Below, one piece after another: positions 1 to 26,920 of a stretch of 26,920 nucleotides of DNA (position 1 is its first letter; each line of letters begins with the position of its first letter). The translations under genes and the position numbers were made by a program. This DNA comes from Octopus sinensis (lineage: Eukaryota). The notes beneath the pieces are model-generated. The model saw nothing but the letters and a program-made list of their open reading frames with translations. It had not been told where the DNA came from and ran no database searches. The DNA lies in assembly GCF_006345805.1 (NCBI RefSeq), contig NW_021834105.1, positions 1 through 26,920 on the forward strand, given 5' to 3'.

Positions 1-164
1 ACAGACACAAGTAAACCAAACTAATTAGGATGACCCAAAGGGACGTCCAATGGGTGTGTGGGTAGCAAATGATCCTTTTGTTAACGGCGCCTCCCAACGG
101 GTGGATCACATGACGCCTTTTCTAATAGGAAAGAAGTCAAGAACAAGAAATCCAGTTCGACCAG

Positions 165-235
165 ATAGCGCTGGGAATCGAACCCAGAACCCTCAGGTTA
201 AGGGCATGGAAGCCCCAGGGTAACTGGCCCACCAT
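165..235 (-). other. tRNA-derived pseudogene or SINE head (tRNA-Lys-like 3' half)
   Basis: Minus strand reads ...CCTTAACCTGAGGGTTCTGGGTTCGATTCCCAG, with a B-box (GGTTCGATTCC) and T-arm resembling the tRNA-Lys 3' half. The 5' half does not fold into a convincing D-arm or acceptor stem. Confidence 0.3.
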
Positions 236-484
236 GAACAGTTTAAAAAACGTGAAACTGTTAAATAAAAATTTAAACTTTTTAATATAAAAATCCGGAA
301 AAAATATAGACATTTTATCCCCAATTCGACCCATTTCCTATCTAATTCAACAAAAATAAAATTTCAATTTTTTTGCCTACCAGAAAAACATGCGGGTACA
401 TTTTACCAATAATTTCATATAGGACGTTATTTAACCAAAATTAGGCGATACAAATAAAATTTATTCCCAAAATCATAATGATTT

Positions 485-511
485 GGAGTGATCAATCCGA
501 TTTATCACTCC
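485..511. repeat. Short hairpin (12-bp arms with one mismatch, 3-nt loop)
   Basis: GGAGTGATCAAT-CCG-ATTTATCACTCC; arms match 11/12. Confidence 0.5.
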
Positions 512-2610
512 GGACACTTAGAACTGGCCCGGACGCTATAACTTACGACATTAATTAATAATTTTTTTCTTTAACTAAAGGAAACTCAAAATAGTATGAG
601 ATATACTATTAAATATTATGACCAAAAATTTCTCGTAAATTGTATACTATTTGAAGTGCCCAATAATCTCTCTAAAATTATTTGTTTAAGATCTCTCAAA
701 GTTGTTTTCTTACGCCACATTCAAAAAACTTCTTCCACCAGTTAAAGAACTGGTGTCGGTTTTATTAGCGTCGCTTGTCGTGAATTGGTGCAGAGACGGG
801 AAAAGATTTTTGGTCATACTAATTTGATAGTATTAAACTCAATCGTATTAATTATCGTAACTGGTAATTTTTAAAATCAGAATTTGCTAGTAGCCGCACT
901 GTGGATAGCAAGCGAGTTACCTCGCAAGATTGCTATTAAATAGTAATGAAAATCCTTGTTTTCAAAAATATGTTGTTTGAAACAAATGCAAAATACTCAT
1001 CCAGATTACCACACATAGTAAAATTAGAATTTGTTGTAATATGTCACGAGCTGATCCATTTTCGAAATAACATCTCGACTCTCAATCTGCACTGATATTT
1101 GATCAAGGTACTTCTTTATTGTGGCAGTTACTTCCTTAATTGTCAGAATTGGTCTTTTTCTGTTATTTATGTTTTCGCTAAACCTGCAGAGGAGTCCATG
1201 TCAATGTTGAAAAATATCCTCTAGTGAATTAGAAACGGGAGATCTTTGAGAATATGAGTTTTTAAAGTATAAATTGTTTCACTACCTGAACTGTAGTGCC
1301 GAGATATGACTTGTAGAAGACTTCCCCAACGATGAAAGGAGAGAATTGAATCGCAGTGTGGATATTAATTCATCGATAAAATGTGTGTTATATTCTGCAG
1401 ATAGATTATACCATTTATTAGGGAATCACGCAATGCCCTGTCATTCCGGAGTTGTCTAGAGTTAAGGACGAATGATACTTAAGAACTGAAGGACTTATTA
1501 TTTTATCGATTAAAACTTGTAAATATAATTTATTTTCATCGAATGAGTGCTCAGTACACATAATTAATACTTTTTAGTGATTAAATGTATTTATTCTTAT
1601 CTGCCAAATGAGCCGTGAGGAAAGAATTTGTGTAAAAGACCCACAAGGGCAAGCGAAATATTCACAAGCTCGCACATGCTGCCGTTTAAAAATATTCCAA
1701 TCTTAGAGAAAATTGTGCACTTAAAATATAAGTACATTATCCCAAAGTTGACAAATTGATTGCTTGCCTCAAAGCACTTGTTGTAAAGAACAATCATCTA
1801 ATGTTATTCAAGTATGAACAATCATCTAATGTTAAAATCGATCAATTTTACTTTAAATAAAGCATACAATTACTCGGAAAATTTGAATTTTAGAGAAGTA
1901 TGTTGAATAAACAATTGAATTCCAATGATATAGAAAATAATGAAATTCGACGATCATTTTATTGCACTTTCTGATTATTTTTTATTGACTGAATGTCAGG
2001 CTACATCGTGCGCAGTGCAACGATCATTTTTGATTCTAAACAAAATCTTGACAAAGGATAAGAATTTAAATCAGAAAATGTAAAAAAAGAAAGAAGCTAG
2101 AGAGTGATCACGAGAAAATAAAACAAGCACAACTCTGGAAGTTGAATAATAGAGGAGTCAGAGTATTGATGACATAATTGGCAAACTTATAAAATACTTG
2201 CCAAGCTCACTTCCTCATCAATTATGCGACATACTAAACGGCATATTTACGATACATACAGAAGTTTTACTTGGACAAAGAGTCCTAATTGCTATACAGA
2301 AACAAAGCCGTAAAAACTTAAAATTCAGTTGGATACTTCACACAAAGATTGAAAAAAATAAACATTTGGATTTTTTAATCAAACCGAAAGATACGAGAAG
2401 ACAAAAACTATCAGATATTTCATTGTGGAATTCGACTCGAAAAATTCAACTCACTGATCTTAAATTCCGCAGTAAGTTGTAAAGCATTTCAAGTAGCTCA
2501 AGTTGCATGAAATCGTTGCATGTCAGTTTATTTAAGTGACGAAAATGTTGTTATGATAGATAGAGTTTTTTAAAATTATTTAAACGTGTTTCGAATTCAT
2601 ATATTAATTT

Positions 2611-2965
2611 GTATGGGATGTTACCGTTTTGGATACCTTCTCAAAGTCGAGGATCCATTCTTCCGCTGCGAACTCTTGTTCGGCTGGAAACCACGCCGAA
2701 AAGATGAAACTACAAAAATATTCTTCCCTCGCGGACCGCTACCGTGTTACGCCAATCGCCCTGAAGACCGCTGCAGCCGCGGCAAAGGAGACCGACTCGT
2801 TCCTCAACGAGTTCGGGCAGTCCATTGGGAGGAAGATTAAGGACCCGAGAGAGGGCCTCTGGTTCCGCCAGCGCATCTGTCTGGCCATCGTTCGCGGCAA
2901 CGCACACTGCGTCCTTGCCGCTGGCACATAACGCTAATTAATAATTGATTTTTAATGTAAAAAAA
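2611..2965 (+). mobile_element. 5'-truncated CRE-type non-LTR retrotransposon (RLE C-terminus with short A-tail)
   Basis: Frame of ORF 2629-2931 extends upstream to WDVTVLDT and continues AEKMKLQKY...TPIAL...WFRQRICLAIVRGNA. This matches the C-terminus of the longer copy at 22393-23523. An A-run follows near 2958. Confidence 0.8.
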
Positions 2966-3891
2966 TTCAGTAAAAGCATGGTGTTTAAAGAATGTTCACG
3001 ATTTATTTACATATTTATATACACGATGTTTATACAACTAACAATCATTCATGAATAGTGATGCTAGTGATTTAGATTTGCGTTTTCAAACATTTAGTTG
3101 GTAAATGACTGCCGGATCCTCGCAATATATTTGCCAGTCTCCGTTAATTAATGATGATTCTTGTCAAGATAATGCTTAGAAGTATAATCAAATACCCCTC
3201 ATACTGAACTTTAAAGGAGTCAACGAAAACCGTCTTCAATTACCATTCCAGCAAAATAAATTGGTATTTTATTGTTCCGCTTATATTTTCCGATATAATC
3301 AGAACTTTGGAATTATAAAATGTATTATAAATTTTAGAAATTGAAATCAAGGGGAAATGGTCTGAAAATTAATTCAAAGTTTTAAAATACTGTAAAATCA
3401 GTATAAACTAACTTAATTGTTATTGAGAATAGAGTCAAGTGTCACTAGAAATAGACAACAACTATCACATCTGCGTTGCTATAAACGCTAAACGCTTAAG
3501 GTTTCGTTTGTGCCAAACACACAATTTGTTTATAAGAGCTAGAGAAAAAACATTTAAATTAATTATTCAATTTTAAAACGAATTAAGATATGAATCCAAT
3601 TCTTTTTTGTCTTTAAATGTTTTTTTTATTGGAGTACAGATGATAGATAGAGGAAGGCACATTACATTCCATTAGAAATACATTAATTCATATTGGAAAT
3701 CCACCTGAAATAAAATATTTGTGACGGCGTAACTTGTCAACCTGATCAAAGCTTCCATTAAATTAAAATCTAAAGTATCGGTGCAGGAAAAGCTATTCCA
3801 AAAAAGTTCCTTTTAGTTTGATGCAAATTGAAATCTTTTATAAAATATATAAAGTGTAAAAGTTTTTTTTTATAGATTTGTCATATAAAAT

Positions 3892-3965
3892 GCCCCGGTA
3901 GCTCAGTTGGTTAGAGCGTCGTGCTAATAACGCGAAGGTCTAGGGTTCGAGTCCCTGTCGGGGCA
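3892..3965 (+). tRNA. tRNA-Ile (anticodon AAT)
   Basis: Full cloverleaf: acceptor GCCCCGG/TCGGGGC, A-box in TAGCTCAGTTGGTTAGAGC, anticodon loop CTAATAA, T-arm TAGGG-TTCGAGT-CCCTG. No encoded CCA; T4 terminator at 3972-3975. An A34 anticodon is typical of eukaryotes. Confidence 0.97.
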
Positions 3966-4159
3966 TTTAAGTTTTACAAAAAATAAGTGTTGATTAAAAT
4001 TGGCTAGATACATGTTGGCCTGCAGTCTAAAATTATCTCAACAAAATCTGGCTGCCTCTGTTCATTATGCTCTAAAGATACTAGAAAATTTATTTTCCTA
4101 ATCCAAACGATCTTATTGGCTGTTGTGCGTGGCACAGCTGTTCTATTCGAAATACATAG

Positions 4160-4330
4160 TCATTTTTTTGACTCTTCAGCATGAGGAGAACCAGAGCCCG
4201 GGTTGCTGAGAGTCTTAGGTAGGATCGTCGCAGAAAAAGAGTCGATGCAGGTGCCATCCTACACGAGGGACTTTTCTTCCCGAAAAAGAAGGATAGTCGT
4301 TCCATCTGGACGCTTACTGTCACTCCAGGA
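4160..4330 (-). mobile_element. Degraded CRE-type RLE fragment
   Basis: Minus frame not listed in the ORF track: DSKRPDGTTILLFREEKSLV*DGTCIDSFS...PGSGSPHAEESKK. It is colinear with GDGKRPDG...SLVWDSTCVD...PGSAADAAEQRK of the 22393-23523 copy. Confidence 0.7.
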
Positions 4331-4569
4331 GAACAAGAAGATATTTAAAACATATTTTGTCGAGAGCGCAGATAGTGATCAAGCGCTGCAAGCGATCCAT
4401 AAATGTTGATGATTGTCAGAAATAAAAAAGAAACTAATTATCTAAATAATTTTCCAAGTCCAGAAGTGAACAGAGGATGGCACTCCACGCACCTCCTCCC
4501 TTTCTTTTTCCTCTTCTTTGGCACTTTAGACCTTCGAGAAGGTGCAGTCCAGCGCCAGGAAAGGGCTGA

Positions 4570-4767
4570 ATTGGCGAGCATCAAACGAGACACTCTCCAC
4601 AGTTCTCTTAAGAACAGTTGACTGTATATAAGCCTGTAGAGACTTATCTACACTTAGCTGTACCGCTTGTGGTATTTGGTGACCAGTCTATCCCATGTCA
4701 TCACACACGGAATGACATTGACTTTGCACTGGTGTATCCGCCTTAGCTCGTTTGCAAGGAGGTCATA
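4570..4767 (-). mobile_element. 3' fragment of a second RLE-type non-LTR retrotransposon family
   Basis: Minus translation YDLLANELRRIHQCKVNVIPCVMTWDRLVTKYHKRYS / frameshift / VDKSLQAYIQSTVLKRTVESVSFDARQ. Recalled as the C-terminus of RLE retrotransposon proteins; not searched. Confidence 0.6.
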
Positions 4768-4892
4768 AATTCATATTTTGATTGATGGACTCCCATCTTC
4801 CTATTCATTCTTCTGAAGGCTGCAAATTATCCTCTCAGAATTAAACAGTTAGTCATCATCTTTTAATAAATAGCAATAAAAAACGTTTATTC
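4768..4892 (-). pseudogene. Ginger/gypsy-like integrase C-terminal remnant (continues 6459-6810 across the Tc1 insertion)
   Basis: Encodes RRMNRKMGVHQSKYEF, nearly identical to KRMNKKMGVQRSKYEF in the copy at 15240-15290. Confidence 0.6.
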
Positions 4893-4894
4893 TA

Positions 4895-4961
4895 CAGTAC
4901 CGGTCATATGTTTTAGACATTCTGAAAAAATCCCAGTGTTTGATTTTTCTAAAGAAAAATC
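4895..4961 (+). repeat. Tc1-like left terminal inverted repeat (67 bp)
   Basis: Exact reverse complement of 6390-6456, checked base by base. Confidence 0.97.
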
Positions 4962-5174
4962 TTATTAAAAAAATGCTTTTCATTAAGCATTATCCATTTT
5001 TTTTAGTTATTTATTTTTTCCCAATCTCATCGTCACTGTATTTTCGACATCTTGATCTTTTTATAGATTTTGTCGAAACTGGCCCAGTCATATATGTTTT
5101 AGACATTTACGATGCACATCCATAATCTGGAATTTTTAAAAGTTAAAACGAGTTTTTATTAATTAAAACACAAG

Positions 5175-6158
5175 TTAGTATTTAGTTACATCTCCTTTTT
5201 TCGATATTACATCATGTATTCTATTTGGGATCGACAAATACAAGTTTTGAATATAATCATCTCCCATCTTGTTCCATTCATCTTTTGCCATCTCCCATAG
5301 TTGCTTAACGTTCTGAGGGTTTCTATTTCTGATTTTGCTCTTTAAATAATGCCAGCAATTTTCTATTATGTTAAGATCTGGCGATTGTGCAGGCCAATTG
5401 TTTAAAATATTCACTCCTTTTTCAAGCAAATAATTTTTTGTAGACCGTGAAGTATGACATGATGCACCATCTTGTTGGAAAATAAAGTTATCATCATATA
5501 TCTCAGAAAGCCCTTGTTCCAAGATTCGTTGATATTCTACGGAATCTACATTTCCTTCGCACAATATCAAGGCACTTTTTCCATCGTGTCTGATACCGCC
5601 CCAAACCATGATTGAAGGTGCGAATTTCTGAGTTTTCGTTGTGTAGTTCGAATTGAATCTATTTCCAGGAGGTCTCCTTACGAATTCTCGTGCTTTCGAA
5701 ATTAATTCGATGCGGCACTCGTCAGTAAAAATGACCTTATTCCAATCGAATGAAATGTTTCTAGTGCAGAATATTTTTCTCTTCTTGATATTATTAGTTG
5801 AAAGTCTAGGTTTTTTGGCTGCTATTCTTACGAAAAGTTCATTTTTGCGTAAGATTCTTCGTACAGTTTCGACACTGACGGTTTCCGTAATATTTAGGTC
5901 TTTTCTGATTTCATTCGCTGTTTTTTTGGGAAAACGTCGAGACTCACGTACAAGATTCCTTTGAGCACGTGCCGAAAGAATACAATTTCTTCCAGATTTT
6001 GGTCTGTCGTAAAACCCATTTCCATCCAAATACCGTTGGTAAGTGTGATTTACGGCGCATCTGGATATTCCAAGTAAAATCGATATTTCCTGTACGGTAT
6101 GACCATTTTCTCGCATAAAAACAATTCTATGACGCTGTTCAACAGAAAGTCGTGGCAT
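5175..6158 (-). CDS. Tc1-family DDE transposase, 327 aa
   Basis: N-terminal HTH/paired-like region with GR motif; FTDE, MVWGGI, FQQDGASCH and WPAQSPDLNIIEN motifs. The second D and the E are separated by 35 residues. Confidence 0.97.
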   Translation of the reverse strand: MPRLSVEQRHRIVFMRENGHTVQEISILLGISRCAVNHTYQRYLDGNGFYDRPKSGRNCILSARAQRNLVRESRRFPKKTANEIRKDLNITETVSVETVRRILRKNELFVRIAAKKPRLSTNNIKKRKIFCTRNISFDWNKVIFTDECRIELISKAREFVRRPPGNRFNSNYTTKTQKFAPSIMVWGGIRHDGKSALILCEGNVDSVEYQRILEQGLSEIYDDNFIFQQDGASCHTSRSTKNYLLEKGVNILNNWPAQSPDLNIIENCWHYLKSKIRNRNPQNVKQLWEMAKDEWNKMGDDYIQNLYLSIPNRIHDVISKKGDVTKY

Positions 6159-6389
6159 ACTGCTTTCAAATTAATTTAAAACACGTTTCCGATACGAAAA
6201 ATAGAAAAAAAGTATAAATTTTATTGAAATATAATGAATTTAAATAAAATGTCTAAAACATATGACTGGGCCAATTTCGACAAAATCCTTAAACATATGA
6301 AGAAGTCGAAGATAAAGCGAAGATAAGATATGAAAATGATAAATATAAATAATATAGATAATACTTACTAAAAAACTTTTATTTTATTG

Positions 6390-6456
6390 GATTTTTCTTT
6401 AGAAAAATCAAACACTGGGATTTTTTCAGAATGTCTAAAACATATGACCGGTACTG
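6390..6456 (-). repeat. Tc1-like right terminal inverted repeat (67 bp)
   Basis: Exact reverse complement of 4895-4961. Confidence 0.97.
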
Positions 6457-6458
6457 TA

Positions 6459-6810
6459 AATTTCAAGGTTTTCTACACTTCCAATTCTACTATATCAGAA
6501 CTTTTTAAATTTTTCTCAACATCTGATTCAGCAACAATGTTAAATCCAGGAATACCACGATATCTTTGAAGTGGATTAGCGCCTAGAAAATAAAAATGCA
6601 ATTTACAAGTGGACGAATGAGCTCTGATTGCATAAAAATACACCCTTTCGAATGTGTTTTATCCACTCTTGTTTATCATCCGAGGCCATCATTTTGGATA
6701 ACAACCTTGTAATCCTCCGATCAAATCGTTCAAGTATCCCCTGATTGTTCGGCCTTCCATGAGTAATTTTGAATTCTTTACATAAATTAGAAATGTGAAT
6801 ATTTTTGAAT
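6459..6810 (-). pseudogene. Ginger/gypsy-like integrase core fragment with a 24-nt intron (6583-6606)
   Basis: EFKNIHISNLCKEFKITHGRPNNQGILERFDRRITRLLSKMM...W, then a frameshift. AHSST|CANPLQRYRGIPGFN joins after removing GTAAATTGCATTTTTATTTTCTAG, and parallels HSAINETPFKKFRGIYGIN in the 14853-15558 copy. Confidence 0.7.
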
Positions 6811-6857
6811 TCAATTGTCGTAAGTATTAATAAGTAAATTGATTAGAATTTATTTAA

Positions 6858-7100
6858 TTAGCAGCAGAGAATAAGATGGAATGAAAATTCCACCAAAATG
6901 GCTATTGATATTCGTTGGAAAAACCATGTTCGTTTCCGATGATTATTTCTCCTTCTGCTTGCCAGGTCCCCCAGTTTAATAAGGAATTTTTTACTTATGG
7001 GACCGAGGACTCCCGACGTCTCCACTGCGATCGGGGCAAAGATATGACGGTGCACCGTATTTCTGAATTCTGTTATCAGAGTGTATATATCAGCAAGGGC
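6858..7100 (-). mobile_element. CRE-type retrotransposon 3' fragment
   Basis: HIFAPIAVETSGVLGP...WFFQRISIAI matches the CRE C-terminus at 22393-23523. Confidence 0.8.
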
Positions 7101-7229
7101 CATGACTCATGAAAATGTCGTTTAATTTTCAGCCTCTCTTTTGCAATTTACTTTTCAGACTTTACTTTTCAGAATAACAAGACATTTCCATTTCACATAA
7201 ATAAGTGGTGGGAAAGGGAATTATCACTT

Positions 7230-7408
7230 CCAGTCAACATTTTGTGGGTGATTTGTTTCCATATGTCTTTTTAATTGTGACGGCTTCAAAGAGTTGTTTC
7301 CCATTATGACGTCGCATATCAGCACTGCGCTTTATGGACGTTTTCAGATCCAGTATATTTGGTGAATCCATATTGGAGATAAGAATCAATCCATTTGCGA
7401 TTAACCAT
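7230..7408 (-). mobile_element. hAT (Buster/ZBED8-like) transposase N-terminal zinc-finger remnant
   Basis: MVNRKWIDSYLQYGFT...AQC / frameshift / ICDVIMGNNSLKPSQLKRHMETNHP. This is the C2H2 BED-like pattern typical of Buster-type hAT N-termini. Confidence 0.7.
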
Positions 7409-7547
7409 TACAATCAAATAACAAAAAAAACGTGAAATAAAATTAATTAAATATTCAAACGCATAAATAATTTTTTAGTTATAAAAATTAATTGACCTAA
7501 AGAAATAATGATCTATTTAAACAATTTTTTAGCCTTCTTTTTTAGTT

Positions 7548-8652
7548 TATACTTCCAAGAAGCTGATATATAGCTCTTGTTCTTGGAAGATGGATTTTAT
7601 TATCATTGGAGCTCCCATGTGTCTTTCAGCCATAGAAGCTTCATTTTCGGAAAAAATTTCGAATCTTTCTAAAATGATCGAGAGGCTTAAAAACATCGAG
7701 GCCCACGTCGCATTTTTTCTCCTCGAAATCACTTTTCCGTCCCCAAGGTCCTTTATACGCTAAGATGTGCACCCTGTTTCCACAGAAGTGACCTCATATC
7801 TGATTTCGATTACATCCTTAAGCTTGGTATGAACTCCCTATGCAATCTTGCTTTCGACGATTCTGGCTGGTCTCAAGCGACCTTACCTGTGCGCTGGGGT
7901 GGGCTTGGTCTGAGATACTGTTCCGATTTGGCTCTTCCGGCTTATCTGTCCTCTCATTTTGCCTTGCGCACTCTCTCAGACATCGTTCTCCGAAACCTTC
8001 CCGAACAGAAAGTGTCTGCAGACTTCATCGCGGCAGGTCTCTTATGGTAGGCCCGGTTGATTCGAGGCGGCCTGAGTCCGAGGACAACCAGCGCCAGTGG
8101 GACAAAATTGTATGTCGGTCTTTGTACGAAAAACTCACTCTCGATACTTAACCAACACAAATTTGTCAGACCCATAAATGTCGCTGTGGCGGAACTGTGG
8201 ACGAGTTCGGGTTACATCCCCTCTCCTGACGGCTTAACTACATCCCCTTTGAGAGGGAAAATTCCTTATATGGGATTCTACTTGCTGTGACACATTCTCC
8301 AACGGGAACCTAGCCAGGTCGGCCGTCGACCCAGGCTTTGCTTCCAATCGCGCTGAAGATCTCAAAATCCTGAAATACGGTCATCTCTCCAGCTTCGTTT
8401 TCACGCTCATCGCCATTGAGACCTCTGGGGTCTTCGGCCGCAAGTCGCTTTGTTTCCTACGCAGTTTGGGGAGAAGAATCGCCAAAAGGAGGGACGACCC
8501 GAGAGAGTCCTTTTGGCTTCTTCAACGCCTCTCCATTGCCGTAATCCGCGGCAACTGCTTCGCAATCCGTGAGGCTGGGAGGGCGCCTAACCTGCGTAGT
8601 CTTAAACAATCTTTCTCCCTTTTCTAACTGTCTATTTGTAATTATAAAAAAA
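7548..8652 (+). mobile_element. Degraded CRE-type retrotransposon (post-RT region plus RLE, internal deletions)
   Basis: Fragments IIGAPM..., MIERLKNIEAHVAFFLL, WSQATLPVRWGGLGLR..DLALPAYLSS, HKCRC..HPLS, PDG, WDSTCCD, IAIETSG and LQRLSIAVIRGN occur in the same order as in 21371-23523. An A-run follows near 8645. Confidence 0.85.
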
Positions 8653-9011
8653 ATTAACATGACAGATGTTGGCCCTGTCAAATTACCTGTCACTCTCAGC
8701 GCTCGCGACATATTTGGATTGTGTAACCAAGACTTTGATTACATGGCAGTATCACATTAAAGATGATGCACCTGGGGCTAAAAAATTTTCAAAAAATAGT
8801 TTCTTATGCAGCAAAACAAATGTTTTTTCGACATACATTGTATACAATTTTTCAACATTTACAGAAACCATTTGCGTAAGTAAAGACTAATTACGCATTT
8901 CCTATCACTTGACTTATATGTCGGAATAAAAAATGTTAATTTATGTTGGTTATACATATTGTCGGGCAAAATTATCATCTATCATAATTGAAGTATTGAA
9001 CAATAAAAAAT

Positions 9012-11739
9012 TCAATCAAACCAAATACGTTTAAACTCATTCACATCAAAAGAACCATTACATTTGGGACATTTCCTTTTCCTCGTCTGATATAGGTGAG
9101 TCAAGCACTCCAAACAAAACACGTGAAAGCAGGTTGTCAGCACTGCATTCTTCCTATGAATATTACAACACGGACATGTCAGTCTGTCCTAAACATTCCC
9201 TCACATTCTACTACCTTCAGTTCCTTAATCTCATCCAACAACATACTGTCTCCCTCCACTCCCCTCAACTTTGATATCTTGTCCAACTTTCTCTTCAATC
9301 CATCAATCTCCTCCTAACAAAAGTGACAAATCATAACAACCTCATATCTTCTCTCACGGAAATGCCCATCTCTCACCAGTTTACTCTTCTCCTGCAATAA
9401 TCGTTGTGAGTCCTTCAACTGGTCGTAATGTGAGTCAGATATTATTTTGAACTCATCACACTTTTGCAGCACTTCGGAGTATCGACGACCACTCAGCTCA
9501 ATTCGATCATCTCTCAGTCTACACTCAAAATAAGCCTCTTCAACTTGCACTCGCTTTCAAGATTAGTCAATAGTCTTGTTAATGAACTCTCCTTTTCTTC
9601 CAATTGTGAACTAATGTGGATTGTTGTGTCCAACTGATTCCGAAGTAGTCCCTCCTGTTGTCTCCACTCCTCCTTCTCCTTGTTGAGCTCATCAATGACA
9701 TGTCTGTGCTTTATTCTCTTCAATGTTTCATAACAAATTAATACTTCGGCTAACAGTCCCACATAGGCTTGCTCTTTTGCAGTCAACTGGTCTATTAGAA
9801 CTCGATTCCTCTCCTGCATATCTTCTAAAGCTTGGCCTGTCACTTCCATTTCCTGCATTAGAGTATCTTCTTGCTAAAAGTGGCTTCAAATAATCAAGTT
9901 TACCTGTTTGTGCCACGTCAGTTTACGTTTAATGTCTTCGTTGGTAATTCTATGCTGGTTTATACATCTTTGTAGACTCTTTTCGTTCTCACTCGATTCT
10001 TTCAGTCTTCTTATTAGTTCTGAACAAAGGTCCCTAGCCTTGTCCAACTCGCTGATTGTTCCCAATGAATACTATCAATAAACTAATAACTATAAACCTC
10101 AAATTCTTCAAAAATATGTGATTCTGTTCTATAATAATCAGTTAATTAATTGTAATAAAATACCCGGCAAAATCAGGTAGATTGATCTAGTGGTGTTACA
10201 TTAGTAACTAACCTCGTTATTTCTGAGAGTTTCATTTAGTTTAATGTGATATTTATTATTTTTATTCTTCAATTGCTTATTAAAAGCCTGCAGACTATTT
10301 ATAAGATGTCTCATTTCTCTGTGGACGTCATTCGTGTGTTCTTTTATTAAAGCATATTGCTCATTCTCCAGCTTAACCAGTTCTAATTCCTTTTCTTTGC
10401 CTGCTAGTTGTTCAGTCAGTCTAATGATATCCTCCACCTTCTGACTCTCTGATATTTTCTTTCCCGATTTTAAATCATCTTTAATCTGCTGAATTGCTAC
10501 TTTAAGAATATAATTCAATTCGTTGCTTTCTGTCAGTCTGGCCTTCACTCTTGCCAAGTCAGAAATGCAGTGGAAAGCTGTCTTTTCACTGACGACAACT
10601 CGACAGACAAGTCTGGATAGTCCACTCTCTCATTCCCACTCTCCACTAACACAGTCAGCCTGTCAATCTCTTTCTGCATTGTTTTCCAATTCCTGCAGAC
10701 GAGAGTCATTTAAATGTCTAAGATTGTGTTCTTCCAGACGTAGTTTTTGTAGTTCTGTCATATCTTCTGTACTGAGCTGTGGGTTAGTGGGTTCCTGGGG
10801 AGGATTAATGTCCTTTGTCTCTGTGGATATTTTAGAAATGTCTTGCTGTGATTGTTTTAAAGATTCCTCGAGTTTTATTGAATATTTTTCAAGCATGGCA
10901 AATTCATAGTTCAGTTCATCCAATTTCCGTTTATTTTCTGCAGCTGAATTAATTTCAATAGTCAAATTATCATCCGTTTCATTAAGCTATTACGTAATAA
11001 CTCAGTAAGACTAACCTTATAGAATAGTCCACTGTTTTGTTTGTTTACTTTGATCAGTTGGTTGTTTAGACAGACATTTTCATTAGTAAGTTGTGTGACC
11101 AAATCAGCTGAGAGAAGTTTAAGGTTCTCTTGAATAGCACTGTCGGGGGATTCTTTAAGAGTGTTGTAAAACGTGGTTAATTTGTCCAGTTTAGTCACCA
11201 GTCTATGATCTTTGATATATATAGGAAACCCTTCGAAGACCTGATGAAGGATAAGCATTGAAGTATTCGAATATTCAACACGCCTTTGAAATTCCTTCTC
11301 GAGTTCTTCAGTCTCCATTGTCGATATTTTTCTCTGAAACACTTTGAGTGATTCAGTTTCTACAACTAAAAGCAGATGGGTACCATCCGGTGGAATATTC
11401 TCGAAGGAATCACAGTTATAATGTTCAATGAGGCTGCGTACTTCAATATTGTGCTAAGTGTGACTAAGTGGGATTAACTTGGTTCCAATGTCGGTTTATA
11501 AGTGCAAAAAGTGCCTCGTCGGTTTCTCTTCTTTCTTCAAAAACAGCGATTTTGCTTTTTTGTCTAAAGTCTTGATTTTTAGCATATTTGAGGGCTTCAG
11601 AGAGTTTTTGATTTTGAAATCCAAGAATTCGAGATTCCAGTTCTTCCTTGTTATTATTTGAATGTTTATTTAGTACGGAATTAGACGTGCCTTTGAAACT
11701 AGTTCCTTGCAACGTGTCAAAAAATTTATTTTGCCGCAT
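9012..11739 (-). CDS. BRE1: E3 ubiquitin-protein ligase BRE1 (RNF20/RNF40-like histone H2B monoubiquitinase), about 13 exons and about 799 aa after correcting two 1-nt frameshifts
   Basis: N-terminal FQNQKL...[31 protein letters not shown], and C-terminal [29 protein letters not shown]...RKCPKC. Inferred GT-AG introns (plus-strand coordinates): 11454-11478, 11360-11383, 11203-11229, 10987-11015, 10187-10212, 10129-10163, 10072-10097, 9874-9903, 9718-9744, 9519-9544, 9314-9340, 9189-9214. They total 328 nt, leaving 2400 nt. Confidence 0.92.
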
Positions 11740-12004
11740 CACAACTAGAATGAGTTAATTTGAATTGTTAAATAAATATATTCATTATGCAGTGGGGAAA
11801 AATAACTTAAGTTAGTCTAATTTTTTTAACAATTAATATAAAATGTCTTAAATTTCTAATTTCTCTTTTAAACTACAGTATTTAATAGTATTTTCGAAGA
11901 GAAACAAAAAATAAAGAACAACAAGTGAAGATCATTTCCTCTGTCCTTGATTAATTAACATTATGTGGTCTTTTTGTTTGAACTTGTGATGTGGTTTTTT
12001 AAAG

Positions 12005-14850
12005 ATGGAGTCTAAAAAGCACAGGAAACTAACACCTTTTTTGCTACTCTCGTTTAATGTTAAAGGAATCGCTAAATCTTAGAAAAGAACAGCATTGTGC
12101 GAAGATCTGTAAAGATACAAAGTCTCTCTTGGATGTTTACACGAGACAAAACTGCATGGGGGATTAAGAGGAACTGTCGGGCTATCACTTCATCTCATTC
12201 CGAAGTGAATGCAGACACTTTGGCCAAGGATTTGTAATAAAAAGAAATTGAAACCTATGGTTCATCGCTTTTGGAGCATAAATGATCGGATTTGTGTACT
12301 TCAGATTAGCATGAATAAGCTTTGCCCATCTAAAAGCTTACTATCCATTATAAACGTATACCCACCCCACAGTGGATGGATTGAAAAAGACCCCACTGAA
12401 ATAGACTTGTTCTACTTTTGTCTGTCTGAAGCTTATTCTGAACTTGTTCCCTCGTCAATAACTATCATTGCTGGCGACCTTAACGCCAAAGTGGGATTAC
12501 GAAGAAACCCGGATGAAACCTTTATGGGAAAACACGGGAGGGGAATGAGGAACGTGGCAGGAACATTACTTGCCGATTTTTGTCAGGCAAACGGTCTATT
12601 CATTTGCAACACTGCATTCATGCACCCTGCAAGACACAAAACTACTTGGGCTGGGTTTAGGAAGAATTTATCCGGCGAATTTATAAATATTTATAACCAG
12701 ATAGATTATATAATCTGTCGATCTAAAGACAAAGCTCTTTTTACTGACGCAAGATCATATAGTGGGTCAAACATTGACAGTGACCACAAAATGGTCATTG
12801 CAAGAATATCACTGAATAAACATCTAAACAAAACAAATATCAAAGGGAGGCAGGATATCATTAGGAAAAGAAAACTCGACCTAAATGGACTCTCAATACA
12901 ACAAAAGGGAGATAACTTGATACGTATTTGGGAAGTGTGGAAACAAATCAATCATTCCCCAAACTTTGGGGACAAATCCAGGAATCAATACGAGGAGCAG
13001 CGGAGAAACAGCTCATGGACACAGAAATTGTTACCACATCACCAAATGGAACTACTGAGATATCGCTCCTTGTGAAGAAACAAAAATCTATTTGACTACA
13101 ATATTAAAATACGGAGGACAAGCACATCAAAGAAAAACTTGGTCGGGAAAGATCGAATATTAAGAAGATCAAGAAGTCCGTGTCATATATGTCAAGGAAG
13201 GAAGCTGAGATACAGATCAAGGCCAGAGAAGCCTTGAAAGACAATGTAAGATATTATGAGGCGATCAGATTATTACGAGGACGTAAACACAGACAAGCAC
13301 TAATCATAAATGACAAAAATAAAAGACGAATTGCAGATTCCACAGAATTAGCAGGACTAATCGCCGGCCACTTGGAGAAACTGTTTAGATCCAACAGCAA
13401 AGGAATTTATGGATATACCGGGAATCCCATGAAATTGGAGTTGGAAATAACTTCTGCAGAAGTGCAAAGAGCATGTGCTAAGCTCAAAAACAATAAAAGC
13501 CCAGGACCAGACGGACTAGGACCAGAGCTACTCAAATATGGAAGTGAAAAGCTAAATGTCCTCATTGCGGACCTCTTCAACGGAATGTTTAAAAGAAACA
13601 ACCATTTACCCATTGACGAGTGATACTGGTCCCTGTCCAAAAACCGAACAAAGCTAAGGGAAAAGTAAAAAAATCTGAGGCCAGTAATTTTTATGAATAG
13701 AATACGGAAAGTTCTTGCAATCATTAAGCTAGAAAGAATAAAACCTCGCATCGAACTATTTATATCCGCTTTTCACAGCGGATTTCGGGAAGGAAGATCG
13801 ACTTCTGACATCGTGTGGACCCATAGATGGCATTGTTCCGCCATTCAAAGGTTCAAAAATGCGACATACATTCTTGGCATCGATATGTCAATGAATCCCT
13901 TGATGAATCTTCTATCCGGATGATCATGGCACTCTTATCAGAAACCTATCTATCGGTCAGGGTACGAGACAAGTGCTCTAAACCATTGAACAACATCTGG
14001 AACATCTCAAGGGATCCGTTATCTCCTATAAAACTGTTTGCATTGAGAGAACTAAAACCATACTATGAAGGAAACGGATCAATGTGGTGGCATACGCGGA
14101 TGACGTGGATTTTATTTCTTTCTTCCGAAATTGATGCCAAATAGACTTGCTGAGTGGTTCCTCAATGTAAATTTGGAGAAAACAGATTTACTGAACTAGC
14201 AAGACAGAAGTCTAAGCTGGACGAACATTGGAGAAAAGTAAAGAAACTCGGATCTCTATTGGGAGACGAACAAACGTTATTATGCGAAAAACACATGCAA
14301 ACAGTGCATACTACGCAGCTTAAAGGAAAATTGCTAAAACGCAAAGGACTCAGCACAAAACACGGATACGATCATACATTCACTAGTGAAACCATACTTC
14401 TATATAATGCCCGAACTTGGGGACTTTCCGTTACAGACAATGACAACCTAGACTCTTTCCATAGAGATCATCTCCGACGTACTCTACCCTCCAAGTGGCA
14501 TTCAAGGCAGAACAGTTTATCCCAGACATCAAGCAAACCAATCTCATCTCTCGAAATTACCCAATGCAGATGGAGGCTGTTTGGAACATTCTAATGATGG
14601 ATTTGGATGCACCGGAAACGCCCGCTAAGGATGACTATTTTGAAGCTGGGGCCATCGTTTTTGTGGGCGACCAAGAAATACTCTCCTGGGTACGCTGGAT
14701 AGAGACCTAAAGAGAGCTGGTAAAGAATTGAAGAACCGGGACGATCTTGATCCACTACGGGACGTCGCCCAAGATCGCGGGAAATGGAATAAACTAATTA
14801 ATCGTATTGTTTCCTGTGCTGCACAATTTGAATGATTACTAAGTAATAAA
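12005..14850 (+). mobile_element. Degraded APE/RT LINE (RTE-like), copy 1
   Basis: Endonuclease motifs SFNVKG, LHET, IAGDLNAKVG, NQIDYI, DSDH. RT motifs KSPGPDG..PELLKYG, LRPV, HSGFREGRST, GIDMS, AYADDVD-like. C-terminal CRWRLFG and AQDRGKW. Many frameshifts and stops. Confidence 0.9.
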
Positions 14851-14852
14851 AC

Positions 14853-15558
14853 CATCCCCAGTCACAAGTTTATAAATTTGAAATAAATTAGGGTGTAATT
14901 GAGCGCTTTAACCAAACATTGACACGGAGTATGGCTAAACTGATGGATAAAGAAGGAACTAAAAATTGGAAACAATTTTTAGACAAAGTAACTTTTTCTT
15001 ATACTACGACACACCACTCGGCGATCAATGAGACCCCCTTCAAAAAGTTTAGGGGTATTTATGGAATTAACACTGTGATTCATGAAATACCAGGTTATAA
15101 TCTTATTTATAATTTAGATGGAAATAATGAGGCATCGTTTGTCGAAGATGAACTGAATGTATTACGATGTATTTATTTTTAGAAACGAATAATAAAATTT
15201 TTAATTTCACTCATCAAGACATGAATTCATCTTATTTTAAAAGAATGAATAAAAAGATGGGAGTACAAAGGTCAAAGTATGAATTTGAAATAGGGAATGA
15301 GGTATAATTAAATAATAACAGTTTAGGTTCGAATTTTAAAAGATTGTAGGACGAATCCGTCATTGAAGCTACACCGATTTGAATCCCCATATGAAGAAAA
15401 GGGAAAAGTAAAAAATATAATGTCTAATAACAGATTAATGGTTAGTTGTCTTTCCTAACATTTAGATCGAATTACGAAATGAAACCAAGATAGTTACTAT
15501 GAATAGAGTTAAAAATGTTAAGGTTTTTGAATATTTAACAATTATCTTGAGTCAGTAA
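14853..15558 (+). pseudogene. Ginger/gypsy-like integrase (3' half) with up to five 24-25-nt introns
   Basis: HPQSQ|GVIERFNQTL is restored by removing 14868-14891. Further GT-AG introns at 15094-15117 (in-frame, putative), 15159-15182 (needs one extra 1-nt shift), 15302-15326 and 15441-15465. Spliced C-terminus: FEIGNE|VRILKDCRTNP...MSNNRLM|IELRNE. Confidence 0.8.
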
Positions 15559-15699
15559 TTAGTGTCAAACTATGTAGGTCACCTTGGTCGCCAGCGTAGT
15601 TCGCGACACAATAGATGGAATAATAAATTCGCTCAAATATCGCAAAATCCAGAAAGAATGTCTGGTTTATTCGGTCGCTAAATTAAATTTAGACTTTTC

Positions 15700-17910
15700 T
15701 TATGCAACACGGCTTTTGAACGCCCTTCTCGGCATAAATCCACCTGGACGGGAAGTCGACGTGACAAAAATGGGAACTGCGTGCCTATTTATAACCAAAT
15801 TGACTACATCATCTGCCGACAAAAAGATGTATGTCTTCTATTGGACTCTCGCTCTTATGGTGGATCACTCGTTGACAGTGACTACAGGGTGGTTGTCAGC
15901 AGATTCAGTCTGCAGAAATCATACTTACTGAAAAAATCAAATCATCGAATGACTCATACACCGGGCAGATACCTGACGGAAAAACTGGTCTTCTCACCAT
16001 CGACCCGAATCATCTACAAATCATCGATTGAAGAATCACTCAAAAATATGAAGCCTGGACTAACGCCGACTGCCGCTTGGAAAGCTATGTCCAGTGGAAT
16101 CCATCAGGCCGCAGATAAATGTGTTGGAAAACACCCAAAGAACAAGAACACTATCAGATTATGCCATCCGGATGTTTTCGCCCTATCGGCTGAACAATAA
16201 GAGCTCAAGTTGACGATTGAGAACACTACGGATCCGGATACCAAACATGCACTGAAAGCCCGACAAGCAATTATTCAGAAACAAATAAAGCGACTGAATC
16301 TCCAATACGGTCGGGATACTCTGACTTCCCGACTTAAAGAGCTGGAATCTCTCAAGGACAATGCACAAATGTTTCAAGCATTACGGCTGCTCAATAGGAA
16401 GAAAAGCAGCCCCAAACCTCGACTCCTAACCAACAAAGGAACTGAAGTATTTGACCCGGTGGAACAGGTAGTAAGCCTTATAGCGGATTTCTTTAAACAA
16501 CGATTCAACACGAACACGGTGCCGATATCACCTTTCTCTGCCCCAGCACGACCTCTGAGGAATAAAATTACTCTGGATGAAGTTAAAAAGGCAGCTAGCA
16601 GGCTAAAAAACAATCGAGCTGCGGGGCCGGACGACATCAGTGCGGAGCTTTTAAAATACGGACCCGAGTCTCTCTTAAGGAATATAGCGAACATTCTGAA
16701 TGATATGTTTACTGAAAACGACTTACTCCACTCGGATCCGGAATTCTAATCGTATCGGGGACAGAGTGAACACCTTTCTGTCGCCGAACCACAGCGGATT
16801 CAGAGAAGGAAGATCTACCGCAGACGTTCTGTGGGGCTACCGATGGCGATGTGCAACCCACCAAAGATTCAAAAGTGTCGCAATCATCCTGGAGATCTAT
16901 ATGTCGAGAGCTTTCGATAGCATTCACCGAGATCTGCTAATGAAGATCCTGCGGAGCTTCTTAGAAGAGGATGAAACCAGAATGATCCAGGTACTACTGA
17001 CAAACACGGAACTTACTGTCCGCCATGGGAAGACTTTGTCCAGACCCTTTTTAAACAAATGTGGGAACTCCTCAGGGTAATTCCCTTTCACCACTGCTCT
17101 TCGTGATTTACCTCGAAGCTTCCCTACGAGAGCTGAGAAGCCTATACGGTGAGTCAATCACCGAAATTATCTATGCGGATGATGTCGATTTCGTGTCGAG
17201 CGACAGATCAGCACTGGCTAGCCTGCTGGAGATTGCACCAGGAAAACTCGGGGAATGGTCTCTAAAAATGAACCCGGACAAGACGGAAGTGGTTATCACG
17301 CTCAGACACTCAACTTATGGAAACATGGAGACTATCCAAGAAGCTTGACTCACTGCTTGGTGACCGGGAGGACATAATGCGTAGAAAAACCCTGGCTGCT
17401 GTTGCTCTAAAAACTGTTATTAAGAATTGTTTATGACACTGCTCGATGGGCCCATCACTACGCTCTAGAGTCTACAACGCTTTCGTCAAACCTGTACTAC
17501 TTTACAACTCCTCAACATGGGGCATTTCTGATTCAGATTTAAAGAACTTCGATTCTCCACAGAAACTAGCTTCGTTCCCTGAACTACTTACACTGGCCGA
17601 AGAAAATCTGCAACTCGACTATTTACAACATCAGCAACTCGGGGCCAATTAGCCGGGACATCGTCAATTGCTGCTGGAGGCTATTTGGACACATCTTGAG
17701 GATGGATCCAACTTCACCTCCCTACGTGACCATGGAAGAATACTTCCTATCAGATGACGTAAAATTCCGAGGACGACTCAGAACAACCCTACCGGTTGTT
17801 CTGCAAGACGACTTGAGGCATTTAAAGAAAACCCTGAAGACCTGTGATGATCTCGACGAACTTCGGATACTGGCCCAAAACCGCGGAAGCTGGAAATCGT
17901 TGGTACAGAA
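15700..17910 (+). mobile_element. Degraded APE/RT LINE (RTE-like), copy 2, 5'-truncated
   Basis: CNTAF..RHKSTW, IYNQIDYIICR, RAAGPDDISAELLKYG, HSGFREGRST, MSRAFDSI, GTPQGNSLSPLLF, YADDVDF, KPVLLYNSSTW, RGRLRTTLP, AQNRGSW. Related to but diverged from copy 1. Confidence 0.9.
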
Positions 17911-20058
17911 CAGACGTCACCAAACTACGGCCCGCGGGCCGATCCGGCCTGCACACATTTTTATCCGGCCCGCGCACTATTTCGAGCTATTCAATTAATA
18001 CCTTAATAATTAACTTAAATAAAAACTTTAATTAAAAAATTAAACTATTTTTGCAAAGATTTAATTCGAAAAAAACTTATCAGCATTAACGTTAAATTTT
18101 TCTTTGTTGCTATGTCTAATATGAAAAGAAAGGGTGACCGCGAATGCCGTGTATTCAATAAATTAGGGAATTGAAGTATTTTTTTGCGAAAGATGAATTA
18201 AAGCAGAAACTTATGTTTAATATGGCCACGAACATCTCTCTGTTATGAAGGAGTATCACTTCGACGTCATTATGAAACGAATCATGTTCCGATATATTCC
18301 AAGTACACTGGAAAGCTACGTGAGGATAAAGTTGAATCACTGAAACGCACTTTACAAAAATTCAACAAGGCCTTATAAAAAAAAATTTTGAAAATAATGA
18401 AAATGTAACAAGAGCTGGATACGAGATAACGAAAATTATTTCACAACACGGGAAACCCTTTAGTGATGGATTATTGAAGCAGTTAATTGTTGAAGCAGTT
18501 AAATTCTTCCTTATTTGATGGAATAAGTTTGTCGGCGAGTTCTGTATCACGGAGAACTGAAGAGCTTGGAAAAATATATATTTACAAATTTGTGAAAAGA
18601 CAAGTAATATGTTGTGGTATTCTCTTGCATTGGATGAGTCAGTTGACATTTCGGGAACATCGTAACTTCTTATTTTTATTCGTGGAGTTGATGAGAATAT
18701 TTCCATAACTGAAGAACTGGCATCTGTTTGTTCTATTCATGGAACAACCACTGGAAAAGATATTTTTGATGAATTGGAACAAACTATAAGTGACTATAAC
18801 CTTGAATGGGAGAAACTGAGTTGTGTTACGATTGACGGGCAAAGAATATGGCTGGTTCTAAAAAGGGTCTAGTTGGGCAAATAACTAATAAATTGGAGGA
18901 ATTACATATTTCAAACACTTTGTTCATTCATTGCATCCTTCATCAGCACGCACTATGTGCGAAGGCTCTTAATATTTCATGTGTGTTGAATCCAGTTATT
19001 CGCATAATAAACTTTGTTCGAGGGAGCTCACTTAATCACCGTCAGTTTAAAGTTTTACTTGACGATTTTGGATCTGAATATTTTGACTTACCATATTACA
19101 CTGCAGTTAGATGGCTTAGCTGTGGTAATGTATTAAATAGATTTTATAAACTCCGAAGTGAGATTGATATTTTTCTAACCAGTAAAAATAACTATTATCC
19201 CGAATTATCAGATCTTGCTTGGCTATCAAAATTATCATTTTTGGTTGATGTTACAACTCACATGAATGAGCTAAATCTGAAATTACAAGGAAAGGAAAAC
19301 TTAATTTGTGATTTCTACAGGATAATTAAAGCATTTCGACAAAAATTGATGTTATTCGAGTCACAACTTGGAGTACGTCAGTTTTCACACTTTTCTTGTT
19401 TTAAAAGTTTTTGTGAGGCAAACTGTAATGAGATCGACATTACTTTCCAAATTGGGATTATCAAAGAATTAAAACATCATTTTTTACATAAGTTTTCTGA
19501 ACTTGACAAAATTGAAAGCGATATAATTTTGTTCGAAAATCCATTTTCTTGTAATGTTGAAAATGTTCAACATGAATTACAATTAGAAGTTATTGACTTA
19601 CAATCAAATGAACAGCTCAAAGATTGTCACAGACGGACCAAACTCGCTGAGTTCTACGAATATCTCAAGGATGATGAGTTTCCGAGACTAAAGAATTTTG
19701 CGATAAAGATGATTTCTATATTTGGCACAACTTACCAATGTGAGCAAACGTTTTCGAGGATGAAATATGTTAAGTCTGCCCATCGTGCAAGATTGACTGA
19801 CGGACACTTAAAATCAATTCTCATGATAGGATGCAGCAATTTAAAACCAATATTGATGAACTTATCAAAAAAAGATCACAGTTCCATAGCTCTCATTAAA
19901 ATTTTTGTTTACTTTATTTTTGTTTAAATTAGTTTTTATTGTAAAAAACACACTTATGAATTTCTAGTAAAACTATAATCCTATGCACGTGCTCCGGCCC
20001 GCGTTCATTGTGTTGGGGTCAATCCGGCCCGCGAGTGCATAAAGTTTGGTGACCCCTG
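17911..20058 (+). mobile_element. hAT DNA transposon, Buster/SPIN (GTF2IRD2-like) group
   Basis: Termini CAGACGTCACCAAACT and the reverse complement of CAGGGGTCACCAAACT (14/16). Subterminal CGGCCCGCG repeats occur at both ends. Flanking 8-mers GTACAGAA and GTCTAGAC match at only 5/8. Confidence 0.88.
18112..19927 (+). pseudogene. hAT transposase; 5' half frameshifted, 3' 359 aa open (18848-19927)
   Basis: KRKGDRECRVF..., RRHYETNH zinc finger, ALDESVD, VTIDG, HCILHQHALC, VRWLS, LNLKLQGK, and hAT dimerisation motif FGTTYQCEQTFSRM...RLTD. Confidence 0.9.
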
Positions 20059-20066
20059 GTCTAGAC

Positions 20067-20234
20067 AATGAACCAGAAATGGAGATCGTTGCTAAAAGTT
20101 TGCATGACTTCTCGCATGGAGGAGTTAACAAAATTGAATATGAATTTCGACAACGATATTTTACAGTTAAAAATGAGATTATTCGAAAAGTCATTCGAAA
20201 CTGTGAAATTTGTAAATTTGCGCGACCCTTAAAA
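20067..20234 (+). pseudogene. Integrase N-terminal HHCC zinc-binding fragment (Ginger/gypsy-like)
   Basis: LHDFSHGGVNK...RYF...IRNCEICKFARPLK, an H-x3-H ... C-x2-C pattern. Confidence 0.7.
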
Positions 20235-20274
20235 GTTTTAACTTTTTTAAATCCTAGATTGGAGATATAAATAA

Positions 20275-20680
20275 CTAGCTCGGCAGCTCGCTTCGCTCAC
20301 CGCGACCTAGCTCCTGCGGAGGGCCTGTTTCATCAAACAACTATAAGTTTATGTAGATGTATAAAACTACCTGGTTTAATGTAACCCTATTCTATCGCCT
20401 GTTGATAAACGATGTTTGTCGTCCGTCCTTCCTTGGCATATATGAATAAATTTTCTCTTCTGCCTACCTTCGAGCATCCCACATACAGCTGTCCATGTGA
20501 AAAGCACTCATTCTCTAAAAATAACCCAACTACCTTTAATGACTGTCACTGGGCCTTGTTTATTGTCATTGCAAAACTCATCCTCAAAGGAAATTGCAGC
20601 CTTTTAAATCTAAATGGTAATTCATCAGAAATTATCGGAATTCGTGGAATATAAACATCCTCACCTCTATACTTAATTAA
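20275..20680 (-). mobile_element. Helitron 3' remnant: PIF1-like helicase C-terminus plus 3' hairpin and CTAG end
   Basis: Minus frame [13 protein letters not shown]...[28 protein letters not shown]...CFSHGQLYVGCSKVG...TNIVY ends at TAG 20387-20389. An imperfect GC-rich hairpin (GCGGTGAGC-GAA-GCGAGCTGC) and a CTAG|T terminus at 20275 follow. Confidence 0.9.
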
Positions 20681-20722
20681 TTACCTTAAGGTGCCCGTTT
20701 TTTCTTCAGCTTCGTTTTTCTT

Positions 20723-20939
20723 CCTTCGGTTATCTATTTAAAAAATATTTTTGAATAATAAAAAATATTAGGAAAAAAGAGGCATACAGAAAATAAATTC
20801 TATCTTTACGACGAAAAACTTATTTTCTTAAGGTCGTCTTCCCTCCTTCGGTTATCTATTGAAAAAATTATTTTTGAATAATAAAAAAGTTTAGGAAAAG
20901 ATACATACCGAAAATAAATTCTATCTTTACGAAAAACTT
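20723..20939 (+). repeat. Imperfect tandem duplication, period about 122 bp
   Basis: CCTTCGGTTATCTATT...TTTTTGAATAATAAAAAA...GAAAATAAATTCTATCTTTACG occurs at about 20723-20821 and 20845-20939. Confidence 0.85.
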
Positions 20940-20983
20940 AACTAAATAGTAAATATTTTTACGCAAATTCTTCAGATTGCGCT

Positions 20984-21142
20984 GTCAATTGGTGGTAAAT
21001 TGTGTTAATGATTGTGCTAATGTGGTTTCAACTATCAAAGTGTTTTTCAAAATCTGTTAATTGCACACTCTATTCAAGGTCATGCGTCAATTGGTGGTAA
21101 ATTGTGTTAATGATTGTGCTAATGTGGTTTCAACTATCAAAG
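20984..21142 (+). repeat. Perfect 57-bp direct repeat (20984-21040 and 21086-21142), 45-bp spacer
   Basis: GTCAATTGGTGGTAAATTGTGTTAATGATTGTGCTAATGTGGTTTCAACTATCAAAG is identical in both copies. Confidence 0.95.
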
Positions 21143-23568
21143 CATCACGGAAAAATCCCCCCAGTGGTTCAAAACCCAAGTTAGTCGTAAACTCATGGAT
21201 GGCGACATCCGTGCGGCAGTTCGGGTCCTTTCGTCCGCTGATTCACTTGCTGAATCTACTGCCGAGACTTTGGAACACCTCAAAAACAAACATCCGATGC
21301 CCCCAGATGACTTACGGGAGTTTCCCACACGAGACAATGCAATTATACTGTCAATTTCTGATGATGAATTTTGGAAGGGATTAAATCTTTCAGACCGAGT
21401 AGCAGTGGGGGATTTGATGGTCTCCGGCCGAGTCATATAAAGGACATGATTTCCCGATTGACTATGGAGACTGGAATCCGCCTGATCAAGTGTATTACCA
21501 AGCTTGTCGAACGGATTGTCAATGCTGAGATTTCAGGCTTTGCAAGGGATCTACTTTTCTGTTCACACCTTATTGCTTTCCGAAAGAACGATGGAGGAGT
21601 CCGCCCCATTGCAGTCGGTAATGTCTTCCGGAGGCTCGCATGCAAAATTGCAGCCCGAAGAGTCTGTCCCCGTGTTGCCGCTGAATTATCTCCAGTCCAA
21701 CTGGGAGTTGGTGTTTCCAACGGATGTGAAGCTGCTGTCCACGCGACAAGAGCTTTTTTTTCACCTGACACAAGACATTCCCCAAATTCCTTTGCGGTGA
21801 AGCTGGATATCTCAAACGCGTTCAACAGTCTGAGAAGGGACTGTATGCTGGAATCGTGCTCGCAGCGTACCCCAGAGATCATGAGTCTGGCTCACCTTGC
21901 TTACGGGTCCGAAAGTTCGCTTGTCTTTGACAAACACATTGTCCGTTCACGGACTGGAGTCCAACAAGGTGACCCTCTTGGGCCCTTACTATTCGCTCTG
22001 TCAATCGACGAGGTGGCTCGTAATGTAAAGACACCTCTCAACCTTTGGTACCTTGACGATGCCACTATTGGTGGCCCTGTTGATTTTGTCTTGGATGAGC
22101 TATATAAAATTGTTCCTGCCCTGGCAAAAATGGGGCTGATAATCAACACCAAAAAAACTGAGATCATAAATATCTCAGTCCCAATTCAAGACTTTGGCTT
22201 AGTAATGGAAAAGATTTCAGAAATCTTGCCAGACACAAAACAAACACGCCTCAACGATGTTTATTTTCTTGGGTGTCCTTTCGGAGAGTCCGAAGTGCAA
22301 AACCACCTCAGAGCTAAGAGTGTCGAAATGTCCCGTTTTACTGAACGCCTCTCTCTACTCGACTCCCACACGGCCTTTTTCCTCCTCAAAAATTGCATCC
22401 ACGTGCCCAAACTGTATATTTATTGAGATGCTCGCCCTGCTTTATACAAGATGAAATATTGCATTCTATCGATGATACGTTAAGATTGTGTGCCGAGTGG
22501 ATCCTAAATGTCCGTTTCGATAATGACGGGTGGACCCAGTGTAAACTACCTCTTAATTCTGGCGGAGCTGGCCTAAGATCCGCCCTGGACCTTGCCCTCC
22601 CAGCTTTCCTGTCCTCTCACTCATCCTGCCGAAGGCTATCCTTGGAGATTCTACATAAATCCCCCGAATCTTCTTTGGACAGGCCTTTTGAAGATGGATG
22701 TATGCTGTGGAAGGAATCAGGATTAAAATTCCCGATCCAAACATCACTCCAACAGAGCTGGGACAAATTACGCTGCGAATTCACCGCAGACAACCTGGCA
22801 ATGAGGCTCGACCAGCACCGCCTCGCCTGCTTACGCTCTGCAGCTGTGCCACACAGTGGGTCATGGCTGAATGCTATGCCAATTGCTGGCCTCGGAACAT
22901 TATTAGAGGATGACTGCATGCGTATCGGTACTGCACTGAGACTCGGACTTGACATCTGCGAGCAACATCGTTGCAGATGTGGAAAAATGGTTGACGTCAA
23001 AGGTGTACACCCACTCTCTTGCAAACGAAGTGCTGGCCGAGCTCCTCGGCACTCCGCTATTAACAATGTTATCTTAAGAGCCCTTGAGTCGGCGGGCTTC
23101 CCCTCGATCCTAGAGCCAGTGGGCTTGGATCGTGGTGATGGGAAAAGACCCGATGGAATGACCACTTTTCCCTACTCCTGTGGAAAATCGTTGGTTTGGG
23201 ATTCAACGTGTGTTGACACCCATTCCAAAACTAATATGATCTCTTCTGCTGTCTCTCCAGGTTCTGCAGCAGATGCTGCAGAGCAAAGAAAAATTGCCAA
23301 ATACGCAAATCTTGGACAACGGTACCGCTTCGTACCTATCGCTGTGGAGACTTCTGGGGTAACCGGCCCTCTTACGACTTCTTTCATCAGAGAAGTCGGA
23401 GGAAAAGTTGCTAGGCGACGTGGGGAGCCTCGAGAAGTGTCATGGTTATTCCAACAAATTGGAATAGCTGTCGTTCGCGGCAATGCACACTCCATCATGC
23501 GTGCAACCGCAAGTGCCTTTTAATCATTGACTAACTTATTTCATTTAAAAAAAAAAAAAAAAAAAAAA
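21143..23568 (+). mobile_element. CRE-clade non-LTR retrotransposon (RT plus RLE), 5'-truncated, with 22-nt poly(A) at 23547-23568
   Basis: KLMDGDIRAAVR; RT motifs GGVRPIAVG, QLGVG, KLDISNAFN, GVQQGDPLGPLLF, WYLDD; CCHC knuckle CRC...HPLSC; RLE motifs RH, KRPDG, WDSTCVD, KY, PIAVETSG, QQIGIAVVRGNA. Split into three ORFs by 1-nt losses near 21368 and 22410. Confidence 0.93.
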
Positions 23569-23749
23569 TTTTAGTAGATTAAAAAAATTTGATTAAAATT
23601 TTGATTTTTTTTATTTTGTTTATTCAACTGTATTACAATATTGACATTAAGTTAAGCTTCAAGGTCACGTCAGGTATCACGCGGCCCATAGGCATCACGC
23701 AAACCATGTCACATAATATTTCATCTGAAAATTGTGAATCTGTTTTGAA

Positions 23750-23935
23750 AAACATCACAAAGCAGGCGAGAAAATGAAGAACAAAAGAAAATGGAGCCAC
23801 GATGAAGAAAATATAAATATCGGAGATTCTGTCATTATTAAACATGACATCGATGCTAATACCAACAATAGAAGGCTTCCCTTATTTGATAATGTCGATA
23901 CAACAAAATATAAAATTATCGAAGAAAATAATTAC
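23750..23935 (+). pseudogene. Ginger/gypsy-like integrase C-terminal fragment
   Basis: NINIGDSVIIKHDIDANTNNRRLP parallels FEIGNEVRILKDCRTNP of the spliced 14853-15558 copy. Confidence 0.5.
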
Positions 23936-23955
23936 AACAAAAATTTTGCTATTTT

Positions 23956-23967
23956 TTGGTTGCCCTA
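23956..23967 (-). repeat. Solo right terminus of the TAGGGCAACCAA hAT family
   Basis: TTGGTTGCCCTA is identical to 26161-26172 and is preceded by a similar TGC(T/A)ATTTTTT subterminal motif. Confidence 0.65.
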
Positions 23968-24346
23968 CTAATAATGCAATTATTGGTTTTTTCTGGAAAT
24001 ATGGGCGTATTTAATGCAATGAAAGCGCAGATTCGTCGTTTTTATGCTTATTTTTCAAATTTATTTGTTTTTAGACTGTCTTGTAATGTAGGCCCAGTGA
24101 TTTTGATAAACTTCATCGAAAAATTCCTGTCAGCATTCACACTTCCATACCAATTATCGGCATATTTAAATTCTTGTAATATTTTTAGATTGTAATTTTT
24201 GTATGTGTGTACAATGGAGAGATTTATACGTTTGAAATATATCCCTTCTTTATAATAGACAATACAAATTTCGTTTCAACAATCGGGTCTGGAGGAGACA
24301 CAGCATTCGATTGGATAACCACACAGTATTTTTTAATAATTATGAC

Positions 24347-26172
24347 TAGGGCAACCAATTGCAATTTTTTGCAATTAAATATAATTTAATTAAAATTCGA
24401 TAAATAATAAAGTAATGAATAGACATTAATTTTAATTATATTTTTATTCGATTTAAATTTGCAATTTTTTGCAATTTTTTGTAGTCATTTTACAATTTTT
24501 TGCAATTTTTTAATATTAAAAAATAATATAATTATAAGTAAAAGATTATTAAAACGTGTTTTAGTTGTTTGTTGTAATGGGTAAAAGGACAGTGTCACAG
24601 AAAATTTCATTTTATGCAAAGAAATTCCCCGAGTTTGTTATTGACAGTGAAGGGAATTTATTTTGCTCCAATTGCTCAACTGTTGTACGGTGTGACACAA
24701 AATTTTTTGTTGATGCGCACCGTTCTTCAAAAAAACATTAAAAGCACACAGTATTTCTTTGAATTTAAATTTATAGAATGGACAAATTCATCTCAGAGTT
24801 CACAAACATTTCTTTCGGCGATAACGGATACTCGAAAGGATTGGGGGATCAAAGTAACACAAGCGTTTTTGGAGGCAAACATACCAATTTATAAAATCAG
24901 ACATCCTTCCCTCATACGGCTTTTTGAGCAGGAAACATATCCTTTGCCATCTGAATCATCTTGCAGGTTAAATGTTAAAGAAATATCAAAATATAAAATT
25001 AATACCATTCAGACTCATTTACTGTTGTTTTTTTAAGTTATTCAATAGTGGGGAATGTGTTTTTTTTGTTTGTGATGAAGCCCAAATCAATGGAACTCGT
25101 TTTTTAATTACTTTGATTGGGAAAATCTCCACTCCAAAAAATCTTCATTTAGTATCGTGTACCAATCTATATTATCCGCCTACTACTTCAACAATTTGTG
25201 TTGAGGTGGACAAAGTAATAAAGAAATTTTCTATTGAACGTGAAAATTTTATATTATTCGTTACAGATGGGGCGAGATATATGACCAGTGGTATATATAA
25301 ATAAATTTAATTTTAGCTGGGGCATCAATGAAATTGATATACCAAAATCTTTTCCACGTGACTTGCGTGTCACATTTATTGCACAACTGTGCTCTAAAGA
25401 TTAAGGCATACTTCGCAGATGTTGATGAATTGATTTCGTCTATAAAGGCTGCCACAGTCAAAAACAAGAGACGTTTGGAGATGTTTTCACGAATCGGAAA
25501 TCCACCCGAAGTTGTGGTTACAAGATGGGGAAGCTGGCTAAAAGCAGCAAAATATTACTCCCAGAATCTTCCAGAAATTATTAAAATCGTATCTGAATTT
25601 GAAGGAGATGGAGTTTTAATACAAAATGTTTTAGTTTTTAATTATTTTAGGCAAAAAAATCAGTGAATAATCCTACGTTGTTTCCAAGCTTAACCCAAAT
25701 CAGTTCAAATTATTTGGGATTAATTGAAATGATTTCAAATACTGAATTGCTTGATTACTCCATTGCAACAGCTTATGGTGATCTAAACACCCTAGACTTT
25801 ACATCAGATCCATGCGACATAAAATCCTATATATCAAAAAAGCTTGAGAAATCAGGAATACTAAGTATTCTTGAATTCTCAAATAAGAATCTATCGCCAG
25901 AAGTTTATTCACATCTCAGAAAATGTAGCGCAAGTTCAGCATCTATCGAAAGGGCAATATCTCTTTTGACGAAAATTCTTAGTAAAGAGAGGAACTTTAA
26001 ACCTGAAAATGTTCAGGAATATTTGATTTCCTATTACAATAAATAATTTCGTTAATTTTTTGCATAATGTAATGTTTACAATTAAAAAAATTATTTTTGC
26101 AATTTTTTACAATTTTTAAAATTCATTTTTGCAATTTTTTTTATTAAAAAGTGCAATTTTTTGGTTGCCCTA
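24347..26172 (+). mobile_element. hAT DNA transposon (CGGBP1-like zinc finger plus DDE), full-length
   Basis: Perfect 12-bp TIR TAGGGCAACCAA, perfect 8-bp TSD ATTATGAC (24339-24346, 26173-26180), and subterminal TGCAATTTTT repeats at both ends. Confidence 0.95.
24577..26046 (+). pseudogene. hAT transposase with micro-introns (24751-24776, 25291-25316, 25628-25650; possible degenerate 25013-25037)
   Basis: Zinc finger LFCSNC...DAHRSSKKH, EANIP, CDE, VTDGARYMTS|AGASMK, HVTCVSHLLHNC, TRWGSWL, GVLIQN|AKKSVNNP, SASIER. The introns join ORF-track pieces in frame; one extra 1-nt loss is needed near 24739. Confidence 0.85.
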
Positions 26173-26508
26173 ATTATGACCAATTATTCTGGAATATACA
26201 CTACGCAAAATGAGGCCATTGGAATAGCTCACGATGCGATTTAAGAAGCCGCAAAGACTGATCGACGAACAGGAGGATCTTCCCATAGTATATTTTGATA
26301 AATAATATTTTAGTTTCCACAATATCTGTTAATGGGATAAGTTTAGTGGCGTTATCTCCACTCTTCTAACATGTATTGCTCCTAATCTTCATCATTTTAT
26401 TATTTTAAAACACTTACCTTAAATTATTGAAAAAATACTATAAATTTTTGAAAAATGACTCACGTCTGGACTGTTACAATTATAAGATCCAAATACCACA
26501 AAAAGTAT

Positions 26509-26621
26509 AAATAAGTAAAAAAGGAGATTAAAAAAACAAAATCGAAAAATATCACAAAAATTATAAATAGAAATAAGTAAAAAAAGGAGATTAAAGGAAT
26601 AAAATCGAAAAATATCACAAA
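26509..26621 (+). repeat. Imperfect AT-rich tandem duplication, period about 62 bp
   Basis: AAATAAGTAAAAAAGGAGATTAAA...AAAATCGAAAAATATCACAAA occurs twice. Confidence 0.75.
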
Positions 26622-26920
26622 GATGATGAACTTTCAGATAATTAAATCATTAAAAGAAAATACATCTTGAATTACTCCTTCTGAATCCAATTAAGATAAA
26701 AAAATAAAGTGTAGCAAATAATTAAGAGAGCACCACAAATTAAATCAACAGCGTGTTCACACGTTGCTTAATTTATTAGGTATTAGGTTTACCATTTTAA
26801 AATTAAGATAATTAATAATAATTAATGAAAAAAACTTTATTTTTATTACAAAAAAGTTTTGAATGTCAGTAATTCTCACCTTTAGAAAGAGCAAGGATCC
26901 AATAATAACCAGATTATTGA

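Follow-up and report, generated by a model that had tools for sequence, protein, structure and literature searches.

A BRE1 gene with 15 introns of 24 to 35 nt, most probably from a dicyemid

We consider it very probable that the window (the whole 26,920-nt stretch of DNA analyzed) carries a functional, single-copy-type BRE1 gene, most probably of a dicyemid, whose 15 spliceosomal introns would have shrunk from ordinary animal introns. The reading frame, the homology to BRE1, the GT-AG intron ends, the positional homology of the introns, and the protostome affinity of the gene are direct observations. The gene runs on the minus strand from an ATG at 11739-11737 to a TGA at 9014-9012, exactly the limits given in a preliminary description of this DNA, and an in-frame TAA lies 6 codons 5' of the ATG (Table 1). 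That description counted about twelve introns. All 12 of its intron lengths belong to real GT-AG segments, but 15 introns are needed or indicated: with just those 12 removed, the frame is still interrupted by stops near 10664 and 10631, so that i4 and i5 are needed at these two stops, and i0 is strongly indicated by orthologues. Three junctions that it had placed, LLAE/RIK, KQ/QEDTL, and ELK/DRLTCPCC, recur unchanged in our model.

All 15 introns are canonical GT-AG segments of 24 to 35 nt (median 27, mean 27.7), which agrees with the earlier picture of an intron-dense but miniaturized gene. They separate exons of 63, 168, 70, 130, 187, 286, 19, 412, 23, 31, 168, 129, 173, 178, 99, and 177 nt, and the open 770-aa frame arises only once GT-AG segments are taken out. 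Among the variants tried, the chosen gene model had the top score, 381.5 bits, against an HMM of ten bilaterian BRE1 proteins. A minimum-intron dynamic programming model (open frame, 11 introns, at most 59 nt each) removed conserved residues and ignored in-frame introns, and the homology-guided model scored higher. The frame also stays open when i4 to i5 are replaced by a single 72-nt intron (10700-10629; 375.7 versus 381.5 bits) or i6 to i8 by a single 141-nt intron (10212-10072; 376.9 versus 381.5 bits), and 32-nt and 38-nt versions of i10, likewise in frame, scored lower than the 26-nt one. We dropped a frame-0 reading of a 10-residue stretch as the RLCELEKL homologue because it offers no GT donor ahead of the stop and because the ELQKL...RLTV alignment suits the orthologue spacing.

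Table 1. Features of the BRE1 gene in the window, in order of transcription
Feature	Coordinates	Strand	Length (nt)	Phase	Remarks
BRE1 (RNF20/RNF40 orthologue) gene	9012..11739	(-)			start to stop codon; 16 exons, 15 introns, 770 aa
Intron i0	11647..11676	(-)	30	0	GTACTA...CAAG; junction KGTSNS/EELESRI; multiple of 3 without stop, would read through
Intron i1	11454..11478	(-)	25	0	junction NRHWNQ/HNIEV; in-frame stop, frame shift
Intron i2	11360..11383	(-)	24	1	multiple of 3 without stop
Intron i14	11203..11229	(-)	27	2	GTTTCC...CATAG; junction HQVFE(G)LVTKL; multiple of 3 without stop
Intron i3	10987..11015	(-)	29	0	frame shift
Intron i4	10670..10700	(-)	31	1	GTCTGC...AAAG
Microexon	10651..10669	(-)	19		(Q)IDRLT(V); RLTV aligned with RLKV/RLQL of orthologues
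Intron i5	10625..10650	(-)	26		GTTAGT...GAGAG; exact ends ambiguous
Intron i6	10187..10212	(-)	26	0	contains TACTAAT; in-frame stop
Intron i7	10129..10163	(-)	35	2	86% A+T; in-frame stop; between 23-nt and 31-nt microexons
Intron i8	10072..10097	(-)	26	0	in-frame stop; phase and order as phase-0 intron at QRDKV./L
Intron i9	9874..9903	(-)	30	0	junction WHKQ/QEDTL; in-frame TGA
Intron i13	9718..9744	(-)	27	0	junction LLAE/RIK; multiple of 3 without stop
Intron i10	9519..9544	(-)	26	2	junction ESEC(K)LRDD
Intron i11	9314..9340	(-)	27	0	junction RRYE/EEIDGL; ends in in-frame TAG
Intron i12	9189..9214	(-)	26	0	junction ELK/DRLTCPCC; frame shift
C3HC4 RING finger	9060..9176	(-)			CPCC...CFHVFC..C...CPKC; Pfam zf-C3HC4 22.3 bits (cut-off 21)

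The predicted protein is collinear with human RNF40 (E=5e-64) and RNF20 (1.4e-56) over three ordered stretches (query residues 30-99, 113-459, and 489-797) that cover the conserved N-terminal region and the central REMRHLI motif. With human RNF20/RNF40, Drosophila Bre1, and yeast Bre1 it has in common the N-terminal conserved helix, REMRHLI, the C-terminal coiled coil, and the C3HC4 RING. BRE1 is a RING E3 ligase that monoubiquitinates histone H2B together with RAD6 (RNF20/RNF40/Bre1 being the H2B-K120/K123 monoubiquitin ligase; PDB structures 8gui, 5trb, and 8t3t), and its N-terminal conserved region is the Rad6-binding region in yeast and human. We infer, from orthology only, that the window protein would likewise act with RAD6 as an H2B monoubiquitin ligase. 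The human RNF20 RING chain 5trb_A matches the window RING at 1.3e-26, and all zinc ligands, cysteines and histidine, are intact (CPCC...C.H..C..C...C..C); the domain shares 51-65% identity with the shorter animal BRE1 RINGs among the matches listed. Upstream of the RING, residues 533-627 match the complete Pfam BRE1 profile PF08647 (1-95 of 95) at 21.8 bits versus a cut-off of 27.9; this match shows up only with i13 removed, and the stretch aligns to RNF40 without gaps. The lack of PF26052 and PF26095 matches in the window protein is uninformative because neither was reported even for the Tubulanus orthologue in the Pfam copy scanned.

The gap-poor match to RNF20/40 noted in the preliminary description holds for the N-terminal ~100 aa and the C-terminal ~300 aa, but not for the central variable region, which is far shorter than in human. 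At 770 aa, the protein compares with 892-1001 aa in most animals (961-1001 aa in human). Almost nothing is left of the acidic and basic low-complexity region in the center of other BRE1 proteins, the LLLDMYKSAPKEQRDK motif that is nearly invariant elsewhere is unrecognizable, and several positions invariant across the ten bilaterian BRE1 proteins are replaced.

For database searches, low-information coiled coil was masked with X, as the unmasked full-length query gave two plant matches only. With the masked query, 1402 database proteins matched at E<1e-15, and the best 120 of these 1402 were all bilaterian BRE1. The phmmer scores (protostomes 270-282 bits, deuterostomes 210-242, cnidarians 202-212, sponge 156) compare with 68.5 bits for plant and 39 bits for yeast Bre1, as expected of the metazoan-type BRE1 proposed earlier. 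Consistent with this, a neighbor-joining tree placed the window protein among animal sequences, apart from plants, on a long branch beside the nematodes. This nematode neighborhood is a long-branch artifact, neutral on a dicyemid origin, and because of long-branch attraction we left the tree out of the lineage assignment. We take the gene to come from a protostome animal with rapid sequence evolution.

We compared intron positions with BRE1 of eight other animals, based on exact spliced mapping in Lamellibrachia, Tubulanus, Helobdella, Acanthosepion, Nymphon, Alligator, Hydractinia, and Oculina. Nine of the 15 window introns share alignment column and phase with ordinary introns of 49-6740 nt in these animals. 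By a rough estimate (15 introns, ~2300 positions, ~25 orthologue positions), random placement would yield ~0.2 such coincidences; therefore, the pattern is far beyond chance. Three further introns, i2, i7, and i8, agree with orthologue introns in phase and order, and i6 has the same phase 3 columns off. Exons of 168, 129, 173, 178, and 177 nt have identical lengths in Tubulanus and Lamellibrachia. Five ancestral intron positions are missing from the window gene.

The column and phase of i9 and i12 recur in every mapped orthologue (for i9, Lamellibrachia included), those of i1 and i3 in all seven mapped full-length orthologues, and those of i11 in six of eight. Two positions have a narrower distribution: i10 is found in protostomes only (Tubulanus, Helobdella, Acanthosepion, Lamellibrachia, and Nymphon) and is lacking in Alligator, Hydractinia, and Oculina, and i14 is common to the nemertean only, matching the Tubulanus intron at QAYD/R.

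Four introns, i0, i2, i14, and i13, could in principle stay as coding sequence, being multiples of 3 without a stop. The 30-nt i0, close to the 5' end, is very probably genuine: its column and phase are those of the first intron in seven of eight animals with mapped N-terminal exons. With i0 removed, exon 2 has a length of exactly 168 nt, the same as in Tubulanus, Helobdella, Alligator, and Acanthosepion, and the HMM score gains 4.7 bits. In an unbiased scan with the bilaterian BRE1 HMM, i14 ranked first of 57 stop-free multiple-of-3 GT-AG candidates (+7.5 bits). Keeping i13 produces a 9-aa insertion exactly there relative to human RNF20/40, its removal adds 15.3 bits, and its position is common to seven of eight orthologues. 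The least certain of the 15 is i2, whose removal adds just 2.1 bits, within noise; every mapped full-length orthologue except Oculina (six of seven) has a phase-1 intron within a few columns of it, in a variable stretch.

Intron i4 is required because the frame must get past the stop at about 10664, and it has no counterpart in the eight other animals mapped. For i5, ends at 10650-10625 (26 nt) score 381.5 bits, 10652-10627 (26 nt) 377.0 bits, and 10646-10627 (20 nt) 377.2 bits; an orthologue intron of phase 0 lies 2 columns away, and the 20-nt version alone fits its position and phase exactly. All seven mapped full-length orthologues have a phase-0 intron at most 3 alignment columns from i6, and all seven have a phase-2 intron that i7 fits in phase and order.

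Could the gene instead be a decaying pseudogene, its "introns" being insertions that shift the frame, or junk containing stops, with GT and AG at the edges by accident? The divergence of the protein and a Pfam BRE1 match under the cut-off would suit such a reading, which we nevertheless judge very improbable. Eleven interruptions break the frame, and all 11 are GT...AG-bounded segments of 25-35 nt; stops and frameshifts are confined to the intron segments, with none elsewhere in the model, and the RING ligands are preserved. Nine interruptions have precisely the position and phase of conserved introns, and five exons keep their length to the nucleotide. A processed pseudogene would carry zero introns.

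Another explanation is a protist whose introns are tiny, for instance the ciliate Paramecium or a nucleomorph, and whose protein merely resembles animal BRE1. The window gene ends in TGA, the sole stop codon of Paramecium. Stop-free multiple-of-3 introns are reported to be depleted in Paramecium, a depletion of which window BRE1 gives no hint, four of its six multiple-of-3 introns lacking an in-frame stop in what is a small sample. In length range, uniformity, and GT-AG ends, the window introns resemble those of Paramecium (typically 20-35 nt, as cited in passages of PMC2222250 and PMC4986447) and of the Bigelowiella nucleomorph (18-21 nt), which are of independent origin in unrelated lineages. 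However, the informatively named best matches listed are all animal BRE1, with plant at just 68 bits, and nine introns match animal introns in position and phase. Within the introns, TAA and TAG serve as stops, and neither is ever needed as a sense codon; about 37% GC with animal-type LINE, Tc1, and hAT elements is unlike ciliate macronuclear DNA. We assign this explanation a negligible probability; on these comparisons, a protist origin is effectively refuted.

Under the reading we favor, ordinary animal introns would be ancestral, and their positions and phases would have been kept during shrinkage. The intron sequence would have been reduced to about its minimum, a 5' GT, a probable branch A, and a 3' (T)AG, and the variable middle of the protein would have shortened as well, giving rise to the microexons of 19, 23, and 31 nt. 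The 24-35-nt segments would be spliced out of the mRNA, presumably by intron definition with normal U2-type machinery. The window gives no indication for or against the modified spliceosome proposed in the preliminary description.

The surroundings of the gene point in the same direction as its introns. The window has ~37% GC and holds one host gene in 27 kb amid LINE, Tc1, and hAT elements, with at least three LINE copies. The Dicyema japonicum genome, 67.5 Mb long with 5,012 genes, has 36.7% GC and 49% repeats, with many copies of LINE ORF2 (PMC6736024). In Dicyema sp. the median intron is 27 nt (PMC6543705), and D. acuticephalum introns measure 26.2 +/- 1.9 nt (PMC2222250). Dicyemid introns and those of the window are alike in their GT-AG ends, their narrow length band around 26-27 nt, and their positions, which other animals share; further likenesses are highly divergent proteins, LINE-rich ~37% GC DNA, and low gene density. 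The window gene differs in having 15 introns, where the genome-wide average of dicyemids is about 5-6 introns a gene, and in its three microexons and the counterpart-less i4. BRE1 is not among the genes described in the portions of the dicyemid intron literature covered here (PMC2222250, PMC6736024, and PMC6543705).

Besides dicyemids, only myxobolid myxozoans are known among animals to have introns below 30 nt (PMC13644364). That the architecture would point to a source lineage, as the preliminary description had proposed, is borne out in this sense: a dicyemid is most likely, and myxobolids are the sole other known option. The architecture could thus be as proposed with the source a parasitic cnidarian (Henneguya, Thelohanellus, or Myxobolus). 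Myxobolid intron medians are 22-27 nt, with reduced splice-site motifs (PMC13644364), the median being 22 nt in T. kitauei and M. rasmusseni (PMC13644364 and PMC4986447) and 27 nt in H. salminicola, equal to that of window BRE1; T. kitauei also carries hAT and Tc1/mariner-type elements (PMC4986447). Unlike the myxobolids, which are cnidarian, the window is protostome-like in its intron positions and sequence affinity, LINE-rich, and higher in GC. It has the protostome-only i10 and the nemertean-shared i14 and none of the three intron positions that are common to both cnidarians examined and found in cnidarians only, and its protein matches protostomes with scores ~65 bits above those for cnidarians. 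The LINE share is 0.07% in the T. kitauei genome and about 0.3% in the M. honghuensis assembly (PMC4986447 and PMC8855578), as against at least three copies in the window; H. salminicola has 29% GC (PMC13644364) versus about 37%, and T. kitauei averages 3 exons per gene whereas window BRE1 keeps 15 introns. The protostome-only i10, the nemertean-shared i14, the protostome-leaning scores, and the LINE-rich ~37% GC surroundings are why we regard a myxobolid source as improbable and the source as most probably a dicyemid (Dicyema).

The source could also be a third, undescribed protostome lineage with ultrashort introns, neither dicyemid nor myxozoan. We found no near-identical protein in a 5.8-billion-cluster database, and more such lineages are expected by Hadjez et al. 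(PMC13644364). The database result would, however, be expected for a dicyemid as well, on the assumption that dicyemid gene models are missing from NCBI. GC content, repeat type and load, gene density, and intron median all agree with published dicyemid figures, and ancestral intron positions kept alongside fast protein evolution are as published for dicyemids (PMC6736024, PMC6543705, and PMC2222250), so we give this alternative little credence. One form of it, which we think unlikely, would combine introns independently shrunken below 30 nt in a third protostome lineage with i4 as a recent gain that created the 19-nt microexon; the gain would then sit inside an otherwise intron-losing gene.

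The ultrashort-intron architecture of BRE1 is correctly described but already known, and the novelty implied by the preliminary description falls away. A 2007 paper (PMC2222250) described Dicyema introns of about 26 nt in conserved positions, and short Dicyema introns at conserved positions were also described by Ogino et al. (2010, Gene 449:70), as cited in a passage of PMC6543705. Genome-wide short introns of dicyemids were documented by Lu et al. in 2019 (PMC6736024) and Zverkov et al. in 2019 (PMC6543705), and the ultrashort introns of myxobolids by Yang et al. in 2014 (PMC4986447) and Hadjez et al. in 2026 (PMC13644364). BRE1 therefore adds nothing new in principle unless its source is neither dicyemid nor myxobolid. 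It does provide a clean example of animal introns shrinking to about 26 nt with ancestral positions and phases kept, and it packs 15 tiny introns and three microexons into 2.7 kb. Because standard aligners and gene finders skip introns below about 30-50 nt, such programs would call this gene broken or fragmented.

Read without splicing, the frame of BRE1, the RNF20/RNF40 orthologue, consists of about a dozen ORF pieces that are jointly BRE1-like, and a single continuous frame is recovered once short GT...AG segments are taken out. This frame opens with an ATG at 11739 on the minus strand, preceded six codons upstream by an in-frame TAA, and closes with a TGA at 9014-9012. The preliminary description had listed twelve introns, and each of its lengths matches a located GT...AG segment in the order given; the three junctions it quoted are also correct. 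The observation holds, but its count is too low: with just these twelve removed, in-frame stops persist near 10664 and near 10631, and a 30-nt in-frame segment at 11676-11647 (intron i0) was missing from the list, so we corrected the count to 15. The stop-bearing stretch can be crossed only if two introns, of 31 nt (10700-10670, i4) and 26 nt (10650-10625, i5), are removed around a microexon of 19 nt (10669-10651). The RLTV encoded by this microexon aligns to RLKV/RLQL in other animals. The three microexons of the gene are predicted exons, and the exact ends of i5 are provisional. The final model encodes 770 aa.

All 15 introns start with GT and end with AG, with a median length of 27 nt and a mean of 27.7 nt. 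At the third nucleotide, 8 introns have T, 6 have A, and 1 has C; 11 of the 15 carry T at position -3 and so end in TAG. A+T content is 68.7% in introns versus 61.8% in exons.

The strongest test of whether these segments are introns is positional homology. We mapped BRE1 proteins of eight animals exactly onto their own genomic DNA and then aligned them jointly: the annelid Lamellibrachia (C-terminal part only), the nemertean Tubulanus, the leech Helobdella, the cuttlefish Acanthosepion, the sea spider Nymphon, Alligator (RNF40), and the cnidarians Hydractinia and Oculina. Nine of the 15 introns (i0, i1, i14, i3, i9, i13, i10, i11, and i12) share both column and phase with orthologue introns, which are 49-6740 nt long at these positions. 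Three more (i2, i7, and i8) agree in phase and order, but lie in poorly aligning stretches; i6 has the same phase and is 3 columns off. Intron i5 is 2 columns off and differs in phase (2 versus 0), matching exactly only in a 20-nt version. Exons of 168, 129, 173, 178, and 177 nt have identical lengths in Tubulanus and Lamellibrachia, and the two exons between i6, i7, and i8 now measure 23 and 31 nt, reduced from about 299 and 85 nt, with phases unchanged. Neither chance nor random frameshifting in a pseudogene can account for GT-AG boundaries that fall at conserved positions together with exon lengths kept to the nucleotide. Five widely shared orthologue intron positions are absent from the gene.

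None of the eight mapped genes has an intron corresponding to i4 (31 nt, phase 1), which may be a lineage-specific gain against a genomic background otherwise noted for introns shrinking or being lost. At the same place, the protein carries four residues (SQID) that the orthologues lack. In the Acanthosepion pharaonis model, residues about 338-460 contain two odd introns (phases 1 and 2; one just 49 nt) and a peptide that does not align to other BRE1 proteins, and some 40 conserved residues are left out of the Alligator RNF40 model. These oddities probably reflect misannotation in the public records rather than biology.

Length is a multiple of 3 in six of the 15 introns; four of these lack an in-frame stop and are thus invisible to frame logic. 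We scored all 57 stop-free, multiple-of-3 GT-AG candidates on an HMM built from ten bilaterian BRE1 proteins, and the 27-nt segment at 11229-11203 (i14) came out on top (+7.5 bits). Removal gained 15.3 bits for i13, 4.7 for i0, and just 2.1 for i2, which is therefore the weakest call. The four-in-six stop-free share is about the chance expectation; thus, selection for stop-containing introns is not seen in this one gene.

The closest matches among PDB sequences are human RNF40 (8gui_L, 5e-64) and then RNF20 (1.4e-56), aligned in three ordered stretches that cover the entire protein; yeast Bre1 matches weakly (3.4e-9). In Pfam, the C3HC4 RING passes its cut-off, and the full BRE1 domain PF08647 is reported, below cut-off, after removal of the 27-nt intron at LLAE|RIK. 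Masking the low-information coiled coil, we retrieved 1402 database proteins with E<1e-15; the best 120 of these 1402 are all bilaterian BRE1/RNF40. The C-terminal 254 aa gave 114 matches; the informatively named ones are animal BRE1/RNF20/RNF40, the exception being an unannotated "hypothetical protein" with a plant as its recorded source. None of the matches listed exceeds about 44% identity over the alignment length, so the database does not contain the source species' own BRE1. The RING ligands, N-terminal conserved helix, REMRHLI motif, and C-terminal coiled coil are intact. The central low-complexity region is nearly all gone, the nearly invariant motif LLLDMYKSAPKEQRDK has no recognisable version in the protein, and several positions invariant across ten bilaterian BRE1 proteins are changed; fast protein evolution is likewise reported for Dicyema (PMC2222250). 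By orthology, the protein would act with RAD6 in H2B monoubiquitination.

Animal introns below 30 nt are known only in dicyemids and myxobolid myxozoans (PMC13644364). Intron length is reported as 26.2 +/- 1.9 nt for D. acuticephalum (PMC2222250), the median for Dicyema sp. is 27 nt (PMC6543705), and ultrashort introns occur genome-wide in D. japonicum (PMC6736024); myxobolid medians are 22-27 nt (PMC13644364). Intron positions, sequence similarity, genomic context, and intron retention favour a dicyemid. All five protostomes examined have intron i10 (phase 2 at EKEL-S), and both cnidarians and Alligator lack it; i14 is common to the window and the nemertean only, and none of the three positions common to both cnidarians is present. 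In phmmer, the protein scores 270-282 bits with slowly evolving protostomes, 210-242 with deuterostomes, 202-212 with cnidarians, and 156 with a sponge; a similar ranking is obtained for Tubulanus but not for Oculina. GC content averages about 37% across the window, whose 27 kb hold BRE1 as the sole host gene; a Tc1/mariner element, no fewer than three LINE copies, and hAT remnants make up the remainder. In D. japonicum, GC is 36.7%, repeats amount to 49% and include many copies of LINE ORF2, and the 67.5 Mb contain 5,012 genes (PMC6736024). The LINE share is 0.07% for the genome of T. kitauei and about 0.3% for the assembly of M. honghuensis (PMC4986447, PMC8855578), and H. salminicola has 29% GC (PMC13644364). 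Most ancestral introns are kept in miniature in this BRE1, as in the published dicyemid pattern, unlike in T. kitauei, which averages three exons per gene. Compared with the published dicyemid figures, the source is thus quite likely a dicyemid. A neighbour-joining tree placed the protein as a long branch adjoining nematodes, which we read as long-branch attraction and gave no weight.

The introns combine canonical ends with an A+T-rich interior and a 3' TAG preference, and several carry a YTRAY-like motif (e.g., TACTAAT in i6 and AACTGAT in i7). They are likely U2-type and recognised by intron definition, which would cope with 19-31-nt microexons. A donor-acceptor span of 24-35 nt would leave space for the branch A only, with practically no polypyrimidine tract, in agreement with the reduced splice-site logos of D. 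japonicum and myxobolids (PMC13644364). On the modified spliceosome proposed in the preliminary description, the sole relevant published survey, in myxozoans, found U2 snRNA and U2AF conserved (PMC13644364).

The preliminary description named the gene and its kind of architecture rightly, and the novelty it implied does not hold. Ultrashort dicyemid introns have been known since 2007-2010, genome-wide since 2019, and were compared across animals in 2026; this gene is thus a further example of a kind of feature that was already known.

Features of the window and their coordinates
Feature	Position	Strand	Details
BRE1 exons (n = 16)		minus	63, 168, 70, 130, 187, 286, 19, 412, 23, 31, 168, 129, 173, 178, 99, 177 nt
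BRE1 introns (n = 15; i0, i1, i2, i14, i3-i9, i13, i10-i12)		minus	30, 25, 24, 27, 29, 31, 26, 26, 35, 26, 30, 27, 26, 27, 26 nt
Tc1/mariner element	4879-6472 (ORF 5175-6158)	minus	apparently complete; inverted-repeat arms 4879-5098 and 6255-6472
LINE (non-LTR) copies (n = 3)	12209-14594, 15781-17998, 21371-23523	plus	endonuclease-reverse transcriptase and RVT_1 signatures
Short LINE-like ORFs	2629-2931 (+), 6858-7103 (-), 7829-8050 (+)		resemble parts of ORF 22393-23523 (+)
hAT-superfamily transposase remnant	18848-19927	plus	359-aa ORF, hAT C-terminal dimerisation domain
hAT-superfamily transposase remnant	24614-26046	plus	several ORFs
tRNA-Ile gene (anticodon AAT)	3892-3965	plus	Rfam (64 bits) and ARAGORN

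LINEs and other elements occupy most of the window outside BRE1. The Tc1/mariner transposase is intact (327 aa, HTH_Tnp_Tc3_2 and DDE_3), has no tiny introns, and lies between terminal inverted repeats of ~220 nt that are 79-83% complementary; the exact protein has no record in the public gene-call index. Frameshifts split the three LINE copies into several ORFs. The short LINE-like ORFs appear to be scattered pieces of one LINE family, judging by motifs that, by eye, they have in common with the 22393-23523 ORF (...IAVETSG...VRGNAH... and ...DLALPA(Y/F)LSSH...). The tRNA-Ile gene stands isolated amid repeats.

Follow-up and report, generated by a model that had tools for sequence, protein, structure and literature searches.

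A short integrase-type DNA transposon with nine probable micro-introns in contigs of likely dicyemid origin from an octopus assembly

We hold with good confidence that the integrase-like sequence in the middle of the window (the whole stretch of 26,920 nt analysed here) belongs to a 1.8-kb DNA transposon with inverted ends, likely of the Ginger2/TDD type, whose gene contains nine micro-introns that are very likely spliced and whose host is likely a dicyemid, and that the copy in the window is a dead remnant. The parts of this copy, numbered after the complete gene, were as follows.

14849..15608 (760 bp), + strand: 3' remnant of a Ginger-like DNA transposon of family A that has lost its 5' part; 95% identical to positions 928-1720 of copy L002
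14827..14848, no strand: 22-nt filler at the deletion junction of the transposon fragment with a LINE truncated at its 3' end; LINE matches stop near 14826
14850..14867, + strand: last codons (NHPQSQ) of the exon that precedes the catalytic Glu
14868..14891, + strand: putative intron 5 of 9, 24 nt, phase 0, with an in-frame TAG
14892..15093, + strand: exon 6, helix of the catalytic Glu and end of the integrase core; weak Pfam rve_3 match (E 0.009); at least 151 protein matches in the octopus assembly (G000)
15094..15117, + strand: putative intron 6, 24 nt, phase 1, without a stop; the acidic linker starts here
15118..15158, + strand: exon 7, acidic linker
15159..15182, + strand: putative intron 7, 24 nt, 5' end damaged and frame broken in this copy
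15183..15301, + strand: exon 8, linker helix leading into the C-terminal domain
15302..15326, + strand: putative intron 8, 25 nt, phase 0; site present in families A to E
15327..15440, + strand: exon 9, beta-rich C-terminal domain with FESPY
15441..15465, + strand: putative intron 9, 25 nt, phase 0, with CTAAC; site present in families A to D
15466..15521, + strand: exon 10, up to the stop used by other copies (15519-15521)
15556..15608, + strand: right terminal inverted repeat (TIR), ending in ...CGCGACA

The window copy is a dead 3' fragment, corresponding to the 3' 40% of an element of 1.7-1.8 kb with TGT...ACA inverted ends. Its right end is kept to 15608 and is directly followed by CAATA (15609-15613), the same 5-mer that forms the target site duplication (TSD) of copy L023. 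The left 930 bp are gone, and the 5' half of the transposon was not found anywhere else in the window. The upstream LINE is also shortened, since in all five other copies compared it runs about 45 nt further, to a TAA-repeat tail. One deletion took both the left 930 bp of the transposon and the tail of the LINE. Insertion of the LINE into the transposon was rejected as the cause of the truncation: the LINE is itself without a 3' tail at this place, and the 22-nt filler separates the two. The dN/dS value between the window copy and its close relative L002 was 0.70, as expected for a decaying copy.

A sequence-only reading of the window had placed five introns in this fragment, at 14868-14891, 15094-15117, 15159-15182, 15302-15326 and 15441-15465, and all of them were found there. 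Its estimate of up to five introns needs correction, as the full gene has nine. Once the first gap is taken out, HPQSQ-GVIERFNQTL is restored, as had been claimed, and so is the D(35)E spacing, counted on the peptide of copy L005; this gap sits inside the D(35)E spacer, just ahead of G-V-I-E. Retention of four of the five introns would stop or shift the frame. The exception is intron 6, which stays open if retained and shows GT..AG in 30 of the 33 aligned copies; families B to D have a phase-1 intron at about the same place. The extra 1-nt shift that had been needed at 15159-15182 proved to be real and peculiar to the window copy, as intron 7 is 26-27 nt long and of phase 1 in intact copies, with a 5' splice region unlike that found here. 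For its part, the gene end proposed at 15558 agrees with the open frame of the window copy, which is carried that far by the loss of 1 nt in an A-run, but not with the other copies, which stop at 15519-15521. Both the damage to intron 7 and the loss in the A-run could reflect either decay or an assembly error.

Searches of the assembly yielded at least 47 DNA matches for the window stretch, at least 69 for the missing 5' half and at least 151 protein matches. The complete copies among them were 1.7-1.85 kb long, began with TGTCGC or TGTGAC and closed with the inverted sequence. A perfect 5-bp TSD was observed in 32 of the 33 two-ended elements with distinct flanks, the remaining one showing a mismatch (six alternative inner pairings in the same loci were set aside); most TSDs were TAATA or TATTA, and none of the 33 fitted 4 or 6 bp. 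The TIR ranged from a perfect core of 27 bp in L005 to an imperfect repeat of about 57 bp in L085. L005 and L006 were 97.6% identical, and L081 and L085 99.8%, with different TSDs within each pair, a pattern that points to recent movement. These full-length copies keep the gaps and have neither LTRs nor a reverse transcriptase (RT), in accordance with the DNA transposon that had been predicted, and the element is multi-copy, not a single-copy domesticated gene. Internally deleted copies and miniature elements of about 600 bp with similar ends were also present in the assembly. Two of the latter (L078:2158-2762 and L089:1287-1894; 605-608 bp), which have TGTCGC ends and are flanked by 5-bp TSDs, were likely moved by this transposase.

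The gene is best seen in the natural copy L005, a 1,782-bp element filled by one ORF. Removal of nine GT-AG introns (23-27 nt) rendered a stop-free frame of 415 amino acids, compared to a maximum of 99 in the unspliced sequence. When the best ORF reachable on removing any GT..AG of 22-28 nt was computed as a test of chance, L005 reached 423 amino acids, its other strand 73, and 100 dinucleotide shuffles no more than 209 (mean, 86). L005 was the only one of 16 modelled family-A copies free of stops and shifts; the gene model is least certain at the first intron and the start codon. The sequence-only reading had called such a family invisible to ORF-based TE annotation, which holds only for ORF-length filters, with a longest unspliced frame of 99 amino acids; the element would still be detected by protein homology or by RNA-seq at 90% identity.

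The spliced L005 protein carries an H2C2 motif and a D,D(35)E triad, and Pfam Integrase_H2C2 and rve matched separate family-A exons, each below its curated cut-off. The protein ends at 415 amino acids, without an OTU or Ulp1 tail. A motif search of nine peptides from the assembly found no YPYY and no literal GP[YF]; the FESPY of exon 9 presumably occupies the place of GPY/F in gypsy integrases. Pfam scanning detected RT, RNase H, OTU or Ulp1 domains in none of 70 free-standing relatives of 350-700 amino acids, picked by length among the 150 listed matches of an HMMER search. The nearest full-length relative, P0011, gave a structural model with a pLDDT of 87 that aligned over its full length with foamy-virus and Ty3 integrases, and an Atlas search with it returned integrase clusters only, with integrases of large DNA viruses among the look-alikes. 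A word-index protein search found no match for one 53-amino-acid exon and nine weak matches for a 130-amino-acid exon of L089.

The nine gaps of 23-27 nt are very likely introns removed by the host spliceosome, judging from how gaps and exons have diverged. Compared with L005, substitutions in 57 loci amounted to 0.084, 0.078 and 0.168 at codon positions 1, 2 and 3, respectively, to 0.128 in intron bodies and to 0.034 at the GT/AG ends. In the same loci there were 141 indels per 6,508 intron bases and 160 per 37,412 exon bases, an enrichment of about five-fold in introns. The dN/dS values between subfamilies (0.18, 0.33 and 0.16; two further pairs were saturated) indicate purifying selection on the exons. 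Among families A to F, which share 42-70% protein identity, the introns are 22-29 nt long and cannot be aligned, and they occupy the same codon in the same phase. With P0011 as the sole guide, six of the nine intron sites were recovered in L005 and three of the five in the window, including that at 14868-14891; introns 6 and 7 lie within the low-confidence acidic linker, which this outside guide cannot align. Spurious intron calls in the linkers of L078, L081 and L100 were excluded.

It might be supposed that the gaps are never spliced, being A+T-rich insertions or relics in the dead copies of a pseudogene family. Most copies do contain stops or shifts, the window copy is broken, and as many as 9 of 35 copies show non-canonical splice ends at a given intron, which we read as decay. 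We regard this explanation as highly improbable, since GT/AG is kept four times better than the intron bodies, positions and phases hold across families as divergent as those above, the exons appear to be under purifying selection and one copy is fully open after removal of the gaps.

A host gene in the window served as a control for intron size.

9019..11739, - strand: BRE1-like host gene; weak Pfam BRE1 match (E 0.015), RING match (E 5e-7), seven clear introns of 24-35 nt

Automatic modelling of the spliced gene introduced several spurious introns, and only the seven clear ones were kept. An Atlas search with a BRE1 exon returned generic coiled coils only. The frame also changes at 10630-10662 (minus strand) without a clear GT-AG intron, which may be due to a non-canonical intron or to an assembly error.

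Families of the element differ in which introns they have. The eight modelled elements formed one clade, ((A,B),((C,D),(E,F))), with support of 95/88 in a carefully built tree of 31 rows (a second tree, of 116 rows, was a quick search only), and about ten intron sites were in use across them. The intron at alignment column 248, equivalent to 14868-14891 in the window, is shared by families A, B, E (L087) and F and is precisely absent from C and D, for which one loss would be the simplest reading. That at column 53 is present in A, C, E and F and absent from B, while those at columns 175 (C to F) and 189 (A and B) are mutually exclusive and lie 14 codons apart. The comparison of related families suggests that micro-introns have likely been gained and lost inside a mobile element. 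Precise loss in an element that moves only as DNA might come about through conversion by spliced cDNA that the abundant LINEs would produce. A search for processed copies of family A, devoid of introns, revealed no precise loss at any of the nine sites in loci L001-L100 (14 duplicates left out). Three copies of one family-A subgroup (L059, L060 and L067) have no intron 7 as a result of an in-frame deletion that also removed about six linker codons.

Further pieces of such elements lie elsewhere in the window.

20061..20275, + strand: family-C fragment with the H2C2 exon and a putative 23-nt intron at 20235-20257; 62 of 64 amino acids identical to L085; Pfam Integrase_H2C2 (E 2e-7)
6476..6836, - strand: decayed relic of the core, older and more distant, with a 24-nt intron candidate at 6606-6583; 52 of 100 amino acids shared with family C
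4767..4817, - strand: continuation of the same relic past an inserted Tc1 element
23632..23713, + strand: family-C terminal repeat, ...CCATGTCACA then TAATA; 93-98% identical to family-C ends
23768..23944, + strand: weak and distant C-terminal-domain fragment; 18 of 56 amino acids

Related pieces had been proposed in three regions, which correspond to the family-C fragment at 20061-20275, the relic at 4767-4817 plus 6476-6836 and the weak, distant match at 23768-23944. The Tc1/mariner element that sits in the older Ginger-like relic (4879-6472) has long TIRs and an unbroken, intron-free frame of 331 amino acids. A hAT-like DNA transposon with short inverted ends (24339-26177) contains micro-intron candidates of 23-26 nt at 24751-24776, 25291-25316 and 25628-25650, so that micro-introns may not be confined to the Ginger family, and a decayed hAT transposase lies at 18113-19927 (Dimer_Tnp_hAT, E 2e-6; open part of 363 amino acids). 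Two kinds of non-LTR retrotransposon were also observed, one with RT and, by eye, a C-terminal restriction-like endonuclease (21368-23523, 7691-8627 and 2608-2931) and another with an N-terminal endonuclease (12209-14826 and 15682-17998); no micro-introns were seen in those of the window. A tRNA-like sequence with an AAT anticodon was recognized by eye at 3893-3966.

As regards the host, the element-bearing contigs quite probably come from a dicyemid that was co-assembled with its octopus host, a view drawn from genomic context and not from a dicyemid marker gene. The assembly has 13,516 contigs with a total of 2.7 Gb. Contigs C1 to C30, four of which were checked for size (C1, C2, C10 and C30; 15-213 Mb), carried none of the listed element matches, and C31 measures 22 kb. 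Molluscan hemocyanin repeats were located on C5 and C28, and a small contig gave two further matches. At least 17 of the element-bearing contigs carry innexins too, and unplaced innexins were 23-41% identical to the chromosomal ones. In the accessible text of the respective reports, a dicyemid genome is described with a median intron of 27 bp and 21 innexin hits (PMC6543705), and that of Dicyema with 49% repeats and 36.7% GC (PMC6736024).

That the contigs are instead unplaced DNA of the octopus itself, or of another organism with short introns (myxozoan, ciliate or microsporidian), seems improbable to us. The public annotation does label an innexin on an element-bearing contig as the host's, and none of 31 hits in a protein search bore a dicyemid label. 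Against such origins speak the lack of chromosome-scale contigs among the listed matches and the dense genes with introns of 24-35 nt. Innexins mark an animal, and the code is standard, with TAA and TAG as stops. Myxozoans have as hosts fish plus an annelid or bryozoan. Among 51 animal genomes, moreover, only the myxobolids and Dicyema share introns of this kind (PMC13644364). A dicyemid thus remains our preferred host. A second gene-dense animal genome, with introns of about 25 nt and expanded innexins, appears in the unplaced contigs (e.g., C1794, C9082, C12462 and C8692), and six innexins of these contigs bear the host's label in the public annotation.

The closest named proteins are labelled as microsporidian, from Dictyocoela roeselum, D. 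muelleri and Nosema granulosis (P0011, P0010, P0034, P0017 and P0028). P0011 is 43-50% identical over its full length to the families of the assembly, compared to 42-49% among A and C to F themselves (the window fragment left out). Together with two more Dictyocoela proteins it formed the sister group of the eight modelled elements, with moderate support (82/83; 98/88 with P0018). P0011 comprises 458 amino acids on a contig of 1,475 bp; the less than 100 bp left over is not enough for six 22-nt introns, which rules out six or more introns of this kind. The available part of one study reports Ginger elements from microsporidia (PMC5751038), and that of another cites a microsporidian that lives as a hyperparasite in a dicyemid (PMC4150386), so that transfer between microsporidia and dicyemids followed by intron gain is plausible. 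The fuller scenario, which we put forward tentatively and hold to be less likely than not, would have an intron-free Ginger moving between microsporidia and the dicyemid lineage and gaining about ten micro-introns there, i.e., one per 46 codons, with gain and precise loss still ongoing. If this were true, a DNA-only transposon would provide a record of gained and lost introns that is both fast and datable, and full splicing could be a switch limiting transposase output. Loss of introns in microsporidia is equally possible, and the short contig of P0011 may be mislabelled.

For the element itself we propose that an intact copy would be transcribed and then spliced to give a transposase made up of an N-terminal extension, an H2C2 finger, a D,D(35)E core and a beta-rich C-terminal domain. 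The enzyme would bind both TIRs and insert the CA-3' ends at A+T-rich sites, the two joints being staggered by 5 bases, also moving internally deleted copies and the miniature elements of about 600 bp in trans. Since only DNA would move, the introns would be inherited with each copy. Protein would be obtained from the element only if every intron were spliced, and selection would therefore maintain GT/AG along with an intron length suited to splicing in the host. The adaptation to host micro-splicing that had been suggested is only one explanation of intron size, which mutation bias or a length window of the host spliceosome would explain equally well, because introns of the likely host are generally short.

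Ginger transposons with introns and dicyemids with 27-nt introns were each already known, and the basic result is therefore no surprise. In the open literature covered, nothing was found on Ginger in dicyemids or on introns below 30 nt in transposons, nor did the passages covered of a bioRxiv survey of DDE transposons contribute on this matter. Words starting with "transpos" are absent from the main text, as far as accessible, of both Dicyema genome papers (PMC6543705 and PMC6736024); such families may be on record in the supplements of these papers, in Repbase or in subscription journals. What is new is the presence of nine introns, compared to the maximum of four tabulated for Ginger1, their precise turnover between families and the microsporidian-labelled relatives without room for these introns. 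Related mobile elements in one genome, with intron changes that can be mapped, make gain and loss testable within one gene lineage, and the nearest known relatives, in intron-poor microsporidia, offer a possible starting state. The natural open copy is a compact substrate for studies of minimal-intron splicing. The results also carry a warning, as what seems to be a parasite genome of considerable size lies in unplaced contigs of a host assembly, with genes publicly labelled as the host's.

With respect to classification, the Ginger-like label given by the sequence-only reading stands insofar as this is an integrase-like transposon with introns, with the qualification that it resembles Ginger2/TDD rather than Ginger1. 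Membership in the Ginger2/TDD clade is rather probable, as a fit by description, the trees holding no named Ginger1 or Ginger2 protein. There is some chance, which we consider the lesser one, that the element represents a separate lineage of integrase-like DNA transposons, neither Ginger1 nor Ginger2, common to microsporidia and environmental eukaryotes, its introns being equally real. Its 1.8 kb is less than any autonomous Ginger in the accessible tabulation (2.6-7 kb; PMC2836005), and the 5-bp TSD, the short TIR core, the GPY/F-like C-terminal domain and a supported clade of stand-alone proteins of about 400-460 amino acids (SH-aLRT 95 in the quick 116-row tree) speak in the same direction; Ginger2/TDD, described as a divergent group, is matched instead by the TGTNR ends, by the A+T-rich targets, by a TSD of 5 bp as in TDD-4/5 and by the absence of YPYY, OTU and Ulp1. 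We consider extremely improbable a remnant of a gypsy LTR retrotransposon or of a Polinton, or a domesticated single-copy integrase gene. It is true that the predicted fold resembles foamy-virus and Ty3 integrases, that the nearest relatives are publicly named "Gag-Pol" or "Pol polyprotein" and that the Atlas look-alikes include large DNA virus integrases. Complete elements, however, measure 1.7-1.85 kb from one inverted end to the other and have TSDs, which leaves no room for RT, polB or LTRs, and there are dozens of dispersed copies. The ends are inverted and not direct as in Ty3/gypsy, no RT was found, and RT polyproteins grouped apart from the relatives of the element in the quick tree. 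The "polyprotein" relatives are only 180-458 amino acids long, and P0011 and P0017, the two scanned, have no RT domain. An intact ORF and paired ends argue against a deletion product of a longer element.

Ginger2/TDD is one of the closest known systems. According to the accessible text of its description (Bao et al. 2010, PMC2836005), this divergent group has TGTNR ends, A+T-rich targets and a TSD of 4 bp in metazoans or 5 bp in TDD-4/5, and lacks YPYY, GPY/F, OTU and Ulp1. The present element agrees with it in the H2C2 and DDE transposase, in TIRs with TGTNR ends, in A+T-rich targets and in the lack of YPYY, OTU and Ulp1, and with TDD-4 and TDD-5 in the 5-bp TSD; of GPY/F only the literal form is missing. 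It differs in its length (1.8 kb versus 2.7-6.7 kb), in its TIRs (a perfect 27-bp core versus 45-297 bp) and in the GPY/F-like FESPY of its C-terminal domain, and its nine introns have no counterpart column in the Ginger2 table of that text. Metazoan Ginger2, with TIRs of 45-180 bp, is distinguished further by a TSD of 4 bp (PMC2836005) or 6 bp (PMC6839031), as given in the parts accessible of both sources.

From what the same text gives on Ginger1 (PMC2836005), an integrase-like transposase, TGT ends and introns at positions common to families are shared with the present element. Ginger1, however, has 0-4 introns instead of nine, a 4-bp CCGG/CCGT TSD that was found in none of the 33 elements, and YPYY, GPY/F and a C-terminal OTU or Ulp1, none of which was found here. 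GingerRoot (PMC6839031, accessible text) and Polinton similarly use an integrase-related enzyme in an element with TIRs, but they have a 6-bp TSD and mostly TA (GingerRoot) or AG (Polinton) ends and are much larger. Finally, the introns are like the ultra-short ones of dicyemids and myxobolids, i.e., GT-AG, A+T-rich, 22-30 nt long and with weak splice signals, which in the accessible parts of those reports (PMC6543705, PMC6736024 and PMC13644364) are described in host genes and not inside transposons.

Follow-up and report, generated by a model that had tools for sequence, protein, structure and literature searches.

Can the transposase gene of a DNA transposon be interrupted by introns as short as those of its host, so that the enzyme would depend on their removal? 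This question is raised by the window analysed here (the whole stretch of DNA, 26,920 nt), for which an original prediction had described a hAT transposase gene containing introns of only 23–26 nt. Positions 24347–26172 of the window comprise a 1,826-bp (1.83 kb) hAT DNA transposon, and we consider it likely that this is a young, compact element of autonomous type, whose transposase gene has three certain and one probable micro-intron of host type that were most likely gained, with one defect in the present copy.

The ends of the element are those expected of the hAT superfamily: an identical 8-bp TSD (ATTATGAC) is found on both flanks, and the short TIR (TAGGGCAACCAA) is matched at 12 of 12 positions and exhibits the (T/C)A(A/G)NG terminus. 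Both had previously been described as perfect, with which our comparison agrees, and this state of the TIR and TSD suggests a recent insertion and a young copy. The motif TGCAATTTTTT is matched 11 times in the whole window against 3.8 expected matches, a number reached by 0 of 100 shuffles, and 8 of these 11 matches sit within the two ends of the element (Table 1); by analogy with Ac and Hermes, these repeats are putative transposase-binding sites.

Table 1. Features of the hAT element and its flanks, in window coordinates.
Feature	Position	Strand	Description
Left TSD	24339–24346	.	ATTATGAC, 8 bp; identical to 26173–26180
Left TIR	24347–24358	+	TAGGGCAACCAA; 12/12 complementary to 26161–26172; fits hAT YARNG terminus
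5' subterminal region and leader	24359–24576	+	TGCAATTTTTT repeats at 24360, 24460, 24470, 24491 (1 mismatch), 24501; GC 16%
Exon 1	24577–24738	+	ATG to His54; C2H2 zinc finger (C30, C33, H48, H54; HRSSKKH); aligns with family N-terminus
Defective exon-1 tail	24739–24750	+	In-frame TAA (24739–24741), then AAGCACACA; no canonical intron fixes it
Probable intron 1	24751–24776	+	26 nt, GTATTTCTTTGAATTTAAATTTATAG; GT..TAG, 15% GC; 3' part resembles introns 3 and 4
Exon 2	24777–25023	+	Linker and DNA-binding helices up to ..QTHL; open frame, aligns to homologues
Intron 2	25024–25048	+	25 nt, GTTGTTTTTTTAAGTTATTCAATAG; phase 2 (codon CT|T, Leu138); frame restored, read-through hits stops
Exon 3	25049–25290	+	RNase-H-like core with D147/E148 and D211; invariant columns; DUF659 match E 2.4e-8
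Intron 3	25291–25316	+	26 nt, GTATATATAAATAAATTTAATTTTAG; phase 1 (G|CT, Ala219); GC 8%; three stops on read-through
Exon 4	25317–25627	+	CxxH block, TRWGSW motif, start of all-alpha insertion domain; C235, H238, H241, W289, W292 invariant
Intron 4	25628–25650	+	23 nt, GTTTTAGTTTTTAATTATTTTAG; phase 0 (between N322 and A323); retention shifts frame
Exon 5	25651–26046	+	Insertion domain; SASIERAIS with the catalytic E422; hAT C-terminal motif; E422, R423 invariant
3' subterminal region	26047–26160	+	TGCAATTTTTT at 26098, 26130, 26152; GC 17.5%
Right TIR	26161–26172	-	TTGGTTGCCCTA on + strand; exact reverse complement of left TIR
Right TSD	26173–26180	.	ATTATGAC; equals left copy

Once the introns are removed, exons 2–5 form 1,197 nt without a stop up to the TAA at 26044–26046 that ends exon 5, and the predicted product comprises about 452–457 amino acids. 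AlphaFold models the spliced protein with a pLDDT of 91.6 (at least 95 around all three junctions), and the best 12 structural matches of the model in the PDB are all to the Hermes hAT transposase (E 3.6e-10 to 5e-7, TM ~0.5). The model displays the predicted DDE RNase-H fold with an inserted all-alpha domain expected of hAT transposases, with D147, D211, E422 and W289/W292 invariant. Thus, the earlier identification as a hAT transposase is supported by the DUF659 match (found in all 26 of the aligned family members), the Hermes-like predicted fold and the invariant catalytic columns. The Pfam model PF05699 (Dimer_Tnp_hAT) scores 12.1 bits on the window protein (E 0.17) against a cut-off of 21.4, and 7 of 26 family members match it at E ≤0.01. 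At the N-terminus, the family alignment shows a conserved CxxC...H-x5-H pattern, with C30, C33 and H48 invariant and H54 at least 90% conserved; Pfam zf-BED gave no match, and the family profile matches the U1-C zinc finger weakly (E 0.013).

In the coding region, four segments (24751–24776, 25024–25048, 25291–25316 and 25628–25650) begin with GT and end with TAG, a combination that occurs with a frequency of 5e-4 among all 23–26-mers of the window. Introns 2–4 exhibit a GC content of 8–20% compared to 32–38% in the exons; the lengths of all three are not multiples of 3, and two of them (introns 2 and 3) contain in-frame stops. Their removal affords a single ORF, and its alignment to more than 40 continuous homologues of ~457 amino acids shows no gap at the junctions: that of intron 2 reads ..THLL-GECVFFVCDE, with no gap against 25 homologues, whilst those of intron 3 (DGARYMTS-A-GASMKLIY) and intron 4 (EGDGVLIQN|AKKSVNNP) fit the family consensus sequences DAARYMxSAG and EGDGxLVxxAKEA, again gap-free. 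By these comparative criteria introns 2, 3 and 4 are real, and their splicing is predicted from the comparison. The original prediction had counted three clean introns of 26, 26 and 23 nt, together with a 25-nt gap in which AC replaced the donor GT. Its second and third introns hold, and the junction peptides given for them were recovered exactly and match the family consensus; the 25-nt segment, however, does start with GT (the AC sits 3 nt upstream), and 25024–25048 is to be counted as the third clean intron because its removal restores the frame and leaves the alignment gapless. The first of the predicted introns (24751–24776) does not hold as a clean intron, with a stop located upstream and the downstream exon entered in the wrong frame. 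Concerning the exact limits, a 22-nt version of intron 2 is possible, giving ..THLLF-GEC instead of ..THLL-GEC in a non-conserved stretch of the alignment, whilst a length of 29 nt for intron 3 is less likely, as it yields TTG where SAG is conserved.

The boundary between exons 1 and 2 is where this copy is defective. The TAA at 24739–24741 directly follows the conserved zinc-finger His54 and lies upstream of the intron 1 donor, and removal of the 26 nt at 24751–24776 leads into the wrong frame by one base, with a length of 1 mod 3 being required. Amongst all GT..AG pairs of 15–60 nt that were checked at this boundary, none removes the TAA, keeps the histidine and reaches the frame of exon 2. 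Also rejected, because the stop (T|AA) is left, GT is missing or HRSSKKH is deleted, were non-canonical intron starts, a 55-nt intron from the GT at 24722, and a micro-exon model in which CACACA is flanked by a 23-nt and a 26-nt intron. Because of the TAA and the frame problem at 24739–24776, the copy as assembled cannot encode a full-length protein, and the combination of stop and frame offset therefore indicates a one-base lesion or assembly error, either a real inactivating deletion or a single base lost in the assembly. The repair that we favour, by inference, is the addition of one base just after CAT (24738), giving CATTTAAAAG (extra T), which mends both the stop and the frame; with this missing upstream base restored, and only then, intron 1 would be in frame, and it is thus regarded as probable. 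An alternative repair, in which one base is removed, there is no intron and the AT-rich stretch is read as YFFEFKFI, is less plausible, given that a polar linker is expected here. These considerations concern the one copy of the element that was examined. As a comparison of error and mutation, the Buster-like copy in the window was aligned with a 97.5%-identical copy in locus L060: the window is without bases at 10 of 13 indels, about half of which fall in homopolymer runs, whilst the hAT and Tc1 ORFs in the window are otherwise clean.

The gene could also be seen as a decaying pseudogene in which the 23–26-nt segments are random insertions or assembly artefacts. In favour of this are the stop and frame defect of the copy and the 13 indels of the neighbouring Buster-like copy relative to its sister, which show that this window is subject either to decay or to indels introduced in assembly. 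Those Buster indels are, however, of 1–2 nt, or of 19 nt without GT..AG ends, whereas the three segments in the transposase gene all possess the rare GT..TAG ends, are far more AT-rich than the exons and, when removed, leave an alignment with no gap in its best-conserved motifs. With exons 2–5 showing no other lesion, and with perfect TIRs and TSD, we regard decay as a highly improbable explanation. A further possibility, by analogy with the P element, is regulated splicing, in which stage- or cell-type-specific intron retention would yield a truncated, DNA-binding repressor of transposition. Retention of intron 2 is predicted to stop translation after residue ~140, leaving the zinc finger and DNA-binding helices with no catalytic core, and in Microsporidia the splicing of very short introns is inefficient, according to work cited in PMC13644364; the introns nevertheless resemble ordinary host introns, with no special sequence feature, and their splicing may be constitutive, making such regulation doubtful, if less so than decay.

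For the reading that we prefer, that of genuine introns of host type, a host gene in the same window provides the standard. The BRE1 gene contains GT..AG introns of 25, 29, 30, 27, 26, 24 and 26 nt, so that the description of the transposon introns as host-sized is borne out (23–26 nt in the transposon compared to 24–30 nt in BRE1). It had also been stated that the Tc1 and Buster hAT genes lack introns: this agrees with a continuous Tc1-like ORF on the minus strand (5175–6158) and a Buster-like hAT that is frameshifted and intronless. The host is probably a dicyemid, a parasite of octopus, on circumstantial grounds. The window BRE1 is only ~40% identical to any known protein, a contig of an Octopus sinensis assembly carries a copy of the Buster element that matches the one in the window at 97.5% identity, and the genome of Dicyema japonicum has 36.7% GC and 49% repeats (PMC6736024). 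An exact-match look-up of the Tc1 ORF and one exon ORF in protein collections gave no match, and a scan of genome contigs for the host or other copies of the element returned one contig, from a contaminant MAG.

The origin of the introns can be addressed through the relatives of the element. There are 48 protein homologues with 25–45% identity (E 5e-115 to 4e-27), most of which are continuous ORFs of ~457 amino acids on contigs of ~2 kb, and at least 35 near-full-length homologous proteins are continuous ORFs; the source collections list mainly uninterrupted ORFs and are hence biased towards intronless members. Each of 14 full-length metagenome loci gives a single continuous match, and none of them holds a 20–30-nt insertion at codon 138, codon 219 or 322|323. 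In two loci (L015 and L020) there is an intron of conventional type (AAG|GTAAGT...TGCAG), with lengths of 318 and 346 nt, located at residues ~176–180. Relatives also share the ends of the element: L007 and L010, from metagenomes, carry the same 12-nt terminus as the window TIR at both ends, the first 8 nt of the TIR were found in 20 of 60 fetched loci, and L001 combines a TIR beginning TAGGGCAAG.. and an 8-bp TSD (GTAATCAT) with a continuous ORF of 477 amino acids; repeat finding in L002–L005 revealed no clear ends. Two apparent interruptions were set aside: the 20 extra nt near the exon 1/2 site in L024/L025 are a frameshift in a decayed copy and not a micro-intron, and matches starting at residue 218 (L029, L032, L033) represent internally deleted copies, not intron boundaries. 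Neighbour-joining analysis places the element within a set of intronless relatives, and it is basal in 0 of 100 bootstraps; the tree is star-like and the closest relatives are only ~45–55% identical.

The introns had been proposed to be either acquired or shrunk, and a comparison with homologous hATs, put forward with that proposal, now favours the first: the relatives are continuous or hold an unrelated 318/346-nt intron at another position, and the junctions lose no coding residues. Judged from these sequences, insertion along the branch of this element is the most likely origin of the micro-introns. The gapless alignment across the junctions implies that the introns are net insertions and indicates that short AT-rich sequence was inserted rather than coding sequence being turned into intron, and the nesting amongst intronless relatives favours gain over shrinkage. 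The opposing view holds that ancestral introns of conventional length were present at the same sites and shrank along with those of the host. Such introns can be carried by this family, as the L015/L020 lineage demonstrates, and both the database bias towards intronless ORFs and the long unsampled branch implied by nearest relatives of ~45–55% identity leave room for this history. The L015/L020 intron lies elsewhere, however, and no relative exhibits an insertion at any of the three micro-intron sites; moreover, DNA transposons usually persist via horizontal spread, and prolonged co-evolution with a single shrinking genome is accordingly less likely. We therefore judge shrinkage of ancestral introns to be unlikely, although a better contender than either decay or regulated splicing. 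As the relatives are distant and the tree is star-like, gain by insertion may be old, or may have occurred in another host and been followed by shrinkage. The more specific scenario, that a horizontally mobile and ancestrally intronless hAT acquired three or more spliceosomal introns de novo after entering an animal genome whose introns, at 23–30 nt, have reached the physical minimum, can be put forward tentatively: it is a real possibility that still falls short of being probable.

With gain by insertion as the preferred reading, a mechanism can be outlined. The product is predicted to combine a C2H2 zinc finger at the N-terminus with a DNA-binding region similar to that of Hermes, a DDE core of RNase-H fold that contains the all-alpha insertion, and the hAT C-terminal motif; as in the hAT family generally, it would bind both the ends (TAGGGCAACCAA) and the subterminal repeats (TGCAATTTTTT), excise the element and re-insert it, duplicating 8 bp of target. 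The introns are of the ultra-short, AT-rich GT(A/T)...TAG type used in host genes, and would be shaped by what the host spliceosome recognises. Active enzyme would be made from spliced mRNA only. Translation of unspliced or partly spliced RNA would yield truncated proteins, with a stop reached if intron 2 or 3 is read through and a frameshift if intron 4 is retained. The splicing dependence put forward in the original prediction thus follows from the predicted gene structure, in which full-length transposase requires intron removal.

Several consequences arise from this. Where introns are ultra-short, as in dicyemids, myxobolids and some ciliates, transposon annotation based on ORFs would score intact autonomous elements as broken pseudogenes, and gene predictors with a minimum intron length would miss such elements too. 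A transposase that needs introns of 23–26 nt to be removed may be inactive in ordinary hosts, which would pose a barrier to horizontal spread. The many intronless relatives imply an ancestral state of zero introns, such that the three to four micro-introns are candidate recent gains, and these would have occurred in a lineage that is usually described as only reducing. If de novo gain is true, reduced genomes still create introns besides losing and shrinking them, and a mobile gene has been remodelled to need the unusual spliceosome of its host, which could confine its activity there; the element and its intronless relatives would in that case provide a dated natural experiment on intron origin and on the recognition of a 23-nt intron. 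Current understanding is not overturned by this, since intron-bearing transposase genes are textbook cases: maize Ac (four introns), medaka Tol2 and the Drosophila P element (three introns, of which IVS3 is regulated).

Like Hermes from Musca domestica and other hATs, the window element has an 8-bp TSD, a short YARNG-type TIR and subterminal repeats, and as in Hermes, the DDE RNase-H core is predicted to be interrupted by an all-alpha insertion domain. It differs from Hermes in sequence (~15% identity), in the much smaller size of protein (~455 amino acids) and element (1.8 kb) and in its micro-introns, whilst its zinc finger is closer to the U1-C/matrin type than to Pfam zf-BED. Greater similarity is found to a DUF659-type hAT clade (P0001–P0048, L001–L059), with 37–45% identity over the full length, the same domain order, TAGGGCAA(CCAA) termini and TGCAATTTTT-like subterminal motifs; elements of this clade (~2 kb, from metagenomes and assemblies) have continuous ORFs, whereas the window element has three to four micro-introns. 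In common with Ac, Tol2 and P, transposase would be obtained only from spliced mRNA, through introns of host character. The introns of those three elements are conventional in size, however, compared to 23–26 nt here, which to our knowledge is the lower limit for animal introns, and regulated splicing is established for the P element but hypothetical for the window element. The DUF659-type clade may correspond to Repbase hAT-19, a family linked to CGGBP1 (Yellan et al. 2021; PMC8097297); the original prediction had likewise labelled the homologous hATs CGGBP1-like. In their length of 22–30 nt, these introns have their closest counterparts in Dicyema japonicum and myxobolid myxozoans (PMC13644364; PMC6736024). 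With the ultra-short introns of those animals, and with the BRE1 introns, they share a minimal GT(a)...AG structure in which A residues precede the AG by a few nucleotides. Introns in transposon genes are not discussed in PMC6736024 (where "transpos" occurs 0 times) or in PMC13644364: the ultra-short introns of Dicyema and myxobolids have been described for host genes, whereas those reported here lie in the gene of a transposon.

The hAT element occupies 24347-26172 of the window (1,826 bp) with sharp boundaries, and both its TIRs and its TSD are exact, as the original prediction had stated. The TGCAATTTTTT motif is present in both subterminal regions: it has 11 matches in the window against 3.8 expected, a number reached in 0 of 100 shuffles, and 8 of the 11 sit inside the element's two ends. 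Subterminal repeats together with an 8-bp duplication and a TA(G)NG-type terminus constitute classical hAT transposon anatomy. The same family is also represented by a lone 21-nt right terminus (TGCTATTTTTTGGTTGCCCTA, 23947-23967), which agrees with 26152-26172 at 20/21 positions and sits 380 bp upstream of the element; neither a partner end nor internal sequence was found for it. At 1696-2065 (+) lies a degenerate remnant of a related hAT transposase with internal deletion, whose tblastn matches cover residues 237-268 and 395-437 (E about 1e-4).

The transposase gene starts at ATG 24577, its opening frame encoding MGKRTVSQK...CSNCSTVVRCDTKFFVDAHRSSKKH, and the coding signal then shifts across all three frames up to the stop codon TAA 26044-46. 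Listing all GT..AG pairs of 15-60 nt revealed three segments, all short, that connect the frames exactly (introns 2-4), and after their removal exons 2-5 form an uninterrupted open frame of 1,197 nt. The GC content of these introns is 8-20% (exons: 32-38%), none has a length divisible by three, reading through introns 2 and 3 meets stop codons, and GT..TAG occurs at a frequency of only 5e-4 among the 23-26-mers of the window. In case of the predicted introns of 26, 26 and 23 nt, the latter two are clean (introns 3 and 4), whilst the first (24751-24776) fails on frame; a 25-nt gap said to carry AC in place of GT is in fact intron 2, which starts with GT, the AC lying three bases upstream. Immediately before the ATG, the leader (24546-24586) shares 71% identity over 41 nt with the intron 4 region (25616-25656), GTTTTAG occurring in both: this likeness may be chance in AT-rich sequence or may hint at a further intron in the 5' leader.

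Features of the hAT element and conserved termini of its relatives (L001, L007, L010: fetched relative loci, with positions in the locus)
Feature	Position	Strand	Sequence	Description
Left TIR	24347-24358		TAGGGCAACCAA	perfect 12-bp inverted repeat
Right TIR	26161-26172		TTGGTTGCCCTA	perfect 12-bp inverted repeat
TSD	24339-24346 and 26173-26180		ATTATGAC	perfect 8-bp direct repeat
Intron 2	25024-25048	+	GTTGTTTTTTTAAGTTATTCAATAG	25 nt
Intron 3	25291-25316	+	GTATATATAAATAAATTTAATTTTAG	26 nt
Intron 4	25628-25650	+	GTTTTAGTTTTTAATTATTTTAG	23 nt
Termini, L007	17-28, 2220-2231		TAGGGCAACCAA	conserved
Termini, L010	138-151, 2169-2182		TAGGGCAACCAA	conserved
Terminus, L001	1776-1790		TAGGGCAAG	conserved

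The spliced protein has 48 homologues (25-45% identity, E 5e-115 to 4e-27), most of them continuous ORFs of ~457 aa on contigs about as long as the element. In a 26-sequence alignment the junctions of introns 2-4 fall without gaps inside conserved blocks: ..THLL-GECVFFVCDE for intron 2, DGARYMTS-A-GASMKLIY (consensus DAARYMxSAG) for intron 3 and EGDGVLIQN/AKKSVNNP (consensus EGDGxLVxxAKEA) for intron 4, the latter two being the motifs whose joining had been predicted. Among the invariant columns are the hAT catalytic and signature residues D147/E148, D211, E422, W289/W292, C235 and H238. Pfam DUF659 is matched by 26/26 aligned members and the hAT dimerisation domain, weakly, by 7/26. The AlphaFold model of the spliced protein has a pLDDT of 91.6 (at least 95 around every junction), and the 12 PDB entries it matches best all belong to Hermes hAT transposase (E 3.6e-10 to 5e-7, TM about 0.5). 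The three segments (introns 2-4) thus behave as introns in all available RNA-independent tests. Copies of this eukaryotic family also occur under bacterial labels, in P0039 (a protein from the NCBI MAG 'Fusobacteriaceae bacterium') and L006 (a locus from the MAG 'Saprospiraceae bacterium', JAHDHF010000298.1), most likely through eukaryotic contamination of bins.

The first predicted 26-nt intron must be 24751-24776 (GTATTTCTTTGAATTTAAATTTATAG), which is intron-like in its 15% GC and in a 3' part resembling introns 3 and 4. Once it is removed, however, translation continues in the wrong frame, as the length would have to be 1 mod 3, and exon 1 hits TAA 24739-41 as soon as it has passed His54, a conserved residue of the HRSSKKH zinc-ligand motif; none of the canonical and plausible non-canonical introns checked solves this joint without loss of the motif. 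One base added immediately behind CAT (24738) would abolish the stop and also bring the 26-nt intron into frame (KKH-x-KAHK/WTNSSQ), whereas one base removed would create a continuous frame without an intron, the AT-rich stretch being read as YFFEFKFI. The linker at this position is polar in relatives, and the added base is the more likely repair. The defect (24739-24776) is either a real mutation or an assembly error. The neighbouring Buster-like hAT lacks bases at 10/13 indels (nine single-nucleotide gaps and one of 19 nt) relative to a sister copy; the ORFs of the hAT and of Tc1, however, show no other lesions. This Buster-like element (17908-20062, also 20273-21142) is 97.5% identical over 2.2 kb to the copy in L060 (Octopus sinensis assembly GCA_006345805.1, contig VCDQ01001748.1; annotated XP_029656889.1, 'GTF2IRD2-like'), from which it differs by 35 substitutions and 13 indels, about half of the indels in homopolymer runs. 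The N-terminal half of its transposase (18100-18900, +) contains about six frame changes without extra sequence, reflecting either decay or long-read assembly error, and no introns are present. The Tc1-like transposase ORF (5175-6158, -; 327 aa; DDE_3, HTH_Tnp_Tc3_2) is intact and uninterrupted; some DNA transposons in this genome lack introns, in keeping with the prediction for Tc1 and Buster hAT.

The original prediction had left open whether the introns were acquired or had shrunk, and proposed comparison with homologous hATs. Among 59 relative loci, 14 show a single continuous full-length match and many carry 1-2-nt frameshifts from decay; insertions of 20-30 nt at codon 138, codon 219 or 322/323 occur in none of them. 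The relatives are themselves transposons of this family: L001 combines a TIR (TAGGGCAAG..), a TSD of 8 bp and an ORF of 477 aa without interruption, and subterminal (T)TGCAA-T-run motifs recur in L001-L003. End recognition seems to be unusually conserved in the family, as L007 and L010 share the 12-nt terminus of the element, and L001 keeps TAGGGCAAG, while their proteins are only ~42% identical. In a weakly resolved NJ tree with the most distant homologue as its root, the element's protein is nested among intronless relatives and basal in 0/100 bootstraps, and the gapless junctions indicate net insertions rather than converted coding sequence. The most economical reading is gain on the branch to the element, qualified by a bias of the databases towards uninterrupted ORFs, by the length of this unsampled branch and by the weak resolution of the tree. 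A 46-49% identical lineage of two metagenome relatives, L015/L020, carries a textbook intron, AAG/GTA(C/A)GT...TTCTGTGCAG (..TGCAG), of 318 nt (L015, 410-727) or 346 nt (L020, 799-1144) at residues ~176-180, a site different from those of the element; introns thus entered the family more than once, each sized as is typical for its host.

The host gene in the window, a BRE1/RNF20-type RING ubiquitin ligase (minus strand, about 11742-9015), shares about 40% identity with animal BRE1, the match covering 100% of a 262-aa query. At least seven GT..AG introns (25, 29, 30, 27, 26, 24 and 26 nt) separate its exons; most end in TAG, and several fall at gaps or HSP breaks when BRE1 homologues are aligned by tblastn. 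The transposon introns (23-26 nt, GT[A/T]...TAG) belong to the same class and are host-sized as predicted. Micro-exons are probably present around 10204-10071, and within 10530-10680 the frame has to change twice with no canonical intron to account for it, possibly through sequence errors or unusual splicing. Dicyema japonicum and myxobolid myxozoans are the only animals for which introns <30 bp are reported (PMC13644364). No protein, from octopus or otherwise, exceeds about 41% in its match to the window's BRE1, so the window is not genuine octopus DNA. Dicyemids live in kidneys, and O. sinensis hosts D. japonicum. Dicyemids are endoparasites of cephalopods (PMC2222250), and the D. japonicum genome (36.7% GC, 49% repeats, many LINEs; PMC6736024) fits the character of the window. 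Intron size, the Buster-like copy on an octopus contig, BRE1 divergence and dicyemid lifestyle and genome traits together point, as circumstantial evidence, to a dicyemid as the probable host. The L060 contig either stems from a dicyemid parasite, contaminating the octopus assembly, or its Buster-like element was transferred between parasite and host.

By construction, full-length transposase would require removal of all introns, and the predicted dependence of expression on splicing follows from this gene structure. Unspliced or partly spliced RNA would give truncated proteins, through a stop when intron 2 or 3 is read through and a frame shift when intron 4 is retained. Retention of intron 2 would leave a ~140-aa fragment that keeps the zinc finger and the DNA-binding helices and lacks the catalytic core, a formal parallel to the P-element repressor; the element contains no sequence signs of regulated over constitutive splicing, and P-element-like regulation is speculative. 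ORF-based transposon annotation will take such micro-intron elements for dead ones. Intron-bearing transposase genes are known from Ac, Tol2 and the P element, the third intron of the latter being regulated, and to our knowledge descriptions of ultra-short animal introns have so far concerned host genes only. Summaries of DDE transposons often present their transposase genes as intronless (bioRxiv 10.1101/2021.09.26.461848), and DNA transposons are not discussed in the D. japonicum genome paper (PMC6736024). This element belongs to a known kind, hATs with host-type introns, and its notable features are the extreme intron size and the good evidence of gain from an intronless ancestor.
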